Of a DNA stretch of 64,000 nucleotides, positions 1-64,000 are shown piece by piece. The stretch is from a virus, in the IMG/VR virus record IMGVR_UViG_3300044846_004348, positions 28,643-92,642 of that record, one strand, 5' to 3'. Positions within the stretch are counted from its first letter, which is position 1. Each line of letters starts with the position of its first letter. The notes beneath the pieces were generated by a model. It ran no database searches, was not told where the DNA came from, and saw nothing but the letters and a program-made list of their open reading frames with translations. The position numbers and the translations under genes are program-made.

Positions 1-138
1 TCTAATTTTTTAGAGGTTGACATAGATGAAATTAACAGGTATGTTCAGTACGAGTTACAAGTTTTAGAAGATTTAGATGAAGAAACAGAAACTAAATACG
101 TTGCAGAACTGATAGCGAGGATAAAAGATGGAAATTAA
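1..138 (+). CDS. hypothetical protein, 5' truncated by window edge
   Basis: Open frame 1 from base 1 (SNFLEVDIDEINR...IKDGN*), TAA at 136-138 overlapping the start of the next ORF. Confidence 0.6.
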   Translation, partial: SNFLEVDIDEINRYVQYELQVLEDLDEETETKYVAELIARIKDGN

Positions 139-469
139 TGAGCAGGCGCAAAAATATAACGAGCAAGTAGTTACTCCTCCCGCTAAAGTTTCTGTAAGAG
201 TAGAGGCTTTAAGAGAAGCTGCAAAAATTATTGATGGAGATAGAAACAATCAGTACGGAAGTCCTGAAGATAATTTTGACAGAACTGCAAAAATTTGGTC
301 TGTAATTTTAGATCATAATGTGACAGCAGAAGATGTAGCAATGATGATGGTTGGGTTAAAAATGGCACGGTTTGCTGCAAAATCTGGTTTTCAAGGAGAT
401 ACTTGGATTGATATAGCAGGTTATGCAGGCTGTGGTTATGAAGTAGGAAAGAAAAACAGTAACTCTTAA
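128..469 (+). CDS. DUF6378-type phage protein (dNTP pyrophosphohydrolase-like helical domain)
   Basis: DRNNQYGSPEDNF...VAMMMVGLKMAR...DTWIDIAGYAGC matches this common phage family. Confidence 0.75.
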   Translation: MEINEQAQKYNEQVVTPPAKVSVRVEALREAAKIIDGDRNNQYGSPEDNFDRTAKIWSVILDHNVTAEDVAMMMVGLKMARFAAKSGFQGDTWIDIAGYAGCGYEVGKKNSNS

Positions 470-491
470 ACTATAAAAAGAAAGAAGTAAA

Positions 492-788
492 GTGGGCAGC
501 CTAAGAAAACCTTCAGAATACGAACGCCCTCTCTGCGCTGAAATAGGTGGAGATCTATTTTTTAGCGACGATGTCGACACTAGAAGTACAGATAGTTTAA
601 GAAGATTTAGAATGGCTAAAAAAATTTGTAATAGTTGTGAGCATATCGAAGAGTGCGCTAGGTGGGGTTTAGAAAATGAAGTTTATGGGATATGGGGTGG
701 GACATCTCCCACTGATAGAAGAGAAACTAGACATAAAAGAAACATAAAACCCCCTGTAGAAACCCTCTATAACTTAAATATCATATAA
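492..788 (+). CDS. whiB: WhiB family Fe-S transcription factor
   Basis: C...AKKICNSCEHIEECARWGL...YGIWGGTSPTDR: four Cys plus GIWGG turn. Confidence 0.92.
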   Translation: MGSLRKPSEYERPLCAEIGGDLFFSDDVDTRSTDSLRRFRMAKKICNSCEHIEECARWGLENEVYGIWGGTSPTDRRETRHKRNIKPPVETLYNLNII

Positions 789-825
789 AATATACACATA
801 GATATTTAATAGTTGGGAGCGATTT

Positions 826-1158
826 ATGTCAGATAAGTTGGCTATGGTTCCTTTTGCTACATGTGAAGAGTGTTGGCTATCTGCTCATTCTAAATGGGAG
901 CCACAAAGTATAGATCAGACTGGTAACATAATGATGAAACTAGTTGGTATAGAGGTTCCTCAAAAAACTAATACGGGTGCTGTTGAAGTCTGCTGTACCT
1001 GTGGTTCTGTGACTATTGCTGGTATATATGAGATGAAAAATCCAGAGACTGTTAATTTTACTAGGGAAGAAGAAGCAGATAAATATGAGTACGACTTAAC
1101 TCATAGTTTTTTAGAGGCAGACGATGATGATGATTTTAATGAAGATAATCCCTTTTAA
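826..1158 (+). CDS. hypothetical protein, possible Zn-binding (CEEC, CCTC)
   Basis: GGGAG SD upstream, two CxxC pairs, acidic tail. Confidence 0.6.
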   Translation: MSDKLAMVPFATCEECWLSAHSKWEPQSIDQTGNIMMKLVGIEVPQKTNTGAVEVCCTCGSVTIAGIYEMKNPETVNFTREEEADKYEYDLTHSFLEADDDDDFNEDNPF

Positions 1159-1163
1159 TTAAT

Positions 1164-1502
1164 ATGAAAGATACTAGATTTGGTGACGACTTGTGGCAAG
1201 AGTGGGACGGGTTAGAACTCTCTTTTAACAAGTATTCAGAGTCTACTGTTTATTATACAAAAGACCACACTAATATTAAAAATGATTTAGTTAGAAGAGC
1301 TTTGGCATCGGCTTTACAGAAAGACGGAGTTGCTATCTCTTTAGGTGAAGGTTTTAAAATAATAGAAAACTCTAGAGTTGAGTACGGTTGGTCTGGATGT
1401 TTAGAAGATGAAGATGTTTTATCTAAATGTGATGAGAATGGTGAGACAGATTACGGTGATTTAGTTGTTAACATTGTTCCAATTACTTGGATAGTTTTAT
1501 AG
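1164..1502 (+). CDS. hypothetical protein
   Basis: 112-aa ORF in co-directional operon. Confidence 0.6.
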   Translation: MKDTRFGDDLWQEWDGLELSFNKYSESTVYYTKDHTNIKNDLVRRALASALQKDGVAISLGEGFKIIENSRVEYGWSGCLEDEDVLSKCDENGETDYGDLVVNIVPITWIVL

Positions 1503-1547
1503 TGTGTTTAGTGTATAGTTTATAGTTTTTAGTCTTATGATTGTTGT

Positions 1548-2069
1548 ATGTGGAAACCTGCTAACAATCTTGAGTGGCAAAGGGATGCGCTGTGCGCAAA
1601 ACCAAAAAATCGTAACTACATAAATTGGTTTTTTTCTAACAATACTTCCGAAAAATACGGGGCAAAGAATATATGTTTTTCTTGCCCTGTAAGAAAAGAA
1701 TGTCTTCAGTGGGGTTTAGAGCATCGTCAAATCTGGGGTATTTGGGGCGGTAAAGATGAAGTTGAGATACGAAGGGCTTTATCAGTTTCATATAAAGGTG
1801 AAGAGACTAGAAGAAGACGCTACCCAAACTGCCCATACTGTACTGCAAGACCCTCTAAATTAAGAACCTCAACCGAGCAGTTGCCTAATGGTGGTAGATG
1901 GACAACAGCAAAGGTTGTGACTTGTGACGAGTGTGGTTTTTCTTGGAGAAGTAGAACTAGTGCAAATGCTGTTGAGGCATACAAAATAGACAGACAAGAC
2001 AAAATAACTAAAAGATTAAAAGAAAAAGAAAAGTTATCTAAGAAGAAGAGGGGTCGGAAGAAGAAATAG
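1548..2069 (+). CDS. whiB: WhiB family regulator with C-terminal zinc ribbon and basic tail
   Basis: WQRDALC...AKNICFSCPVRKECL...WGIWGG, then CPYC...CDEC and Lys/Arg-rich end; TATGAT 6 nt before ATG. Confidence 0.9.
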   Translation: MWKPANNLEWQRDALCAKPKNRNYINWFFSNNTSEKYGAKNICFSCPVRKECLQWGLEHRQIWGIWGGKDEVEIRRALSVSYKGEETRRRRYPNCPYCTARPSKLRTSTEQLPNGGRWTTAKVVTCDECGFSWRSRTSANAVEAYKIDRQDKITKRLKEKEKLSKKKRGRKKK

Positions 2070-3126
2070 TTTTTCCACCTATTTCATAGAAAGTTAAGTT
2101 TTTTTGTAGTCTCTCATCATTTGGATTTATCTCTACAGCTTTCTTCCCGTACTCTAATGCTTCAGAGTACTTACCTAATCTATAGCAAGATATTGCGGCA
2201 AAATCGTATGGAGATTCCCCCCAAGCGTCTGCTTCGCAAAGATACTCTAAAGGTTTTTCTTTAATACTTAAAGTTTCTATGGAGCACTCTAGACAGTTTT
2301 TCCAGTCTTGTTTTGAGTAGTAATATTTTGCTAAATCTAGCCAAGGCTCTCTTCTACCAGGGGCTTGCTCTATTGCTTGTCTAAACCAGTACTCTGCTTT
2401 GTCTGTTTCAATTTTACCTAAGTAACGCATTGAAGCCGCACGTTCTGGTGGCCATTGTGCTCTTGGTAGTTCTAAATGACGTTTAAATTCTTTTGATGCT
2501 TCCTCATATCTACCATAAAAATATAACTCTCTAGCGTAATAAAAAGCATTTCTATCATCAGATAAATCTTCTTGCACTGCTTGAGCAAGTAGTGGAAGAT
2601 ATTGTGATCTTGGTTTTGTATTATCTGCGTGATGGTGTATTTCTAAATCTACCCATCCTTGTAGTTCTGGGCTATCACCGTATCTAACTAGAACTTCGTG
2701 TACTGGGTGTTTCCAGCGATACCCCCATCTGGTGTGGATTTTATCGCCTCCATATTGTAATCCTGGTGTTCCATCTTCATTCCAATTCCATGTGTACTGG
2801 TATCTAGGACGAGTCCAATTATTTTTTAGTGCTTTTTCTAAGCACTCTCTCCAGCCAGGTAGTAATACTTCATCCATATCTAAAGCTATGCAGTAGTCTA
2901 TATCTGTTGGTAGAGATGCAAGACTAGCGTTTCTTGCTACATCGAATCTCCAAGGTTTTACATATATAGGTAAAACATTTATGCCTAAAGACTTTGCGTG
3001 CTGTACAGTTCCATCTGTTGAACCAGTATCTGCAATTAGTAGATAGTCTGCTTCTTTTGCTGACTCGTACCAAGCGTCTACAAACTGTCTCTCATTTAAA
3101 GCTATGGTGTATATCGCTATTTTCAT
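2038..3126 (-). CDS. GT2 glycosyltransferase with C-terminal TPR repeats
   Basis: IALNE, DTGSTDGT, RFDVARN, LDMDE (DxD), VHE; helical TPR-like C-half (FYYAREL...A.EYGKKAVEINP). Confidence 0.9.
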   Translation of the reverse strand: MKIAIYTIALNERQFVDAWYESAKEADYLLIADTGSTDGTVQHAKSLGINVLPIYVKPWRFDVARNASLASLPTDIDYCIALDMDEVLLPGWRECLEKALKNNWTRPRYQYTWNWNEDGTPGLQYGGDKIHTRWGYRWKHPVHEVLVRYGDSPELQGWVDLEIHHHADNTKPRSQYLPLLAQAVQEDLSDDRNAFYYARELYFYGRYEEASKEFKRHLELPRAQWPPERAASMRYLGKIETDKAEYWFRQAIEQAPGRREPWLDLAKYYYSKQDWKNCLECSIETLSIKEKPLEYLCEADAWGESPYDFAAISCYRLGKYSEALEYGKKAVEINPNDERLQKNLTFYEIGGKTISSSDPSSS

Positions 3127-3130
3127 ATAT

Positions 3131-3421
3131 TTACCCTATCAGAAAATGTCTTACTATTGCGGCTATAGCCAAAAAAGACCACAGTATGTTGAACCATATA
3201 AGTGTAGGTAGTGTTTTTACTGTAGAAGACCATATTAGCATTAAACTTGATATTAAAGCAAGTACGTAAAGCCACCATATTTGTATATTAAAAAGTAATC
3301 CAGGTATAATTATGACTGCTTTTACTACAAAAGCAAAAAATTCCACACTGTTTTCTCTATTCCAATATTTTTTATGGGTCATAGTTTTTAAGGCTACAAA
3401 CCACTCTTTTTTTATATTCAA
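3131..3421 (-). CDS. small membrane protein (about 3 TM)
   Basis: Three hydrophobic segments; 4-bp overlap with halogenase stop. Confidence 0.7.
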   Translation of the reverse strand: MNIKKEWFVALKTMTHKKYWNRENSVEFFAFVVKAVIIIPGLLFNIQIWWLYVLALISSLMLIWSSTVKTLPTLIWFNILWSFLAIAAIVRHFLIG

Positions 3422-4968
3422 GACTTTAGATCCTCTATAAAATCTTTATGTGACATACATTTTTCTACAACTTCATCTTGATTTTTTATAAAAACCTCAT
3501 AACTATCTGAAATAAAATCATATAGTTTATTAGATTCGTATGTATCTTTGTATGTTTTTTTATTTATTAAATCTAATCCTTCGCCTACAGAAATCCAACT
3601 CTCTAATGGAAACATTTTTGAAGAGAAATCTGTATAGTCCCAGACTCTATAATCTAAAATATCTATATAATTTTTTAGTTCTTTAGAGTATGTATCTTTA
3701 TTGTTAAATTTTTTCCAGAATTCAGTGTCTTTTCTTTTTGTTAAATAATGTAAATGAATAAAATCTACAATTTCTTCATTTGCTTTTATAAATTTTTTAT
3801 TGAATTCCTCTATAACATCATCATTTATATTTATTATACTGTTAAGATTTGACATAGAATTTGTTATATTTATTATTGAAACCCATATTGAAGTTGCCTC
3901 TAGTGGTTCTATAAAACCAGAAGAAAGTCCTACTGCAATACAATTTTTTACCCATGGTTTTTTATAGTATCCAGCATTAAATTTAAAAGTTTTAGGAGAG
4001 TCTATTTTAAAACCTAAATATTCTTCAATCTCTTTTTTAGCATCTTCTTCAGATACTAAACTAGAATCAAAAACATACCCGCACCCATACCTGTTTTGAA
4101 GTGGTATTTTCCACATCCAACCATATTTCATAGCTATTGACTCGGTGTATGAAGGAATATCTTTATCTATAGGTAGGAAAAAAGGTATGGCAGTGTCTAC
4201 TGGAAGTTTTTCTTTGTGACTTTTCCACTCAGATTTATAAATTTTTTCAATTATTAATCTTTTAAAACCAGAGCAATCAAAAATAAAATCAACTTCTATT
4301 TCTTCTTTTGTATCTAAAACTAGTTTAGAAATATTTCCTTCTTTGTCTTGCTTAATATCTAGTACTATGCCTTCTACTACATTAATGCCTCTTTCAATTC
4401 CTATGCTTTCTAGTGTCTTAGCAAAACTGACTGCATTAAAATGTAAAGCAAAGTAAGAATTCATTACATATTTATGTATTGGATCTTGTATAATTTGATT
4501 ATCGTAATCTGGATGTAAAGTAAATCCTACTTTATCCTTTTCTCCAATTTTTTCAACAAAATTTACCTGACTTAAAGGTTTGTCTAGTTCTTTAGTTACA
4601 ACATGTAGAACATTTGTTTTTGGTAAAATTTCTGGGTTGTCAAAAGAAGATAATCCTACATTTTCATTAGACAAAAAGCCGTGGTAATAGTAAGAATTAT
4701 CGCCATTCCAATTTGTAAATTTAATTCCGTTTTTAATAGTGGCATCTGCATCTTTTATAATTCTTGATGCTGGTATGTTTAGGTAGTCTAAAAAACTAAT
4801 TATGCTAGGGGTAGTTCCCTCTCCAGCTCCCAGCACACCAATATCATCAGATTTAACTAATGTAACATTTGAGTCATAAAATTTTTTCTTAGCGTATAGA
4901 GCGGTAAGCCACCCAGCGGTGCCTCCACCTAAAATGACAATTTCATTAAATGATTTGTTTTTTGACAT
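3418..4968 (-). CDS. flavin-dependent halogenase (tryptophan halogenase family)
   Basis: GGGTAG FAD motif, GEGT, ATIKNGIKF (catalytic Lys position), WMWKIP, FIEPLEATSI. Confidence 0.92.
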   Translation of the reverse strand: MSKNKSFNEIVILGGGTAGWLTALYAKKKFYDSNVTLVKSDDIGVLGAGEGTTPSIISFLDYLNIPASRIIKDADATIKNGIKFTNWNGDNSYYYHGFLSNENVGLSSFDNPEILPKTNVLHVVTKELDKPLSQVNFVEKIGEKDKVGFTLHPDYDNQIIQDPIHKYVMNSYFALHFNAVSFAKTLESIGIERGINVVEGIVLDIKQDKEGNISKLVLDTKEEIEVDFIFDCSGFKRLIIEKIYKSEWKSHKEKLPVDTAIPFFLPIDKDIPSYTESIAMKYGWMWKIPLQNRYGCGYVFDSSLVSEEDAKKEIEEYLGFKIDSPKTFKFNAGYYKKPWVKNCIAVGLSSGFIEPLEATSIWVSIINITNSMSNLNSIININDDVIEEFNKKFIKANEEIVDFIHLHYLTKRKDTEFWKKFNNKDTYSKELKNYIDILDYRVWDYTDFSSKMFPLESWISVGEGLDLINKKTYKDTYESNKLYDFISDSYEVFIKNQDEVVEKCMSHKDFIEDLKS

Positions 4969-5019
4969 ATAGGTATATACCTCTCTGAATCTCTCTGTTA
5001 TATACTACACTAAACTATT

Positions 5020-5637
5020 TTAATATGGTGTTTTTCCACTAAAACTGTTGTGTGGTGTTAGTGCCCAAAAAGAGTCCTCTGAGTCCCCATCAAAATAGTT
5101 TTCTAAAGAGTTTGTTTTCTGTAGCATAACAGAATCTACAAAAAACACGTCTGTATCTGACGTTGATCCTGTGACTACTCTTATAATTACATAATTTGCA
5201 GAAGCATTTTTTGTAAAAGAGGCAGAAAGTCTAGTCCATTGACCTATTGTTGGTGTGGTGCTTCCAATATTTGACGCTACAATTGTTGATCCGCCAAGGG
5301 TATCGGTTTGTATAACTCTAAAAAAGTTTGTTGCAGTGGTATTACCTTCTTGTTGTTTTACCCATGCGCTTACAAAATAAGTACCCGCTGTTTCTAGAGG
5401 AACTGCTGAATGTGCTACAGCAGAACCACTTACATTGTAAACTTTTAAACAAGCAGATCCATTTACAGAGTCTGTAGTAACTCTTTCAAAAGTAGCTCCT
5501 GCCACACCAGACCAGTTACCTGTACCTACCTCAAAGGATGGGTTCTGTATATAGTTAACTTTGTAACCAAGTAATCTAGGTTCCTGAGTATTCTTTAAGT
5601 TACCTGCTGCCCCTACTATACCTACCGTTGATGGCAT
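5020..5637 (-). CDS. virion protein with carbohydrate-binding (CBM4/9-like) domain
   Basis: NYIQNPSFE..W start, VSAWVK, WTRLSASF, VDSVML, YFDGD ending typical of actinophage minor tail proteins. Confidence 0.65.
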   Translation of the reverse strand: MPSTVGIVGAAGNLKNTQEPRLLGYKVNYIQNPSFEVGTGNWSGVAGATFERVTTDSVNGSACLKVYNVSGSAVAHSAVPLETAGTYFVSAWVKQQEGNTTATNFFRVIQTDTLGGSTIVASNIGSTTPTIGQWTRLSASFTKNASANYVIIRVVTGSTSDTDVFFVDSVMLQKTNSLENYFDGDSEDSFWALTPHNSFSGKTPY

Positions 5638-5638
5638 A

Positions 5639-7579
5639 CTAAACCAATGCTAAATCTCCAGTAATCAGCCACTCATCAGTACCAATTTTAATTGCTGATG
5701 CGACTGAGTACTGAGTTCTTAAACTAGTAGTTGGTGTTGATCTTACAGTTACCCCACTAGCACCTACAAAAGTAACTTGACCAGTTCCATATTGAACAAA
5801 ATCTATTCTTTGACCAGTTCCAAAAGCTACGGCAGCTTCTGTTGGAATTGTTATTTGAACTGTTGTTGATTTATTAATTTTTAATAATTTTCCAGTATCG
5901 GTTAGTGACAAAGTGTAGTTATCTACTTGTTCTTCTATAGATTGAGCAGTTGCCCAGTCACCTTGCGGTCCAGTAGGTCCAGTTACAGTACTTGCCGCAC
6001 CCGTCGGACCTGTCGCACCCGTAGGTCCTTCAGATCCAGTCGGTCCAGTTACAGTACTTGCAGCACCAGTTGGCCCTGTCGGTCCCGTAGGTCCTGTCGG
6101 CCCTGTAGGACCTAAAATTGGACCCAAATCATCCCATGCTGCACCGTCCCAGAAATAAACATCTCCAGTATCTAAAGTTAAATATGAATCATCTGCTGTA
6201 GGTCCTGTAGGTAGACCTGCAAAATTAGCAACACTACCTAAAAAGTTAACTGGGTAGGCTTGAGCACCCGTTGCACCCGTTGCACCAGTTGCACCCGTCG
6301 CACCCGTTGCACCTGTCGGACCTGTAGGTCCAGGAGCAGTAGATGTTGGTCCCGTAGGTCCAGTATCCCCTAAATCACCAGTTCTAGAAAATTCTATTGT
6401 ATAACTGCTACTTGCTAATGGTATTGCCCCAGAAATATAAGAAATTGGAACTTTAAAATAATCTCCAGAAACTACCACATCTGATGTAACTTTTAAAACC
6501 GTTCTTACTGCCCCAGGTGTAGTTGAGATAAATAAAGTTCCTCTATCTGAAGAAGTAGTTGAATCATCCCACGAAGAAATCCAACTAGAAAAATCAGCAG
6601 CAAATGTAAAACTTGTTTTATTTATAAACAATTGACTAGCACTAGCTACAGTTGAATTATTTAATCTAAATTGACCAGTACCTGGATCTTCATCGACTGT
6701 GCTACTAGAAAACCTAAAAGTAGGAAATGATCTAGGCCCCGTTGCACCTGTCGGACCAGTGTCTCCTGTAGGTCCTGTAATACTTGCACCCGTCGGTCCC
6801 GTAGGTCCAGTTGGTCCACCTTCTGGTCCCGTAGGTCCAAGCGCACCTGTTGCACCTGTAGGACCTGTCACACCTTGAATTCCTTGTGAACCAGTTGGTC
6901 CTATCGGTCCTACAAAAGGTCCGACGTTGTCCCATTCTTGGTTTAAATCATTCCAAATATATAATTCATTTTGGATAACATATGAGTCTCCAATATTTCC
7001 AACTGGACTATCGGCTTCTAAAAGTTCTAAAGTTGCATAACTTCCTAATACAGAAACTCCAGATCCCTGTGGTCCAGTTGATCCCGTTGGTCCAAGCAAT
7101 CCTTGCGCACCTGTTGGTCCTGTTGGCCCTAAACCTACGTAAGCAAGTTCTAACCAAGCACTACCTGTATAGAAAGAAACTTCTCCATCACTTGGCTTTA
7201 CCCAAATGTCACCTACTTCAGCAAAGCCTGGTTGATTTTCTACATAAGATATATTAGATCTACCTTCAGTTTCATATAACAAATTTAGAGAAAAAGATAT
7301 AGTTGCAGTATTGCTAGTAACGTAAACTATATCTCCTATATCTAGTGCAAATCTAAAAGTTTCAAAAGTTTGTCCTCCAGCTACTTCTAAATCATATGCA
7401 AGGTAGGCTCTATCTGTTGCGGAGTTAGTTCCAGAAGGCTGTATATAAACCTGTACTAAAGAAGATACGCTGCTTTTGTTAGTTACAATAACTGAGGCAA
7501 CACCAGAAATAGTTAGTGTTGGAAAAGAATCTAAAACATTTGCTAAAGGATTTAATACTCCAATTCTTTGAATAGCCAT
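5639..7579 (-). CDS. collagen-like (GPT) fibre protein
   Basis: Several Gly-Pro-Thr runs between globular modules; C-terminal domain shared with 22367..24019. Confidence 0.85.
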
Positions 7580-7817
7580 TACTCACCACCCTCTACTAAA
7601 GAAACTTTGCCTTCATAGCAGCAGTGATCTGCTCCTGCAAGAGTTTCTACTGCTGTGTTGTAGACACCTTCAAGAAAATCTTCACGTCCAGTAGCCCATA
7701 CTACATCTGAAATTAAAACTGTTTTGTTCTCAGAGGTGTTTTTGATAGTTAGGTTAAGCAAAGGAGCGTTCTCACTTTCTTCTGCTTTCCATTCAAAGTT
7801 GCCTACAGTTTCCATTA

Positions 7818-7821
<4 letters not shown>
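7579..7821 (-). CDS. hypothetical protein
   Basis: Overlapping start/stop coupling on both sides within the fibre operon. Confidence 0.65.
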
Positions 7822-9338
<1,517 letters not shown>

Positions 9339-9347
9339 ATTATTCTC

Positions 9348-12300
9348 CTACGCCTGAGCTTCAGCCCACGACAATTTCGCTGATGTCAGTGTTTCTGAGC
9401 CAGTTAAACGTGCTACAGCAATTGTTATAATATCTGGACCATCTGGGAATACGCTGTTTCCACCTAAAATAGAGTTAGATAGTTCAAACAAATCACCGAT
9501 GTCTACAGTAGTTCCTAATTCTTGACCATTTGCACCACTTGCACGGAAATTATAAACTTGAATACCACCAGAAATTGTGTCATTTGATGTGTGCTCAATT
9601 GTTTGAACTAGAGAAGGGGACTCTACTCCTACGAAATTTAAGTTATTTAGACGACCGTTGAGTAGTACTTTAACATCAATTAATTGATTAGTCTGTACAC
9701 CAATTTCATTTAGACGAAGTTGCATTCTATTTATAATATCTCTATCACCTAATTGACCAGTTAATCCTTCGGAAACAGACGGACTTAAGCGAAGAGAAAT
9801 TAGTGGCTGGTAGTTACCTCCAGAAGTGTTATTTAAACTTCCAGCAGGTGTAAATGAGTATGTTGATAAAGTATTACCTTGGTTGAAGAAGTTGACAACA
9901 TTTTTTGAAACTAATGTTCCACCAGGAGGAGTTGCAGATCCTACATCTCTTCTATCAACGAAAGCGTCGTAAGTAAATTGATTAGCAGCAGGTACAGTTG
10001 CAATTGTGTAGGATCCGTTAAATGAAGCAGCAAAAGCATCGGTGCTCATATTTACAAATACACTATCCCCAACGTTGTATCCATGATTAGCACTCGTTGT
10101 TATTGTAACTCTGAAAGAGTTCTTTACTCTAGTAGTTACTGTAAATGTGGTTGCTTGTAAGTCGGCTAGTCTGTAATAAAGAATTATGTTATTAGTGTTT
10201 AGTGGTCTTATAAAATATGTTGCTTCGTTTTGAAGATTGTTAAAAGCATTTATTCCTGCAACTGTTTGTATAGCTGGGTTTTGGCTATTAGGTTGAAGGG
10301 AGCCAGAACCACTTATACCTTTAAATTGTAGTGGATCTCCTAAAGCAAAACCGTGTGAAGGTATGTTTATAATTTCGGTTTGAGTGTTAATTGCACTAGA
10401 ACCAAAAGTTTTTGCGGTAGTTCCACCAATATTTAAAGAGGCACTAGATTTAGTGAACAAATAGGCTCTATCATCATCAAATGTTCCATCCATCATTACC
10501 GAAGTTCCCCAGTGGAATAGGTATGGAATGTAGGTAGGGTTTTCAAATGTTACTACTTCGTATCGAGCAGGTAAGTTACCTGAGCGGAAGTATGATTCAA
10601 ATTTTTGGTTGTTGTGAACAAACTCATGGACATAGCGAACTTGACCGTCTACTGTCTTAAATCCATAACGAATCTTACCTGCACCGTACCAAGAGTAATC
10701 CATATAAATCATTTGAATTTTAGATAGATCTAGGTTGTATCCAGTAATACCAGTGCCATCGCAAGGATCTATTGACCATTGTGATTGAGGAACTCTTGTG
10801 TCTTCGGTAAGTGTTGCAATGATACCTGTTTTAGCGGAAACAAAAGAGTGTACAGTTCCCGATCCAACATCAGATAAGGTTACAAATTGCTCGGCAGTTG
10901 GACTTGCTTTTAACTTTAATGTGTTATTAGTTAGTACACTAATGTAGTAAGTTCTTCCATTAATTAACCCGCCTATAGGGGTTCCATCAATTGAATTGTA
11001 AATTACTGGAAGGTTTTCAGTGTATCCATGATTTAATATAGTAATAACATTAGTTGAGGTATTTACTGCTGTACTTGGATTAAATTCTGTTTCATTACCA
11101 GAAGAACCTTTGTATTCAGGTTTAATAGAAATACGACTATCACTAGTTATTTCAGAAACTTTATATGATTGACCTCTAAGAACAATGCTGTCTCCTACAG
11201 TTAGTTGAGCTTGGAACGCTGTATTTGTTCCAAAAATAAACTCTGATCCTTGTAAAGCAGCTATAGTTCCAGATATTTGTTGTGTTGAAGATCTACGCAC
11301 ACAGTAAAGTTCTTGTCCATCGAACTCAAAGAACATTCCGTTTTGATCATCGAACATTCCAGCGCGAAGGGCGCCATTTGTCCAAGCAGTAACGTGCATT
11401 CTTGGATATCCGTATGATCTGTTTTCTGTAATATTTACATTAGATATGTAGGTAAAGTTAAATGCGTCAATTACAGTAACTTGGAAAGTTCCGTTATAAA
11501 TTTGACTTAACACATTTTGGGAATCAAAGGCATCATCAATTTTTACAAATAGACCGTTAATTAGTCCGTGAGGTCTTCTGGTCCTAACTGTGATAACGGA
11601 AGATGACCCTACTCTTCTCATATCTTCAACATCTATTGATGGTTTAAAGTTGATACCTGCAGATGTTTGAATACCTTTACCCGATTGATAACGGAAATAT
11701 TTACGGGTTTGACGAATTATCTTTCCGTACCAGGTGCCGTATCCTGTAGACATTTCTACTCCACCATCAAATGGACGATGTAGTGAGTATCCTTGAGGAC
11801 GAACATATATGAATGTTGGGTACGAGTAACTTACATTTGTGTAGGCAGTGCTGTAAGGTCTGTCTACTGTAATTTGATCGTCTCCACCTATAGCAGCGAT
11901 AGTTCTAATAATTGGTGTAGATGGTGTTATTTTAGATAGTTTTAAAGCAAAGCCAGTTCCCGCTGAAGAAATATCTACAGCGTTTGTATCGGCTGTTGCA
12001 TCGGCTAGCGTGTTATAAAGTTTTACACTATTACTACTTAGTGGCGTTAGTGTTCCAGTTACTCCTGCTCCAGCTATATTACCCCCTGTAACTGTTGCAA
12101 TAGCTTGTATTCTATTTGCAGCTGGCACATGAACTACAGTAAATGTACCGTTAAACACTTCTGGATTTACACCAGTTATAGATGAGATAGTAAATCTATT
12201 ACCAGCACGTAAGTTATGGTTTATTGATGTTGTGTAGTCTAGTATATTATCTGTTCTATTTCTATTGTTTACTGTAAAAGTAGTTGAGTTGGGTATAGAT

Positions 12301-15300
12301 CTTACAAAGTAGTAGTATCCGTCAATTAAAGGACTTGGTGATACCCCAGCAACACCTGATGTTTGAGCAACACCAGTTGTCTGCACTTCATTAGTAAGAG
12401 TCGATCCTAATGAATTTGCACCTGTATATGTAAACTGAAAAGTATCTGGGGTTCCAGTAATTGTGTATGTTCCATTAAACTCAACAGCAGTTGTAGAACT
12501 TAGTCCACTAATAGTTACAATGTTACCAATTGTGTAACCATGGGCTTCTCTAGTTCTAATTGTTCTACTAGTACCTGAACCAGAAATTTGGAAAATTTCT
12601 CTTCTAGGTCCACCAGTGCCTGGACTGAAAACAACTGAATCTTCTGTACTAAATTGGTGAGAGGCTAGAGTTATAACTTCTGTAGAAGTGTTTACATCTG
12701 AGGCAGCAAAAAATGCAGGTTGTTCTGTGTCTGGAGGGAATATTCTTAGTCTATCTCCCACTTTTAGAATTTTACTAAAGTTTGTTCCATCTCCATCTAC
12801 TAGTACGGAGTTGACTGTAGTGTTTAGGGTTCCCGTTCCTGTAATATTTCCATTAATTTGAGAACTAGTTAAAGTGTGGGATAGACCTGCTCCAAAACTT
12901 GTAATGGAGATAGGAACACCTGATTGTGAGTTTGCTACAGTACTAGCCAGTCTTAACCAGTCTTTAGAAACTGCTATTACGTAATAATCATCACCGTCTG
13001 TTAGCCCGCCAATTGGTGTTTCTCCGCCGTCAGAGTATGTAACTTTTGTTCCAGTTAAAAATCCGTGTGAAGGTATTTTTATATAATTTTCTGATACGTC
13101 TACATTGAATCTTGGACTAAATGTTTTAACAATCTCTGGTACAGATCCTGAAGCAGTTACTTCAAATTCGGTTGCACTAGTTACATCGCTAATTGAGTAT
13201 GTACCATCTGGTGTTCTAATTAATGATTTTAATTTATGTCTACCGACTGGTGCTGGGGATGCAATTAAATCTATTGCAGTTCCATTTGATGCATTAATAC
13301 TACTTGTTGCTAGTTTTATTGTGTTTCCGTCTATTACAATTACATAATATGGAGTTGCACTTACCAAACCATTTATATCAGTTTGACCTACCGTGTCATA
13401 TTCTACTAGCTCACCTGTAGAAAAACCATGATTTGGGATTGTTAAAGTGTTTTCAACAAAATCTACAACGAATGTAGTTACCGAATGAGACCCTATACCT
13501 ACTCCAATAATATTTTCTACTAAAGTAAGATTTTTGTCGTTGTACAGTCTAAGTGTGTTAGCATCTATTCTCTGTATAAAGTAAATTTTTTGATTTTGTA
13601 GTCCAAAAATATTTGTATTAGTGTCTATTTCTCCAACAACACCAGTAGCACCTACTTCTCTAAGTAGTGTGTTTCCAGTTGTTGCTGTTTGTATAGGTAT
13701 AGTATTTAACGTAATTGTTGCACTAGCGTTGGCGGCTGGTACTTGATCTACAGTTAAAGCTCCAGAAACTGCTGCAGTAGTTACAGTTCCTGATGTTTGT
13801 GTAAAAAATTGAATTCTGTTAGCAGCAGGTATTGCCGTAATAGTGTGAGTTCCGTTGAATATATTTGCATCTGCACCTGACATGCTGGATATAGTTACAG
13901 TATCGCCAACTTGTAAATTATGGGTTGTATTTAAGGTCACATCTGCTACGTTTACTGTTCTTAATCTATTAGTTACAGTAAATGTTGTAACGTTGGCTGC
14001 TTGAGGTCTGGTTACAGTGAATATTGTGCTTGAAGGAACGTTGTTAATTACAAATGTTCCATTAAATATGTTTGGATTATTTGCAGATATGCCAGAAATT
14101 GTTACTGTTGTTCCCACTTCAAGATGGTGAGGTAGGGTGGTTGTATATCTAGCCACCGTGTTTGAAATAAGTTCTCTATTGGATACAACTCTTGTGTATG
14201 TTGGAATGGTGTATCTTAGTTGATTTACACCAGCCATTGTTCCACCAACTACTTCATTTGATATGGTCCCACTAGTTGGTGTTGTAAAAGTTACTCTAGT
14301 GCTTGAAGGAATACTACTAATAACCCATTCGCCATTAAAGGTTTGAGGAACTGAACCTCCAATATTATTAATTCTTATTCTTTCACCCACTTCAAAACCG
14401 TGAGCTGCGCTTACAGTTACGTCAGCAACGTTTGCGCTTCTACTTCTTGCAGTAATAGTGAAAGCAGGTCTAGTCATGAGAGAAGCTCTTACAGTTGTTC
14501 CAGTAGTAGCACCGTTGGCAACAGTAATAGAAGTTGTACCTATATATGTAAATTGATTTGCAGAAGGGACACCATTTACTGTGAACTCTCCTATAAAACT
14601 GGAAGCATTTACTCCAGTCATATTTATAATTCTTATTCTGTCGCCAATAGCAAAGTAATGAGGATTATCTGTGGTTATAGTTCTTGTAGTAGCTTCACTC
14701 TGTCTAGCAGTAATGTTTACTTGGTAATTCCAAAAATTACCATCGTTACCGCTGTTGTTTTCTAGGTATACGTAGTTATTAGTTTCTAAATTGTGTGGCG
14801 CTGCGGTGTTAACAACTAAGTTAGTGTTACTAAACAGTCTTCTAGTTGATAGTGTAGATTTTTTTTCAGGACTATCAAACGTTATAACTGATGCAGAAGG
14901 AAGTGAAGTTACTCTATACTCTCCATTGAAAACATCTTGATTTGTATTAGTTATACCAGTTACAACAAATCTATCATTAACTTGAAGATCGTGGTTAGCA
15001 TCAAAGTTTAAAGTTCCAACAGTTCTATTTGCTAGATTTCTGTTATTAATTCTTACACCAATTTTTGAAGTTTTACCTATTGCTGTAGTTGTTGATAAAG
15101 TGTAGCTTGAAGGTGGCATCTGATATCTAAACTGAGTGGAGCTGCTTATAGTGTCTACAATTGCATCTCTATAAACAAAACCAGCATTAGTTATGCCACC
15201 AGATCCAACATTTGTATTGCTAAAAGTAATATTTGGATCTAAGTTAGAACTTCCTACTGATTGAATTCTGTAGTCTTGATTTGCTGTATATGTAAATGTA

Positions 15301-17939
15301 TTAGTTCCAGGTACAGAGGTTATAAAGTAGGTTCCATTAAAATATTCACCTATGTCTCCTTGAATACCTACAACACTTCCTGAAATATTTTTAACAACTA
15401 CTGGAAAACCATTTGGTAGGTAGTGTGGCTCTGTTGTTACAATAGTTCTAGTAGTTCCTGAAGAAGATATACTTCTAATATTTGTTGTAAAAAGATGAGG
15501 TAGATAGTCTAAATCTGTTCTAGCTATAATATATGCTGCAACATCGGTATTAGTCTCTAAAGTTAAACTAAAACTTTCTTCAGCTGTATAAGTTATTTGG
15601 TTAGATGATGGTACACCAGTTACAACATATCTTCCATTAAATCTTGTGTTATTTGTGCCTGTGTTTCCTACAACTTGAAAATAGTTTCCAGTAGCTAAGT
15701 TATGGCTACTAGCAAGAGTGAGTGTTCTTGTTTGACCAGAACTTCCTCTTTGTGTTATTAATATTTGAGGAGTGGCTATACCTGGTATTGAGAAGTTATC
15801 AAATGTTACTCTACTTCCGTTTTGTAAATTGTGAGGCTCTGTTGTTGTAATAAATCTAGAATTTCCGCTACTAGAAACGTTAGCTATAGTTAAGTCTCTA
15901 CTCTTTTGATATCTTACTGTTTGTCCAGAAACATAACCGTGACTTGGTATGTAGATACTGTCTTCTGAAATGTTTACAATATTCAAAATAAGACTGTGGT
16001 TTATTCCAGTGCCAGCAGCAGATAAGTCAATTACTGGACCCTGTAGCGATTGACTTAATGTAAATCTATTTTCGTCTACCACTTCTTTTATATAATATGT
16101 AGAATTATTTTGTAAAGGTGTAATAGCTGTTCCAGTACCGACTGAATATCTTACTGGCTGATCCAGTAAAAATCCGTGATTACTTATAGTAATAATATTT
16201 AGAGCTGTATTAACAGTAACGTCTCTAAAACCCTCTACTGCATTGATACTAGATGGACCAGTAATATTTAAAGTAGTAAAATTAGGATCTGGAGTGCTAC
16301 TTAATCTATAACTAAAATCATCTACTAAATTTATATAGTAAACCGTGTTTTGTGCTAAACCTATAGGAGCTGTACCGTTAGTGAAATAGTTTACAGCTTC
16401 CCCGTTAAAGAACCCGTGTGCAGTTTTTTGACTAATTATTTCTGTGTCTAAATCTATAGTTATTGGTACTAATGCGTGGAAAGAACTTCCAGCAGGGGCA
16501 ATAGGAATTGCGTTTTCTTCATTGTTTGCATCTTCTGCAGTTGGGTGAAGTGTAAATCCAAACAAAGATCTTTCTACAAGAGTTACAGAAACTTCTCCTT
16601 CAACATCTCCTGTATTGTAAAGATTTAAGTTTTCAATTGGTTGACCTAGTAAAGTTGCAGATCCATCATATAAACCAGTAGATGTTGCAACATTTGTTGC
16701 TGTAGCAAATATGAATGAGCCACCACCACCACCAGTTAAACTTCCAATGCGATCGGTAGTTGCTCCACCACTGTAACCACCTGCTCCACCATTACCGCCC
16801 CAAGATTCGCCGTCTGAACCTGCTCCGCCGCCGAAACCACCTATTGCTGATGAGCCACCAGCAGAAAAACCACCTACAAGACCATTGTTAAAGCCGCCGC
16901 CGCCGCCGCCTCGCTCAGAGTTTCCGCCTGCAGAGAAGAAACCTCCTCCACCACCACCAGCAGAACGTCCTGCTGCACCTTGACCGCCTTGACCACCAGT
17001 GTAACCTTGTTGCGATGTACCACCGATAGTTGTTAATACAGCATTAAAACCAAATTGTGTGTTAGATGAGGATGCTCCACCGCCAGCAACAAACAAAGGA
17101 ATATTTCCAGCTTTTCTTACAACAAATGTTCCACCAGAAGATGCTGGCCATGTAATATTATTAGGAGGTAGTTCTCCTCTTTGACCTATTGCAAAAGTAA
17201 TAATTTCGCCTTTAATTAAGCGAACACGACCTCTTACAATTGCACCACCGCCACCAAGTGCTCTACCTTGACGACCAGGAGCACCTTTTACTGTAAATTC
17301 GTACAAACCATCTTCTGGAACTGTCCAGTCTTGGTATCCCTGAAAACTACCTAAATTTAAATATGTATTTTCCCAAGTTTCTGCAGCATAAGCTGATCTC
17401 ATTTGTGCAAGATTTGGTCCTTGCCCTCCAGTAACCCCAGCGGATGTAAATGTGTGATTATCAAATAGATATAAGGCAGAGCCACCAAGACCTGTTAAAA
17501 GATTTTTTACATAATATGTATTACCTGAAGTAAGACCTGTAATTGGGGTTGAGTCGGTAAGGTATTTTACTGCTTGAACATCATCGTATTTTACGTTAGT
17601 TATGTTTATAGAATTATCGTAAACAGATGGGAAGTTGAAAGTTACGGTTCCTGCTGAATATTCAGTTAAATTTATATTAGTAGTAGAGGCTGCTGTAGTT
17701 GTAAAACCTATAGAAAAATTATCAGCAGTGTTTAGAAAATATACTTCACCACTGTCTAAACCATCTATAGTTCCTGTAGTTTCTCTTACTACCCAAGCGC
17801 TATCATTTACTAAATTTGTAGCTTTTGTGGTATTGATGTCTCTACCAGGAAAGTAAATATAATCTTCATCTAAGTTAACATTTACTTTTTGAAGAGTGTG
17901 TGTACCTGACCCACCTACAGCGGTAATATTAATAGTCAA
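9348..17939 (-). CDS. giant 2863-aa multidomain virion protein (glycine-rich domain, many HG(F/L)/PHxL beta modules, C-terminal lectin-like domain)
   Basis: Uninterrupted ORF with GAGG SD before TTG; repeated I..HGF..G..V.Y and T..PH.L modules; poly-Gly domain. Confidence 0.8.
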   Translation of the reverse strand: MTINITAVGGSGTHTLQKVNVNLDEDYIYFPGRDINTTKATNLVNDSAWVVRETTGTIDGLDSGEVYFLNTADNFSIGFTTTAASTTNINLTEYSAGTVTFNFPSVYDNSINITNVKYDDVQAVKYLTDSTPITGLTSGNTYYVKNLLTGLGGSALYLFDNHTFTSAGVTGGQGPNLAQMRSAYAAETWENTYLNLGSFQGYQDWTVPEDGLYEFTVKGAPGRQGRALGGGGAIVRGRVRLIKGEIITFAIGQRGELPPNNITWPASSGGTFVVRKAGNIPLFVAGGGASSSNTQFGFNAVLTTIGGTSQQGYTGGQGGQGAAGRSAGGGGGGFFSAGGNSERGGGGGGFNNGLVGGFSAGGSSAIGGFGGGAGSDGESWGGNGGAGGYSGGATTDRIGSLTGGGGGSFIFATATNVATSTGLYDGSATLLGQPIENLNLYNTGDVEGEVSVTLVERSLFGFTLHPTAEDANNEENAIPIAPAGSSFHALVPITIDLDTEIISQKTAHGFFNGEAVNYFTNGTAPIGLAQNTVYYINLVDDFSYRLSSTPDPNFTTLNITGPSSINAVEGFRDVTVNTALNIITISNHGFLLDQPVRYSVGTGTAITPLQNNSTYYIKEVVDENRFTLSQSLQGPVIDLSAAGTGINHSLILNIVNISEDSIYIPSHGYVSGQTVRYQKSRDLTIANVSSSGNSRFITTTEPHNLQNGSRVTFDNFSIPGIATPQILITQRGSSGQTRTLTLASSHNLATGNYFQVVGNTGTNNTRFNGRYVVTGVPSSNQITYTAEESFSLTLETNTDVAAYIIARTDLDYLPHLFTTNIRSISSSGTTRTIVTTEPHYLPNGFPVVVKNISGSVVGIQGDIGEYFNGTYFITSVPGTNTFTYTANQDYRIQSVGSSNLDPNITFSNTNVGSGGITNAGFVYRDAIVDTISSSTQFRYQMPPSSYTLSTTTAIGKTSKIGVRINNRNLANRTVGTLNFDANHDLQVNDRFVVTGITNTNQDVFNGEYRVTSLPSASVITFDSPEKKSTLSTRRLFSNTNLVVNTAAPHNLETNNYVYLENNSGNDGNFWNYQVNITARQSEATTRTITTDNPHYFAIGDRIRIINMTGVNASSFIGEFTVNGVPSANQFTYIGTTSITVANGATTGTTVRASLMTRPAFTITARSRSANVADVTVSAAHGFEVGERIRINNIGGSVPQTFNGEWVISSIPSSTRVTFTTPTSGTISNEVVGGTMAGVNQLRYTIPTYTRVVSNRELISNTVARYTTTLPHHLEVGTTVTISGISANNPNIFNGTFVINNVPSSTIFTVTRPQAANVTTFTVTNRLRTVNVADVTLNTTHNLQVGDTVTISSMSGADANIFNGTHTITAIPAANRIQFFTQTSGTVTTAAVSGALTVDQVPAANASATITLNTIPIQTATTGNTLLREVGATGVVGEIDTNTNIFGLQNQKIYFIQRIDANTLRLYNDKNLTLVENIIGVGIGSHSVTTFVVDFVENTLTIPNHGFSTGELVEYDTVGQTDINGLVSATPYYVIVIDGNTIKLATSSINASNGTAIDLIASPAPVGRHKLKSLIRTPDGTYSISDVTSATEFEVTASGSVPEIVKTFSPRFNVDVSENYIKIPSHGFLTGTKVTYSDGGETPIGGLTDGDDYYVIAVSKDWLRLASTVANSQSGVPISITSFGAGLSHTLTSSQINGNITGTGTLNTTVNSVLVDGDGTNFSKILKVGDRLRIFPPDTEQPAFFAASDVNTSTEVITLASHQFSTEDSVVFSPGTGGPRREIFQISGSGTSRTIRTREAHGYTIGNIVTISGLSSTTAVEFNGTYTITGTPDTFQFTYTGANSLGSTLTNEVQTTGVAQTSGVAGVSPSPLIDGYYYFVRSIPNSTTFTVNNRNRTDNILDYTTSINHNLRAGNRFTISSITGVNPEVFNGTFTVVHVPAANRIQAIATVTGGNIAGAGVTGTLTPLSSNSVKLYNTLADATADTNAVDISSAGTGFALKLSKITPSTPIIRTIAAIGGDDQITVDRPYSTAYTNVSYSYPTFIYVRPQGYSLHRPFDGGVEMSTGYGTWYGKIIRQTRKYFRYQSGKGIQTSAGINFKPSIDVEDMRRVGSSSVITVRTRRPHGLINGLFVKIDDAFDSQNVLSQIYNGTFQVTVIDAFNFTYISNVNITENRSYGYPRMHVTAWTNGALRAGMFDDQNGMFFEFDGQELYCVRRSSTQQISGTIAALQGSEFIFGTNTAFQAQLTVGDSIVLRGQSYKVSEITSDSRISIKPEYKGSSGNETEFNPSTAVNTSTNVITILNHGYTENLPVIYNSIDGTPIGGLINGRTYYISVLTNNTLKLKASPTAEQFVTLSDVGSGTVHSFVSAKTGIIATLTEDTRVPQSQWSIDPCDGTGITGYNLDLSKIQMIYMDYSWYGAGKIRYGFKTVDGQVRYVHEFVHNNQKFESYFRSGNLPARYEVVTFENPTYIPYLFHWGTSVMMDGTFDDDRAYLFTKSSASLNIGGTTAKTFGSSAINTQTEIINIPSHGFALGDPLQFKGISGSGSLQPNSQNPAIQTVAGINAFNNLQNEATYFIRPLNTNNIILYYRLADLQATTFTVTTRVKNSFRVTITTSANHGYNVGDSVFVNMSTDAFAASFNGSYTIATVPAANQFTYDAFVDRRDVGSATPPGGTLVSKNVVNFFNQGNTLSTYSFTPAGSLNNTSGGNYQPLISLRLSPSVSEGLTGQLGDRDIINRMQLRLNEIGVQTNQLIDVKVLLNGRLNNLNFVGVESPSLVQTIEHTSNDTISGGIQVYNFRASGANGQELGTTVDIGDLFELSNSILGGNSVFPDGPDIITIAVARLTGSETLTSAKLSWAEAQA

Positions 17940-18001
17940 CTAAATTACCTCTTCCAAATTATAAATATTATTAATACTTTTGTTTTTAATTTTACCAGAA
18001 A

Positions 18002-20482
18002 TCATCGGACGTAAACCGCCAAGTTTAGGAAAGTTCTGTTTGCTGCACCGTTGGAACTATTTCCAAAGTTCCACCAGTGTCCGTGTGCTCTCCAGTGCGA
18101 GTTAGATGTGTATGTAAATCCAATACCACCGCCCCATCTATCAGACGTTGTTCCTGTACCACCCATACCTATCATCGAGGCACCGTGACCAGTTACAAGG
18201 TTTGATGTTGCTGTGGTGTATCCGCCTGTCATGTATTGGTTTATATTTCCATAATTATTTGCATAGTCAGATAAAACTTTAAATCCAAATCTTGCGCCAG
18301 TTTGTAGTAATTGTTGACGAACGCTAGTGTGGGTGCCTAAACGACGTACCATAGACCACTCGTTTGGATCGTTTACATAAATAGATGGGAATAGCCAAGT
18401 ATTTCCATATGTAGATTGATTTGTTCCACCAGTAACAGATCTCATATTTGGAATGGTGACATTGTGTCTCCAACCAATTCTATTTGCAGTGTTTGTTATT
18501 TGAACTATCATCACATCGTTGAAAGGTAGTTTGTAGAATAGAGGACTAAATGCATCAACATCGTTAAGATCTTGACTATTTGCAGAAGCAAATAAACTTG
18601 TAAATTGATTATCTGCATTCCAAGCCCAACCATCCCATATAGGACCAAATGTGTGGGATGCTCCCGATTGAGGTGCATTACCACTAGGTAGCGAGTTAGT
18701 TAATAATGTGTTGCTAGATAACTTCATAATTTGAGTCCAACCACCGCCCTCAACTCCAAAGAAGCAGTGAGTTAAATGTGCTGTAGCAGAACCTGCTGGT
18801 TTAATCCAATAAGCACCAGTTGTAGATGCTGGTGCGGCTAAAAGAATAGCGGCAGCGCTTGTAGCGGCTCTTGCTTCAGTTGTTCCGTCTAATACAAAAC
18901 CTTTATCTCTCGTTAAAGAAATATGTGTGCCGTCATATACTCTTTTAACAAAATAGTAATTAGCTGGAGCTTCGACAGTTGTTATTGGTGCCCCTACTGG
19001 ATATGAGTACTTGACCATATCTGCTTCTTCAAAATTATGACCAGGTACTGCAAGTATTTCTTTATCTATTGAAACAGATATTGCTTTTAATGTTTGAGTA
19101 CCAGTTCCACCAGAAATAGCACTTAGAGCGGATCCTCCAGGTTCTGCAGATAAGTTGACAATATTTGTCTGAGCATTAATGCCAGCAACAAAGTATGTAG
19201 TGTTATTAGTTAATCCAGTAGCAGCGGAACCAGAAGTTGAGTAAAGAAGCATCTGTCCATTTGCCCAGTTTGTGTTTGAAGCTAAAGTAAAGTTAGTAAT
19301 ACCGCTTCCACTTATTGAACTAATAGTGTATGTTGATCCTTCTGAATTATCTCCATCAAACTCGTAACTTGTGCCTTGTATTAAAGTAGTAGAGATTTGG
19401 TTTGTAGTGTCTAAATTTCCTCCAGCAAAAGTTGCCACCAAGTCTGCTTTTTGAAATGTTCCAGTTATATTAGATGTAATATCTATAACTGTTCCATTAG
19501 GAATTTGACTGACTGTAAATGTAGAAGAACTAGTTCCTAAACTGTTGGCAGTTTTAATAAACACGACACCGCGAGGGTTAGTTGCAAAAAAACCTTCAGC
19601 TGCACTAACACTATATTGAAGAGCAGACCCTACAATAAGATTTGAAAAATTTTCTGAAGTATGTGAGACAGTTATTGTGTCTGATTCAGTATTTACACCT
19701 GAAACTGTACTAGCAACGGATATAGGGCTACTTGATGCATTATTAGATAGACTTAATAAACTTTGTGAAGCTGTATTTGATCCATCAAAAATTCTAGCAG
19801 TTGCGTTATTTGAAGCATCAAAGGATTTTGATTCTGTGTTAGTTGAATCAAACTCTTGACTAATAGTTGAGTTTAAGTTAATAAAATAGAAAGGAGTATT
19901 TGGTCCGAACCCATGAGGACTTTCTGTTTTTATAGTTAAAGTAGAAGTTGGCTCTGCGTCTGTAACGATACCTTCTGAGTCAGATATGCGAATTTGAGAC
20001 CCTTGAAAAAATTCACCTGTAATAATAGATGTATACAAATCTTCAATACTTTTAGTTTGAAATTGATTCTCTCTCGCTAAATATGTAAAAGTTCTAGCAT
20101 TAGGTATTGAGTTAATAATATAAGATCCATCAGCAGTTATTTCTTTAGTTCCACTAACACTTATAGGTATACCTGCAGCAAGACCGTGATCTAGGGCGGT
20201 AGTAATTGTAATTTCTCTTGAACCAACTATTGTAGTTATTGATTCTATGTTAGGGATAGTTGTATCACCAGATTTTGAAAAAAATGAAGGAATATTATTA
20301 ATTAATTCTACTGTTTCCCATTTTGTTGGCTGTAAACCGTACTCAAAGTCTGTATCGATTAAGTTTTCAGGTTGGGAAACCCTAAGTTTAGTTACTGGAT
20401 CGATAAACTCTTTTGGAAAAGAAATTTCTCCGCCAGTAGTGCCGCCGCCGCCGCCGCTAGAGCCTCCTAGAAAACCTGGCAT
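18002..20482 (-). CDS. 826-aa virion protein with C-terminal fibrinogen-like domain
   Basis: Same HG/PHG modules as the giant neighbour; GAYWIKP...THCFFGVEGGGWT resembles the fibrinogen-like (YCD..GGGW) motif. Confidence 0.72.
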   Translation of the reverse strand: MPGFLGGSSGGGGGTTGGEISFPKEFIDPVTKLRVSQPENLIDTDFEYGLQPTKWETVELINNIPSFFSKSGDTTIPNIESITTIVGSREITITTALDHGLAAGIPISVSGTKEITADGSYIINSIPNARTFTYLARENQFQTKSIEDLYTSIITGEFFQGSQIRISDSEGIVTDAEPTSTLTIKTESPHGFGPNTPFYFINLNSTISQEFDSTNTESKSFDASNNATARIFDGSNTASQSLLSLSNNASSSPISVASTVSGVNTESDTITVSHTSENFSNLIVGSALQYSVSAAEGFFATNPRGVVFIKTANSLGTSSSTFTVSQIPNGTVIDITSNITGTFQKADLVATFAGGNLDTTNQISTTLIQGTSYEFDGDNSEGSTYTISSISGSGITNFTLASNTNWANGQMLLYSTSGSAATGLTNNTTYFVAGINAQTNIVNLSAEPGGSALSAISGGTGTQTLKAISVSIDKEILAVPGHNFEEADMVKYSYPVGAPITTVEAPANYYFVKRVYDGTHISLTRDKGFVLDGTTEARAATSAAAILLAAPASTTGAYWIKPAGSATAHLTHCFFGVEGGGWTQIMKLSSNTLLTNSLPSGNAPQSGASHTFGPIWDGWAWNADNQFTSLFASANSQDLNDVDAFSPLFYKLPFNDVMIVQITNTANRIGWRHNVTIPNMRSVTGGTNQSTYGNTWLFPSIYVNDPNEWSMVRRLGTHTSVRQQLLQTGARFGFKVLSDYANNYGNINQYMTGGYTTATSNLVTGHGASMIGMGGTGTTSDRWGGGIGFTYTSNSHWRAHGHWWNFGNSSNGAANRTFLNLAVYVR

Positions 20483-20554
20483 TAGCTGACACCTCTCTTA
20501 AAAAAGTTTGTAATCACAAGTTTAGACCAAAAAATATATAGTGAGTTTAATAAA

Positions 20555-21205
20555 TTATACACCTAACCACCAACTTGTAGTTATTTTAAAAGACCCAGGA
20601 TTTCCTTGAGCCCCAGCTGGTCCTGTATTTCCTCCAGCAGTTTCTACAAAAACCCCATCAAAAAATACATAAGTTTTTGCATTTGAAGTGTTAAACCAAG
20701 CGTCACCATTTGTAGAAGTTTCTGGATCTGGTTGCGTTGTACTAGCAGTAAATTTACCTGCAGGTCCCGTAGGTCCAAGTGGTCCAGGAACTTCAGACTG
20801 CGCACCCGTTGGTCCTGTTGGTCCAACAACACCTCTAGGTCCCGTAGGTCCTTGCGGTCCAGTTACTTGTGAATCTAAACCTTGCGCACCTGTAGGTCCT
20901 TGTGAACCTTGCGGTCCAGTTGGTCCTTGCGGTCCAGTTGGACCTTGCGGACCTAAATCACCTGTCGGTCCAGTTGGTCCTGTTACTGTCGAATCTGGTC
21001 CTGTCGGTCCTACATCACCCTGCGGTCCTGTTGGTCCCGTATCACCTATTGGTCCTGTTGAGCCAGTTGGTCCAGCGGCACCTGTTGGTCCTATTGGAGC
21101 AGTTCTTTTTACTTCCCATTTGACGCCATCCCATATCCAAATATGACCATTAGCCTCGAACTCTTCATTGAGTTCTGGTGGTGATGGGAAATCGATGGCT
21201 GCCAC
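20555..21205 (-). CDS. short collagen-like protein
   Basis: IDFP...WIWDGVKW N-module, about 110-aa GPT/GPQ run, GDAWFN module; AGGAG SD before GTG. Confidence 0.85.
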
Positions 21206-21277
21206 TTCGGCTTATCTCCTTAATCGGGTGGATTTTATTATCTTTAACTATTCTAGTGCAATTTTTAGTAAGTCAGA

Positions 21278-21430
21278 TTAATTTAATCCAGCATTTAATT
21301 TGTTTGTGTAGGCTTCAGCCCATAATTCTGCTGCTTCAGTAGACTCCCAAGGACCGCTGTGATCTATAACAGAGTCATTAAAAAGAACTTTACACATTGG
21401 TGGTGTTCCAACTATTTCATATGTGTACAT
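21278..21430 (-). CDS. 50-aa hypothetical protein (not in ORF track)
   Basis: AGGAGG SD then MYTYEIVGTPPMCKVLFNDSVIDHSGPWESTEAAELWAEAYTNKLNAGLN*. Confidence 0.7.
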   Translation of the reverse strand: MYTYEIVGTPPMCKVLFNDSVIDHSGPWESTEAAELWAEAYTNKLNAGLN

Positions 21431-21439
21431 ATTACCTCC

Positions 21440-22363
21440 TTAGATTGAGTAAGCTATTTTTCCTGAATTACCGACAGCTAGACCTAATTCATTTGTTACG
21501 TATAAATCATTTATAGTACTAGAACCAAATGATGAAACTCTTTGATCCCACGAAATACCGTCGTATGATGTTGCTAGTTTTCCACTTGCTCCTGCTGCTA
21601 TATAAGCAGCATCTTGTTCTTGTGCCACTGCTATGGTTCTAATTGTTGACGATCCAAAACTCGTAAATGGAAATGCTATATCCCACGAAATACCATCGGT
21701 TGATATAGTTACTTTTCCTAACTCTCCTACTGCTACATATCTATTGTTTATGTTTGAAACAACGTCAAATATAGATTCTGTAGAAAATCCAGATGTTCTT
21801 AAAGTCCAACTTGTACCGTTAGTTGATGTTGCAAGTTTTCCGTCATAACCAACTGCAATTATTAAATTATCGTTAGCAAAAACTTTATTTGTATATGTGG
21901 TTCCTAGTGGAGGAGTTCTAAGAGTCCAAGATATTCCATCTGGTGATGTTCCTAGTTTTCCATCGGAAGCGACTGCTATCCAAAGATTTGCTGAAGATGA
22001 GTATGTTACAGATGTTATTGCAGCTGAACCAAATCCAGATGCTCTCTGTGTCCAATTTATTCCATTAGTAGATGTTGCAAGTTTTCCTGAACTTCCAGTA
22101 GCTACATACAGTTCCTGACCAGCATCATAAGCAATTGAAAATATTTTGCTTGTACCAAAAGAAGAAGTTCTTATAGTCCATGTTAAAAAATCTATAGATG
22201 TTGCAAGTTTCCCTGAGTCTCCTACGGCAACATATTTATCTCCGCTATAAATAATTGAATTTATGTTCGATACATTAAAAGAAGTATCTCCAGTTTGAGT
22301 CCACGATACTGGTGCAAATGGTATAAATAAGGTTGAATTAAATGCATGGGTTACTGTAAACAT
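21440..22363 (-). CDS. beta-propeller protein with Asp-box/BNR-like repeats
   Basis: About seven repeats of VAVG.SGKLATS.DG..WT.R.S.FG. Confidence 0.85.
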   Translation of the reverse strand: MFTVTHAFNSTLFIPFAPVSWTQTGDTSFNVSNINSIIYSGDKYVAVGDSGKLATSIDFLTWTIRTSSFGTSKIFSIAYDAGQELYVATGSSGKLATSTNGINWTQRASGFGSAAITSVTYSSSANLWIAVASDGKLGTSPDGISWTLRTPPLGTTYTNKVFANDNLIIAVGYDGKLATSTNGTSWTLRTSGFSTESIFDVVSNINNRYVAVGELGKVTISTDGISWDIAFPFTSFGSSTIRTIAVAQEQDAAYIAAGASGKLATSYDGISWDQRVSSFGSSTINDLYVTNELGLAVGNSGKIAYSI

Positions 22364-22366
22364 TAT

Positions 22367-24019
22367 TTATACTACTAAGTTTCCACTTAGTAACCATGTG
22401 TTTGATGAAAGTTTAATTAAAGAGGCTACAGCGTGTTGGGCTTTAGTTTTTAATCTTGTTCCTTCAGATCTTACAGTTACTCCTGCTGCTCCAGTAAATG
22501 TAATCTGTCCTAATCCATTTTGACTAACTAAAATTTGAGTGCCCACTGGAAAACTGTACGTTGAGTCGGCTGGAATTGTTAGAGTTACTGCAGTACTTTT
22601 AGCTATTTGAACTAATTTACCTATATCTACTGCACTCAATATGTAGTTTTCAGTAGCTATAGAAAATTCTAAGTTATAAAAAGGAGGTCCAGGCACTGTA
22701 CTTGCTGCACCAGTTGGTCCTGTTGGTCCTTGCGCACCTGTAGGACCCGTAACATTTGAAGCAGCACCTTGCGGTCCCGAAGGTCCTGTAGGTCCTGTTG
22801 ACCCCGTAGGTCCTGTTACAGTTGATGCAGGTCCCGTTGCACCCGTTGGTCCTGTAGGTCCTACTGATCCAGTAATACCAAATTTCCAACTAGAAAATGT
22901 TCCAGATCCATTCACTATATCTACGTTTACTAAAATATCTAAAGAACTTATAGTTAAAATAGTTCCTTCAACGTAAATAGTTGGGGAACCAACGACAAAT
23001 ACTCTTACTCTATTTCCTACAGCATAAGCTCGTATAGAGTTAACTGTAAATAATAAGTTTCCTAAAGACATAGTTCTAGATGTACTAGAAGTGGTGTTGT
23101 CGTAGTCACTTCCTGTTAATCCTGTTGCACCAGTTGGTCCCGTGGGTCCTTGTGCACCCGTTGGTCCTGGAGTAGTTGATGCCGCACCAGTCGGTCCCGT
23201 AGGTCCAGTTGTACCTCTAAGACCTGTCTCTCCTTGTGAGCCTGTAGCACCAGTCGGACCTGTTGCACCTGTAGGTCCAGTTGGTCCACCTGAAGGTCCC
23301 GTAGGTCCTGTTACACCTGTTGCACCCGTAGGTCCTGTAATACTTGCACCAGTAGGTCCTTGTGGTCCTGAAGGTCCAATAAATCCTCTAGGTCCCGTAG
23401 GTCCTTGCGGTCCTTGTGATCCAGTAGCACCCGTAGGTCCTAAAGGTCCTGTCTCTCCTATATCTCCAGTATCACCTTTATCACCCTTTGGTCCAGTTGA
23501 CCCTCTCTCACCTGTTATACCTATTAATCCTTGCGGTCCTGTAGGTCCTTGCGGTCCAGTTGGTCCCGTTGGTCCAGTTACTGTATTTCCTTGAGGTCCT
23601 GTTTGACCTCTTGCACCTGTAGGACCTGTTTGACCTATCGGACCAGTTGGTCCTGTTACAGTTGAATTAGCACCTTGAGGTCCAGTCGGACCAGTTGGTC
23701 CTGGTAATCCTGTGTTGCTAGAAGCAGATTCAACCCAAAAACCGTCATAATAAACATAAATTTGACCTGTTTCAGCATTGAACCAAGCATCACCTAAATC
23801 TGGAGATGCTGGAGGAGTTGCTGAGGATGTACTAAAATTACCTGTTGGTCCTGTAGGACCCGTAACATTTGAAGCAGAACCTTGTGCACCTGTTGGACCA
23901 GTAGGTCCTACTACTTCAGAAACTACAAGTTGCCATGCAACGCCATCCCATTCCCATGTGTTTATTCCTGAAGTAAATTGTTGTGCTACTGATGGTGTAT
24001 CTGGAAAATTAATTGCCAT
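22367..24019 (-). CDS. collagen-like fibre protein
   Basis: INFP...WEWDGVAW N-module, long G-X-Y run, C-terminal domain shared with 5639..7579. Confidence 0.85.
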
Positions 24020-24022
24020 TTA

Positions 24023-24715
24023 CTATACCGTCGCTTCGTATTGAAAATGGATAAGAATTCTATCACTGCTACTAAATAAAAATGGTGTATCAAAAGCTAC
24101 TGGGAAACCTTCGTCATAAGAAGAAGATTGTCCATGAACCCACATCTCGACTCTACTATCATTATTTTCATTAAAAATTGCTGTACCAAAGTATGTTAAA
24201 CCTGGACCCTCGTCTCTAATAACTACTTGACCCATTGGCTGATAGTTTTCTGCAATACCTGTTGCTGGTAGAGAGAAAAAATATTTACCAGTTCCTCTAT
24301 TGAATCCAACAGTTCCAGCAACCATTCTTATTTCACCAACAATAGTTGCACCTAAAGCGACATACCTTCCTGTAATACTTCCATTTCCTATTGCTGGCTG
24401 TGTAGCACCACTTGAAGTCCATGTTGGTGTGTAAGTAGTCCATGCAGTAAAACCAAAAGTACCTGCAGGTCCAGTTGCACCTGTTGGTCCCGTTACTGTA
24501 CTTGCAGGTCCTGTCGGTCCAGTAGGTCCAAACGGTCCTGTAGGTCCTGTTGAACCAATTGCTGTTGAATCTAAACCTGGGGCACCAGTTGGTCCTGTTG
24601 GTCCAACGGCGCTAGTACGAACTAGACGCCATGCGGTTCCATTCCAAATATAAGTTTGAGTACCAAAGGTGTAAGTATCATTTACTGTAGGTGTACTTGG
24701 AAAATCAATAGGCAT
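24023..24715 (-). CDS. short collagen-like protein with C-terminal beta head
   Basis: IDFP...YIWNGTAW module, GPT run, WTTYTPTW...GRY head; AGGAGG SD. Confidence 0.8.
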
Positions 24716-24760
24716 TACTTACCTCCTTTGTTTGTGTATTTAAATTCTATACTTAGTTTG

Positions 24761-29329
<4,569 letters not shown>

Positions 29330-29448
29330 TTACACTCCATAAAAATTAAATGAGAAAACAACTGAGGTGCAATCAGTTTTCTCGACCATCTATATATTAC
29401 AGGTGTTTCTATACCTATTATTTGGATTAAGTACACATTTTTGTGTAG

Positions 29449-30654
29449 CTATCTAACCGTTCCGATAATACTTATGTCTTTTCTAGGGTCGTGACCAGAG
29501 CCTATTACCATACTTAATACCCCTGGAGGTGATTCTAAACCACTTTTTTCACGAAACCAGGAGGACCCAGGATCGGTGGTCGGGGCCTGCACCCAAAAAC
29601 GAGATCCAATATCCATACTTTTAAAATTATGATAATGCCCAGAAATCCACACGTCGCAACCCCCGATTGGAGTTTGTCCCGCTGCTTGTCCTGATAAGTA
29701 CTTAAGAACGTCTCTTCCTGCTTGATGACCATGAAAAATGCCTAACATTGTTCCACAAATATTTACTGAAACAGTGTTTGTGTCTTTTGCTGGAAATCTA
29801 AACTCTACATGAGATAAATTTTCGTTTTCTGCGCAAGCATCTTGTACAGCACTAGCAATCTCAACATTCCATCCATCTGATGGGTCAGCCGTTACTTGGC
29901 GAGTAGATTCGTCGTGATTTCCATTAACTACTGGGACAATTAAATTTTCACACAGTGGTGCAAATGCTTTGATTTGTGCTAGTAAAAGTCTTCTGGCAAC
30001 TCTAGTTTGCTCGGTGATGCCTAAATCTGATGCTGCTTGTCCTTGAAGTCTTCCGTGTTGAGAAACATTTCCTTCTACGTGATCCCCAGGAAGAGCCAGA
30101 ACTATCGTCCCAATTTTTCTTCCAATTTTTCTTAATTCTTGAAGTCTGTGTATTCCACCTTCTGTAGTTTCTAAAATTCTTTTTACAGATCCAGCTGTTC
30201 CATCGTCTCCAGATTTTTTACCAATTTGTTGATCGCTGGGGGCAAATATGTATGCTAACTCTCCAGTTTCTTGTTTTTGTCCTTTTGAAGGTTTCCATTT
30301 TTTAATTTCATCTACTAAAGCCTCTACATCTAAATCAGAAGATTCTCTATTTACTAACGGTATTAAATTTAATCTGTAGGCTTCTAACCACTCGCCATCA
30401 AATTTTTGCCACCTTGATCTTCTAACAGATGTGACGCACCATGTGTTTGGATCTAAGTCAAACTCTTTAAGTAGTTGTTCGGAGTCTGGAGTCTGTCCTG
30501 CTGGTCTTGGGGTTGATACTAAAAATCCACCGCTATCATCTATTTCCATTCTTGGCTTCCAAGATTCTGGGGTGTTGCTTGCTTTTGTGTCAGAGACGCT
30601 TGGACCTGGACTAACTAAAGCGTAAAATTTTTCTGTAAGAGTTTCGTCAGACAT
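29449..30654 (-). CDS. calcineurin-like metallophosphoesterase / nuclease
   Basis: SDQQIG, GDHVEG, GNHDE, HGH, GHYH motifs. Confidence 0.85.
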   Translation of the reverse strand: MSDETLTEKFYALVSPGPSVSDTKASNTPESWKPRMEIDDSGGFLVSTPRPAGQTPDSEQLLKEFDLDPNTWCVTSVRRSRWQKFDGEWLEAYRLNLIPLVNRESSDLDVEALVDEIKKWKPSKGQKQETGELAYIFAPSDQQIGKKSGDDGTAGSVKRILETTEGGIHRLQELRKIGRKIGTIVLALPGDHVEGNVSQHGRLQGQAASDLGITEQTRVARRLLLAQIKAFAPLCENLIVPVVNGNHDESTRQVTADPSDGWNVEIASAVQDACAENENLSHVEFRFPAKDTNTVSVNICGTMLGIFHGHQAGRDVLKYLSGQAAGQTPIGGCDVWISGHYHNFKSMDIGSRFWVQAPTTDPGSSWFREKSGLESPPGVLSMVIGSGHDPRKDISIIGTVR

Positions 30655-30940
30655 TAATTTCCTCTGAGTGTGTAGATCTTGTGGATTTACCTACAAAGCA
30701 TCTGCATTGTTTTCTTCTATGTAGGGCGATAGACGCATAGGCTATGTCATACCCCTCGCTTAAAAGAACATTTTGAATTTGTCTATTTGAGATTCTTCGA
30801 GAATCTGATGTTTTAACGGCTAGAACTGCCTCTAATGCTTTTACATCTTTATCTGGCATATCTTTTAATATTTTTGCAATTCCGCAAGGTAAGCCTGATT
30901 CTGATGGAGCAATGTCAGAAAATCTATCTGAAAGACTCAT
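30647..30940 (-). CDS. hypothetical protein (C...HRRKQCRC)
   Basis: Overlaps the phosphoesterase start; GAGG SD. Confidence 0.65.
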   Translation of the reverse strand: MSLSDRFSDIAPSESGLPCGIAKILKDMPDKDVKALEAVLAVKTSDSRRISNRQIQNVLLSEGYDIAYASIALHRRKQCRCFVGKSTRSTHSEEINV

Positions 30941-31102
30941 TGAAAGATCCTCTCTACTGTTGTAGTAATGTTTGTTATCTCTCAGTTAACAAATTTAACA
31001 GAAGTAAGTCAATAAGTCCCTTATTCAGTAGATTTTGAGTACAGCGTGTCGGAACTGTTTTGGAAAGAGAAAATGCTCTAAAACTCGACTTATTTGGTCA
31101 GA

Positions 31103-31468
31103 TTATGCTGATTTATTGGATTTAGTTTTTTTAACTTTTGCGGTTTCTTTCTTTATAATGTGTGTCACTAATAAATCTTTTAGCTCTAGATTCTCTGACT
31201 TAATGTGCTTAAGAGTGTTTTCAATTTCATTTACTTTTCTAGCTACATCTGGAAGACTTAGGCCTCCATTAGCGCTTGGGTGTATTGGGGCAGTTGCTTC
31301 ACCAATTTCCTCTTTTATTACGCTTCTAAGTTGTCTCATCCACCATCTCGAGAACCCTCTAGCAACAGTATAAAAAGTTATAATAAAAACTAAGATTGCC
31401 GTGGCATCACCAATGTCAAAACCTACTGTGCCAGGTTCCCACCAAGTGTTGCTTATAATAAAATCCAC
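31103..31468 (-). CDS. single-TM membrane protein, possibly holin-like
   Basis: One N-terminal TM, NGGLSLPD motif, coiled-coil and basic tail. Confidence 0.55.
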   Translation of the reverse strand: MDFIISNTWWEPGTVGFDIGDATAILVFIITFYTVARGFSRWWMRQLRSVIKEEIGEATAPIHPSANGGLSLPDVARKVNEIENTLKHIKSENLELKDLLVTHIIKKETAKVKKTKSNKSA

Positions 31469-31629
31469 TTAATACCAATCTTGACTATAAATAACTAATA
31501 TCTATAAAATATACCATGAAACACGCGACTCGCTTATACGACTCTAGTTCTTGTAAATGAGCTTTAGTTTGTATACTCTTAATTCTTAACATACTGAATA
31601 AACTAAACAAAATGACAAAGAGGGTCTAA

Positions 31630-31851
31630 GTGTTTGACACGCAAAAGAGGGTTAGTGCAAGGGCAATAGCTCTTCATTATGGTTTACCTCAAAATGTGGT
31701 TTATAGAGCAATTAGCTCAGGAGAACTTCCAGCGGCTTCAATAAAAACTAAAAACAAAACAAGAGCATATATTCTTCCGCAAGATGCAGAAGTTTGGTTT
31801 AACTCTTTACTAGAAAACAAAAATTTTAAATCTTTAATGGAGACAAAATGA
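31630..31851 (+). CDS. excisionase-like HTH DNA-binding protein
   Basis: SARAIALHYGLPQNVVYRAISSGELPA (HTH_17-like); ATGA overlap with primase. Confidence 0.7.
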   Translation: MFDTQKRVSARAIALHYGLPQNVVYRAISSGELPAASIKTKNKTRAYILPQDAEVWFNSLLENKNFKSLMETK

Positions 31852-34511
31852 GTAACCATAAAGATGCAAATGGAAGACTAGCTAGTGCTGCTACTTGGTA
31901 TGCAAACATAGATTGGAAAATTCTTCCGTGCTACGGAATTATTGATGGCAGATGTACTTGTAGTCAGCCTCACGCTGAGCCAAAAGATATGGGAAAGCAT
32001 CCAAGTATTGACCAGTGGAATACACGAGCCACGTCTGATGTAAATCAAATATCAAATTGGTGGAACTCTAATCCAGAAAATAATATTGGTGTTTACTGTG
32101 CTCCTAGCGGTTTTTTTGTAATCGACATTGACCCTAGATCTGGTGGCGTTGAATCTTTTGACAAATTTGAATCTTATGTAGATGGTGCACTTCCTCCAAC
32201 AGTAGAAGCCTTTACTGGTGAATACAACGTTCAAGGAAAAATTGTTAGAGGTAGACATCTTTTCTATAAGTGTGATCCAACAGAAGAGTTAGTTGGAAAC
32301 TTAATTAAAGCTGGATTTAAAGGCGTAGATATTAAACATAATGGATATGTTCTTATCTCTCCTTCTCGTCATTTTTCTGGGAATTGCTACGACTGGAAGA
32401 GTGGTCATGCCCCTTGGGAAATTGAAATGGCAGAGGCCCCAGAAGAACTTCTATCTGTAATCAGAAAACGTTCAAGAAAAATTGGTAGTAGAACTTCTTT
32501 AGGTACCACCGATTGGGACGAAATATTTGGAGATCTTGATTACGAAAAAGATCGAGTAGATATTGAAAGAATGATGAAAGAGGGTATAGATGAAGGCTCT
32601 CGTGCTGTAGATATTTACAAGTTAACTTGTGCTCTTGCTAATAAATATGGAGTAGAAGATGATCTAAAGAAAAAAGCTATTGAAGTTTTAATGATGGAGT
32701 TTAATCACACTAAAGTTAGACCTCCTCTTCCATTAGAAGGAACTAACGGTTTACTTCACCATGTCCGTAGAGCAATAGATTTTGTTTCTGCTAATCCAAT
32801 AATTGGAAAAATTGCACCTAAAACTCTTGAGTGGTTACAAACTACTGGAAGAAAAATATCTGAAAATTCAGGAACTGAAACTAAAACTGTAGAAAGATCT
32901 CTACAACCTTTAACTGGTGTAGTTAGACCTCAGATAGTAACAACTAATGCTGCTCTACCAGGAACTATTGCTGGGTCAATTGCTGAGTCTATTGAAAATG
33001 GTGACTCTATTTCATTTGCAACTTCTCTACATAACATGGATGTTCCTTTAGATCCAGATGCTGTATCTGAAAATGACGGTGGAGAAATAGGTGGTCGTTC
33101 TATGACAGACACTGGTAATGGTCGTAGATTGATAGATACCTTTGGTCAAATTATTCGTTACTCGGAAGGTTTGGGTTGGTTTCAATGGGATGGAACTTGT
33201 TGGTTACCAGACAAGGAAGCACTTGGAGTTCAAGAACTAGCAAAAAACTTAGCGTCAATAATTAGTCAAGAAACTAAAAATTACGAAAGTAATACCGATA
33301 AGCAAATGGAAATTATAAAATTTGCACACTCTTCTAAATCAAATGCAAGAATTGACGCTTCAATTAAAAGTGCTAACTCTGATCCAAGAATTATGGTTCC
33401 AGTTGAAAAGTGGGATTCTGATGAGAATTTGATAGGTGTTGCAAACGGAGTTATAGATTTAAAAACTGGAGAACTTCTAAAAGGTCGTCCAGATTTGTAC
33501 ATCAGCAAAAGAGCTCCAGTTTCTTACAGCCCAGGTATAAGAAATATTAGGTGGGAACAATTTATTGATTTTGCTACTGGAGGAGATAAAGAACTTCAAG
33601 ACTGGATCCAACGCGCTGCTGGTTATACATTAACTGGCTCTCGCAAGTACGACGTTATGTTTTTAGTTTATGGCCCTGCTGGCTCTGGTAAAAATACATT
33701 AGTTGAAGCAATAGTTAAAGCTTTAGGTACAGATCAATATGCTTTTCCTTTTGATTCAACAATTTTGGCTCAGGGAGACGGTAAAGCAAATAGTTCTGAT
33801 TTATACCATTGGGCAGAACTTCGTGGTAAAAGAATGATTTGGGTCGACGAATTACCTGATTCAGAAAGACTCAAAGAAAACTCTGTTAAAAAATTAACTG
33901 GTTCATCTGAAATTTCTGCTCGTTCTCCTGGTGGTAGACCTTTCAGTTTTTCTTCTAGAGCAAAGCTTTGGATTACAACTAACCACAGACCAATTATCAA
34001 TGATGATGCTATGTGGCGTCGTATTAGAGCAATACCTTTAACAAAGGTGCCAGAAACATCTGACCCTGATCTAAAAGAATATATTTTTAGTCCAGAGGGT
34101 GCTTTGCCAGCAGTCCTTGCTTGGGCTGTTGAAGGTGCTGTAAAAATTCTTAGTTCAAGTTCTAGAGATGCTTTAGGAATGTGTACTGCTGTTAAAGAAG
34201 CATCAGAAATGTATCGTAAAACTGAAGACAGAATTGGTATGTTCCTTGATGAGGAAACTAATGCTGTTGATGGAGCAGTAGTTAGTATTAAAGAACTTTA
34301 TGGTACTTACCAAATTTGGAGTGATTCTCGTGGTGAGAGGGCTATGACACAAATTGCTTTCGACAAAAAACTTCGTGAAAGAGGTTTTGACGTTGTAGGA
34401 AATGGTAGTCAAGCAATTATAAATAACCTTTCTCAAAAGCCAAGGGCAGTTAGAAGTCCTGAAGAAAACTGGTCTCATCTAACAAGAAGTGCTTCATTTA
34501 ACAAATACTAA
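31848..34511 (+). CDS. bifunctional primase-polymerase fused to D5/P4-type SF3 helicase
   Basis: CTC..GKHP, NIG, VIDID, RHLFY, GYVLISPS (Prim-Pol); TDTGNGRRL D5_N; GPAGSGKNT Walker A; WVDE Walker B; TNHRP. Confidence 0.92.
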   Translation: MSNHKDANGRLASAATWYANIDWKILPCYGIIDGRCTCSQPHAEPKDMGKHPSIDQWNTRATSDVNQISNWWNSNPENNIGVYCAPSGFFVIDIDPRSGGVESFDKFESYVDGALPPTVEAFTGEYNVQGKIVRGRHLFYKCDPTEELVGNLIKAGFKGVDIKHNGYVLISPSRHFSGNCYDWKSGHAPWEIEMAEAPEELLSVIRKRSRKIGSRTSLGTTDWDEIFGDLDYEKDRVDIERMMKEGIDEGSRAVDIYKLTCALANKYGVEDDLKKKAIEVLMMEFNHTKVRPPLPLEGTNGLLHHVRRAIDFVSANPIIGKIAPKTLEWLQTTGRKISENSGTETKTVERSLQPLTGVVRPQIVTTNAALPGTIAGSIAESIENGDSISFATSLHNMDVPLDPDAVSENDGGEIGGRSMTDTGNGRRLIDTFGQIIRYSEGLGWFQWDGTCWLPDKEALGVQELAKNLASIISQETKNYESNTDKQMEIIKFAHSSKSNARIDASIKSANSDPRIMVPVEKWDSDENLIGVANGVIDLKTGELLKGRPDLYISKRAPVSYSPGIRNIRWEQFIDFATGGDKELQDWIQRAAGYTLTGSRKYDVMFLVYGPAGSGKNTLVEAIVKALGTDQYAFPFDSTILAQGDGKANSSDLYHWAELRGKRMIWVDELPDSERLKENSVKKLTGSSEISARSPGGRPFSFSSRAKLWITTNHRPIINDDAMWRRIRAIPLTKVPETSDPDLKEYIFSPEGALPAVLAWAVEGAVKILSSSSRDALGMCTAVKEASEMYRKTEDRIGMFLDEETNAVDGAVVSIKELYGTYQIWSDSRGERAMTQIAFDKKLRERGFDVVGNGSQAIINNLSQKPRAVRSPEENWSHLTRSASFNKY

Positions 34512-34571
34512 AAATCACCTCTTAAAAAATAAGGTATTTTATAGGTATCTAATTTTTAAGGAAGGTAATAA

Positions 34572-35231
34572 ATGGTCTGGCCTGTACCAAAAAACTATAA
34601 AATCACGACTGCTTTTGCAAAACCAGGAAAAATGTGGACAACAGGACGCCACGAAGGAGTAGATTTTGCTGCTCCAGTTGGAACTCCTGTTTATGCTGCT
34701 GGAGATGGCAAAGTAATTGGAACTGGTATTTGGGGAAGTGCTTACGGAAGTAAGTCTCTTGTAATTCAACACGGAAAACTTTATGTTATGTACGCTCATA
34801 TGAGCGAGTTATTTGTTAAAAAAGGTGACACCGTTAAAGGTGGACAAGAAGTTGGAAAAGTTGGTAAAGAAGGAAATGTTACGGGTCCTCATCTTCACTT
34901 AGAGGCTCAAGCAAAACCAACTTGGACTCGTGGTGGTGGAATTGATCCAGCAGAACTTCTTGCAAGTGGCGGAGGTTCGGCTCCAGTTGCCGCTGCTCCA
35001 GTTGCCGCTGCTCCAGTTGCAAATCCAAAAGCATACCCTGGTAATCCAGTAAAACTTGGAGATAAGGGTCCTCACATTGCTGAACTACGTAAAGCATTGG
35101 GTCTTAGTGCTGGTACTACTTATGATGCTAAAGCTGTCGAGGCTGTTAAAAAAATTCAAGCAGCAAATAAAGCTTTGGGTACTCCAGATGGAGTTATTGG
35201 TCCAAAGAGTTGGAAAGCAATCGTAAAATAA
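34572..35231 (+). CDS. M23 peptidase endolysin with C-terminal peptidoglycan-binding domain
   Basis: HEGVDF (HxxxD), YAHM, GPHLHLE (HxH), APVAA linker repeats, DGVIGPKSW. Confidence 0.9.
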   Translation: MVWPVPKNYKITTAFAKPGKMWTTGRHEGVDFAAPVGTPVYAAGDGKVIGTGIWGSAYGSKSLVIQHGKLYVMYAHMSELFVKKGDTVKGGQEVGKVGKEGNVTGPHLHLEAQAKPTWTRGGGIDPAELLASGGGSAPVAAAPVAAAPVANPKAYPGNPVKLGDKGPHIAELRKALGLSAGTTYDAKAVEAVKKIQAANKALGTPDGVIGPKSWKAIVK

Positions 35232-36647
35232 TTAAGGATTAATAATCCTTGCACCGCGGCTGCCAGTTGAACTTCTAAAATTAGGAATTCTTCTGGCAGC
35301 TGGTGATTTTGCAGTAATTCTTCCACCCATAAATCCTTGTGGTGGTTTAATTAATAACGCAGTGAGAGCATGAACTAGTGCGTCTACTCTGTCTGGAGAT
35401 TTACTTGCATTTTCTGGTATCCATGAAGTCATTTGAGATTCTAAATCAACTAAGTAACCTATGTGGTGAACTCTTTGCTGTTCATAAGATAAAACTATAG
35501 GTTCTGCGCGAAGTGCTTTTCCATATTTTGAATGAACTTCTAAAACTTTAACATTTGGATCAATCGCATTAATTGCATTACGAACAAGTGCTCCACCTTG
35601 ATTTACTTCAGCTACAACAGGTGCGCCCCATCGACGAGCCATCTCAACTACTTTATTAGCCCACACTTCAGGAGAGCCGTGAATTGAAGCGTCTTCTAAA
35701 ATCCATGCATGACGTTTGTATAAATCTCTATCTGCAGTAGAAGCGCAAACAACAATTCCGCACTCATCTCTTGGATTTTCAGCAACTGATGGATCAACGC
35801 CAATAACTCTTAATGGTGCTTGAGGTGGAAGAACTCCTTGACGAGAAGATTCAATCATTTCAATAGTCCACAAAGCACCTTCAACGTCATCAAGCATTTC
35901 ACCATAAAGTTCTTGTTGGGCTAGACGAGTTCCTTCGTAAACTCCAGTAATTGCTTGTAGATATGCTTCAGATAAGTTACCAGCATTATCTAGTGTAGAA
36001 CCTTTAGAGATAATTACTCTTCCAGTTTTTTCTGCTTCTGAAATTAAATTATAAAGAACTGGTACACGTTTTGGTGTTGTAGTTGCAATAATTTGTGGAT
36101 TAGAACCAAGACGAGCAGATACACGCAAGTTATCCCAAGATGTCATACCAGCGTTGTCTGGGGTTTGACGCCATGCTGCTAATTCGTCTGCCCATGCGTA
36201 GTGACATTGAGGACCACGAAGTCCGTCTGGTTCGTCTGCAGTAAAAAGTGTTGCTGTGTTTCCATTAGGCCAAGTTAGTCTTCGTTTAGATGGTTCGTAA
36301 TGTGGTTTTTCACTAGGTGGTGATACAGAAATAATTCCGCTTTCACCTTCAACAATTACATCTCGCACGTCTGCAGCAGTACGAGCAACTAAAGCAAAAC
36401 GAAGTTGTCCTTCATTTGTGTATTTTGCTTTCTCTCTTACCCACTCGGCTGCACTTCTAGTTTTTCCAGCACCACGACCTGCAAGATATAACCAAATGCT
36501 CCAGTCTTTTGTATTTGGAGGCATCTGCTCTGGTCTGGCCCAAGAGGACCAGTCCCATTGCAGAGCGTCCATATCAACGTTTGCTAATACAGCACGACGT
36601 TCTTCTATGGGCAGTGCAGCCACAGTTTCCATAAGGCTTTTACCCAT
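35232..36647 (-). CDS. terL: terminase large subunit
   Basis: AGRGAGKT Walker A, AWADE Walker B, TTTPK, GVDPS nuclease Asp, SPDRVDA. Confidence 0.93.
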   Translation of the reverse strand: MGKSLMETVAALPIEERRAVLANVDMDALQWDWSSWARPEQMPPNTKDWSIWLYLAGRGAGKTRSAAEWVREKAKYTNEGQLRFALVARTAADVRDVIVEGESGIISVSPPSEKPHYEPSKRRLTWPNGNTATLFTADEPDGLRGPQCHYAWADELAAWRQTPDNAGMTSWDNLRVSARLGSNPQIIATTTPKRVPVLYNLISEAEKTGRVIISKGSTLDNAGNLSEAYLQAITGVYEGTRLAQQELYGEMLDDVEGALWTIEMIESSRQGVLPPQAPLRVIGVDPSVAENPRDECGIVVCASTADRDLYKRHAWILEDASIHGSPEVWANKVVEMARRWGAPVVAEVNQGGALVRNAINAIDPNVKVLEVHSKYGKALRAEPIVLSYEQQRVHHIGYLVDLESQMTSWIPENASKSPDRVDALVHALTALLIKPPQGFMGGRITAKSPAARRIPNFRSSTGSRGARIINP

Positions 36648-36653
36648 TTGTAA

Positions 36654-37118
36654 CTACCGCTTTCTTCTCTGCAAACTTCTCTGTACTCCATAGTATAGGG
36701 GAGCGGCAGAACTTAAACCTATCTCTTTTGCAAGATTTGAAAGAGGAACTCCTCTAACGTATTCTTCTGCAAGTTGATCGTGGTACTCTTCAACACTTTT
36801 ATCTCTTGCTTTTTCTACTCTTTTAGCAGATGCTGTGATTTCTTTTTCTGTATATTTAACTCTTTTTGGCTTAACTGATTCAACTGTTATGTCTTTCATA
36901 ACGATTCTTCTTCTTAAACCAGCGTAAGCAACCTTTAGTTCGTCTGCTAGTTGAGGTAAACTTCCACCTTTTTCGTAATACTCAAGCAGTAGTGATGTGT
37001 ATTGACGACTTGCTTTATGTTGAGGTGTGTTTTGTGTTCTAGAACCATAGGCTTTTTTAGCCAGTGGAAGAATAGGTTTTATCTTATTTGCGTACTGAAC
37101 TGTCAGTTCGTCTTTCAT
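36654..37118 (-). CDS. double-HTH DNA-binding protein
   Basis: GGSLPQLADELKVAYAGLRRR and GVPLSNLAKEIGLS; similar to 50149..50757. Confidence 0.65.
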   Translation of the reverse strand: MKDELTVQYANKIKPILPLAKKAYGSRTQNTPQHKASRQYTSLLLEYYEKGGSLPQLADELKVAYAGLRRRIVMKDITVESVKPKRVKYTEKEITASAKRVEKARDKSVEEYHDQLAEEYVRGVPLSNLAKEIGLSSAAPLYYGVQRSLQRRKR

Positions 37119-37203
37119 TTACTTCCTTCTTTTAAGTTCCAGCTTAAGTGTCCTATCTATTCTAGAACGCTATCATATACTTTTTAGAAGGTCAAAATGG
37201 GGG

Positions 37204-37692
37204 TTATTCGTCCTTTTCCATTCTTAGAGGTAGGGAGATAATCCATATTGTTAGGGCTAAAAGGGTTGCGTACCCTACTATGGTTTTTGCGGATCCCTCA
37301 AGTGTTACCCAAGCGATGAACATACCTAGCAATGTCCACATTTCGGCTATCAAATCTTTTACTACTGCCCATACTGCTTTGGCTGTTTTTACTACTAAAA
37401 ACAATAAAGTTTTGACTATTTTTACAACTACAGCCCACACTGCTTTGGCTGTTTTTACTACTAAATTTTTTACAAATGTGTAGATTTTATAAGGAACTAA
37501 AAGTATAGTTTTAACTATCTTTACAACTGTATTTAGAACTAGTTTATATAGTTTTACTATTAAACTTTTTACATATTTATAAATTTTGTATGGCAATGAA
37601 ACTACACTTTTAAATACATTAGTTGCAAGGGCAGGCAACTTTTTCATTTTGTTTTTAGAAGTTTTATTCTTTGTTTTTTTAGCGTGTAGCAT
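37204..37692 (-). CDS. membrane protein with amphipathic repeats
   Basis: Repeated VVKTAKAVWAVV, two C-terminal TM segments. Confidence 0.65.
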   Translation of the reverse strand: MLHAKKTKNKTSKNKMKKLPALATNVFKSVVSLPYKIYKYVKSLIVKLYKLVLNTVVKIVKTILLVPYKIYTFVKNLVVKTAKAVWAVVVKIVKTLLFLVVKTAKAVWAVVKDLIAEMWTLLGMFIAWVTLEGSAKTIVGYATLLALTIWIISLPLRMEKDE

Positions 37693-37741
37693 TTTCAGGG
37701 TCTTTCCTCCAGATTATAATTTTATAGTTTTTTGTAAGTTT

Positions 37742-39556
37742 CTATCTTTTAAAACTTCGTACATTACGCCTTACTTTTCTATACTTTCTAGTTTTTTTAA
37801 TTCTTTTTTTCGGTTTAGACCTTTCACTACCAGCAGGAATTTCTCCTCCGCCTCCAGAACCGCCTGAACCGCCTGAACCGCCTGAAGCTCCTGAAGAACC
37901 AGATCCTCCTGTAGAAGCAGCTGCAATAGATGCTGCAGCAGCAATCTGTGTCACAACTACTGAGGCAACAACTACCGTTTGCGCTTCTTCTCTTTCTTCA
38001 GTGTTCATATCCGCACCCACTTGACCTAATGCTTCTAGTACTTGACCTGCGTCAGAAGAAAACGCAGCGGCTAGAGCTGACAAATCTGACAGTTGTTCAA
38101 ATACGAGTGCTATACCTGCTTCTAAATTAACGCCTTCTCGGTATTCAATAATTTGATCTGGATCTAACTGCTCTAAAAACTCTAAAGTTTGCTCATCAGT
38201 TAATCCTTCAAGTAAATCTGCTACTGGCATTGTTTCGTCTACTTCATAATTTTCAATCAATAATGCTGCAATATCTTCTAACTGCTCGTCCGTAATCTCT
38301 TCTTCAGTACCTAATAATTCTTCAATTGCATTATCAATCTCTTCTTCAACTAATATAATTTCTTCTATTGGCGTTGGTTCTAGCGTAGGCTCTATGGATG
38401 GTGATTCACTTTGGATAGGTTCAGGTATTGGCGTTGGCTCTGGGTCCAGAGTTGGTTCAACGCTTTCGACTGGTTCAGGGCTAAGACTTGGCACAGGTTC
38501 TGAGGTTGGCTCTGAAGTCGGTGTAGGTGTAGGCGTAGAAGTTGGAGTTGGAGTTGGAGTTGGAGTAGGTAAAGTTGGTATAAATAATTCAACTATATTT
38601 GAATCACTAGAATATACAGACAGAGTATTATTATCTGATCTAATCTTAAATTGATAGTTTTTTCCTAATCCTCCAGTTGTTGAGAATACTTCTGGTGATA
38701 AGTACGAATTTGTTTCTTGTGAACTTATGCCCCAACCATCCGATACAAAGTTTGTTGTAGACCAACTAATTGCATAACTTTCAACTGCTGTCCCACTACT
38801 AACTGGTGCATTCCAAAGTAACTCTACATTTCCTGCAGATAATAATGTTGCGGTTAAGTTTTGTGGTGGATTTAGTGAAGGCGTAGGAGTTGGAGTAGGC
38901 GTAGGTGTAGGAGTTGGAGTAGGTGTAGGAGTTGGAGTAGGGCTTGCTACAGGAGGTTCAGTAATAGTTTGAACAGTTAATGGTTGGATAGGCCCATTTT
39001 GAATGTATCTTGCACCATACCTAGCATTTGCTGGTGCACTAGAACTTACTTCATAGGTTGGTTGCCATGTGTAATTTATTGGATTTACTTCTGCCAACAT
39101 TCTTATGTAGACAGGGTTTCCTGATGATTGACCCCATGGTAATACTTTCCAATCTACGCATATAGAAGTTGCTGTAGAGCCATATCTAACATATAAATTA
39201 TTTCCGTATCCCCATCCAGGACTCCATACTCCAGGAGTTTCTTGATTTGGAAAAGCGTGATAATCAAAGGACGCTATAGAAATAGAGGGAGTTGGTGGGT
39301 AATCCCAGAATGTATAGTCTCCTTGACCAAAAGTTATTGTTCCTTTTGGACTTACATAAATATTGTTTGTATAAACCGTTCCACCCCATTCAAGAGGTGT
39401 ATTTAGATTCATTAAAAACGCTTGATCGCCACCGTTAACTTGATGAGTATCGCAGGGCGCGGCAGTAGATCCAGAGCTTTTATTACTATCTAAAAACACT
39501 AAAAAGCCAAGTGTTAATGTAAATACAAGAAAAGCTCTAACTAAACTCTTAATCAA
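37742..39556 (-). CDS. secreted, membrane-anchored protein with FN3 domain and PT linkers
   Basis: Signal peptide, globular domain, (PT)n, PPQNLTA...LLWNAP...YQFKIRS FN3, (PT)n, acidic region, TM, basic tail. Confidence 0.75.
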   Translation of the reverse strand: MIKSLVRAFLVFTLTLGFLVFLDSNKSSGSTAAPCDTHQVNGGDQAFLMNLNTPLEWGGTVYTNNIYVSPKGTITFGQGDYTFWDYPPTPSISIASFDYHAFPNQETPGVWSPGWGYGNNLYVRYGSTATSICVDWKVLPWGQSSGNPVYIRMLAEVNPINYTWQPTYEVSSSAPANARYGARYIQNGPIQPLTVQTITEPPVASPTPTPTPTPTPTPTPTPTPTPSLNPPQNLTATLLSAGNVELLWNAPVSSGTAVESYAISWSTTNFVSDGWGISSQETNSYLSPEVFSTTGGLGKNYQFKIRSDNNTLSVYSSDSNIVELFIPTLPTPTPTPTPTSTPTPTPTSEPTSEPVPSLSPEPVESVEPTLDPEPTPIPEPIQSESPSIEPTLEPTPIEEIILVEEEIDNAIEELLGTEEEITDEQLEDIAALLIENYEVDETMPVADLLEGLTDEQTLEFLEQLDPDQIIEYREGVNLEAGIALVFEQLSDLSALAAAFSSDAGQVLEALGQVGADMNTEEREEAQTVVVASVVVTQIAAAASIAAASTGGSGSSGASGGSGGSGGSGGGGEIPAGSERSKPKKRIKKTRKYRKVRRNVRSFKR

Positions 39557-39622
39557 ATAAAACTCCAGCGAGTGTGTCCAATACTCTCTATATCTATTTT
39601 ACATGTTAAAAGAGTTAACTAC

Positions 39623-40309
39623 TTACTCCAAAGATTTTTTATACGACAAATACACATGTCTAACTGTTGATGCATGCCATTTACTGTCTTTTTTAACTGT
39701 TGGAATATTTTCTTTGTTTAACATTTCTGCAATCCGTCCAAAAGATAAACCTTTTAATCTGTGCTCGTAAATTCTTATTCTCACATCATCTGTAAGTATT
39801 GGTTTAGGACCTAAATCAATACCCCACTTTTTATTGTTATCTCTTCTATCTTGATGGACATCTCTTTGACGAAGTGAAATCATTCCTCGTTCCATCTCTG
39901 CCATTGCAGACATAATGGTTACAACGAAGCGACCTTGATAGGTAGCAGTATCTAAACCTAAGTCGAGCATGGCTAAACGCCAGTTGTATTTATGAGATCT
40001 ATCAACAATGCTTAAAAAGTCTCTAGTTGATCTAGCCAACCTATCCAAACGAGTGACATAGAGAGCATTGGCTTTACCTTCATCTAAATCCTCTAAAGCC
40101 TGTCTTAGAACTGGTCTACCTTGAATGCTTTTACCTGAGCGACCTTCTTCCCTAAGCATTACTACTGTGTAGCCAGCGGCTTCTGCAGCAGCTTTAAGTT
40201 GCTTTTCTTGGGCATCAAGACTTACTCCGTCTTCAACTTGCATTTGAGTTGAGACTCTTGCATAGCAATATGCAACACCTGGTAAAACTGTTTTTAATAC
40301 TTCAGTCAT
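39623..40309 (-). CDS. serine recombinase (resolvase/invertase-like)
   Basis: YARVST catalytic Ser, SGK...RP, RLDRLAR, MAEMER; short C-terminal DNA-binding domain. Confidence 0.92.
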   Translation of the reverse strand: MTEVLKTVLPGVAYCYARVSTQMQVEDGVSLDAQEKQLKAAAEAAGYTVVMLREEGRSGKSIQGRPVLRQALEDLDEGKANALYVTRLDRLARSTRDFLSIVDRSHKYNWRLAMLDLGLDTATYQGRFVVTIMSAMAEMERGMISLRQRDVHQDRRDNNKKWGIDLGPKPILTDDVRIRIYEHRLKGLSFGRIAEMLNKENIPTVKKDSKWHASTVRHVYLSYKKSLE

Positions 40310-40445
40310 TTGTCGCTCCTATTTGACTAAAGTATACACACTTAACCTGAAAATACATACACACTTAGACTTAAATATGTATGGAATATGTACAAGAACA
40401 TGTACAAGATTTGTAGCTAGCCTGTGGATAACTTTTAAAAACGCT

Positions 40446-40515
40446 ATTTTTCGGCCTCTCGCTCCGTTATGAAAGGAAGCGGGAGAGTGGGGAAAAAATG
40501 TGTGTGTTTGGGTTT
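40446..40515. repeat. dispersed element copy 1 (core GGCCTCTSGCTCC at 40453-40465)
   Basis: T-run, core, purine/G-rich tract, GTGTGTTT tail; first 25 bp identical to copy 4. Confidence 0.85.
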
Positions 40516-40519
40516 ATCT

Positions 40520-40795
40520 TTATTTTCTACATTCTTTACATATGGTGCCCCACTCATTTGCTGAGTCAGCATCAACCATTTGATTTGGTGGTGAAACCAT
40601 TAAATCGTGATAGTTAGTGTCCCAAGTGGATGAATCGTTTTTGTCATCTTCTTCATAATCATCCCAAACGGCTGTGTACATATCTGCATACGGAGAAAAC
40701 TTTCTTGCCAACCAACCAGACGCATCCATAGCTCTATTTGAGATCCAGCGAACAACTGAACCTTTGTCTACTTCTACTTGCTTTACAAAATCCAC
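40520..40795 (-). CDS. hypothetical protein
   Basis: AAGGAG SD before GTG; sole gene between repeat copies 1 and 2. Confidence 0.65.
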   Translation of the reverse strand: MDFVKQVEVDKGSVVRWISNRAMDASGWLARKFSPYADMYTAVWDDYEEDDKNDSSTWDTNYHDLMVSPPNQMVDADSANEWGTICKECRK

Positions 40796-40820
40796 ACCAA
40801 CACTCCTTCCTTAAAACCTA

Positions 40821-40900
40821 ATTTTTCGGCCTCTCGCTCCAACATAATAATAGGGCAAAAAAGCAAGGAAGGGAAGGAAGGTTGTGTTTTGGTGTGTTTT
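40821..40900. repeat. dispersed element copy 2 (core 40828-40840)
   Basis: ATTTTTCGGCCTCTCGCTCC, purine tract, GTTGTGTTTTGGTGTGTTTT. Confidence 0.85.
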
Positions 40901-40902
40901 GG

Positions 40903-41289
40903 CTATAGTTTCTTTGCTTTGATCTGTCTTCCATCTAGAACAATAGGACCTTTACTGTCATGCCAAATCCAAAAACCGATTGGCATAGATGGATCAGAAT
41001 TAAACGTGTGTGACCAATGTAGATGATAGTTTTTTCCATCCCAGCCGCCGATGTTCTTATCATCGTGACCAGTTTCATCTAGTTTGTCAGTACCTGGGTA
41101 GCGACCAAATCTTCCTCTAAGAACTTTTCCACCAACGCCAAATTCTATTCTTAGAACAGTTGTCCATTGCCATACACCAGCGCTGTCTACCTTGTACGAG
41201 ATACCTTTAGGGTACTCAACCCAAGTCCAAACTTTAGGTGGAACTGATTGCTTAGACTTACCACTTTCTACTTTCCATAAATTTGACAC
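40903..41289 (-). CDS. hypothetical Trp-rich beta protein (paralog of 42742..43227)
   Basis: AAGGAG SD; shared motifs WK, WT, RF/IxR, TG, RQxK. Confidence 0.65.
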   Translation of the reverse strand: MSNLWKVESGKSKQSVPPKVWTWVEYPKGISYKVDSAGVWQWTTVLRIEFGVGGKVLRGRFGRYPGTDKLDETGHDDKNIGGWDGKNYHLHWSHTFNSDPSMPIGFWIWHDSKGPIVLDGRQIKAKKL

Positions 41290-41357
41290 TGTTATTACTC
41301 CTTAAAACCCTGCACTAGTTGTGTAAAACAATTATTACACAAACAAAGCAACCTCAT

Positions 41358-41507
41358 TTACTTCAATGAATTTTGGTATCCTCCACAGATAAGGCACATG
41401 CCGTAATCTGAAAACTTATGCCCGCTTGGAAGGCAGCCGTTTGGTAGCGCGTCTTCTCCAGCACTAAACCACTCTTTAATCTTTTTTACTATATCTTTAC
41501 TTTTCAT
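41358..41507 (-). CDS. 49-aa hypothetical protein (C/H/CxxC)
   Basis: Likely start at MKSKDIV overlapping the upstream stop; GCLPSGH...CLIC. Confidence 0.5.
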   Translation of the reverse strand: MKSKDIVKKIKEWFSAGEDALPNGCLPSGHKFSDYGMCLICGGYQNSLK

Positions 41508-41877
41508 AGTTACGTAAAATCTCGTTATTTTCTTCAACTGTGTGGTCAAGGTATTCTTTGTAAGTACCAAACTTTTTGTCGTTTTCTTCTCTACCCTCAC
41601 GGATAATCTCTGCAATATCTTCTGGAGCCAAGTTAGGTCTATGCATTTCGCCAAAACTACTAGTTCTCTTGTTGTACCTATCCATCATGGATTTAATGGC
41701 TTTTTGGTCGTACTTCTCTGATTCTTCTAAAAAGAAATTAACCACTTCTTCAGTGTTTAAATAATCTATATCTATTCTCTGTCCAAAGCGTTTAACAAAA
41801 CTCTTGTGTAAACTCTTTGCCTTCGGGGTTTCTAACATGATTCTCCTTGCCTCTGCAGGTTTATACAGGTTTCGCAA
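41497..41877 (-). CDS. hypothetical protein
   Basis: Charged helical ORF; true start may be the ATG after AGGAG (MLETPK). Confidence 0.6.
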   Translation of the reverse strand: MRNLYKPAEARRIMLETPKAKSLHKSFVKRFGQRIDIDYLNTEEVVNFFLEESEKYDQKAIKSMMDRYNKRTSSFGEMHRPNLAPEDIAEIIREGREENDKKFGTYKEYLDHTVEENNEILRNYEK

Positions 41878-42329
41878 AGACTACCGTGAATAAGAACAGA
41901 ACCGATATTAGCAAAATACTCATGAAAGATACTTATCCCCCTCTTCTTACATGAATCACACTCGTCTGAGTTGTATTCGGCAGAGGCTTTTTCTAAAGCT
42001 TGTACACAATCAGAGCAACCAAGAAAATCAGACTGCCCTACAAAAACACACCAAACTGTAGGATTATCAAAATCTACATGTGGGCAAAACTCTAACTTAT
42101 CGAACTCTTGTCTATCAATCATCCACCTTAACTTTTTAAGCACAGGTGTACTCATATAAGTATTTACATCAAAACTTTTAACTCTTACTTCTGCTGGCTG
42201 ATGAGGAATATTTACAGATGCTTTATGGAAAATATCTCTTGCTTGTTCCGTGGCTGCTTCAAGTTGCTCTTCCATTCGAGACATGCGAAGACGCTCTATG
42301 GCTTCATCTTCTTCATTATCCATGAGCAA
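41832..42329 (-). CDS. hypothetical Cys-rich (Zn-binding) protein
   Basis: CPH, CSDC, CDSC, CETC. Confidence 0.65.
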   Translation of the reverse strand: MLMDNEEDEAIERLRMSRMEEQLEAATEQARDIFHKASVNIPHQPAEVRVKSFDVNTYMSTPVLKKLRWMIDRQEFDKLEFCPHVDFDNPTVWCVFVGQSDFLGCSDCVQALEKASAEYNSDECDSCKKRGISIFHEYFANIGSVLIHGSLCETCINLQRQGESC

Positions 42330-42357
42330 CCTTTTTCTATATAATAAAAAACTTTAC

Positions 42358-42430
42358 TTTTTTGGCCTCTGGCTCCGATTAAAGAGTAGGGGGAATACGG
42401 ACGGGGGAGGGTTGTGTGTTTTGGGGGTAG
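42358..42430. repeat. dispersed element copy 3 (core 42364-42376)
   Basis: TTTTTTGGCCTCTGGCTCC, G-rich tract, GTTGTGTGTTTT; tail is read through by the 3' end of 42379..42651. Confidence 0.82.
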
Positions 42431-42651
42431 TTTTCTGTGTCGTCTTTCCAAAGTTCATCGTAAATGTTTTCTGGGAGTCTGTCCCCTCTACTCTCATGAA
42501 CTTTTAAATGATCCACCATCTCTTGAGTTGAGTTAGCGTTAAAAGATACAGAGTCCATCTCTCCTAAACCACAAGCCATACACACAAGTCGATTTGTTCC
42601 AGCATGCATAAAAACGTAAGCATCAGACTCAATGAATCTTGAGTAAGCCAT
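42379..42651 (-). CDS. hypothetical protein (CxxC...H..H)
   Basis: GGGAG SD; SDAYVF...CMAC...MVDHLKVH. Confidence 0.65.
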   Translation of the reverse strand: MAYSRFIESDAYVFMHAGTNRLVCMACGLGEMDSVSFNANSTQEMVDHLKVHESRGDRLPENIYDELWKDDTENYPQNTQPSPVRIPPTL

Positions 42652-42671
42652 TTGTCTCCCTAGTTTAAAGT

Positions 42672-42724
42672 GTTACCTACCGTGAGAATATTTATTTTAA
42701 ATTTATTTATCCACGGCAGGTAAC
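42672..42724 (-). terminator. stem-loop downstream of 42742..43227
   Basis: GTTACCTACCGTG ... CACGGCAGGTAAC inverted repeat (one G-U on minus strand) around an AT-rich loop. Confidence 0.55.
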
Positions 42725-42741
42725 TATTACTATCATACAAC

Positions 42742-43227
42742 TTACTCTGGAAATGTTAAAAAACTATCGTCTAATGGCGAGTTGGGGTTCCAAGACTTAA
42801 ACTGCCTTAAAGAAGATTTAACGGTTTTTGGGCCGCCTCCGTACTTAACCTGTGCAACTACTGGGTAATCAGGGTTAATCGCCCAGCAGGTGGCTCCTTG
42901 CCACTTCTTAGGACTGTTTTTACCTAGGACCCAGGTGTTAGTGCCAGTAGTGTTTAGCTTTCCAGATGGTAGAACTCTGGCTATGCGAACTTTAACCCAC
43001 TTTGGCTTACTTTTGCCAAAAGTTAAATGAACTTGAGTACAGTAAAGACTTCTAGTACCAAATGGTTTCATTTGGCTTTTTCCATCAAACTTTAATGTTG
43101 TCCACTTATTTCGAGGAATTTCTTGAGCAGTTGTAGATTTCCAAACATTAGTGTTTTTTGCAACCACTGGGTTTGTAGAAGAAAATAAGAATAATAATAT
43201 AAACGCAATAAAAACCTTTTTTAACAT
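42742..43227 (-). CDS. secreted hypothetical protein
   Basis: Signal peptide; TACACT 6 nt before ATG; similar to 40903..41289. Confidence 0.7.
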   Translation of the reverse strand: MLKKVFIAFILLFLFSSTNPVVAKNTNVWKSTTAQEIPRNKWTTLKFDGKSQMKPFGTRSLYCTQVHLTFGKSKPKWVKVRIARVLPSGKLNTTGTNTWVLGKNSPKKWQGATCWAINPDYPVVAQVKYGGGPKTVKSSLRQFKSWNPNSPLDDSFLTFPE

Positions 43228-43454
43228 AAAACAAGTGTAAGTGTTAACATTTTTAGAACAATTTAATAATTTGATTACTTTTATTAATAATTTGTGGATT
43301 AAATAAAGTAATTCCTTGAATATAAACAGAATTAGTTGTGGAACTTTGATTTGTGGAAAACTTAAAAAACTAACTAAAATCTAAATAAAATTGTAGATTT
43401 TGACATTAGATAAGTTATAATTAAAGCAACTCCCATAAGGAGGTTTTTTTATTT

Positions 43455-43904
43455 ATGGGTCCTTTATTAAGTACGTTTATATCCGCTACGTTTATTGCAA
43501 CTAGTATTCTACCTACTGAAAAACCAGTTCCTATTATTAATAGCGTTCAAATTCTAGCTACTGCAGACAAATACATTGGAGTTCCATATTGTAGGGGCGG
43601 TAGTAGAGGTAAATGTTTTGATTGCTCTGGTTTTACTTCCTTTGTTTATGGAAAGTATGGAGTTGATTTATCAAGGAGTGCGAGTCAACAATATAGAAAT
43701 GCAGTAATAATTTCTAAAGAAACAGCCGTTCCTGGTGACCTAGTTTTCTTTAAAAATAAAAGCGGTTATGTTTATCATGTCGGGATCTATATAGGAAACG
43801 ACAAAATTATCCACGCTCCAAGATATGGAAAAAGGGTTCGCGTAGAAACTATATGGGGTCAGAGAGTTGAGTTTGCAAAAGTTGCTTATGTGACTGCAAC
43901 CTAA
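43455..43904 (+). CDS. NlpC/P60 (C40) cell-wall peptidase
   Basis: GVPY..GG, FDCSGFT, PGDLVFF, HVGIY, IHA; AGGAGG SD. Confidence 0.93.
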   Translation: MGPLLSTFISATFIATSILPTEKPVPIINSVQILATADKYIGVPYCRGGSRGKCFDCSGFTSFVYGKYGVDLSRSASQQYRNAVIISKETAVPGDLVFFKNKSGYVYHVGIYIGNDKIIHAPRYGKRVRVETIWGQRVEFAKVAYVTAT

Positions 43905-43910
43905 AACTAA

Positions 43911-43980
43911 ATTTTTCGGCCTCTCGCTCCGTTATAAAAAGCGGAGGACGATTGGGGTAGGGTTGTGTGTTTTTTGGTTT
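43911..43980. repeat. dispersed element copy 4 (core 43918-43930)
   Basis: ATTTTTCGGCCTCTCGCTCCGTTAT identical to copy 1; CTCCG/CGGAG hairpin; GTTGTGTGTTTT tail. Confidence 0.85.
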
Positions 43981-43981
43981 T

Positions 43982-44671
43982 TTAGTAGCTAGTGCTGTAG
44001 TCCTCAGACCACAAAGTAGTTTTCCTGCTCTCCCAGTTATCTAAGTCTTTAGGGTAGTCAAAATCCTCAGTCCAATCATTTATCTCCACAAAACCACCAT
44101 TCTTAAATAACTCTTGCCTAGAGCGAGCATTGCCTAGAGTCATATCTTTAAATAGATGCCAACCCCCAGCACTTAGTATTTCAGAGACCGAAACATAAAG
44201 CATAAAAATCTTGTGACTAAAAGTAACTGACATGCTGCTACTAAAAGAAATAGCAAAAATCTCTTTATGAGGCTTTCCAGTAATAATGGAACCCTTACGG
44301 CGAAGAAAAAACTTCCACTCATCTTTATCAGAAACTATTGTTCTAACTGCATCGTCAGTAAAATAGACATCTCCAAAAACTAAAATGTTTTTAGAGTTTT
44401 TCTTGTCTAACCATAAATCATGCGAAGAGATAAACTTAGACATTTCTTTAGGGCTGTCATCAATCTCAGGGGTATAAAGATTTGCCCCGTCAAACTTATA
44501 TCGGTCATCTGGACCTACAACCCAAACATCAGAAGTGTGTTTAAGAAACTGTTTAACGGTTCTTGCTAAAAGAACTTCTCCCTCTATCTCAACTAAATGT
44601 TTAGGCACGCCTCTATAGTTGCCCCACCTTGAACCGCTACCGCCAGCAAGAATTATTACTCTAAGTTCCAT
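43982..44671 (-). CDS. nucleotidyltransferase (NTP_transferase, LicC-like)
   Basis: IILAGGSGSRW...PKHL, FGDVYF, EDFDYPKD. Confidence 0.82.
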   Translation of the reverse strand: MELRVIILAGGSGSRWGNYRGVPKHLVEIEGEVLLARTVKQFLKHTSDVWVVGPDDRYKFDGANLYTPEIDDSPKEMSKFISSHDLWLDKKNSKNILVFGDVYFTDDAVRTIVSDKDEWKFFLRRKGSIITGKPHKEIFAISFSSSMSVTFSHKIFMLYVSVSEILSAGGWHLFKDMTLGNARSRQELFKNGGFVEINDWTEDFDYPKDLDNWESRKTTLWSEDYSTSY

Positions 44672-44712
44672 TAATTAAGTTTATCAGGGGTTATAGTGTA
44701 AGAGTGCCTGAT

Positions 44713-44741
44713 TTGACTTGCAGGCTTATTACCGTTATAAT
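44713..44741 (+). promoter_or_regulatory. sigma-A/70-type promoter
   Basis: TTGACT-17-TATAAT upstream of 44772 with GGAG/AGGA SD. Confidence 0.7.
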
Positions 44742-44771
44742 AAACTATAGCTGGAGATATTTAGGACACGT

Positions 44772-45056
44772 ATGGCAAAGAAAAAAATAGAAATAAAGAT
44801 TCCTGAGCACTGGGTCGTAGAAGAATCAATTCAGGTCAACAATCAAACAGTTGTGCCAGGAACTGAGATATCTGTAAAAGGTGAAAGAGGAAGATTTAAA
44901 TTCCTTAAAAAAGTAACCACCCCAAACACCTCTTGGGTAGATTGCATTGGTGGAAGAAAAGGTTACGAGGTATACAGATCATTTGAGACATCTAAAATAA
45001 AAACCGTTCATCGCAAAAAAACAACACGACCAACTAGAAACAAAAACGCTATATAA
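44772..45056 (+). CDS. conserved actinophage hypothetical protein (SH3-like)
   Basis: PGTEISVKGERGRFKF...WVDCIGG...RSF. Confidence 0.65.
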   Translation: MAKKKIEIKIPEHWVVEESIQVNNQTVVPGTEISVKGERGRFKFLKKVTTPNTSWVDCIGGRKGYEVYRSFETSKIKTVHRKKTTRPTRNKNAI

Positions 45057-45070
45057 TAAAAACTTAAAAC

Positions 45071-45155
45071 TTCTGGCCTCTGGCTCCAATAGAGATTAGG
45101 AGGAGGAGGCGGGAAAAAGGGGGAGGTTTGTGTTGGGGTGTGTTTTGTTTTGTTT
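45071..45155. repeat. dispersed element copy 5 (core 45075-45087)
   Basis: TTCTGGCCTCTGGCTCC, GGAGGAGGAGGCGGG tract (hairpin with core), GTGTGTTTT tail. Confidence 0.82.
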
Positions 45156-45164
45156 GATTCTAAC

Positions 45165-46397
45165 TTAAACTATATCTAGCCAAGAAATAGAACCAACAAC
45201 ATTTTGAGTTCCACCAAGCGAGCGCACAGCTAAAGTTAGTGTGTCACTTGTTGGAGTCGTTGCATTAGTTCTACCTAACTGAATGTCCCAGCGGAAAATA
45301 TCTCCCAAAGATACTGACCCAATTGATTGATTGGAAGAACTAAAAAATCCTTGCTCAACTATTGTTCCACCCGTTAAAACAGTCTGAGTAATATTATATT
45401 CAACATTACCTGTAGATTCTGTGTGAGGCACCCATGTACCACCAGTTAAGGTTGCATTTTTTATAAGAGCGTATTCATAATCTCCAGCAGATCTTCCAAG
45501 TATAGATATAGCATTAGGAACTATTACTGAGTCCGTTCTAGCAGAAGCTAAGCGAATAGAAACTATTGGGTAAAAGTCTCCAGCAACACCAACTTGTGTA
45601 GATCTAGATGCAGTCCAATGTTCTGTTTTTCTGGTATATCCTCCATTAGAAATAACAGTGGCGCATATCTGCTTCATTGTAGAAGAGCTTGAAGTTGCTC
45701 CAGTGTTCTCAACTTCATAACGTAAAGGTAGAGAGGCTGTTGTTATATAGACAGATGTAGTTTTGTTTGCATGATGAAAAGCATGAACTGGAATAAAATA
45801 ACCATCTATAGCAAAGCCGCAGCGTACTGAACCTACGCCAAGCCATTCATACTCTGTCCAAAAAATTTGAGCTTTAGATAGATCTAAAACTATGTCTGAA
45901 GGTCCATCTCCGTTAAGTTGGTCAATATTCCAATCACTTTGTGCAACTCTTGTATTGACTACTTCGCCACTGATATAACTACGCTTAACTAAATAAACGC
46001 TTGTACCATCCTGCTCTAAATAAATTCCGTTTTGTCTAGAAAAATAACCAACTCTTTGTCTCAAGTTTGCTTTAGGTGGAGCCATAACAAAAGTCTGCAT
46101 AACCTGCAAAGACTTGCCTGGTTGATATGGAAAAGTTTTAAAGGACTCAAGAGTTACCTTGTCACCTGAAGCACTGCCTATTGCTAAAGACAAAGAACTT
46201 TCATTTGTAAGATGAGAAACTGTTGCTGTGCCAGAAGTTTCTTTACTAAAATCTCCAGATTCTTTATATCTATGTGAAGAGTCAAATACAGTATAAGGTT
46301 CAGATGTTTTAATTCTTCCAAAAAGATCCGTACGAAAGCTAGAAAAACCTTGCTGAGGTACATTAGGAATCTTGCCTTCGTTATTATTATTTGTCAT
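45165..46397 (-). CDS. 410-aa putative virion protein (compact homolog of parts of the 826-aa and 2863-aa proteins)
   Basis: DLFGRIKTSEP, YQPGKS, LDLSKAQI..EWLGVG.VR.GF, LPLRYEV. Confidence 0.75.
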   Translation of the reverse strand: MTNNNNEGKIPNVPQQGFSSFRTDLFGRIKTSEPYTVFDSSHRYKESGDFSKETSGTATVSHLTNESSLSLAIGSASGDKVTLESFKTFPYQPGKSLQVMQTFVMAPPKANLRQRVGYFSRQNGIYLEQDGTSVYLVKRSYISGEVVNTRVAQSDWNIDQLNGDGPSDIVLDLSKAQIFWTEYEWLGVGSVRCGFAIDGYFIPVHAFHHANKTTSVYITTASLPLRYEVENTGATSSSSTMKQICATVISNGGYTRKTEHWTASRSTQVGVAGDFYPIVSIRLASARTDSVIVPNAISILGRSAGDYEYALIKNATLTGGTWVPHTESTGNVEYNITQTVLTGGTIVEQGFFSSSNQSIGSVSLGDIFRWDIQLGRTNATTPTSDTLTLAVRSLGGTQNVVGSISWLDIV

Positions 46398-46439
46398 AGT
46401 AGAATAAGTTTACAGGTTTTCTCTTTGATGTGTTTTATG

Positions 46440-46634
46440 TTAAAGACGTTCAGTTTCGTCAATGTATTCAAGGGCAATAAGTTTTAGTTTATCTTCGTGT
46501 TCTTTTGCGTGATGTCCACAAAAAACTAACGAACTTCCACTTAAAAGTTTTACTAAAACATAACCTTGTGACCCACAACGATCGCAACGATCAAAAGAAT
46601 TTAATAAAAACTCTTTAGCTAGTGCAGTGCTCAT
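46440..46634 (-). CDS. small actinobacterial Zn-binding protein (DUF7455-like)
   Basis: DRCDRCGSQGYV...LVFCGHH...DET. Confidence 0.75.
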   Translation of the reverse strand: MSTALAKEFLLNSFDRCDRCGSQGYVLVKLLSGSSLVFCGHHAKEHEDKLKLIALEYIDETERL

Positions 46635-47038
46635 TTTGAGGCTTTTGCTCTAAGGCTCTTTAGCAACTCAAAATCTTTAACTTTAGTTTCACCCATATAG
46701 CCCCAAGCATAGCCAGTAGCAATTAAAGCCTCGTTAACGGACTGCTCTGCACCATCAAGATAAAGCCAACCAAGTACGCGACCATACTTTTCAGTGGAGT
46801 CTGGTTTTTCAGTTTTAATAACAATTAAGTTTGCTTGGGATATCAAATCACCGAGTTTTTTCTTAACCTCTAGACCTAATTCTTTTTCTACTTTATCTTT
46901 AGTGCGAGATTCAGGTGTGTCAATACCAGCAAGTCTTACACGCTGAGAGTATGAAATGTTAAAGCCTAAATCAATTTCGACATCTATGGTGTCTCCATCA
47001 ACAATTTTAGTTACTTTTTTTATTCGATATGTATACAA
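46631..47038 (-). CDS. thermonuclease (SNase-like)
   Basis: VDGDTI, RVRLAGIDTPE, KYGRVLG, GYA. Confidence 0.9.
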   Translation of the reverse strand: MYTYRIKKVTKIVDGDTIDVEIDLGFNISYSQRVRLAGIDTPESRTKDKVEKELGLEVKKKLGDLISQANLIVIKTEKPDSTEKYGRVLGWLYLDGAEQSVNEALIATGYAWGYMGETKVKDFELLKSLRAKASK

Positions 47039-47050
47039 AGTAGTTTTCCT

Positions 47051-47770
47051 TTAAGCGCCAAATGCTTTAGTAAATCCTTCAGGACAAGTTTTGTTGCATA
47101 TTAAATCTGCGATTACAGGTGCAAATGCTGCTCCGATTGCGATACCAACACCTGCTGGTGTTGCCCATAATGCTGCTGAATCTAAGCTTTTAGCAAGACA
47201 GTTTGAAATTATGTTGTATAACAGAGTGTGGTCAACACTGTTTGCAATCTCTGGTATTAGTAGAAACGCATCTGTTATGACTGTGCTCATTCCCGCTACT
47301 ACGGTTACCTTTAGTGCCATGTCTGTGGCATAAAGAAGTGGCTGTGCCATAGCAGATAAAGTAGTTGATGTTACAGCACCTTCAGGTTGCGCTGGTGTAA
47401 AGAAGGCAACGACTCCTGCAGAAATTGCTGCGGTTACTAGTATGTTGCAAGCGTTTGCATCCACCCAGTTGTACGCATCGATTACGCCTTCTTCTACTAC
47501 TTGATAACCTTCTTTAAGTCCATTTTCTATTTTGTTTCCAAGATCAATTAGTACTGGCGCAACTACATCATCCCACTCCATAGCCCAAATATCTTCAACT
47601 TTATGATTTATTTCAGGGTGGTCGTGAATATACTGTAGTGCTTTATCATTAAGTCCAAATGTTTCACATGCTGAGCCGTCCCAGTCGCCACCTGCCCCAT
47701 ACAATCTTACATAGCCAGGACTACAGTCCGAGCGATGATAAACAAATCCGTCGCCATTTTTGCCAGCCAT
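47051..47770 (-). CDS. hypothetical protein with hydrophobic helical C-half
   Basis: GGAG SD; several Ala/Gly-rich hydrophobic helices and 6 Cys. Confidence 0.65.
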   Translation of the reverse strand: MAGKNGDGFVYHRSDCSPGYVRLYGAGGDWDGSACETFGLNDKALQYIHDHPEINHKVEDIWAMEWDDVVAPVLIDLGNKIENGLKEGYQVVEEGVIDAYNWVDANACNILVTAAISAGVVAFFTPAQPEGAVTSTTLSAMAQPLLYATDMALKVTVVAGMSTVITDAFLLIPEIANSVDHTLLYNIISNCLAKSLDSAALWATPAGVGIAIGAAFAPVIADLICNKTCPEGFTKAFGA

Positions 47771-47781
47771 CTTGTTCTCCC

Positions 47782-48093
47782 TTATTCTTTATTATGATCA
47801 GAAGTAGATTCTACTCCTGCTGCAGAAGTGCCATTAAGCATAAAACCTGAAATAACACCAACAAGAAAAGAAATTGTTGTTGAAAGAAGACCAAAGAACG
47901 CTTTATCATTTTCGGACTGGACTTCACCTAACGGCTGAGTCACAAAAGTCACGGCGTAGATAATTGCCAATGTTGAGAGAAAAACTGTAAAAGCCAACAT
48001 AACGCCAACAGAAAATCTTAAGCGAGCGTTTAGTTCTTCTGTAGTGTATCTGTTTCTTTTACTTCTTTTAGGCATATTAATTTTCATCTTCAA
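47782..48093 (-). CDS. two-TM membrane protein
   Basis: Two hydrophobic helices joined by QPLGEVQSENDKAF. Confidence 0.7.
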   Translation of the reverse strand: MKMKINMPKRSKRNRYTTEELNARLRFSVGVMLAFTVFLSTLAIIYAVTFVTQPLGEVQSENDKAFFGLLSTTISFLVGVISGFMLNGTSAAGVESTSDHNKE

Positions 48094-48340
48094 CCTCTTC
48101 TACTAAAATGGTGTCTTCTTCTGTTTCATCTAAACCTTCAAATATCAATCTCGTTCCCTCAAGAACCTGATCTGGACACCCGCCCCAAGCATCGCAATGA
48201 GGAGACTGACACTGCTCTTCTTCCCATTTGTTAGGGTCTTGACATGGGTATCTGTAGGATTCTTCAAAGTTGTATTTCCCGCAAGCAGTTAATGCAACAC
48301 ACGCTAATAGCAGCCCAAGGGATTTAACAAGTTTCGACAT
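48077..48340 (-). CDS. small Cys-rich lipoprotein
   Basis: Lipobox LTAC; YRYPCQDP..W...C..P.C...GGC; TAAAAT 6 nt before ATG. Confidence 0.72.
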   Translation of the reverse strand: MSKLVKSLGLLLACVALTACGKYNFEESYRYPCQDPNKWEEEQCQSPHCDAWGGCPDQVLEGTRLIFEGLDETEEDTILVEEVEDEN

Positions 48341-48383
48341 AAGATAATTTTACTTTAGATATCAACTACTGAGGAGGTTTTGC

Positions 48384-48485
48384 ATGTACTGGGGAGATTA
48401 TGTAGCTATAGGGATATTGTTGTTTGTGTCTGGATTTATATTTGGATGGGTATCATATAGTAGAGCCGAGTTAAAGGATAAATAA
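48384..48485 (+). CDS. 33-aa membrane peptide (not in ORF track)
   Basis: GAGGAGG SD; MYWGDYVAIGILLFVSGFIFGWVSYSRAELKDK*. Confidence 0.55.
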   Translation: MYWGDYVAIGILLFVSGFIFGWVSYSRAELKDK

Positions 48486-48487
48486 AA

Positions 48488-48664
48488 GTGAGAGTTGTGG
48501 AACTATTTTGGTTTTTATTCGGTCTTGGGGTAGGGCTTCTCTTGGACTTTTTTCTAGTTTTGCATATGCTTAAACCTATAAAGAGACAGATAAATAAATT
48601 AGAAAGCTCAATACCGCGTTATGTTAAATTAGAAAGTTATAACAACAAATTTAAGGAAGATTAG
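48488..48664 (+). CDS. 58-aa single-TM protein (not in ORF track)
   Basis: GTG start; LFWFLFGLGVGLLLDFFLVL TM then charged tail. Confidence 0.5.
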   Translation: MRVVELFWFLFGLGVGLLLDFFLVLHMLKPIKRQINKLESSIPRYVKLESYNNKFKED

Positions 48665-48679
48665 AATTAATAAACAGAA

Positions 48680-48752
48680 GCCTCGTTGGTCTAGCGGTTA
48701 GGACGTCTCCCTCTCACGGAGAAGATCGTCGGTTCGAATCCGATACGAGGTA
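48680..48752 (+). tRNA. tRNA-Glu(CTC)
   Basis: GCCTCGT/ACGAGGT acceptor, TCTCC-CT CTC AC-GGAGA anticodon arm, GGTTCGAATCC; no encoded CCA. Confidence 0.92.
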
Positions 48753-48755
48753 CAC

Positions 48756-48827
48756 GCCTCCTTAGCTCAGTGGTAGAGCACCCGCCTTGTAAGCGGGCGG
48801 TCATCCGTTCAAATCGGATAGGGGGCT
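48756..48827 (+). tRNA. tRNA-Thr(TGT)
   Basis: TAGCTCAGTGGTAGAGC D arm, CCCGC-CT TGT AA-GCGGG, GTTCAAATC. Confidence 0.93.
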
Positions 48828-48835
48828 CTAGTAAG

Positions 48836-49594
48836 TTAATTTGCTTGGTAGGGCGGCACACAAATGTTATGCCACTCTCTTGCTTGATTAACATTGTCAA
48901 AAAACTCTACATCTTCTATATAAACTGACTCTGCCCAGTCTTTCCATTTAGGTGCGCAATTAACATAATTAAATTTAAATAAACCAAAAGGTGTTCCATA
49001 AGCGTGAGCCGCTATTGCAACATGTAGAGAGCCAGTTAAAACAAATCTTGCTCCAGATATTAATTTAGTGAGGTCAACAATATCTTCCTCGCTAGCTACA
49101 GCAGTAGTGTAGAAAGAATCTGCTCCATGATCTAAGGGGTCGTAGTCCTCTATGTATGGATCTAGTATGTGAGGAATAAAAAGTATTTGGGCATTTAAGT
49201 CTCCCTTTGGAATAAATTTAGGTAAGTTGTATCCAGGGTCAGGACTAACTGGAACTTCAATCCCATAACTTGCTAAAACGTCTTGAGTCTTTGGACCTCT
49301 AACAGATACAAATTTTGATTGTTCTAGGAGGAAAGAATCTAATTCTTCTCCACGCCATCCGCAATTAACAAAAATTGGAGTAAAGCCTGACTCTAATATT
49401 TCAATCATAACTTCATTACAAATAGTGCTACCTAGTACCGAATAGCAATTTTTGTCGTCTTGATAGAAACCCTCTAACTCTTCTTTAGATAGTAAGACAT
49501 CTATTAGAGCATCCCCATAGTTTCTAATAGAATCATGCTTATTTAGAGGGTTGTCTGTAATAGGTTCTTTATCTGGTAGCCACTCATAAATCAT
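48836..49594 (-). CDS. polysaccharide pyruvyltransferase-like protein
   Basis: NYGD, VLGS, SVRGPKT, DPG, IPH, TGSLHVAIAAHAYGTP. Confidence 0.78.
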   Translation of the reverse strand: MIYEWLPDKEPITDNPLNKHDSIRNYGDALIDVLLSKEELEGFYQDDKNCYSVLGSTICNEVMIEILESGFTPIFVNCGWRGEELDSFLLEQSKFVSVRGPKTQDVLASYGIEVPVSPDPGYNLPKFIPKGDLNAQILFIPHILDPYIEDYDPLDHGADSFYTTAVASEEDIVDLTKLISGARFVLTGSLHVAIAAHAYGTPFGLFKFNYVNCAPKWKDWAESVYIEDVEFFDNVNQAREWHNICVPPYQAN

Positions 49595-49690
49595 TGCTTT
49601 AACTTATCAAAGAAAAATAACCCTTATAAGTTAATACACGCTATGGGTGTGTCTTACAGAATCACAAACAAGATTTGATACTATTTTTCT

Positions 49691-50092
49691 ATGGCTGCAT
49701 ACCACTATCACCTGTTACTTAACGGGTACGCAAATAAACCACCTACAAGCGTGGAAGAAACTGAAGCATGGGTTTATCAATTAGTAGACAAAATTGGTAT
49801 GAAAGTTGCTATTGATCCACGCGCTGCATATGTTGAAAAAGAAGGAAACAGAGGTATGACAGCAGTAGTAGGAATAGAAACGTCTCACATTGCTATGCAT
49901 GTTTGGGACGAAACTGACCCTTCATTTGTCCAGTTCGATTTATACACCTGCTCAACTTTAGACATAGATGTAGTTATTGAAGAATTAGAAAAATTCTTAG
50001 ATCTTTATGAATACCAAACTTGGATCTTAGATAGAAGTCAAGGGTTTAAACATATAGAAGCCAAAGAAACTTTAGGGCAACAAAACCTTTAA
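49691..50092 (+). CDS. speD: S-adenosylmethionine decarboxylase proenzyme family (pyruvoyl-dependent)
   Basis: HLLL, GMTAVVGIETSHIAMHVW, QFDLYTC. Confidence 0.82.
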   Translation: MAAYHYHLLLNGYANKPPTSVEETEAWVYQLVDKIGMKVAIDPRAAYVEKEGNRGMTAVVGIETSHIAMHVWDETDPSFVQFDLYTCSTLDIDVVIEELEKFLDLYEYQTWILDRSQGFKHIEAKETLGQQNL

Positions 50093-50112
50093 ATCAGGGG
50101 ATATGCCCCAAT

Positions 50113-50142
50113 TTGACATATTAAATACTAGTAGTATATGCT
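50113..50142 (+). promoter_or_regulatory. promoter of a leaderless gene
   Basis: TTGACA-18-TATGCT-6 nt-ATG(50149). Confidence 0.7.
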
Positions 50143-50148
50143 GTATCT

Positions 50149-50757
50149 ATGATACAAAATGAAACGACGAAATTGGTTCCAAAATCAAGAGTGGGTAAGC
50201 CAAAGATGAATAATCAGGAGCTACCTCTAGAAGTCATAGAAAAATTACAATCTATAGACAAACGCACTCCTGTGGGCAAAGAGACTAGAAAAGCATATAT
50301 GAAAAAACTGCACTCTCTTAATTGGACTTTAACTGCTATAGCAAGAGGTGCTGGTCTATCTAGAGAAAGAGTTCGTCAACTTATTGAAGAAAATAAAAGT
50401 TATGACTTTTCATTAGTAGAAGACTTTCCTGCACCACGAGTTGATGTATGGGTTGCTAGTGCTAAAAAAGAGATAGTTCTTCCAGACGAAGAAATACTAA
50501 AAAGACTTTTAGAACTAAAAGCTTATGCTGCAAGAGTTAGAAGCCATAGTCCAAGGTATCGTGAAGAAGCCGAGGAATACACAAAACTTATTAACGAGTG
50601 CGTAGAAAACGGTGTAACTCTATACAGACTAAGTAAACTACTTGATGTTACTCATGGCGCATTATTGTTTAGATTAGTTAGATACGGTTATAAAGAAACT
50701 ACTGGAACTTCTAAATCTCTTACAAAAGTATTAGACAAAAACAGAAAGCAAGTTTAA
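50149..50757 (+). CDS. double-HTH DNA-binding protein (sigma region-4-like first HTH)
   Basis: WTLTAIARGAGLSRERVRQL and GVTLYRLSKLLDVTHGALLFRL. Confidence 0.72.
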   Translation: MIQNETTKLVPKSRVGKPKMNNQELPLEVIEKLQSIDKRTPVGKETRKAYMKKLHSLNWTLTAIARGAGLSRERVRQLIEENKSYDFSLVEDFPAPRVDVWVASAKKEIVLPDEEILKRLLELKAYAARVRSHSPRYREEAEEYTKLINECVENGVTLYRLSKLLDVTHGALLFRLVRYGYKETTGTSKSLTKVLDKNRKQV

Positions 50758-51029
50758 AGTCTTTTACCAATCCATTCAGCGATGTTGACGGTCACTGCAT
50801 TTCCTATTTGTTTATAGCGATCTGCAGTTGACTGTCCATCAGTCCAGTTATCTGGAAAACCCTGTAATCTCTCACACTCTACTGGCGTAAGTTTTCTAAC
50901 AAACAATTCATCATCTAAAAGAAGTGGGACATTGTTTCCACCAGTGCCATATCTGGCAGTTATTGTTGGTGCAATGTCTTTATAAACTCTAGGATCTCCA
51001 ACCCTATTACCTTCATAAAGAGTAGACAT
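50754..51029 (-). CDS. stand-alone C5-MTase C-terminal module (TRD-like segment plus motifs IX-X)
   Basis: APTITARYGTGGNNVP, RKLTPVECERLQGFPDNWT, RYKQIGNAVTV; TAATG coupling to the upstream MTase. Confidence 0.8.
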   Translation of the reverse strand: MSTLYEGNRVGDPRVYKDIAPTITARYGTGGNNVPLLLDDELFVRKLTPVECERLQGFPDNWTDGQSTADRYKQIGNAVTVNIAEWIGKRL

Positions 51030-52414
51030 TAAAGTCTTTTACCAATCCATTCAATAACATTTACAGTTACTGCGTTACCCATTTGCTTATATCTATTTGA
51101 GTCCGCTTGACCTGAAGTCCAATCATCTGGAAAACCTTGAAGTCTTTCACATTCGATAGGTGTAAGACGACGAACAGTTGAATTTTTAATTACTGCTGGA
51201 AATCTATTTTTCTCTGGCATTGTTTGTCCTTTTGCAAGAACTGCGTCTAGTGTTTGAGAAGTTTGACCACCGTTCCACCAAGTGCCATCTGTTTGAGCCT
51301 CTGCAACGAAGTCACCTGAATCTGTTCCTGTGCGAAGAGATCTATAAACTTCTTGCTCTAACTTTTGATTGTAAGCATCATAAGAGATTGCAACCCCATG
51401 TGGACCAACAGTGTCTACTGTATACATCGGGCCATCAATTTCTCCATAGCCTTTACCTTGAGGACCTGAAGTATCTGCTCTTCCAATAGTTGTTGATTGA
51501 ATTGCAATTGATTGAGCTCCAGTTGAATCCAAAGTATAAGAAGGTTGTCCAGCAGTTTGTGCAACACCTAAACCATTTTGATTCTTCTGCATCTCTCTAC
51601 CATCTTGAATTGGATAAACATCTGTAAGTAAAACAGTTGCACGAGCCTCGCCACTATTATCAAAAACATTTAATGTTGGAGAAACTAATTGTTCTGCCCA
51701 AACTTCTGGTGGAAGATTACCATTTTCGTCTCTAGCACCAGAGCGAATAGTTTTTATGAAAGTGCTGACTTCTCGATGATCTTCTTCAGAGCGTTCTCCA
51801 GAACTTCTGGTAACGGTTTCCCGCGACCCGTTGCTCGACGAATAATTCCCTCCGCTGCTTTCGCGCTCAGTGAGTACTTCTCGGAAGCGTTTGGTTCCAA
51901 GATTTGCGACAACAAAGACTCTCCTGCGTCGTTGCGGGACTCCGAAGAACTGCGAATTAAGGACACGCCATTCGATGTTGCTATACCCTGCGTCGGCCAA
52001 ACTAGAGAGGACGACTCCGAAATCGCGTCCGTTGTTGCTTGATAAAAGTCCTGGGACATTTTCCAAGATGATAGTTTCTGCTTTGACATGCGTCGCGAAA
52101 GAGAGAGCGTCAAAGAAGAGTCCTGTTCGCTTACCAGCGAGTCCAGCCCGTTTTCCTGCAACGCTAACATCTTGACACGGGAATCCTCCAACGACAAGGT
52201 CGACTTGTCCAACGAGTCCGATTTCATCTGCCCACTCCTTTGCTGTAACAACATCATTATGTTTTGGCACATCTGGCCAATGATTTTCTAAAACTGATAA
52301 ACACTTTTTATCTATTTCAACTTGACCTACGCAAGTGTGACCTGCTCGTTCTAGACCCAAATCAAAGCCACCAACACCTGCAAAGAGGCTTACAAATTTA
52401 ATAGATTTTCCCAT
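51029..52414 (-). CDS. dcm: DNA (cytosine-5) methyltransferase
   Basis: LFAGVGG (I), GFPCQD (IV), ENVPG (VI), QRRRRVF (VIII), RRLTPIECERLQGFPD (IX), MGNAV (X). Confidence 0.95.
   Translation of the reverse strand: MGKSIKFVSLFAGVGGFDLGLERAGHTCVGQVEIDKKCLSVLENHWPDVPKHNDVVTAKEWADEIGLVGQVDLVVGGFPCQDVSVAGKRAGLAGKRTGLFFDALSFATHVKAETIILENVPGLLSSNNGRDFGVVLSSLADAGYSNIEWRVLNSQFFGVPQRRRRVFVVANLGTKRFREVLTERESSGGNYSSSNGSRETVTRSSGERSEEDHREVSTFIKTIRSGARDENGNLPPEVWAEQLVSPTLNVFDNSGEARATVLLTDVYPIQDGREMQKNQNGLGVAQTAGQPSYTLDSTGAQSIAIQSTTIGRADTSGPQGKGYGEIDGPMYTVDTVGPHGVAISYDAYNQKLEQEVYRSLRTGTDSGDFVAEAQTDGTWWNGGQTSQTLDAVLAKGQTMPEKNRFPAVIKNSTVRRLTPIECERLQGFPDDWTSGQADSNRYKQMGNAVTVNVIEWIGKRL
51754..52227 (-). CDS. 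overprinted ORF inside dcm (M.EcoHK31I beta-like polypeptide)
   Basis: +1 frame, AAGGAG-7 nt-ATG, 157 aa; LSQILE...KYSLSAKAAEGIIRRA..RGKPLPEVLENAL; locally raised GC. Confidence 0.72.
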   Translation of the reverse strand: MKSDSLDKSTLSLEDSRVKMLALQENGLDSLVSEQDSSLTLSLSRRMSKQKLSSWKMSQDFYQATTDAISESSSLVWPTQGIATSNGVSLIRSSSESRNDAGESLLSQILEPNASEKYSLSAKAAEGIIRRATGRGKPLPEVLENALKKIIEKSALS

Positions 52415-52452
52415 AGGAAACAGCTTACCAAAATAAAGCTGCTAATTCAATG

Positions 52453-52701
52453 CTAAAACGCTTTTAACCACTTAACAATATCTTCTAACTCTAATTCGTT
52501 AGATTCTTCCTCGCCAACTAAATTCTGTAGACGAACCAACTTATCAGACAACTCTTGCTTATTTAGCCCAGTATGGTACATTAAATACTCTTCCATTTTA
52601 ATTAATGCCTCGTGAAGAGCATTTATTGAAACCACACTGAAACCAGAATTATGCATGGCATCTTGCAAAATAGAGTCTTCTTCAGGACTAATGTTTTCCA
52701 T
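52453..52701 (-). CDS. hypothetical protein
   Basis: TATACT 6 nt before ATG. Confidence 0.6.
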   Translation of the reverse strand: MENISPEEDSILQDAMHNSGFSVVSINALHEALIKMEEYLMYHTGLNKQELSDKLVRLQNLVGEEESNELELEDIVKWLKAF

Positions 52702-52771
52702 GCCTAAAGTATAAACCCATAAACACTTGTTAAAAGGAATGTATAATTAAAAGACAAGGAGATATGTATAT

Positions 52772-53053
52772 ATGAAATGCGATAGATGTGTGTGGCACGA
52801 AATGCCTAATAACACTGTTCGTTTAGTCAAACATGTGGAGCAATGCTCTGCCTGTTCAGATTACGATGTAGTTGCTGTATGGAGAGATGCCGAACTCGTT
52901 GTAACTAAAGAAGCTCTAGAAACAGACATTGTATTAGAAGAGATTGTTTTTAAAAAATACAAAAAACCTGAAGTATATGTGCAGACAGATGAAAGAATTG
53001 ATTCTGGAGAAGTAGCGGTTGAAGAAGAGGAAGTAGTAGAAGAAGAAGTATAA
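52772..53053 (+). CDS. hypothetical protein (CxxC pairs, acidic tail)
   Basis: TATAAT and AAGGAG upstream. Confidence 0.65.
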   Translation: MKCDRCVWHEMPNNTVRLVKHVEQCSACSDYDVVAVWRDAELVVTKEALETDIVLEEIVFKKYKKPEVYVQTDERIDSGEVAVEEEEVVEEEV

Positions 53054-53060
53054 GTACTAA

Positions 53061-54032
53061 TTAATAACGTACTGCTTCTAAACTATCTAAAACCTTTTCT
53101 TTAGAAATTGTTATTAAAAACGCTGCTATATCTTGTACACCAAAACTTATAATAAAATTACCTTTATGCTCAACTAATCCTGACGCAAACTCAACGCCAG
53201 ACTTTCTAAACTGAAAATGATCTGAGATACCAATAATCTTACCTTTTTCATCAAAACGAACAAAGCAATGAGTGTAGTTTCTTATAAAAGCATTAACGGT
53301 GCCAAAAGAATTATTCTCTTGAACCGTTGTGTGTCTACCTATAGTTCTATGCATAATTCCTAAATAAGTTGAATCCTTTAAACTTATAAGATTAGTGTTA
53401 CCTCTTAAAGCATGAAGATCACTATTGTCACTCATTAGTGTAGTTAGCACACCATTTTTAACGGTGGCATTAGGACCATAAATAAAATCAAAATTGGGGT
53501 TATTGTCTGGAGGAAGCATCCAGTTCTTTTCTGGTCTCTTTACTTCTATGCCAGGAAACTTCTCCATGTGAACTACTTTTTCTGCTTTTGCATCAAGTCT
53601 ACAAATTGCCATTCTTGCAACTTCACAGAGTTCTTTCTCCATCATCACACAAGTAAAATGCCAAGCATTATCTCTCCAAAAAAGTTTTGGATCTTCCATA
53701 CCTCTATCAAGTTTTATATTAAGTTTAGAAAAATCTATTTGACGAAGATTTTTTAATTCAAAGTCTTTATCCAACTCAGCAAAATATACTTTATTTTTTA
53801 TCAGACCAGAGGAATGGCTAACCGTATAAGCACCATTTGGTGCAATGTAATAATTACTTGACCTTATTGCTACTGCATAACCCTTCTTAGGTGAGTGACC
53901 AATTGAAGGATTTGTTGCAGACCAATGGGTATCTTTAGGATCTACATATCTAGCAAGTTCTTTGCATGCTGCATCAAAAGGTGGATTTGTTAATTTTGCA
54001 TAGTCATAGAGACTTACTACTGGACTAGGCAT
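53061..54032 (-). CDS. glycoside hydrolase-like five-bladed beta-propeller (GH130/GH43-like)
   Basis: TNPSI, GMEDPKLF, EKNW, VEFASGL, SFGVQD. Confidence 0.62.
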   Translation of the reverse strand: MPSPVVSLYDYAKLTNPPFDAACKELARYVDPKDTHWSATNPSIGHSPKKGYAVAIRSSNYYIAPNGAYTVSHSSGLIKNKVYFAELDKDFELKNLRQIDFSKLNIKLDRGMEDPKLFWRDNAWHFTCVMMEKELCEVARMAICRLDAKAEKVVHMEKFPGIEVKRPEKNWMLPPDNNPNFDFIYGPNATVKNGVLTTLMSDNSDLHALRGNTNLISLKDSTYLGIMHRTIGRHTTVQENNSFGTVNAFIRNYTHCFVRFDEKGKIIGISDHFQFRKSGVEFASGLVEHKGNFIISFGVQDIAAFLITISKEKVLDSLEAVRY

Positions 54033-54813
54033 CGTAAACTCCTTTAGGATATCTATCTACTACTTCAGATATTTTTCTTGAAACACCAAAAATATTATCT
54101 CCCACATGATCCATTCTATAGCCAATGGCTTTCAATTTATTTACATCATGAAAAACAGGATCTTCAAAAGTATTCTCTGTCCAAGCTTTTCCATCAAAAC
54201 CTGCACTTTTTAAAAGACTAACTAAAGAATGAATACTGTACTCGTAATTATGCCTATGATATGCAGGTGGCACTTGGTAGTGCATATAAAAGTATGGCTC
54301 TATGCCATTAAGCATTTTTGTAATAGATAAAGAACTAACAGCATTAGGAGTAGTAGTAATTAGAGTTCCTTTAGGTTTTATAACTCTATTAATCTCAGAA
54401 AGCATGGCCATAGGATCTATCTCCATATGTTCAAGAACTTCACAACAAATTACATAATCAAAAGTGTCTGGCTTTTCTTTAATTAAATGCTTTTCTAAAT
54501 CTAATTGGTATGTAGTGGCCTCTACCTGTTTTCCACCAAACTCAAAAGTTTTCTTAACTACAGAACTCTTCTTCTCATCTAACTCTGTAACATAAACTTC
54601 TAAATCAGGAGCGAACTCTTTTAAAACTATTGGAACTAAACCACTAGTTGCAACCTCTAAAAGTTTTCCTTTAGGTTCCTGATCAAGTAAAACTTGAATA
54701 GTTCTAAGAAATCTTCTTTCATGAGTTTTATGATAGCTATCATCTTTAGGTATAAGTTTACTTACAAAACTAGCAAGTTTAGGGTTTATGTCTTTATAAG
54801 TATCTTTTATCAT
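54025..54813 (-). CDS. class I SAM-dependent methyltransferase
   Basis: LLEVATSG, FDYVICCEVLEH, EINRVIKPKGTLITTTPN. Confidence 0.82.
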   Translation of the reverse strand: MIKDTYKDINPKLASFVSKLIPKDDSYHKTHERRFLRTIQVLLDQEPKGKLLEVATSGLVPIVLKEFAPDLEVYVTELDEKKSSVVKKTFEFGGKQVEATTYQLDLEKHLIKEKPDTFDYVICCEVLEHMEIDPMAMLSEINRVIKPKGTLITTTPNAVSSLSITKMLNGIEPYFYMHYQVPPAYHRHNYEYSIHSLVSLLKSAGFDGKAWTENTFEDPVFHDVNKLKAIGYRMDHVGDNIFGVSRKISEVVDRYPKGVYDA

Positions 54814-54827
54814 TAGTTTGGTCGCAG

Positions 54828-55028
54828 TTAACTACTACTTACTACACCCTCTCGCTTCTCTGCTCTTATCCTCAGTTTTTCTGGTGAGTATCCTCCAACA
54901 GTTCTACCTGTTGCCTTACCTCTTCCAGAAACTGCTGGAGCAGTGCGTGGATTCTGTTTTCTTGCTTTAGTGCGACCACTACTTTGAACAGGTTCGCTAA
55001 AACCTTTACCTTTTTTCTGTTTTCCCAT
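54828..55028 (-). CDS. small basic hypothetical protein
   Basis: Lys/Arg/Gly-rich; TATTCT 6 nt before ATG. Confidence 0.55.
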   Translation of the reverse strand: MGKQKKGKGFSEPVQSSGRTKARKQNPRTAPAVSGRGKATGRTVGGYSPEKLRIRAEKREGVVSSS

Positions 55029-55073
55029 AGCAAAAGAATACTAAATAAAATAAGCGACTATATGTAGAAACGC

Positions 55074-55247
55074 TTAACCTCTAGAGGAATAAAAACCAGA
55101 ACCCTTAAAAAGCACTGGATTACTTGTAAAAACTCTTTTAAGAGGTTTACTACATACTGGACACAGTGTTTTAATCTGCTCTGAGCCCATTGGACGCTCC
55201 TCTAAATAAGAGTGCCCGTCTTCACATTGATATTCGTATGTAGCCAA
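55074..55247 (-). CDS. FmdB-family zinc ribbon protein (not in ORF track)
   Basis: TTG start; MATYEYQCEDGH...CPVC..PLKRVF...LFKGSGFYSSRG*. Confidence 0.8.
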   Translation of the reverse strand: MATYEYQCEDGHSYLEERPMGSEQIKTLCPVCSKPLKRVFTSNPVLFKGSGFYSSRG

Positions 55248-55257
55248 AATCTACTCA

Positions 55258-57318
55258 CTATTTTGAGTTATCTGCAATAAGACGGATTTCGCAAGCGTCT
55301 GTAGTGCAGTAAGCCTCACCGATAGCGTCAGAAGCCATTCCAGCATAAACACCAGAGAAGTCGATAGGGAACAACTTCATAGTTGCATCTACATACTCTT
55401 CTTCAGTCATTTGTGTATATGGCATTTGAGGATAAGTAAAGTTTCCTGATGGTAAGAAACTTACAGTTTTTAGTTGTCCGTCATACATATGAAGGACAGT
55501 TCCAACATGCTCTTTCTCTGTTTCAGGATTAAACGAAATAGTTACAGAGACAGAGTTATCTGACCAGTAGCGTTGTGCAGTTGCTGCAAGCGCCATCTTT
55601 TCAAAAATAGTTACATCTTTTTCTGCACGCTCTGCATCTGATTTGATAGGAAAGAAAACAACAGAAGTTGTGTCAGGTGATTCTGAAGCTGGTTCAACTC
55701 TATAGTTTGCCATTTTAAAAAGTGGAAGCATTGCATCAGAGTTAGCAAAACGAATTGCTCTTAAGAAATACTTTCCACCTGGAGTCCAGTGAACTCCTGG
55801 GCTTTCACCTGCAAGAATTGAAACGGTGCCAGAAGGCTTAACGGTTGTAGTTTTGATTGACTCACGAATACCAAGCCACTCTGAATAAGTTGTGTCGTAG
55901 TTCTTAATATTTTTATAACCTTCATCCATCCAATCACGCAAAATTGGTAAACCAACTTTGTCAGCAAAATTTGCAACACCTGACATAGAAGTACCAATAC
56001 GACGATTACGTTGCATGATTGCGTTTGTCTCTTCCCAGTGAGTTGGAAGAAGAGTTACAGTCTTTGCATAAAGATAAGCGAACTTTAGTGTGCGCTTGTA
56101 ATCTTCTAAAGACTCATGACGATTTAGATAAGTTTCAACAAGAGTACACATTTCATATGACTCAAGTGATTGTTCAGCGCAAGGGTTGTAACCTGCAATG
56201 CGATGATCTTTATTATTAATTGGATCTGCAAGACGGCCATACTTTTTAGAGACATCCATCCAAATAACGCCAGGTTCACCATTGCGAGCGATACCATCAA
56301 CAATTTTTGATAAGTCTTGACCAACGCTAACTGCAACTGAGTTATTACTCATCCAACCCCAGCCAGGAGCTTTTGGATCGTAAGAATTACGCTCTGGAAA
56401 AATATCAGCATTTTTTAGATTTAAAAACTCATCGTCATCAATAGAGCCAATAAGAAGTTCAGCACTACGACGTACGTTGCCAGATACAACACAAACACCA
56501 ATTAAGTTTCCAATATCTGCAATATCTCTTTTTGTTAACTTCTCTCCAGCACGATTGTTAAACAAATTATGTATGTAGTTATGTAGTCTTTCTAGAGGTT
56601 CGTGACCTGCAGCAGTTCCACCGAAAGTTGAAATAGGTGCGCCAGCAGGACGGATTAGAGAGTAATCAAACTCTAAGCAATTCTGTTCAGGCTTTAAATA
56701 AGAATTAACAAGCATGGTTAGAGAGTCAACCCAACCCTCGCGAGTGTCAGGAATTTCAAACTTTACGCACTCTTCAGATTTTGGTTTGTAAATTGTAAAA
56801 TCTTTTTCAGCACCTTTATCATCAAAGCCAACACCAACGCCAAGCATTGATGCTTCCATTAAAAATCCAAAAGGTTTTGCTGGATCGTTCTTTGTCATTT
56901 CTAAAGTAGAAACAAAAGCACAGTTTTGTAGTGCTGCTGAGTTTCTTTGCTCATTAACAATTGGAGTTCCCATAACCCAAAGTCCACGTCCTGGTGGAGT
57001 CCACTTCAAATTGAATAAACGATCAAATGCTTCTTTAGCAGATGCTTGACCGCGAGTATCGTTCCAAGGTAAACGGTTAGTTTTGCAATGATCTTTTTGT
57101 AATGAATACATGCCATTAATAACACGCTCACAAACATCAACCCAAGTCTCTTTAGTTCCATCCTCTTTAAGTCGAGAGTAAGTACGAAGAAAAGTAATCT
57201 CTCCAACAGAGTTATCAGCAGCGTCTCTATAACCAAAAGGTGATTTTTTACTTCTGTATCCTGATACAAAGTCCTCTGACAACTTAAAAGACAATACTAA
57301 TGACAATTTCTTCTCCAT
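55258..57318 (-). CDS. nrdJ: class II (B12-dependent) ribonucleoside-triphosphate reductase
   Basis: PPGRGLW, LQNCAF, GNVRRSAE, NPCAEQ (thiyl Cys), VKPSGTVS, C-terminal CTTDAC. Confidence 0.93.
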   Translation of the reverse strand: MEKKLSLVLSFKLSEDFVSGYRSKKSPFGYRDAADNSVGEITFLRTYSRLKEDGTKETWVDVCERVINGMYSLQKDHCKTNRLPWNDTRGQASAKEAFDRLFNLKWTPPGRGLWVMGTPIVNEQRNSAALQNCAFVSTLEMTKNDPAKPFGFLMEASMLGVGVGFDDKGAEKDFTIYKPKSEECVKFEIPDTREGWVDSLTMLVNSYLKPEQNCLEFDYSLIRPAGAPISTFGGTAAGHEPLERLHNYIHNLFNNRAGEKLTKRDIADIGNLIGVCVVSGNVRRSAELLIGSIDDDEFLNLKNADIFPERNSYDPKAPGWGWMSNNSVAVSVGQDLSKIVDGIARNGEPGVIWMDVSKKYGRLADPINNKDHRIAGYNPCAEQSLESYEMCTLVETYLNRHESLEDYKRTLKFAYLYAKTVTLLPTHWEETNAIMQRNRRIGTSMSGVANFADKVGLPILRDWMDEGYKNIKNYDTTYSEWLGIRESIKTTTVKPSGTVSILAGESPGVHWTPGGKYFLRAIRFANSDAMLPLFKMANYRVEPASESPDTTSVVFFPIKSDAERAEKDVTIFEKMALAATAQRYWSDNSVSVTISFNPETEKEHVGTVLHMYDGQLKTVSFLPSGNFTYPQMPYTQMTEEEYVDATMKLFPIDFSGVYAGMASDAIGEAYCTTDACEIRLIADNSK

Positions 57319-57403
57319 CTACTTGTAAACAAAAACAAACACTATGTTAGTGGTTGATTGATATTTCTTGGGGTTACCCTCTTGGGAATATTAAGTATAC
57401 AAG

Positions 57404-57646
57404 TTATTCGAAAAGATTAATTTGATTCGGATAAACTTCATCTTTAACTTTGACACCTAGAACAACACTAATAGCTGCTTTAACGCCTGCACAAAAATGT
57501 TCTGGTTGTTCTGAAAACTCTGCTGCTTTTAAAAGATTCTCTAACTTAGTAGCAAGAGAGTGTCTTACCTCTGCCTCTACTAAACTTCTAGTTGCGTCCC
57601 AGTGAGACCAATCAACGCCAACGTAAGCAGAATTATCGTAACTCAT
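57404..57646 (-). CDS. hypothetical protein
   Basis: Overlap-coupled ORF with GGAG SD. Confidence 0.6.
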   Translation of the reverse strand: MSYDNSAYVGVDWSHWDATRSLVEAEVRHSLATKLENLLKAAEFSEQPEHFCAGVKAAISVVLGVKVKDEVYPNQINLFE

Positions 57647-57945
57647 AGTAAGTCTCCAATATCTTTAATAGGGATGTCGCATTGAGAAGCAACCTCAACC
57701 TCAAGTTTAGCCCCAAGAGAGTCTTGCCACCCTGGTAACAGGGCTACTATTTCGCAGTCGAGAAGGGCTCTTATATCTTCTCTCATAAAATCTGCTCTAG
57801 GTTTTGAACTATCCCCATCGAAAAGTTCAGACGGATCAAAAACTTTAAAACCTTTATCTCTTAATAACTTTGCTGCTTGCCTAAAAGCAGGGTAATTAAA
57901 ATCTTCTATTCCAGTCATGGGACCAGACAGATAAACACTTTTCAA
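57643..57945 (-). CDS. DUF4406 / nucleoside deoxyribosyltransferase-like protein
   Basis: YLSGPMTG...NYPAF...LPGWQDSLGAKLE. Confidence 0.82.
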   Translation of the reverse strand: MKSVYLSGPMTGIEDFNYPAFRQAAKLLRDKGFKVFDPSELFDGDSSKPRADFMREDIRALLDCEIVALLPGWQDSLGAKLEVEVASQCDIPIKDIGDLL

Positions 57946-58187
57946 TCTCTAACTCCAAACAAAGACTTAAATATATCTAAACAGGTAGGACAAACTGGAT
58001 ATTTATCAGGGTCTCTAGAGGGAACCCAAATTTTCCCACAAAGAGCCACTACTGGAGTGCCTTCAATTAGAGCTTTGGTTGCCTCTTCTTTTTCAACGTA
58101 GTGAGAGAATCTTTCATGATCTCCGTTGTCGTTAGTAACGCCAGACGTTTCTAATTCTTCAATTAGAAGATTTTTCATTGCACTCAT
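57942..58187 (-). CDS. DUF3039 actinobacterial protein
   Basis: GDHERFSHYV...GTPVVALCGKIWVPSRDP.KYPVCPTC. Confidence 0.88.
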   Translation of the reverse strand: MSAMKNLLIEELETSGVTNDNGDHERFSHYVEKEEATKALIEGTPVVALCGKIWVPSRDPDKYPVCPTCLDIFKSLFGVRD

Positions 58188-58195
58188 ATTTAAAA

Positions 58196-58411
58196 TTACT
58201 TTTCTATCAATCTTTTAATAAATTTTTTAAACTTCTTCTTTTTGTAGTATTTTTTTGCAATTTTTACAGATGTCAGGCAGTCTTCGTAAACTAATCGATA
58301 TTGGCTATCCTCGTTATAGAAATCCCACTCTAAGGGGTTCCGTTTCTTACTTAAATTTCTTTGCTTCAAAACTGCTTCAGTTGCCTTGTGTGCCAGTTTT
58401 TTACTCTTCAT
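58196..58411 (-). CDS. hypothetical basic protein
   Basis: Co-directional ORF. Confidence 0.5.
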   Translation of the reverse strand: MKSKKLAHKATEAVLKQRNLSKKRNPLEWDFYNEDSQYRLVYEDCLTSVKIAKKYYKKKKFKKFIKRLIEK

Positions 58412-58449
58412 TTGAATCCCTAGTCCTTTGCGTCGATAAAACTATACCT

Positions 58450-58662
58450 CTAAGAACGGGTAAATAGGCTATAAACAATGAAAATACCTAAAATAACTAA
58501 ACACCCTAGAAGCACCCAACCGTCTCCCGTAGAGCCTCTATTTATGTAATATCTGCTCTCTTCATAGAGTTCATAGTCCTCTTGACCTAAAGGCGTGTAT
58601 GGGCTTTCTGGACCCTTTAAGCCTGTTTTCTCATGCTTTGGCTTAGAAACACGTCTGCCCAT
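58450..58662 (-). CDS. hypothetical protein with C-terminal TM
   Basis: GAGG SD; hydrophobic C-terminus. Confidence 0.55.
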   Translation of the reverse strand: MGRRVSKPKHEKTGLKGPESPYTPLGQEDYELYEESRYYINRGSTGDGWVLLGCLVILGIFIVYSLFTRS

Positions 58663-58940
58663 AAAGCCTCATCCTTTCCATAAGTAGGTAGAGAGTACCA
58701 CCTAAAGGGGCTATTTTCAGCTATTTTGTATTATATAGCATGTCGTTTTTAAATGCAAAAAGGGGCCTACTTTCCTGCATTTTTGTCTATAATAAAGGGG
58801 GTTTTCTATTATAGATGAAAAAGGGTCAAAAACAACAAAAAACTCTAAGTTTGTGAATAGTATACTTTTTTGCCTTTTAGGTGGTATACTATCCAAAAAG
58901 TAACTAGTTATATCTAAAATAGTAAAATAGTATAACTATT

Positions 58941-59048
58941 AAACTATCCATCTAACATCAATAAAACTAAAGTTACTCGTATTCATAGAGACTTTATCTC
59001 CACGCCTATAGTAAAGTATAGTTAGAATTGATGTTAGATGGTTGGTTT
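58941..59048. repeat. inverted repeat in divergent intergenic region
   Basis: CCATCTAACATCAAT (58948-58962) / ATTGATGTTAGATGG (59027-59041), perfect 15 bp, extends to 22 bp with 2 mismatches. Confidence 0.8.
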
Positions 59049-59191
59049 ATTTTAGTTAATTTAGGTGTTATAGTTGCATATTTTTTTATAGTGTGTATAG
59101 TGTTAGTGTATTGATGGATATAGGGGTAGTTGCGTATGGTTTTAGGTGCGTGCTATCGTCTTAGCCAAAGACAAAGAGATGAGGTAAGAAA

Positions 59192-59368
59192 ATGCAATAC
59201 AAAGAAAATTGGTTTCCAATTGGATTACTTTTAGTTGTTATATCAATGTCAATGGAATCTTGGGGTAAATATGTTGTAGGAACTTTTGCAGCATTATTTA
59301 TTTTAGCTTCTTTTGGATCATCAACTAACAAAGAAAAAAATGACTACAAGAGATACTACAAACCTTGA
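59192..59368 (+). CDS. 58-aa two-TM protein (not in ORF track)
   Basis: GAGG SD; MQYKENWFPIGLLLVVISMSMESWGKYVVGTFAALFILASFG...; TTGA overlap with next ORF. Confidence 0.6.
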   Translation: MQYKENWFPIGLLLVVISMSMESWGKYVVGTFAALFILASFGSSTNKEKNDYKRYYKP

Positions 59369-59595
59369 GCAAAGTAGATGAAGCCATAGATGCCAGAGGA
59401 ATACCAACGGCTGTATGTCCTCTTTGTGGAAGTGATTGGTTCTATGTTCCAGTTAAGTTTAACCTAGAAACACACAAAATCTCTGCATGGGGAACTGATG
59501 GATACTGCTACTCATGCTCTAGCAAAGTTACTGTTGTAACTCCTGTAGATGGTGAGGTACTACTTGATGAAGATGAAGACGATAACAATGAGTAA
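59365..59595 (+). CDS. hypothetical Zn-ribbon protein
   Basis: RGIPTAVCPLCGS...CYSCSS.VT.VTP. Confidence 0.65.
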   Translation: MSKVDEAIDARGIPTAVCPLCGSDWFYVPVKFNLETHKISAWGTDGYCYSCSSKVTVVTPVDGEVLLDEDEDDNNE

Positions 59596-59806
59596 AAAGA
59601 AACTAGAAGTTATCAAAGGTGGTAATCAAGAACTGGATATAGAAATACCAGAACTAGACAAAAGAGTAGAGATTGCTTCAACGGCTCTACTTAAATACTG
59701 GTTCCCTAAAAGGGTTCCAGAAGATATTGAAAAGTGGGCAGAAATTGCTTACAACGATGCTTCAGCAGTAATTAAAGCCCTAGAAAAGAAAGGCTACCTT
59801 AAATGA
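59588..59806 (+). CDS. hypothetical protein
   Basis: Likely start MSKKKLE overlapping the previous stop. Confidence 0.55.
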   Translation: MSKKKLEVIKGGNQELDIEIPELDKRVEIASTALLKYWFPKRVPEDIEKWAEIAYNDASAVIKALEKKGYLK

Positions 59807-60012
59807 CCTTAAGAGAATATTTCCTAATAGGTGCTGTTACCTTTGCGTCTAGTTTTCTAGCAATCTTTAGTTTCTCACTTATGTCGTTTTTTCATAAAAG
59901 AAAAATAGCACTGAGAATGATAGATGACCTAAAAAGCGAAATAGAGACAGAAATGAAATTTAGAGACATAGTTAAAAGTAATTTTAAATCGGAAGGAGTA
60001 GACGATGAGTAA
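59803..60012 (+). CDS. hypothetical single-TM protein
   Basis: N-terminal hydrophobic helix; overlap coupling. Confidence 0.6.
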   Translation: MTLREYFLIGAVTFASSFLAIFSFSLMSFFHKRKIALRMIDDLKSEIETEMKFRDIVKSNFKSEGVDDE

Positions 60013-60508
60013 TGAAGAAGAGTTACAAAACTCTGCCTTATCTGCTTTAGGTCTTACCTCTGAACAAGTAACCAACGTAGATAGACAGTTAAGAGATAGA
60101 CCAGAAGCAAGAGATCCAAGAGTCTGTATCTGTGGACACTCTTTCTCTAGACATTACATGGCTGGAGGTGTCTCCATATGCAAACCATCAAAAATGAAAT
60201 GCAAATGTACATATCCAATGTATGTCCTAGAAACTAACGACACTAGAGCATTCCTAAGAAAGACTAGTGGGTCTGGAGCGTTCCATGCACTATCTCGAGG
60301 AATTGCTGCAACGGAGAATCATGGAAAGAAAATTAAGTGGCTAATTCCAGTTCCAATTGAGTGCTTCGAATGTGGTTCAACGACAGGGGTCACAATTACT
60401 CCCGTGTCTGAAAACAAAATCCCAATTGAAGTAGAAAGTTCTAGAAACGCGTTTTTGTGTATCTCATGCAGAAATCAGAAAAAGACAGCTCCTTTGGAAG
60501 AGGTCTAA
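60005..60508 (+). CDS. Cys/His-rich Zn-binding hypothetical protein
   Basis: CICGH..RH...C....CKC, CFEC, CISC; AAGGAG SD. Confidence 0.65.
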   Translation: MSNEEELQNSALSALGLTSEQVTNVDRQLRDRPEARDPRVCICGHSFSRHYMAGGVSICKPSKMKCKCTYPMYVLETNDTRAFLRKTSGSGAFHALSRGIAATENHGKKIKWLIPVPIECFECGSTTGVTITPVSENKIPIEVESSRNAFLCISCRNQKKTAPLEEV

Positions 60509-60793
60509 ATGAAGCACACCAAAACCACTACTGCTGGAAGAATATATCTTCTACTAGAGCCAGTCATATCTAAAGAAGATAAAGACTTCGATGAAATAAT
60601 TGACGCCATCAACACTGGTCTGACAGAGTGGAGAGACGCAATAGCAGAAGAGTTACATAAGAAAGCAACAACCTGGGAAACTAAAATGGACGACGGAGAC
60701 ACCACTCTGTACTCATTAGGACTTAGACATGCTGTTGACTTAGTATTGAATTATGACCCAACAATCGAACAGGAAGAAGTAAAGAAATCATGA
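60509..60793 (+). CDS. hypothetical protein
   Basis: GAGG SD; co-directional. Confidence 0.6.
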   Translation: MKHTKTTTAGRIYLLLEPVISKEDKDFDEIIDAINTGLTEWRDAIAEELHKKATTWETKMDDGDTTLYSLGLRHAVDLVLNYDPTIEQEEVKKS

Positions 60794-60993
60794 CAACAGG
60801 AATAAACCAAAAATCTGGACTAAAGTTCTACACTGTTAAGGAAGTTGCCAGTCATATGAGAGTTTCAAAAATGACTGTCTACAGATTGCTAAACTCCAAC
60901 GAACTGCCTAGCGTCAGGGTTGGTAACAGTTTTCGAGTGCCAGAAGTAGCAGTAGAAAACTACATAAAGAAAAACACAACGGTGGAGTTCTAA
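60790..60993 (+). CDS. Rv0500A/BldC-like excisionase-family HTH protein
   Basis: FYTVKEVASHMRVSKMTVYRLL...LPSVRVGNSFRVPE. Confidence 0.85.
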   Translation: MTTGINQKSGLKFYTVKEVASHMRVSKMTVYRLLNSNELPSVRVGNSFRVPEVAVENYIKKNTTVEF

Positions 60994-61239
60994 ATGGAAG
61001 ATATATTCTTTGAAAGCTCAACCCAACTAGAGGATGAAGTGACCTTTGACTTCTTCATTCAAGATGGGTGGGGAGGTCTTTACATAAAAGATTTACTAGG
61101 TTTGGATTTCAATGTAGCCAACACACTACTTCTAGTAGCAGGGCTATGGGTACTTATAAGATCCTACAAAGTTATTAAAAAGTACGCACTAAAAAAGTCT
61201 TTAACTAAACAATGGGGAAGACTTAGCGACCATTTTTAA
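60994..61239 (+). CDS. hypothetical membrane protein
   Basis: GGAG SD; one TM. Confidence 0.55.
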   Translation: MEDIFFESSTQLEDEVTFDFFIQDGWGGLYIKDLLGLDFNVANTLLLVAGLWVLIRSYKVIKKYALKKSLTKQWGRLSDHF

Positions 61240-61260
61240 CAAGGTCAAAAGCACTTTTTA

Positions 61261-61294
61261 GGGCATCAAATATTATTTTTTGGTGCCCTTTTTT
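61261..61294 (+). terminator. intrinsic terminator
   Basis: GGGCATCAAA/TTTGGTGCCC stem followed by T6. Confidence 0.75.
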
Positions 61295-61470
61295 CTATTA
61301 TATAAGTTTTACATTTTCCCCCATAAAACCCCACATTTTTCCACTTGTTGTTTATAAAAGAGGCAAAAATTAGGTGCGTTCTCTCTCCATTTTCCCAAAA
61401 ATTCTTTTCTAGAAAGCGGCTTACTATGGATATAACGGACACAACCGAAAAAACAAGGAGAAATAAAAAC

Positions 61471-61731
61471 ATGTTCGAAGTTGATTTCCTAAAGGCCACT
61501 GCCGAGAGAGCAATCAAAACTTTCGTCCAAACCCTACTTGCATTAGTGGGTACAGACGCAGCAGGTATCTTGTCAGTTGACCTAAACGCTTCACTTCAGG
61601 TAGCAGCCTCTGCTGCTTTCATCTCAGTACTAACCTCATTTGGATCTTCCTCATTTGGTAGTACAGGACCATCTTTGGCTGGTGAAACCACAAAGCAAAT
61701 CGTGGTTAAGGCAGCAGCTAAGAAGAAATAA
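61471..61731 (+). CDS. holin, r1t family
   Basis: AAGGAG SD before ATG 61471; FLKATAERAIKTFVQTL...SVLTS...GPSLAGE. Confidence 0.85.
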   Translation: MFEVDFLKATAERAIKTFVQTLLALVGTDAAGILSVDLNASLQVAASAAFISVLTSFGSSSFGSTGPSLAGETTKQIVVKAAAKKK

Positions 61732-61738
61732 TTAACTA

Positions 61739-61786
61739 AAGAGCCGAGGCTCCTTTAATATTTTTTAGGGGAGTCTTGGCTTTTTT
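61739..61786 (+). terminator. intrinsic terminator after holin
   Basis: GAGCCGAGGCTCCTTTAA/TTAGGGGAGTCTTGGCTT stem with G-U pairs, then T-run. Confidence 0.72.
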
Positions 61787-61807
61787 GATAGGAAAGAAAA
61801 ACCCTCA

Positions 61808-62743
61808 ATGAGCAACGAATTAGAGTTCCTGGGCCCAGACCCAGAAGAAATTGACCCAACGGACTCAATCCCTAGACACGATGACCCAATGGATTTGCGC
61901 CCCGATCTTTCGCGCATCGGCATCGTTGAGATAGAAAAGGGTGTGTGTGAGGATACCTACGAAAACCGTCAACTCCTACGCCGAAACGAATTTAACTGGG
62001 ACGCTGTCTATGACAACTCTGGCCGCCCAACTGGGCTAATCGCGGCTCGCTCTATTGAGTCGTCCCGTGAACGCCGTCTACTTTCACTTGCCGAAAAGAA
62101 ACCTCTTCTTTCCGACCCCAACAACACAAACTCAGATTTCATTACGGGCGTCGACCTTATGGCAGATGACGCCGCCTACAAACTTTGCCCACCTTGGGTT
62201 GTCGGTGCTACTCGCGCCTACATAAAGGAACAAGAGCAAGGCGGCCCGAAGTCTTCAAAGCGGGCACCTCTTGGGCTACCTGCTCGGTGCCGCATTGTGA
62301 AACCAGACGGCATCCGATGCCAGCTTTGGTTTAGTGGTCGTATTAAGGATGACGGTCTCTGCCGTATCCATCTAAAAACAATTCGCCGTCCTGGAGCTGA
62401 CGTTGAACGGGCAAGACTCAAACTTGTTCAGGCTGCCCCATACGCTGTGGACAAACTTGAACAACTTATGGAAACGGCAATCTCAGAACCCGTCGCCCTT
62501 AAAGCGGCAACAGAGATTCTGGATCGCGCTGGAGTTCGAGGAGGCGTGGAGTTAGATGTCGGTATTGATGTCCAAGACTCACGGCCAGCCCATGTGATTG
62601 TTGCCGAAAGACTTCAACGGCTTGCCGAAGGAGCAACCATGATTGCTGGAGTTTTGGGGGATCAACACAGAGTTATTGACGCCGAGATTGTTGTTACTGA
62701 AGATTCTGAATCAACCGATGAAGAGAAAGATAAGAAGGACTGA
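61808..62743 (+). CDS. putative terminase small subunit-like protein with Zn finger
   Basis: RC...DG.RC...CRIH then RARLKL..AAPYAVDKL...ALKAATEILDRAG, a layout recalled from small terminases. Confidence 0.6.
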   Translation: MSNELEFLGPDPEEIDPTDSIPRHDDPMDLRPDLSRIGIVEIEKGVCEDTYENRQLLRRNEFNWDAVYDNSGRPTGLIAARSIESSRERRLLSLAEKKPLLSDPNNTNSDFITGVDLMADDAAYKLCPPWVVGATRAYIKEQEQGGPKSSKRAPLGLPARCRIVKPDGIRCQLWFSGRIKDDGLCRIHLKTIRRPGADVERARLKLVQAAPYAVDKLEQLMETAISEPVALKAATEILDRAGVRGGVELDVGIDVQDSRPAHVIVAERLQRLAEGATMIAGVLGDQHRVIDAEIVVTEDSESTDEEKDKKD

Positions 62744-62750
62744 ACAGCTT

Positions 62751-62948
62751 ATGAACAACTTAGATGACGGCACGGGAAGTAACAACTCTTCTTTGTACCT
62801 GGTAGATCTGGCAAGAGAGCTTGCTGAAGAACTTCAATCGGATATCAGACTAGCCACCCACCGTGAAGAACATGTTCGAGTAACGGCTAGGGCTAACAAG
62901 GCTTTAGAGTTATACGGTTATGTATTAGGAGAATCTGAAAACAAGTAG
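62751..62948 (+). CDS. hypothetical protein
   Basis: Likely start MNNLDD after AAGGA; helical 65 aa. Confidence 0.55.
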   Translation: MNNLDDGTGSNNSSLYLVDLARELAEELQSDIRLATHREEHVRVTARANKALELYGYVLGESENK

Positions 62949-62994
62949 TTTATATATTAGACAGTTGTTATCAACAGTCTAATTAATAAACTAC
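62945..62994 (+). terminator. long AT-rich stem-loop
   Basis: GTAGTTTAT..ATTAGAC.GTTG / CAAC.GTCTAAT..ATAAACTAC. Confidence 0.55.
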
Positions 62995-63110
62995 CATTTG
63001 TCAAATCGGAGAAACGGCATGGGACTTAAAGACGGAAACTGTACAAAGGAAACGGACTACGACCCTTACCAGTACGAAGATGTCCTAGATTCTATCTTTG
63101 GCCATAAAAA

Positions 63111-63695
63111 TATTTTTTAGGGGAAAAACGGCCTGCGCCTTCGCAGGAACTAATAACTTCCCTTTCCTAGCTATATAGCCCCTCCCAGGTGCACGGTTCA
63201 TTATAAAGAAAAACCGTACAGACTTAAAACTAAGGGTGTATGGAAAGCGGCCTGCCCATGTACACATTTATAACGGATTCAATAGGGAAGTGTAGTTTGC
63301 ATAAGGTGTAGCTTATGTGGGGCGGCTGGGGCTCGAACCCAGGACCGACGGATTATGAGTCCGTAGCTCTAACCAACTGAGCTACCGCCCCTAGAAGAAC
63401 CAGTCTATTGGATTTTATGAAAAAGCGGCCTGCGAACAGGGAAGTTATTTTTTAGGGGAACGGATCGTGTTTCACATTATGCAACAACGGGAACCTTTAA
63501 TATTTTTTAGGGGAACGGAGCTAAGCGGCCTGGGAAAGAACGGCGTGCGCGTAAGCGAGCCCTATATTTTTTAGGGGAACGGATCCGAGCTGATCCATCC
63601 ACGGGAACTAATAACTTTTTAAAACTAGAAGACGGATCGAAAAATGCAAGTAAACCAGGGATTGGATCCAATCGCAGGAAGTAATAACTTTTTAA
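63111..63695. repeat. cluster of interleaved direct repeats
   Basis: TATTTTTTAGGGGAA at 63111, 63446, 63501, 63565; GGAA(C/G)TAATAACTT x3; AAGCGGCCTG x3. Confidence 0.82.
63318..63391 (-). tRNA. tRNA with CAT anticodon, probably Ile2 (lysidine) type
   Basis: GGGGCGGTAGCTCAGTTGGTTAGAGC...ACGGA-CT CAT AA-TCCGT...GGTTCGAGCC; GACTCATAATC context resembles Ile2 rather than fMet. Confidence 0.88.
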
Positions 63696-63893
63696 TTAGA
63701 GCTATATACCAGCTGACCTGGATGGATCGGATCTAAATAATTAAATAAATACTTGACTTTTACTTGACGGATTGGGTAGGATAACTTTACTCACCAGGGT
63801 TCGTAAAGCTTTTTCTGCAGGTAGAACTCGCAGTTGTTTTTTAAATTGATTAACTTCCCAGGTATCGCGCAGTCCCGCCTACCATCCCCCGAT

Positions 63894-63922
63894 TTGACAT
63901 AAATTTACTAACATGTTATCTT
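63894..63922 (+). promoter_or_regulatory. sigma-A/70-type promoter
   Basis: TTGACA-17-TATCTT upstream of GAGG SD and ATG 63943. Confidence 0.55.
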
Positions 63923-63942
63923 TGTTATAGAAAAGAGGAAAT

Positions 63943-64000
63943 ATGAGTTTTAAAGTACTTACAGAAACAGATGCAACAAACGGCACGTCAATGAAGGGTT
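63943..64000 (+). CDS. hypothetical protein, 3' truncated by window edge
   Basis: MSFKVLTETDATNGTSMKG... with SD and promoter. Confidence 0.5.
   Translation, partial: MSFKVLTETDATNGTSMKG

Follow-up and report, generated by a model that had tools for sequence, protein, structure and literature searches.

A series of short, unrelated genes lies next to a gene for a small serine recombinase in the window analysed here (64,000 nt of a 92,642-bp phage contig), and a GC-rich core recurs at their boundaries, all of which raises the question of whether these repeats are crossover sites served by the enzyme or signals of another kind. Five copies of the core GGCCTCTSGCTCC had been described, and the five were confirmed at 40453, 40828, 42364, 43918 and 45075, every one on the plus strand. 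The count did not change when two mismatches were allowed (5 against 0.66 expected, with 0 of 100 shuffles reaching 5). The core is indeed unique to 40.4-45.1 kb, as a scan of the whole contig gave no further copy, and a profile search of the contig with the whole module returned the same five and none besides.

The T-run, the core, the purine-rich tract and the GTGTGTTT tail were present in the five copies, and copies 1 and 4 share the 25 bp of ATTTTTCGGCCTCTCGCTCCGTTAT. These parts had been correctly described, but the length given for the repeat unit had not, because the real unit is longer, with TTTTTATTATATAG lying beyond the T-run (minus strand) in copies 3 and 5. Read on the minus strand, which is the direction of the local genes, the order of the module is a stop codon, a CA-box, a G-poor and C-rich tract, and TAAC-GGAGCSAGAGGCC-AAAAA-N5-TTTT. 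As previously noticed, a minus-strand ORF ends within a few nt of the beginning of each of the five copies, ORF 42379-42651 extends through the tract of copy 3, and copy 1 lies upstream of the recombinase start (40309), at 144 bp. The tracts contain 33-35% C and 5% G, a make-up shown by just 18 stretches of 50 nt in the contig, including all five tracts. From the window copies to the next start codon there are 28-140 nt, or no downstream gene is faced. The -10-like TATTATATAG box is present in copies 3 and 5, a convincing downstream -10 box plus a gene were found within the window for copy 3 only, and a consensus promoter scan reported none of the five window copies as a promoter. The features are collected in Table 1.

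Table 1. Genes, gene blocks and module copies around the recombinase gene (positions in the window).
Feature	Position	Strand	Remarks
Small serine recombinase, 228 aa	39623..40309	-	Downstream end of the array
Two direct copies of ATGTACAAGA (with TGTACA)	40388..40409		Between copy 1 and the recombinase start
Module copy 1	40440..40519	-	Plus-strand core 40453-40465; starts at the stop of ORF 40520-40795; minus-strand layout CA-box, C-rich tract, TAAC-GGAGCGAGAGGCC-GAAAAA-TAGCG-TTTTT
Block 1, 91-aa ORF	40520..40795	-	No known family; no relative in related loci
Module copy 2	40815..40900	-	Core 40828-40840; no -10 box; directly followed by ribosome-binding site AAGGAAGGAG and GTG start of ORF 40520-40795
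Block 2	40903..42329	-	3-4 small ORFs: 128 aa; 98 and 126 aa (mutually overlapping); 165 aa; no Pfam family
Module copy 3	42337..42425	-	Core 42364-42376, CCAG variant; tract is the 3' end of ORF 42379-42651; downstream, -10-like TATTATATAG at 42337-42346, then AAAGG, then ATG 42323 of the next gene
Block 3	42379..43904		90-aa ORF; 161-aa putative secreted protein (as called in the preliminary description); plus-strand NlpC/P60 peptidase
Module copy 4	43904..43980	-	Core 43918-43930; between convergent NTP-transferase (-) and NlpC/P60 (+)
Block 4	43982..45056		MobA-like NTP-transferase, 229 aa (-); DUF7246 gene (+)
Module copy 5	45050..45146	-	Core 45075-45087, CCAG variant; TTTTTATTATATAG box as in copy 3; convergent junction of virion protein gene (-) and DUF7246 gene (+)
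Conserved virion structural protein, phrog_1645	45165..46397	-	Upstream anchor of the variable region

Pfam searches confirmed the genes that had been named (recombinase, NlpC/P60 and NTP-transferase). The 128-aa ORF of block 2 has relatives within the arrays of L184 and L185, and the 90-aa ORF of block 3 in 32 related loci, with cores flanking several of these. The DUF7246 gene has its own promoter (TTGACT-N17-TATAAT, 44713-44741). The virion structural protein is 94% identical in the closest relative, whose array differs.

About 130 non-redundant copies of the module were found in related 130-160 kb freshwater phages, with 3-9 per genome, co-oriented with the genes and in one region, in such a way that in five complete genomes all the cores fall inside a single region of 5-20 kb. 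In L154 the array is inverted and the neighbouring genes are also oppositely transcribed, keeping the co-orientation with the local genes. The core is intergenic and asymmetric across the family, with a consensus of about 20 nt (TAAC-GGAnnGnGAGsssG-AAAAA), and cores of one genome are identical at 0.85 and cores of different genomes at 0.73, against 0.3-0.46 for the flanks. As conservation is limited to these 20 nt or so, it speaks for a recognition sequence under selection rather than for a recent duplication. The core sequence is phage-specific and partly genome-specific, and it is not a host motif: 596 Gb of prokaryote genomes gave 39 matches versus roughly 35 by chance, according to a hand estimate from the degeneracy of the pattern. 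The hosts are uncultured freshwater Actinomycetia, the source phage coming from a lake. Between a quarter and a third of the family copies have no C-rich tract, and such copies lie inside compact operons.

The proposal that the copies delimit cassettes was supported, because the breaks between close relatives fall exactly at cores. Gene content changes in sister phages precisely at homologous cores, with core-to-core deletions of 422 bp and 3.8 kb (overlaps of 19-36 nt) and also core-bounded replacements. Both ends were at cores in 14 of 91 indel or replacement events, and one end in 10 more. Breakpoints were located inside modules in 58 of 153 cases, versus 27% of gene junctions bearing a core (p = 0.0013); breakpoints away from cores were common in the arrays, making up most of the 153. 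No rearranged form was seen in four lake metagenomes, nor was there cassette variation in the window's own population. The comparisons between relatives support the module copies as real boundaries of gene blocks.

The recombinase has a catalytic domain and, C-terminally, a short helix-turn-helix of 'Recombinase' type, with Pfam matches to Resolvase (E 1.9e-35) and Recombinase (E 2.8e-6), is assigned by PHROGs to integrase/DNA invertase, has 3guv and the N-domain of TP901-1 integrase as closest solved chains, and counts 87 relatives in IMG/VR. If the cores were its crossover sites, the locus would be an integron-like platform that excises, inserts and reorders blocks, which we consider unlikely. 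The core-to-core deletions and replacements would be expected of such a platform, but the exchange points can be resolved only to 13-15 identical nt, so that homology-driven exchange fits as well, and the majority of array breakpoints are off the cores. The array is located upstream of the recombinase gene and co-oriented with it in every informative genome (at 0.14-3.5 kb, including contigs found through the core alone), whereas homologues in L178 (74% identity), L198, L199 and phage DSL-LC01 have no upstream array; moreover, the arrays all belong to a single syntenic lineage of phages, and the co-occurrence is therefore not independent evidence. The cores are phage-specific and partly genome-specific, as sites of a dedicated enzyme could be, yet phages with different core types have an unchanged WYASTVRH segment in the C-terminal domain of the enzyme. 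The cores are also kept at convergent junctions, where roles in expression are weak, but no module exists at the 3' end of the recombinase gene itself or at a tRNA gene.

Regarding symmetry, hix and gix sites have A/T tracts around their centre, and the A5-N5-T4 next to the core may be seen as resembling them. Crossover sites of serine recombinases (res site I, hix/gix, att) are made of two inverted half-sites around a central dinucleotide, whereas the module lacks this arrangement: its best inverted-repeat score was 5.58 matches against 5.54 in shuffled controls, and only the A-run and the T-run are symmetric. The likeness to integrons lies in the co-oriented repeats that bound small unrelated accessory genes beside a site-specific recombinase gene, and in the cassette-type gain and loss exactly at the repeats in sister phages. 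However, integron IntI is a tyrosine recombinase and not a serine one, attC sites are imperfect palindromes that conserve their folded structure and not their sequence, while the module has no such palindrome and conserves sequence instead, and the recombinase is at the downstream end of the array, co-oriented with it, the blocks having their own promoters. Of the integron-like array first proposed, the bounded gene blocks stand, but symmetry, homologues, the C-terminal tail and the four lake metagenomes provide no evidence linking the enzyme to the sites, and the contexts of the core described below are of an expression type.

It could also be that the modules are transcript 3'-end signals only, either through Rho loading on the C-rich and CA-rich tract of the minus-strand RNA or as hairpin terminators or 3'-processing elements, with a core that has no reader, an explanation that we find markedly unlikely. 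The position of every window copy directly after a stop codon, the rarity of such C-rich tracts in the contig and the convergent junctions at copies 4 and 5, suitable for bidirectional use, are in line with it. Pairing of the core with the tract was reproduced for copies 1, 4 and 5 (in copy 1, -25.7 kcal/mol on the plus strand and -15.0 kcal/mol on the minus strand, z about -2.5), whereas for copies 2 and 3 the folding was not better than in shuffled sequences. A conserved hairpin is not a feature of the family, given that it appears in three of the five window copies and that core and tract do not co-vary across the family: tract plus core folds slightly better than with shuffled tracts (mean z -0.86, p = 1e-7), and the duplex energy is the same with the own core as with swapped cores (-13.4 versus -13.2 kcal/mol, p = 0.77). 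Intrinsic terminators were considered and are not supported, since the minus-strand hairpin is followed by GAAAAA and not by a U-run, and a consensus scan reported none of the five copies. A terminator needs no identical core, yet what the family conserves is the core sequence, not the pairing. In addition, a ribosome-binding site comes immediately after copy 2, with no promoter, and transcription must therefore read through that copy, and the copies without a tract are also at odds with a 3'-end role.

The position of the core relative to genes in the family suggests roles in expression. A start codon was found at +17 to +22 in 34 of 127 copies, against 6.7% of random positions, with a sharp peak at +18/+19 (31 copies), and in these start-adjacent copies the core, 6 nt before the start, provides the Shine-Dalgarno (GGAG or GGGAG about 9 nt upstream). 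Among 85 other copies, 20 are followed by TANNNT-N6-ATG/GTG, a -10 box of leaderless type, against 2.6% at random, and the box starts at +31 to +34 or at +41 to +43, two classes that are one helical turn apart. A tRNA-Met gene lies 42 nt downstream of a core in L120.

These contexts resemble those of the start-associated sequences (SAS), with their ESAS, in Cluster K mycobacteriophages (Pope et al. 2011, PMC3203893; Adephagia study, PMC11373665). Both the core and SAS are asymmetric, GC-rich, of 13-bp scale, with GGAG and in a single orientation; both are limited to the non-structural part of actinophage genomes and absent from host genomes, conserved beyond the needs of ribosome binding, and adjoin SigA-type promoters, and the start spacing of SAS (3-9 nt) is found in a quarter of the family copies. 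However, the window core GGAGCGAGAGGCC agrees with the SAS consensus GGGATAGGAGCCC at 7 of 13 positions and the best variant in relatives, GGAACGGGAGCCC, at 10 of 13, both exceeding the two deviations that SAS admit. None of the five window copies is start-adjacent, while SAS lie 3-9 bp upstream of a start, with a Shine-Dalgarno; the promoter is downstream of the core here, while ESAS are upstream of SAS in Cluster K; and there are 3-9 copies, against 11-19 SAS. Furthermore, the core varies between genomes and carries an attached C-rich tract, and these 130-160 kb phages have no detectable relationship to Cluster K.

An action at the RNA level, as an extended ribosome-binding sequence or one that controls translation, has been proposed for SAS. 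The same action of the core, with the start-distant window copies being relics of recombination, is quite unlikely in our opinion. The 31 copies at +18/+19, the GGAG or GAGG within the core and the 10-of-13 variant with SAS-like start spacing agree with this, but most copies, including all five in the window, are start-distant or gene-less and their core is still 0.91 pairwise identical. Genes after start-distant copies either carry a ribosome-binding site of their own or are leaderless, and one copy precedes a tRNA gene.

The stoperators of L5 and Cluster A phages are asymmetric 13-bp gp71 sites, present in two to three dozen copies genome-wide, that serve the known immunity repressor of a temperate phage. 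Their contrast with SAS has been stated (PMC3203893). The cores are likewise asymmetric 13-bp sites in short intergenic gaps or start/stop overlaps, in one orientation relative to transcription, with one position overlapping the promoter -35 region and a sequence specific to the phage group. The stoperator-like alternative of the preliminary description fits this anatomy better than the integron-like one, but in complete genomes the sites occupy a single region of 5-20 kb and are not genome-wide, and neither a repressor nor an integrase-type lysogeny module was found.

Another parallel is offered by the promoter-early stem-loop (PeSL) cassettes described in T4-like phages (Arbiol et al. 2010, PMC2839356; Comeau et al. 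2014, PMC4122927). Like the modules, PeSL are composite motifs of intergenic gaps that begin at the stop codon of the preceding gene and join complementary poly-C/poly-G stretches to a promoter, a putative one in the modules. Both are concentrated in a hyperplastic region of small accessory genes, and in both the insertions, deletions and replacements that separate close relatives have their breakpoints at the motifs. What defines PeSL, however, is a consensus sigma-70 promoter together with a stable hairpin that acts as a terminator, and they number about 50 per genome, whereas here a separate 20-nt core is conserved, the hairpin is weak or absent and the copies are few.

Our best explanation, on balance probable, is that the module is a gene-boundary, operator-like expression signal that doubles as portable homology for gene shuffling. 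It would lie where one expression unit ends and ahead of the promoter or ribosome-binding site that serves the following unit, in the same orientation as transcription throughout, and in the window's clade the upstream unit would end in the G-poor, C-rich tract right after the stop codon. The core of about 20 nt, judging from its conservation, would be the recognition site of a phage-specific factor, and this predicted factor would regulate expression. At local promoters the core would occupy about -44 to -28, or -54 to -38, and inside compact operons it would fill the stop-start gap and provide the Shine-Dalgarno, an action that by analogy may be closest to that of L5 operator/stoperator sites and Cluster K SAS. 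Because the same 13-20 nt are present at many boundaries, they would also constitute portable homology, as PeSL do in T4-like phages, and recombination between copies, in the same genome or in co-infecting relatives, would delete, insert or replace the intervening genes. These exchanges are probably driven by homology and not by the enzyme.

Some data speak against this explanation. A promoter-linked role is hard to reconcile with copies 4 and 5, which look onto the 3' ends of convergent genes; the 3-9 copies in one region are far below the numbers of stoperators or PeSL; and the constant neighbourhood of the recombinase is accounted for by synteny only. No regulator gene was identified in the contig (71% complete), where a sigma factor and a T7-type RNA polymerase are absent, and the sole helix-turn-helix candidate regulator is a sub-threshold match in ORF 50149-50757.

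The ATGTACAAGA pair that precedes the recombinase gene is a candidate operator or a candidate site of the recombinase itself. As a separate observation, pairs of TGTACA are also present ahead of the recombinase gene in DSL-LC01.

The contig to which the window belongs (92,642 bp, estimated completeness of 71%, the window being its right-hand 64 kb) encodes a terminase, tail fibres, a primase-helicase, a ribonucleotide reductase and tRNAs. When a 6-kb region was used as the query, the recombinase gene of the lake Actinomycetia phage DSL-LC01 was the only match in a deposited phage, and the stretch was present in 24 lake-water metagenome runs, with no RNA run among those listed. Therefore, the source of the window is a large freshwater actinobacterial phage.

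The boundary modules of this phage are built around a 13-bp GC-rich core (GGCCTCTSGCTCC), found at five sites in the window against 0.66 expected when two mismatches are permitted, in such a way that all five lie on the same strand (see Table). Neither a pattern scan nor the module profile detected a further core anywhere in the 92,642-bp contig. The T-run, core, purine tract and GT tail attributed to each copy in the preliminary description were all recovered, as were the 25 bp common to copies 1 and 4 and the location of each copy at the 3' end of a minus-strand ORF; the pairing between core and tract was obtained for copies 1, 4 and 5, which fold better than shuffled sequences, and failed for copies 2 and 3. 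Because most of the adjoining genes are on the minus strand, the module was read on that strand, where a stop codon is followed by a CA-box (CCAAAACACACAA), a C-rich tract of 30-45 nt almost devoid of G, a short AT-rich segment that ends with TAAC, GGAGCSAGAGGCC, GAAAAA, around 5 nt and TTTT, with copies 3 and 5 extending further with ATTATATAG. Rfam gave no family at the modules, either at the gathering threshold or at E <= 5. A plus-strand G-quadruplex was discarded, as four G-runs exist in copy 3 only, and so was a small hairpin between the 3' end of the core and the T-run, which differs between copies as judged by eye.

Coordinates of the modules and neighbouring features (window positions, unless a related IMG/VR locus is named)
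Feature	Position	Strand	Remarks
604-aa ORF	37742-39556		
Segment of high contig depth	38600-39500		inside the 604-aa ORF
Joints going back 46-67 nt	38875-38941		inside the 604-aa ORF
Serine recombinase	39623-40309	-	downstream end of the array
Two direct ATGTACAAGA repeats	40388-40409		12 bp apart, between copy 1 and recombinase start
Core of copy 1	40453	+	144 bp from recombinase start
Core of copy 2	40828	+	leads directly into ribosome-binding site
Overlapping ORFs, block 2	41358-41654 / 41497-41877	-	158-nt overlap, different frames
ATG after copy 3	42323	-	preceded by ribosome-binding site
-10 box after copy 3	42337-42346	-	plausible
Core of copy 3	42364	+	
Contig stop/restart, copy 3	42377/42393		two runs
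Core of copy 4	43918	+	faces convergent genes
Promoter of DUF7246 gene	44713-44741	+	TTGACT-N17-TATAAT
Contig stop/restart, copy 5	45073/45083		two runs
Core of copy 5	45075	+	faces convergent genes
202-aa ORF	50149-50757	+	
Second module set, L154	17489, 18916	-	downstream of recombinase
Tract with partial core, L119	15471-15564		
ThyX gene, L119	19809-20525		

The closest relative shares with the window a virion protein (94% identical) and the recombinase (76% at the DNA level); in the relative, these two anchor genes are separated by 9.3 kb of unrelated DNA, which carries four modules of the same build and a different core (ACGGAAAGGGCGCCCGGAAAA). With a profile made from the nine copies of these two phages and the pattern ACGGANNGRRNGSSSGRAAA, the module was found in most of 80 recombinase-anchored IMG/VR loci, nearly all matches being on the recombinase strand and upstream of the recombinase. 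In five complete genomes of 133-160 kb, all the 3-9 copies lie within a single region of 5-20 kb adjoining the recombinase, and the reversed-pattern control gave zero matches. Searching IMG/VR by the core alone led to the same phage lineage, with the recombinase just downstream in the three new contigs that permitted the test. Conservation is limited to around 20 nt, with core identities of 0.85 within and 0.73 between genomes and flanks at background level. Outside this lineage, 596 Gb of prokaryote genomes yielded 39 motif matches, a chance level with respect to the roughly 35 expected by a hand estimate from the degeneracy of the pattern. Other IMG/VR contigs gave only single chance matches to the window-type core, without a module, a 19-mer scan of JGI metagenome contigs gave 15 matches unrelated to the window, and literature searches with the motif strings returned unrelated matches only. 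In the complete 133-kb genome L154, a second, inverted module set stands beside oppositely transcribed genes, so that both arrays converge on the recombinase region.

The exchange of genes at the modules was followed in relatives whose flanks are at least 88% identical. Of the 91 unique events (indels or replacements), both ends were at cores in 14 and one end in 10. L122 differs from L124 and L126 by the presence or absence of a 422-bp gene, with an overlap of 19 nt that is the core itself, and 3.8 kb between two cores are absent in the comparison of L145 with L152, with a 23-nt overlap; in three further pairs (L125 and L130, L164 and L185, L158 and L160), the same two cores enclose different genes. 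In array regions, 58 of 153 breakpoints fell in a module, compared with the 27% of gene junctions that carry one (p = 0.0013). In addition, the 90-aa ORF, NTP-transferase, NlpC/P60 and DUF7246 genes of the window blocks recur in other arrays at different positions and orientations. Thus, on an evolutionary timescale the blocks act as cassettes. The integron-like array proposed in the preliminary description is supported in part, for its cassette boundaries, with a putative role for the resolvase-type enzyme. The two events with the best resolution locate the crossover only to within 13-15 identical nt, which is consistent with homology-driven and site-specific exchange alike.

The 228-aa serine recombinase has a short C-terminal domain that matches the start of the Pfam 'Recombinase' domain. 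Recombination by this enzyme at the asymmetric cores is, in our opinion, unlikely. The recombinase neighbourhood of the arrays is unbroken in one lineage and cores persist where expression roles are weak, but the dyad symmetry of the module does not go beyond chance, many breakpoints lie away from modules, and recombinase homologues in L178, L198, L199 and DSL-LC01 have no array in the upstream 10 kb. Moreover, the WYASTVRH segment of the DNA-binding tail is identical across phages with differing cores, and the window arrangement is unchanged in the contigs of four lake metagenomes, which are collinear with positions 38000-47000 without a joint at any copy, one contig covering copies 2-4. The module profile gave no copy at the recombinase 3' end or at a tRNA end. 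Were the recombinase to act on the cores, the arrays would constitute a gene-capture system of a new kind, and the whole lineage of large freshwater actinophages would own a phage-borne, integron-like platform, made of a resolvase-type enzyme and sites doubling as expression signals, that captures and reshuffles accessory genes.

In two runs, contigs are interrupted exactly at copies 3 and 5, where they stop and resume at a depth of 3-7; low cover could be the cause, or else differences between strains at the modules. Each of the ATGTACAAGA repeats contains the palindrome TGTACA; pairs of it also precede the DSL-LC01 recombinase gene and a similar stretch exists in L135, the repeats being found only where there is an intergenic gap upstream of the recombinase (window, L135 and DSL-LC01). 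They may serve as an operator, or as a site of the recombinase itself. In many relatives, a ThyX-type thymidylate synthase (Pfam Thy1, E 3e-51) is encoded directly upstream of the recombinase, as in L119, and the window lacks it at that position; this upstream neighbour is itself variable.

The position of the cores with respect to the genes was also analyzed. Of 127 non-redundant copies, 34 have a start codon between +17 and +22 of the core, compared with 6.7% of random positions, and in 31 of these 34 it lies at exactly +18/+19. In such start-adjacent copies the TAA of TAAC is often the upstream stop codon, and the core constitutes the entire intergenic spacer and provides GGAG or GGGAG. In the remaining copies, those of the window's clade among them, AAAAA-N5-TTTT comes after the core and precedes a promoter-like sequence. 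TANNNT-N6-ATG/GTG, the layout of actinobacterial leaderless mRNAs, was detected in 20 of 85 of these (2.6% at random). The -10 box begins at +31 to +34 or +41 to +43, so that the core covers approximately -44 to -28 or -54 to -38. In some copies, a full TTGACN-N16-TANNNT promoter comes directly after the core, and one core is located 42 nt ahead of a tRNA-Met gene. The ECF-type promoter pattern GGAAC-N18-GTT fits all five window copies, but was dropped because its supposed spacer is the most conserved part; a T7-like promoter was rejected in view of the poor conservation found upstream of the core in start-adjacent copies. The T-run remains conserved even inside a coding region, and this is explained neither by a host-type ribosome-binding site alone nor by a terminator.

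The best explanation for these data, which we consider somewhat probable, is a boundary signal similar to SAS, stoperators or PeSL that doubles as portable homology. It would be an asymmetric site recognized by a factor specific to the phage, which would explain the conservation of the T-run, and would overlap promoters in one setting and fill inter-cistronic gaps in another, the same logic as in the operators and stoperators of mycobacteriophage L5. The likeness to the start-associated sequence (SAS) of Cluster K mycobacteriophages includes 10 of 13 matching positions between the core variant GGAACGGGAGCCC and GGGATAGGAGCCC (PMC3203893), and the same spacing and orientation bias in the start-adjacent cores.

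Regarding the factor, Sigma70_r2 and Sigma70_r4_2 were absent from the contig, and a search for T7-type RNA polymerase gave no match in it, nor in the control genomes, so that this search is uninformative. The 202-aa ORF in the Table matches Sigma70 region 4 below the threshold (E 0.0018, 18 bits for a cut-off of 24), belongs to no PHROG family and gives the sole indication, near the array, of a helix-turn-helix regulator.

The C-rich tract does not co-vary with the core of the same copy, the duplex energy being -13.4 kcal/mol for this pair and -13.2 after the cores were swapped (p = 0.77), and it contributes only modest folding (z -0.86). Therefore, we interpret it as a 3' region that is poor in G and lacks structure, which could load Rho; by consensus scan it is not an intrinsic terminator. 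In the GCCCGG-core clade (L119, L120, L134 and L137), several tracts contain a second, partial copy of the core 3' end (CCCCGGAAAATCT) around 40 nt upstream of the full core, which may be the scar of an older exchange.

Short conserved boundary sequences are known in two phage groups that have been studied well, as SAS (PMC3203893), whose function has been unknown since 2011, and as the promoter-early stem-loops (PeSL) of T4-like phages (PMC2839356, PMC4122927). As far as the searchable literature shows, the boundary signal is undescribed for the present lineage. The abundant uncultured lake phages are a third, apparently independent case. Its approximately 130 natural site variants in two contexts, with direct evidence of gene exchange there, make it testable which factor reads such sequences and whether phages keep standard linkers that allow accessory genes to be swapped without loss of expression.

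No other sequence in the 6-kb region matches the sigma-70 type as well as the near-consensus promoter before the plus-strand DUF7246 gene; therefore, the plus-strand genes of the array look like self-contained units inserted counter to the main direction of transcription. In block 2, gene calls are uncertain because the two ORFs overlap and neither has a known family. Finally, the 604-aa ORF, whose protein has no Pfam or PHROG family, includes a segment with a contig depth of 25-270 in four lake metagenomes, compared with 3-10 elsewhere, and the joints found inside this ORF go back on themselves; this segment looks like a variable-length repeat common to many phages.

What the first reader, a model, noticed from the sequence alone, without database searches (positions are those of the whole stretch)
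51754..52227. Overprinted second gene inside the DNA cytosine methyltransferase, with its own ribosome-binding site
Seen: a 157-aa ORF in the +1 frame of dcm starts at ATG 52227, 7 nt after AAGGAG. The overlapped segment is visibly more GC/CpG-rich than the rest of the gene. The main frame becomes low-complexity (SSGGNYSSSNGSRETVTRSS) exactly where the overprinted frame looks most protein-like. Knowledge: M.EcoHK31I needs a beta polypeptide encoded in an alternative frame inside the alpha gene. From memory, beta resembles KMSQDFYQATTD.ISESSS..WP..G...LSQILE...L......IIRRA..RG..LPE.L. Unlike that case, this ORF stops before any motif IX and the main ORF keeps IX-X, so its role is unexplained (structural subunit or regulator).
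Basis: partly seen in the sequence, partly recalled or inferred. Interest (0 to 1): 0.78.

Follow-up and report, generated by a model that had tools for sequence, protein, structure and literature searches.

The report
Nested gene inside phage cytosine methyltransferase
A phage DNA cytosine methyltransferase gene holds a second, real protein-coding gene in its +1 reading frame; that gene most likely makes a missing middle piece of the same enzyme, and the same hidden gene is present in thousands of phage methyltransferases, including that of phage P1.

Summary
A 157-codon ORF (51754-52227, minus strand) lies in the +1 frame of the 461-aa C5-methyltransferase gene. It starts at an ATG 7 nt after AAGGAG. 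The overlapped DNA has GC 0.50 and CpG o/e 1.37, against 0.39 and 0.3-0.5 in the flanks.

It is a real gene. The +1 frame is open in 80 of 80 viral relatives, where chance gives P about 0.002-0.02 per lineage. After motif VIII the selection signature flips: pN/pS is 0.37 in the +1 frame and 1.57 in the main frame. Start codon and Shine-Dalgarno sequence are conserved.

Only the last ~55 residues fold in the model, as a helical hairpin. In related phages the same module is fused in frame to the target-recognition domain (TRD) and motifs IX-X. It therefore looks like the enzyme segment between motif VIII and the TRD, where the main frame has only an unselected linker. The best reading is a separately translated structural subunit. 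This is inferred, not shown.

The layout matches M.EcoHK31I (beta nested in alpha), but the piece is not motif IX. A 2015 mycobacteriophage paper noticed a similar overlap and left it unresolved. This scan has flagged the same two-frame methyltransferase family on many other genomes.

Verdict: a new variant of a known kind.

The parts
51029..52414 (-). Main ORF: C5-cytosine DNA methyltransferase, 461 aa (P0002), motifs I-VIII, linker, TRD, IX-X in one frame
   Evidence: PF00145 E 4.3e-70 over residues 5-460; TIGR00675; phrog_116
51754..52227 (-). Nested +1-frame gene, 157 aa (P0001), stop codon included
   Evidence: The +1 frame is open in 80/80 relatives. Openness is far beyond chance. 74 called homologues. 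phrog_16143 E 2.5e-9.
52235..52240 (-). Shine-Dalgarno AAGGAG, 7 nt upstream of the nested start ATG 52227-52225
   Evidence: A start codon occupies the same narrow window (-65 to -32 nt from the motif-IV Pro codon) in all 40 representatives, mostly with AAGGA(G). In the gut-phage clade the start is ATG in 50/52 and an SD of 4 nt or more is present in 49/52, against 25% of control triplets.
51940..51999 (-). Doubly selected stretch: main-frame motifs VII-VIII and nested residues W77..G81..E96
   Evidence: Third positions of the four-fold Gly codons G143 (GGG) and G158 (GGA) are invariant in 40 diverged sequences. They encode nested G81 and E96. W77, G81 and E96 are invariant or nearly so in A1.
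51757..51945 (-). Conserved C-terminal module of the nested protein (residues 95-157: SE.P..SLLSQILE..KYSLSAKAAEGIIRRATGRGKPLPEVLENAL..)
   Evidence: pN/pS is 0.365 in the +1 frame and 1.57 in the main frame. Codon-position entropy flips. AF2 pLDDT is 90-98, with helices 105-109, 122-135 and 141-156. The module profile hits 4526 protein clusters.
51764..51904 (-). Main-frame linker (residues 171-217), low-complexity, not under main-frame selection; it is the out-of-frame 'shadow' of the module
   Evidence: Main-frame pN/pS is 1.57. In some relatives the main ORF stops inside this stretch (L005).
51032..51763 (-). Main-frame C-terminal part: TRD and motifs IX-X. It begins (FIKTIRSGAR...) exactly where the nested ORF stops
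   Evidence: The separate C-subunit ORFs of split relatives begin at the homologous WF(I/V)KT.R.
50754..51029 (-). Downstream 91-aa ORF (P0003) with its own short TRD loop and motifs IX-X, overlapping the dcm stop as TAATG; probably an alternative C-terminal subunit
   Evidence: PF00145 positions 275-321, E 1.3e-14; phrog_16528. Relatives carry up to 5 such tandem ORFs.

Best explanation
The +1-frame ORF is a real, separately translated gene nested in the methyltransferase gene. Ribosomes start at ATG 52227 behind AAGGAG and read about 100 codons of weakly constrained, probably disordered leader. This leader is the out-of-frame shadow of motifs IV-VIII. They then read a strongly conserved helical module of about 55 residues. 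The module is the enzyme segment that normally lies between motif VIII and the target-recognition domain (TRD). In this clade the main frame reads the same nucleotides as an unselected spacer. The active enzyme is therefore most likely a hetero-oligomer: the 461-aa chain (or its catalytic half together with the 91-aa IX-X chain) plus the nested protein. Shown here: the ORF is kept open, is under purifying selection as protein, has a conserved start and SD, and its module is covalently part of the TRD/IX-X chain in related phages. Inferred: that the protein is made, that it binds the enzyme, and that activity needs it.
For: (1) The +1 ORF across motif VIII is open for 153-195 codons in 80/80 viral loci at 36-85% identity; the +2 frame is mostly open for only 11-30 codons.
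(2) Simulations give P(open) of 0.002-0.023 per lineage.
(3) Codon-position entropy and pN/pS flip after motif VIII. In the module region pN/pS is 0.365 in the +1 frame and 1.57 in the main frame. Elsewhere the main frame scores 0.32-0.41 and the +1 frame 1.0-1.3.
(4) Invariant synonymous sites at G143 and G158 show +1-frame selection at least 30 codons upstream of the end of motif VIII.
(5) Start codon and SD are conserved in two distant clades.
(6) The same nested ORF occurs in phage P1 dmt, mycobacteriophage Omega gp127 and Streptococcus Javan phages. In the four records whose frame I checked (P1, Omega, two gut phages) it is always +1.
(7) The module profile finds 4526 clusters at E <= 1e-3. 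In eight long hits the module is followed in the same frame by the PF00145 C-terminal part with motifs IX-X.
(8) Of 52 gut-phage loci, all carry the module in the +1 ORF. In 16 the +1 ORF runs on into IX-X; in 31 it stops after the module, as it does here.
(9) hhalign places the module on E. coli Dcm residues 307-337, just after motif VIII, with P = 0.0089. The Pfam match of P0340 runs from the module at HMM position 184.
(10) AF2 models the module with pLDDT 90-98.
Against: No protein-level evidence exists: no Ribo-seq, proteomics or activity data. Binding to the enzyme could not be tested. The similarity to the in-frame Dcm segment is weak (P about 0.01, one family tested). The main chain already has all ten canonical motifs, so it might work alone. 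The first ~100 residues of the nested protein show little selection of their own (pN/pS about 1.0), so it is unexplained why the start lies so far upstream.
Confidence: 0.6

Rival explanations
1. Programmed +1 ribosomal frameshift. Ribosomes translating dcm slip after motif VIII (QRRRRVF, AGG AGA GUC UUU G) into the +1 frame and make one chain, motifs I-VIII plus module. No independent nested protein exists.
For: A frameshifted chain would put the module directly after motif VIII, close to the canonical order, and in the 16 type-A loci would give a complete single-chain enzyme. Rare AGG AGA codons and an SD-like AGGAG sit at the site. The 2015 Cluster O paper lists a frameshift among the open possibilities (PMC4351075).
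Against: It does not explain why the +1 frame is kept open for 90-125 codons upstream of motif VIII in all 80 + 52 loci. It does not explain the conserved ATG with SD at a fixed upstream place. It does not explain +1-frame selection on W77, G81 and E96, which lie upstream of the end of motif VIII. In this window the product would end after the module and lack TRD and IX-X.
Confidence: 0.12
2. The nested protein is real but is not an enzyme part. Its small basic helical module (RRA.RRGK) acts as a regulator, for example a controller-type DNA- or RNA-binding protein or a modulator of methyltransferase activity or timing.
For: The fold is a small basic helical hairpin with a disordered N-terminus. 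The main chain already has motifs I-X. Nesting gives tight co-expression.
Against: In 16 of 52 gut-phage loci and in eight long database proteins the module is part of the same polypeptide as TRD + IX-X. That fits a structural segment better than a free regulator. No helix-turn-helix or other family match was found.
Confidence: 0.13
3. The ORF is a by-product: a chance open frame or the decaying relic of a former two-frame gene, with no function now.
For: Out-of-frame 'shadows' of strongly conserved motifs look conserved in any case. The leader part of the ORF shows pN/pS near 1.
Against: Openness is far beyond the codon-shuffle expectation. Purifying selection is specific to the +1 frame in the module, at 0.365, equal to that of the main frame elsewhere. 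Four-fold sites are invariant. The module persists from marine phages to P1, Omega and Streptococcus phages and in 4526 clusters.
Confidence: 0.04

Closest known systems
M.EcoHK31I (E. coli HK31, YGGCCR), alpha/beta C5-methyltransferase
   Same: The second polypeptide is encoded entirely inside the gene of the first, in another reading frame, and both belong to one C5-methyltransferase. The N-terminal part of the small chain matters less than its C-terminal part (PMC2836561; PMC3404938).
   Different: EcoHK31I beta carries motif IX and alpha lacks it. Here motif IX is in the main frame and the nested protein carries the segment between motif VIII and the TRD. EcoHK31I needs both chains by experiment; nothing is tested here. 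No EcoHK31I sequence was on hand, so homology is untested.
M.AquI (alpha: motifs I-VIII + part of the variable region; beta: rest of the variable region + IX-X)
   Same: It is a naturally split C5-methyltransferase cut in the variable region (PMC3404938). About 35 of 39 marine relatives of this gene are split in the same region into an N ORF and one or more C ORFs.
   Different: In this window the N and C parts are fused in one 461-aa chain. A third piece is made from the +1 frame over some 470 nt of overlap, which is not described for M.AquI in the texts I could read.
Mycobacteriophage Corndog gp7/gp6 (Cluster O) and 'similar arrangements' noted in 2015
   Same: The authors saw two methylase gene segments, with the best ribosome-binding site of the second inside the first ORF and coding potential in the overlap. 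They left open whether there are two subunits, a frameshift, a hop or an intron (PMC4351075). This is the 'type A' layout that I found in 16 of 52 gut-phage loci.
   Different: There the second frame runs on to the C-terminal helices of the enzyme. Here it stops after the module and the main frame resumes (frame pattern 0/+1/0). The paper gives no selection analysis and no breadth.
Phage P1 Dmt and mycobacteriophage Omega gp127/gp128
   Same: They belong to the same methyltransferase clade and have the same nested +1 ORF ending in the same module: P1 L081:2219-2707, 162 aa; Omega L082:1845-2318, 157 aa.
   Different: The nested ORF is not annotated in either record. P1 Dmt carries an added Dam domain. 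Omega is split into gp127 and gp128.
E. coli Dcm (canonical single-chain enzyme)
   Same: Dcm has, in frame and just after motif VIII, a segment (residues 307-337, [31 protein letters not shown]) that aligns with the nested module (hhalign P 0.054 and 0.0089).
   Different: In Dcm the segment is part of the one chain. The similarity is weak and rests on one family.

Membership tests
C5-cytosine DNA methyltransferase (Pfam PF00145), main ORF | Full-length match with motifs I (FAGVGG), IV (PCQ), VI (ENV), VIII (QRRRR), IX (RRLTPIECERLQGFP) and X (GNAV) | tested here: met
   PF00145 E 4.3e-70, residues 5-460 on HMM positions 1-321; motifs read
M.EcoHK31I-type nested alpha/beta methyltransferase | The small chain is encoded wholly inside the large chain's gene in another frame | tested here: met
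   51754-52227 lies inside 51029-52414 in the +1 frame
M.EcoHK31I-type nested alpha/beta methyltransferase | The small chain carries motif IX and the large chain lacks it | tested here: not met
   Motif IX is in the main frame. The nested protein has no PF00145 match at E <= 0.1.
M.EcoHK31I-type nested alpha/beta methyltransferase | Both chains are required for methylation | not testable with these tools
   Needs an activity assay
M.EcoHK31I-type nested alpha/beta methyltransferase | Sequence similarity of the nested protein to EcoHK31I beta | not tested
   No EcoHK31I sequence could be obtained by reference; the original paper (PMC306636) is not held
M.AquI-type split methyltransferase | Motifs I-VIII and motifs IX-X lie on separate polypeptides | tested here: not met
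   The window's main ORF is continuous. About 35 of 39 relatives are split, and the extra 91-aa IX-X ORF exists here.
Phage two-frame C5-methyltransferase clade (P1 Dmt, Omega gp127, Corndog gp6/7-like) | A long +1 ORF spans motif VIII and ends in, or passes through, the module SLS..LE...KY.LS.KA..GI.RRA..RGK.LP..L..AL | tested here: met
Phage two-frame C5-methyltransferase clade (P1 Dmt, Omega gp127, Corndog gp6/7-like) | Purifying selection acts on the +1 frame in the module and is relaxed in the main frame there | tested here: met
   pN/pS 0.365 against 1.57; entropy flip
Phage two-frame C5-methyltransferase clade (P1 Dmt, Omega gp127, Corndog gp6/7-like) | The +1 product is translated and assembles with the enzyme | not testable with these tools
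PHROG phrog_16143 ('DNA methyltransferase', 139-position profile) | Profile match of the nested protein | tested here: met
   E 2.5e-9, residues 2-124. The family appears to consist of such out-of-frame ORFs as called in phage genomes.

The most novel reading that the evidence does not exclude
The nested protein is a shared adaptor of a modular, multi-chain methyltransferase. One catalytic chain (motifs I-VIII) and one adaptor (the segment between motif VIII and the TRD, from the +1 frame) would combine with several interchangeable TRD + IX-X chains. Here those are the fused C-part and the 91-aa ORF; relatives have up to five tandem ORFs. One phage enzyme core could then methylate several different motifs. 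The frame in which the TRD/IX-X part continues (main, +1 or a separate ORF) would be an evolutionary switch between fused and detached forms.
Probability: 0.3. Interest if true: 0.8.

Novelty: new variant of a known kind. Interest (0 to 1): 0.66.

Why it matters
C5-methyltransferases are textbook single-chain enzymes. Reviews list only two heteromeric exceptions, M.AquI and M.EcoHK31I (PMC3404938).

If the nested protein is a needed subunit, a very large phage clade (4526 clusters at 50% identity for the module alone) works as multi-chain enzymes. One chain would be hidden in a ~470-nt same-strand overlap that annotation pipelines discard. This includes phage P1 Dmt and many prophage methyltransferases.

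That would change how phage anti-restriction methylation is annotated, cloned and assayed, because expressing the annotated ORF with recoded codons would silently destroy the second gene.

It also gives one of the clearest bacterial-virus cases of long dual coding, with a clean hand-over of selection from one frame to the other.

Tried and rejected
Family searches: the nested protein gave nothing in Pfam (only TPR_CcmH_CycH, E 0.02, below cut-off) or NCBIfam.

Structure and fold searches:
- A profile search of PDB sequences gave only chance rows, E >= 0.69.
- Foldseek against PDB gave no row with E <= 0.001.
- VIA-align wide gave a best Z of 5.1 on generic helical hairpins, so no fold assignment follows.
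- The ESM Atlas returned only unnamed clusters of the same family.
- AF2 of a long relative (P0276, module + TRD + IX-X) gave pTM 0.28, with only the module confident. Packing of the module against the TRD could not be read, and I did not search with that model.

Searches for the module elsewhere:
- A word-indexed search for the module in longer proteins found none. The later full HMM search did find them, so one search was a sensitivity failure.
- A genome-contig scan with P0063 confirmed nothing.

- The original EcoHK31I and AquI papers are not held.

Readings considered and rejected:
- A chance ORF.
- A pure nucleotide-level element. The three-base periodicity of variation follows +1 codons, and in 16 related loci the same frame runs on into motifs IX-X.
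- A sequencing frameshift in the window. The same 0/+1/0 layout recurs in 31 independent gut-phage loci.

Full report
WHAT IS THERE

On the minus strand, 51029-52414 encodes a 461-aa C5-cytosine DNA methyltransferase (PF00145 E 4e-70). It has motifs I, IV (PCQ), VI (ENV) and VIII (QRRRR), then a long variable region, then motifs IX and X. In its +1 frame lies an ORF that is open from 52272. Its ATG at 52227 sits 7 nt after AAGGAG and gives 157 aa (P0001), stopping at 51754. The overlapped DNA has GC 0.504 and CpG o/e 1.37. The two flanking parts of the gene have GC 0.39 and CpG o/e 0.32 and 0.50. Main-frame GC3 is 0.46 inside the overlap and 0.16-0.21 outside.

IS IT MORE THAN CHANCE?

I fetched 80 viral loci encoding relatives of the methyltransferase at 36-85% identity.
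- In all 80, the +1 frame across motif VIII is open for 153-195 codons, while the +2 frame is mostly open for 11-30.
- I kept each main-frame protein fixed and shuffled synonymous codons within the region. This gave a mean of 3.0 +1-frame stops and P(open) = 0.023 on average (0.062 for the window).
- Drawing codons from the non-overlapped part of each gene gave 8.0 stops and P(open) = 0.002; for the window it gave 7.2 stops and 0 of 500 draws open.

WHICH FRAME IS SELECTED?

I used 40 representatives below 90% identity.
- Main residues 10-170 show the usual pattern of variation (third position > first > second).
- In residues 171-210 the pattern flips. Main position 1 has entropy 1.4-1.5 bits and main position 3 about 0.55. 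This is exactly the pattern of a gene in the +1 frame.
- Pairwise pN/pS says the same. In the module region it is 0.365 in the +1 frame and 1.57 in the main frame. In the other three regions the main frame scores 0.32-0.41 and the +1 frame 0.97-1.29.
- The main frame here is therefore an unselected spacer. In some relatives (L005 and others) the main ORF even stops inside it.
- Upstream of the flip, the third positions of the four-fold Gly codons G143 (always GGG) and G158 (always GGA) are invariant. These bases encode the nearly invariant G81 and the invariant E96 of the nested protein. Both frames are thus selected over motifs VII-VIII.

HOW IS IT TRANSLATED?

All 40 representatives have a start codon in a narrow window 32-65 nt before the motif-IV proline codon. 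It is mostly ATG behind AAGGA(G); in one lineage it is GTG behind GGGGG or GGAGG. In a second, distant set of 52 non-redundant gut-phage loci the first start of the +1 ORF is ATG in 50. It lies about 88 codons before motif VIII. It has an SD of 4 nt or more in 49 of the 52, against 25% of control out-of-frame start triplets.

A +1 frameshift after motif VIII (AGG AGA GUC UUU G) was my main rival. It does not explain the long open upstream frame, the conserved start and SD, or the +1-frame selection upstream of the end of motif VIII. I therefore give it about 0.12.

WHAT IS THE PROTEIN?

It has no Pfam or NCBIfam family. PHROGs has a family, phrog_16143, that matches it at E 2.5e-9. With a 45-sequence alignment, AF2 leaves residues 1-100 unmodelled (pLDDT below 52). 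It models residues 105-157 at pLDDT 90-98 as a short helix plus a helical hairpin. No solved fold or sequence matches meaningfully.

A profile of the module alone finds 4526 protein clusters (50% identity) at E <= 1e-3 among 1.84 billion representatives. Most are 100-230-aa ORFs ending in the module. Eight long hits (P0228, P0256, P0264, P0276, P0307, P0337, P0257, P0340) have leader + module followed in the same frame by a TRD and motifs IX-X. This was confirmed by PF00145 C-terminal matches. In P0340 the Pfam match starts within the module, at HMM position 184.

The DNA of such loci shows how this arises.
- In 16 of 52 gut-phage loci the catalytic ORF stops soon after motif VIII, and the +1 ORF runs on through module, TRD and IX-X.
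- In 31 of 52, as in this window, the +1 ORF stops right after the module, and the main frame carries TRD and IX-X.
- In most marine relatives the enzyme is in three or more ORFs: the N part, the nested ORF, and one to five TRD/IX-X ORFs.
- The module was in the +1 frame relative to motif VIII in every locus examined. Only the frame of what follows it varies.
- In this window the nested stop lies exactly where the conserved C-part begins (FIKTIRSGAR; the separate C ORFs of relatives start at the homologous WF(I/V)KT.R).

Position and weak profile similarity both say that the module corresponds to the segment found in frame in canonical enzymes between motif VIII and the TRD. hhalign puts it on E. 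coli Dcm 307-337 ([31 protein letters not shown]), with P = 0.054 against the single sequence and 0.0089 against a Dcm family profile. I treat this as a lead that agrees with the gene-order evidence, not as proof of homology.

MOST LIKELY MECHANISM

The enzyme is assembled from the main chain and a separately made nested protein. The nested protein supplies the segment between motif VIII and the TRD, where the main chain has only a spacer.
- Shown: the gene is real by evolutionary criteria, has conserved translation signals, and is the same module that is covalently part of the TRD/IX-X chain in related phages.
- Inferred: translation, binding, and requirement for activity.
- Confidence is about 0.9 that it is a real selected coding gene and about 0.6 for the whole subunit statement.

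BREADTH

tblastn finds the nested frame in 196 of 50,697 phage records. Examples:
- Phage P1 dmt: nested ORF of 162 aa, L081:2219-2707, unannotated.
- Mycobacteriophage Omega gp127: 157 aa, L082:1845-2318.
- Streptococcus Javan prophages: here the +1 ORF ends earlier, after KYYLSAEKAVAILSNL.
- Vibrio and gut Oscillospirales or Ruminococcus phages.
In the four records where I checked the frame (P1, Omega, and the Oscillospirales and Ruminococcus phages) the module lies +1 relative to the annotated PF00145 gene.

COMPARISON WITH WHAT IS KNOWN

- M.EcoHK31I is the one characterised enzyme with a beta chain nested in another frame of the alpha gene. Its beta carries motif IX (PMC2836561; PMC3404938). 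That feature was tested here and is not met, so this gene works like EcoHK31I in layout but is not shown to be a member.
- M.AquI is split in the variable region. The window's main chain is not split, though most relatives are.
- Cresawn et al. 2015 (PMC4351075) noticed for Corndog gp6/gp7 that the second methylase segment seems to start inside the first ORF, with coding potential in the overlap. They left open whether this means subunits, a frameshift, a hop or an intron, and remarked that similar arrangements exist in other phages.
- This scan has already flagged the two-frame methyltransferase family on many other genomes, including the nested ORF in P1. My results agree with those notes. 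I differ from the wording that the second chain supplies motif IX: in this window it does not.

NOVELTY AND SCORE

This is a new variant of a known kind. The principle (a nested second chain) is in print for one enzyme, and the overlap has been noticed but left unresolved in mycobacteriophages. Three things are new relative to the papers I could search:
- the 0/+1/0 layout, in which only the pre-TRD segment is made from the nested frame;
- the clean selection hand-over between frames;
- the size of the family.
I score interest at 0.66.

Noticed in passing
window 50754-51029 (-): A 91-aa ORF overlaps the dcm stop (TAATG). It has a short TRD loop (APTITARYGTGGNN) and its own motifs IX-X. It is probably an alternative C-terminal subunit. 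Relatives carry up to five such tandem ORFs (L012: 5; L001: 4-5).
   Followed up: partly
L081:2219-2707 (phage P1 NC_005856 66630-67118, inside dmt): The fully annotated P1 genome has an unannotated 162-aa +1 ORF inside dmt ending in the same module. In P1 Dmt the C5 domain is N-terminal (residues 8 to about 480) and the Dam domain C-terminal (residues 493-725).
   Followed up: partly
L084 and L085 (mycobacteriophages Schatzie and Thibault): The cluster J methylase gene is interrupted by an HNH endonuclease gene; Schatzie's record notes 'unable to determine intron boundaries'. Thibault gp104 (81 aa, 'hypothetical protein') is annotated in the frame of the nested module.
   Followed up: no
L089:1323-2913 and L095:1299-2831: The gut-phage relatives are circularly permuted. 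Motifs I-II (GSLFDGIGGF ... ASEIE) follow motif X at the C-terminal end, and the ORF that bears motifs IV-VIII starts at motif III.
   Followed up: no
proteins P0075, P0204, P0274, P0304 (metagenome gene calls): These predicted proteins begin with main-frame motifs I-IV (P0075: I-VI) and then continue in the +1 frame into the module. They may come from sequencing indels or gene-caller joins, or be natural frame-switched variants; the contigs could not be fetched.
   Followed up: no
protein P0254 (304 aa): An HNH endonuclease domain (PF01844) is fused upstream of a nested-ORF-like leader and module. This may be the product of an HNH insertion in a methyltransferase gene, as in cluster J phages.
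   Followed up: no
window 48700-48860 and 55285-56000: The first stretch shows tRNA-like similarity (tRNA-Thr, Ala and Leu of cyanophages and mycobacteriophages). The second is a ribonucleoside-triphosphate reductase gene, 70% identical at the DNA level to that of an actinobacterial phage. No close phage relative of the window was found, so it looks like an uncultured aquatic phage.
   Followed up: no
L088:1066-1557 (Streptococcus phage Javan124): In Streptococcus prophage methyltransferases (single chain, 418 aa) the +1 ORF is open for 163 codons but ends in the middle of the module (…KYYLSAEKAVAILSNL). It lacks the RRA..RGK.LP helix. This is either a shortened variant or a decaying copy.
   Followed up: no
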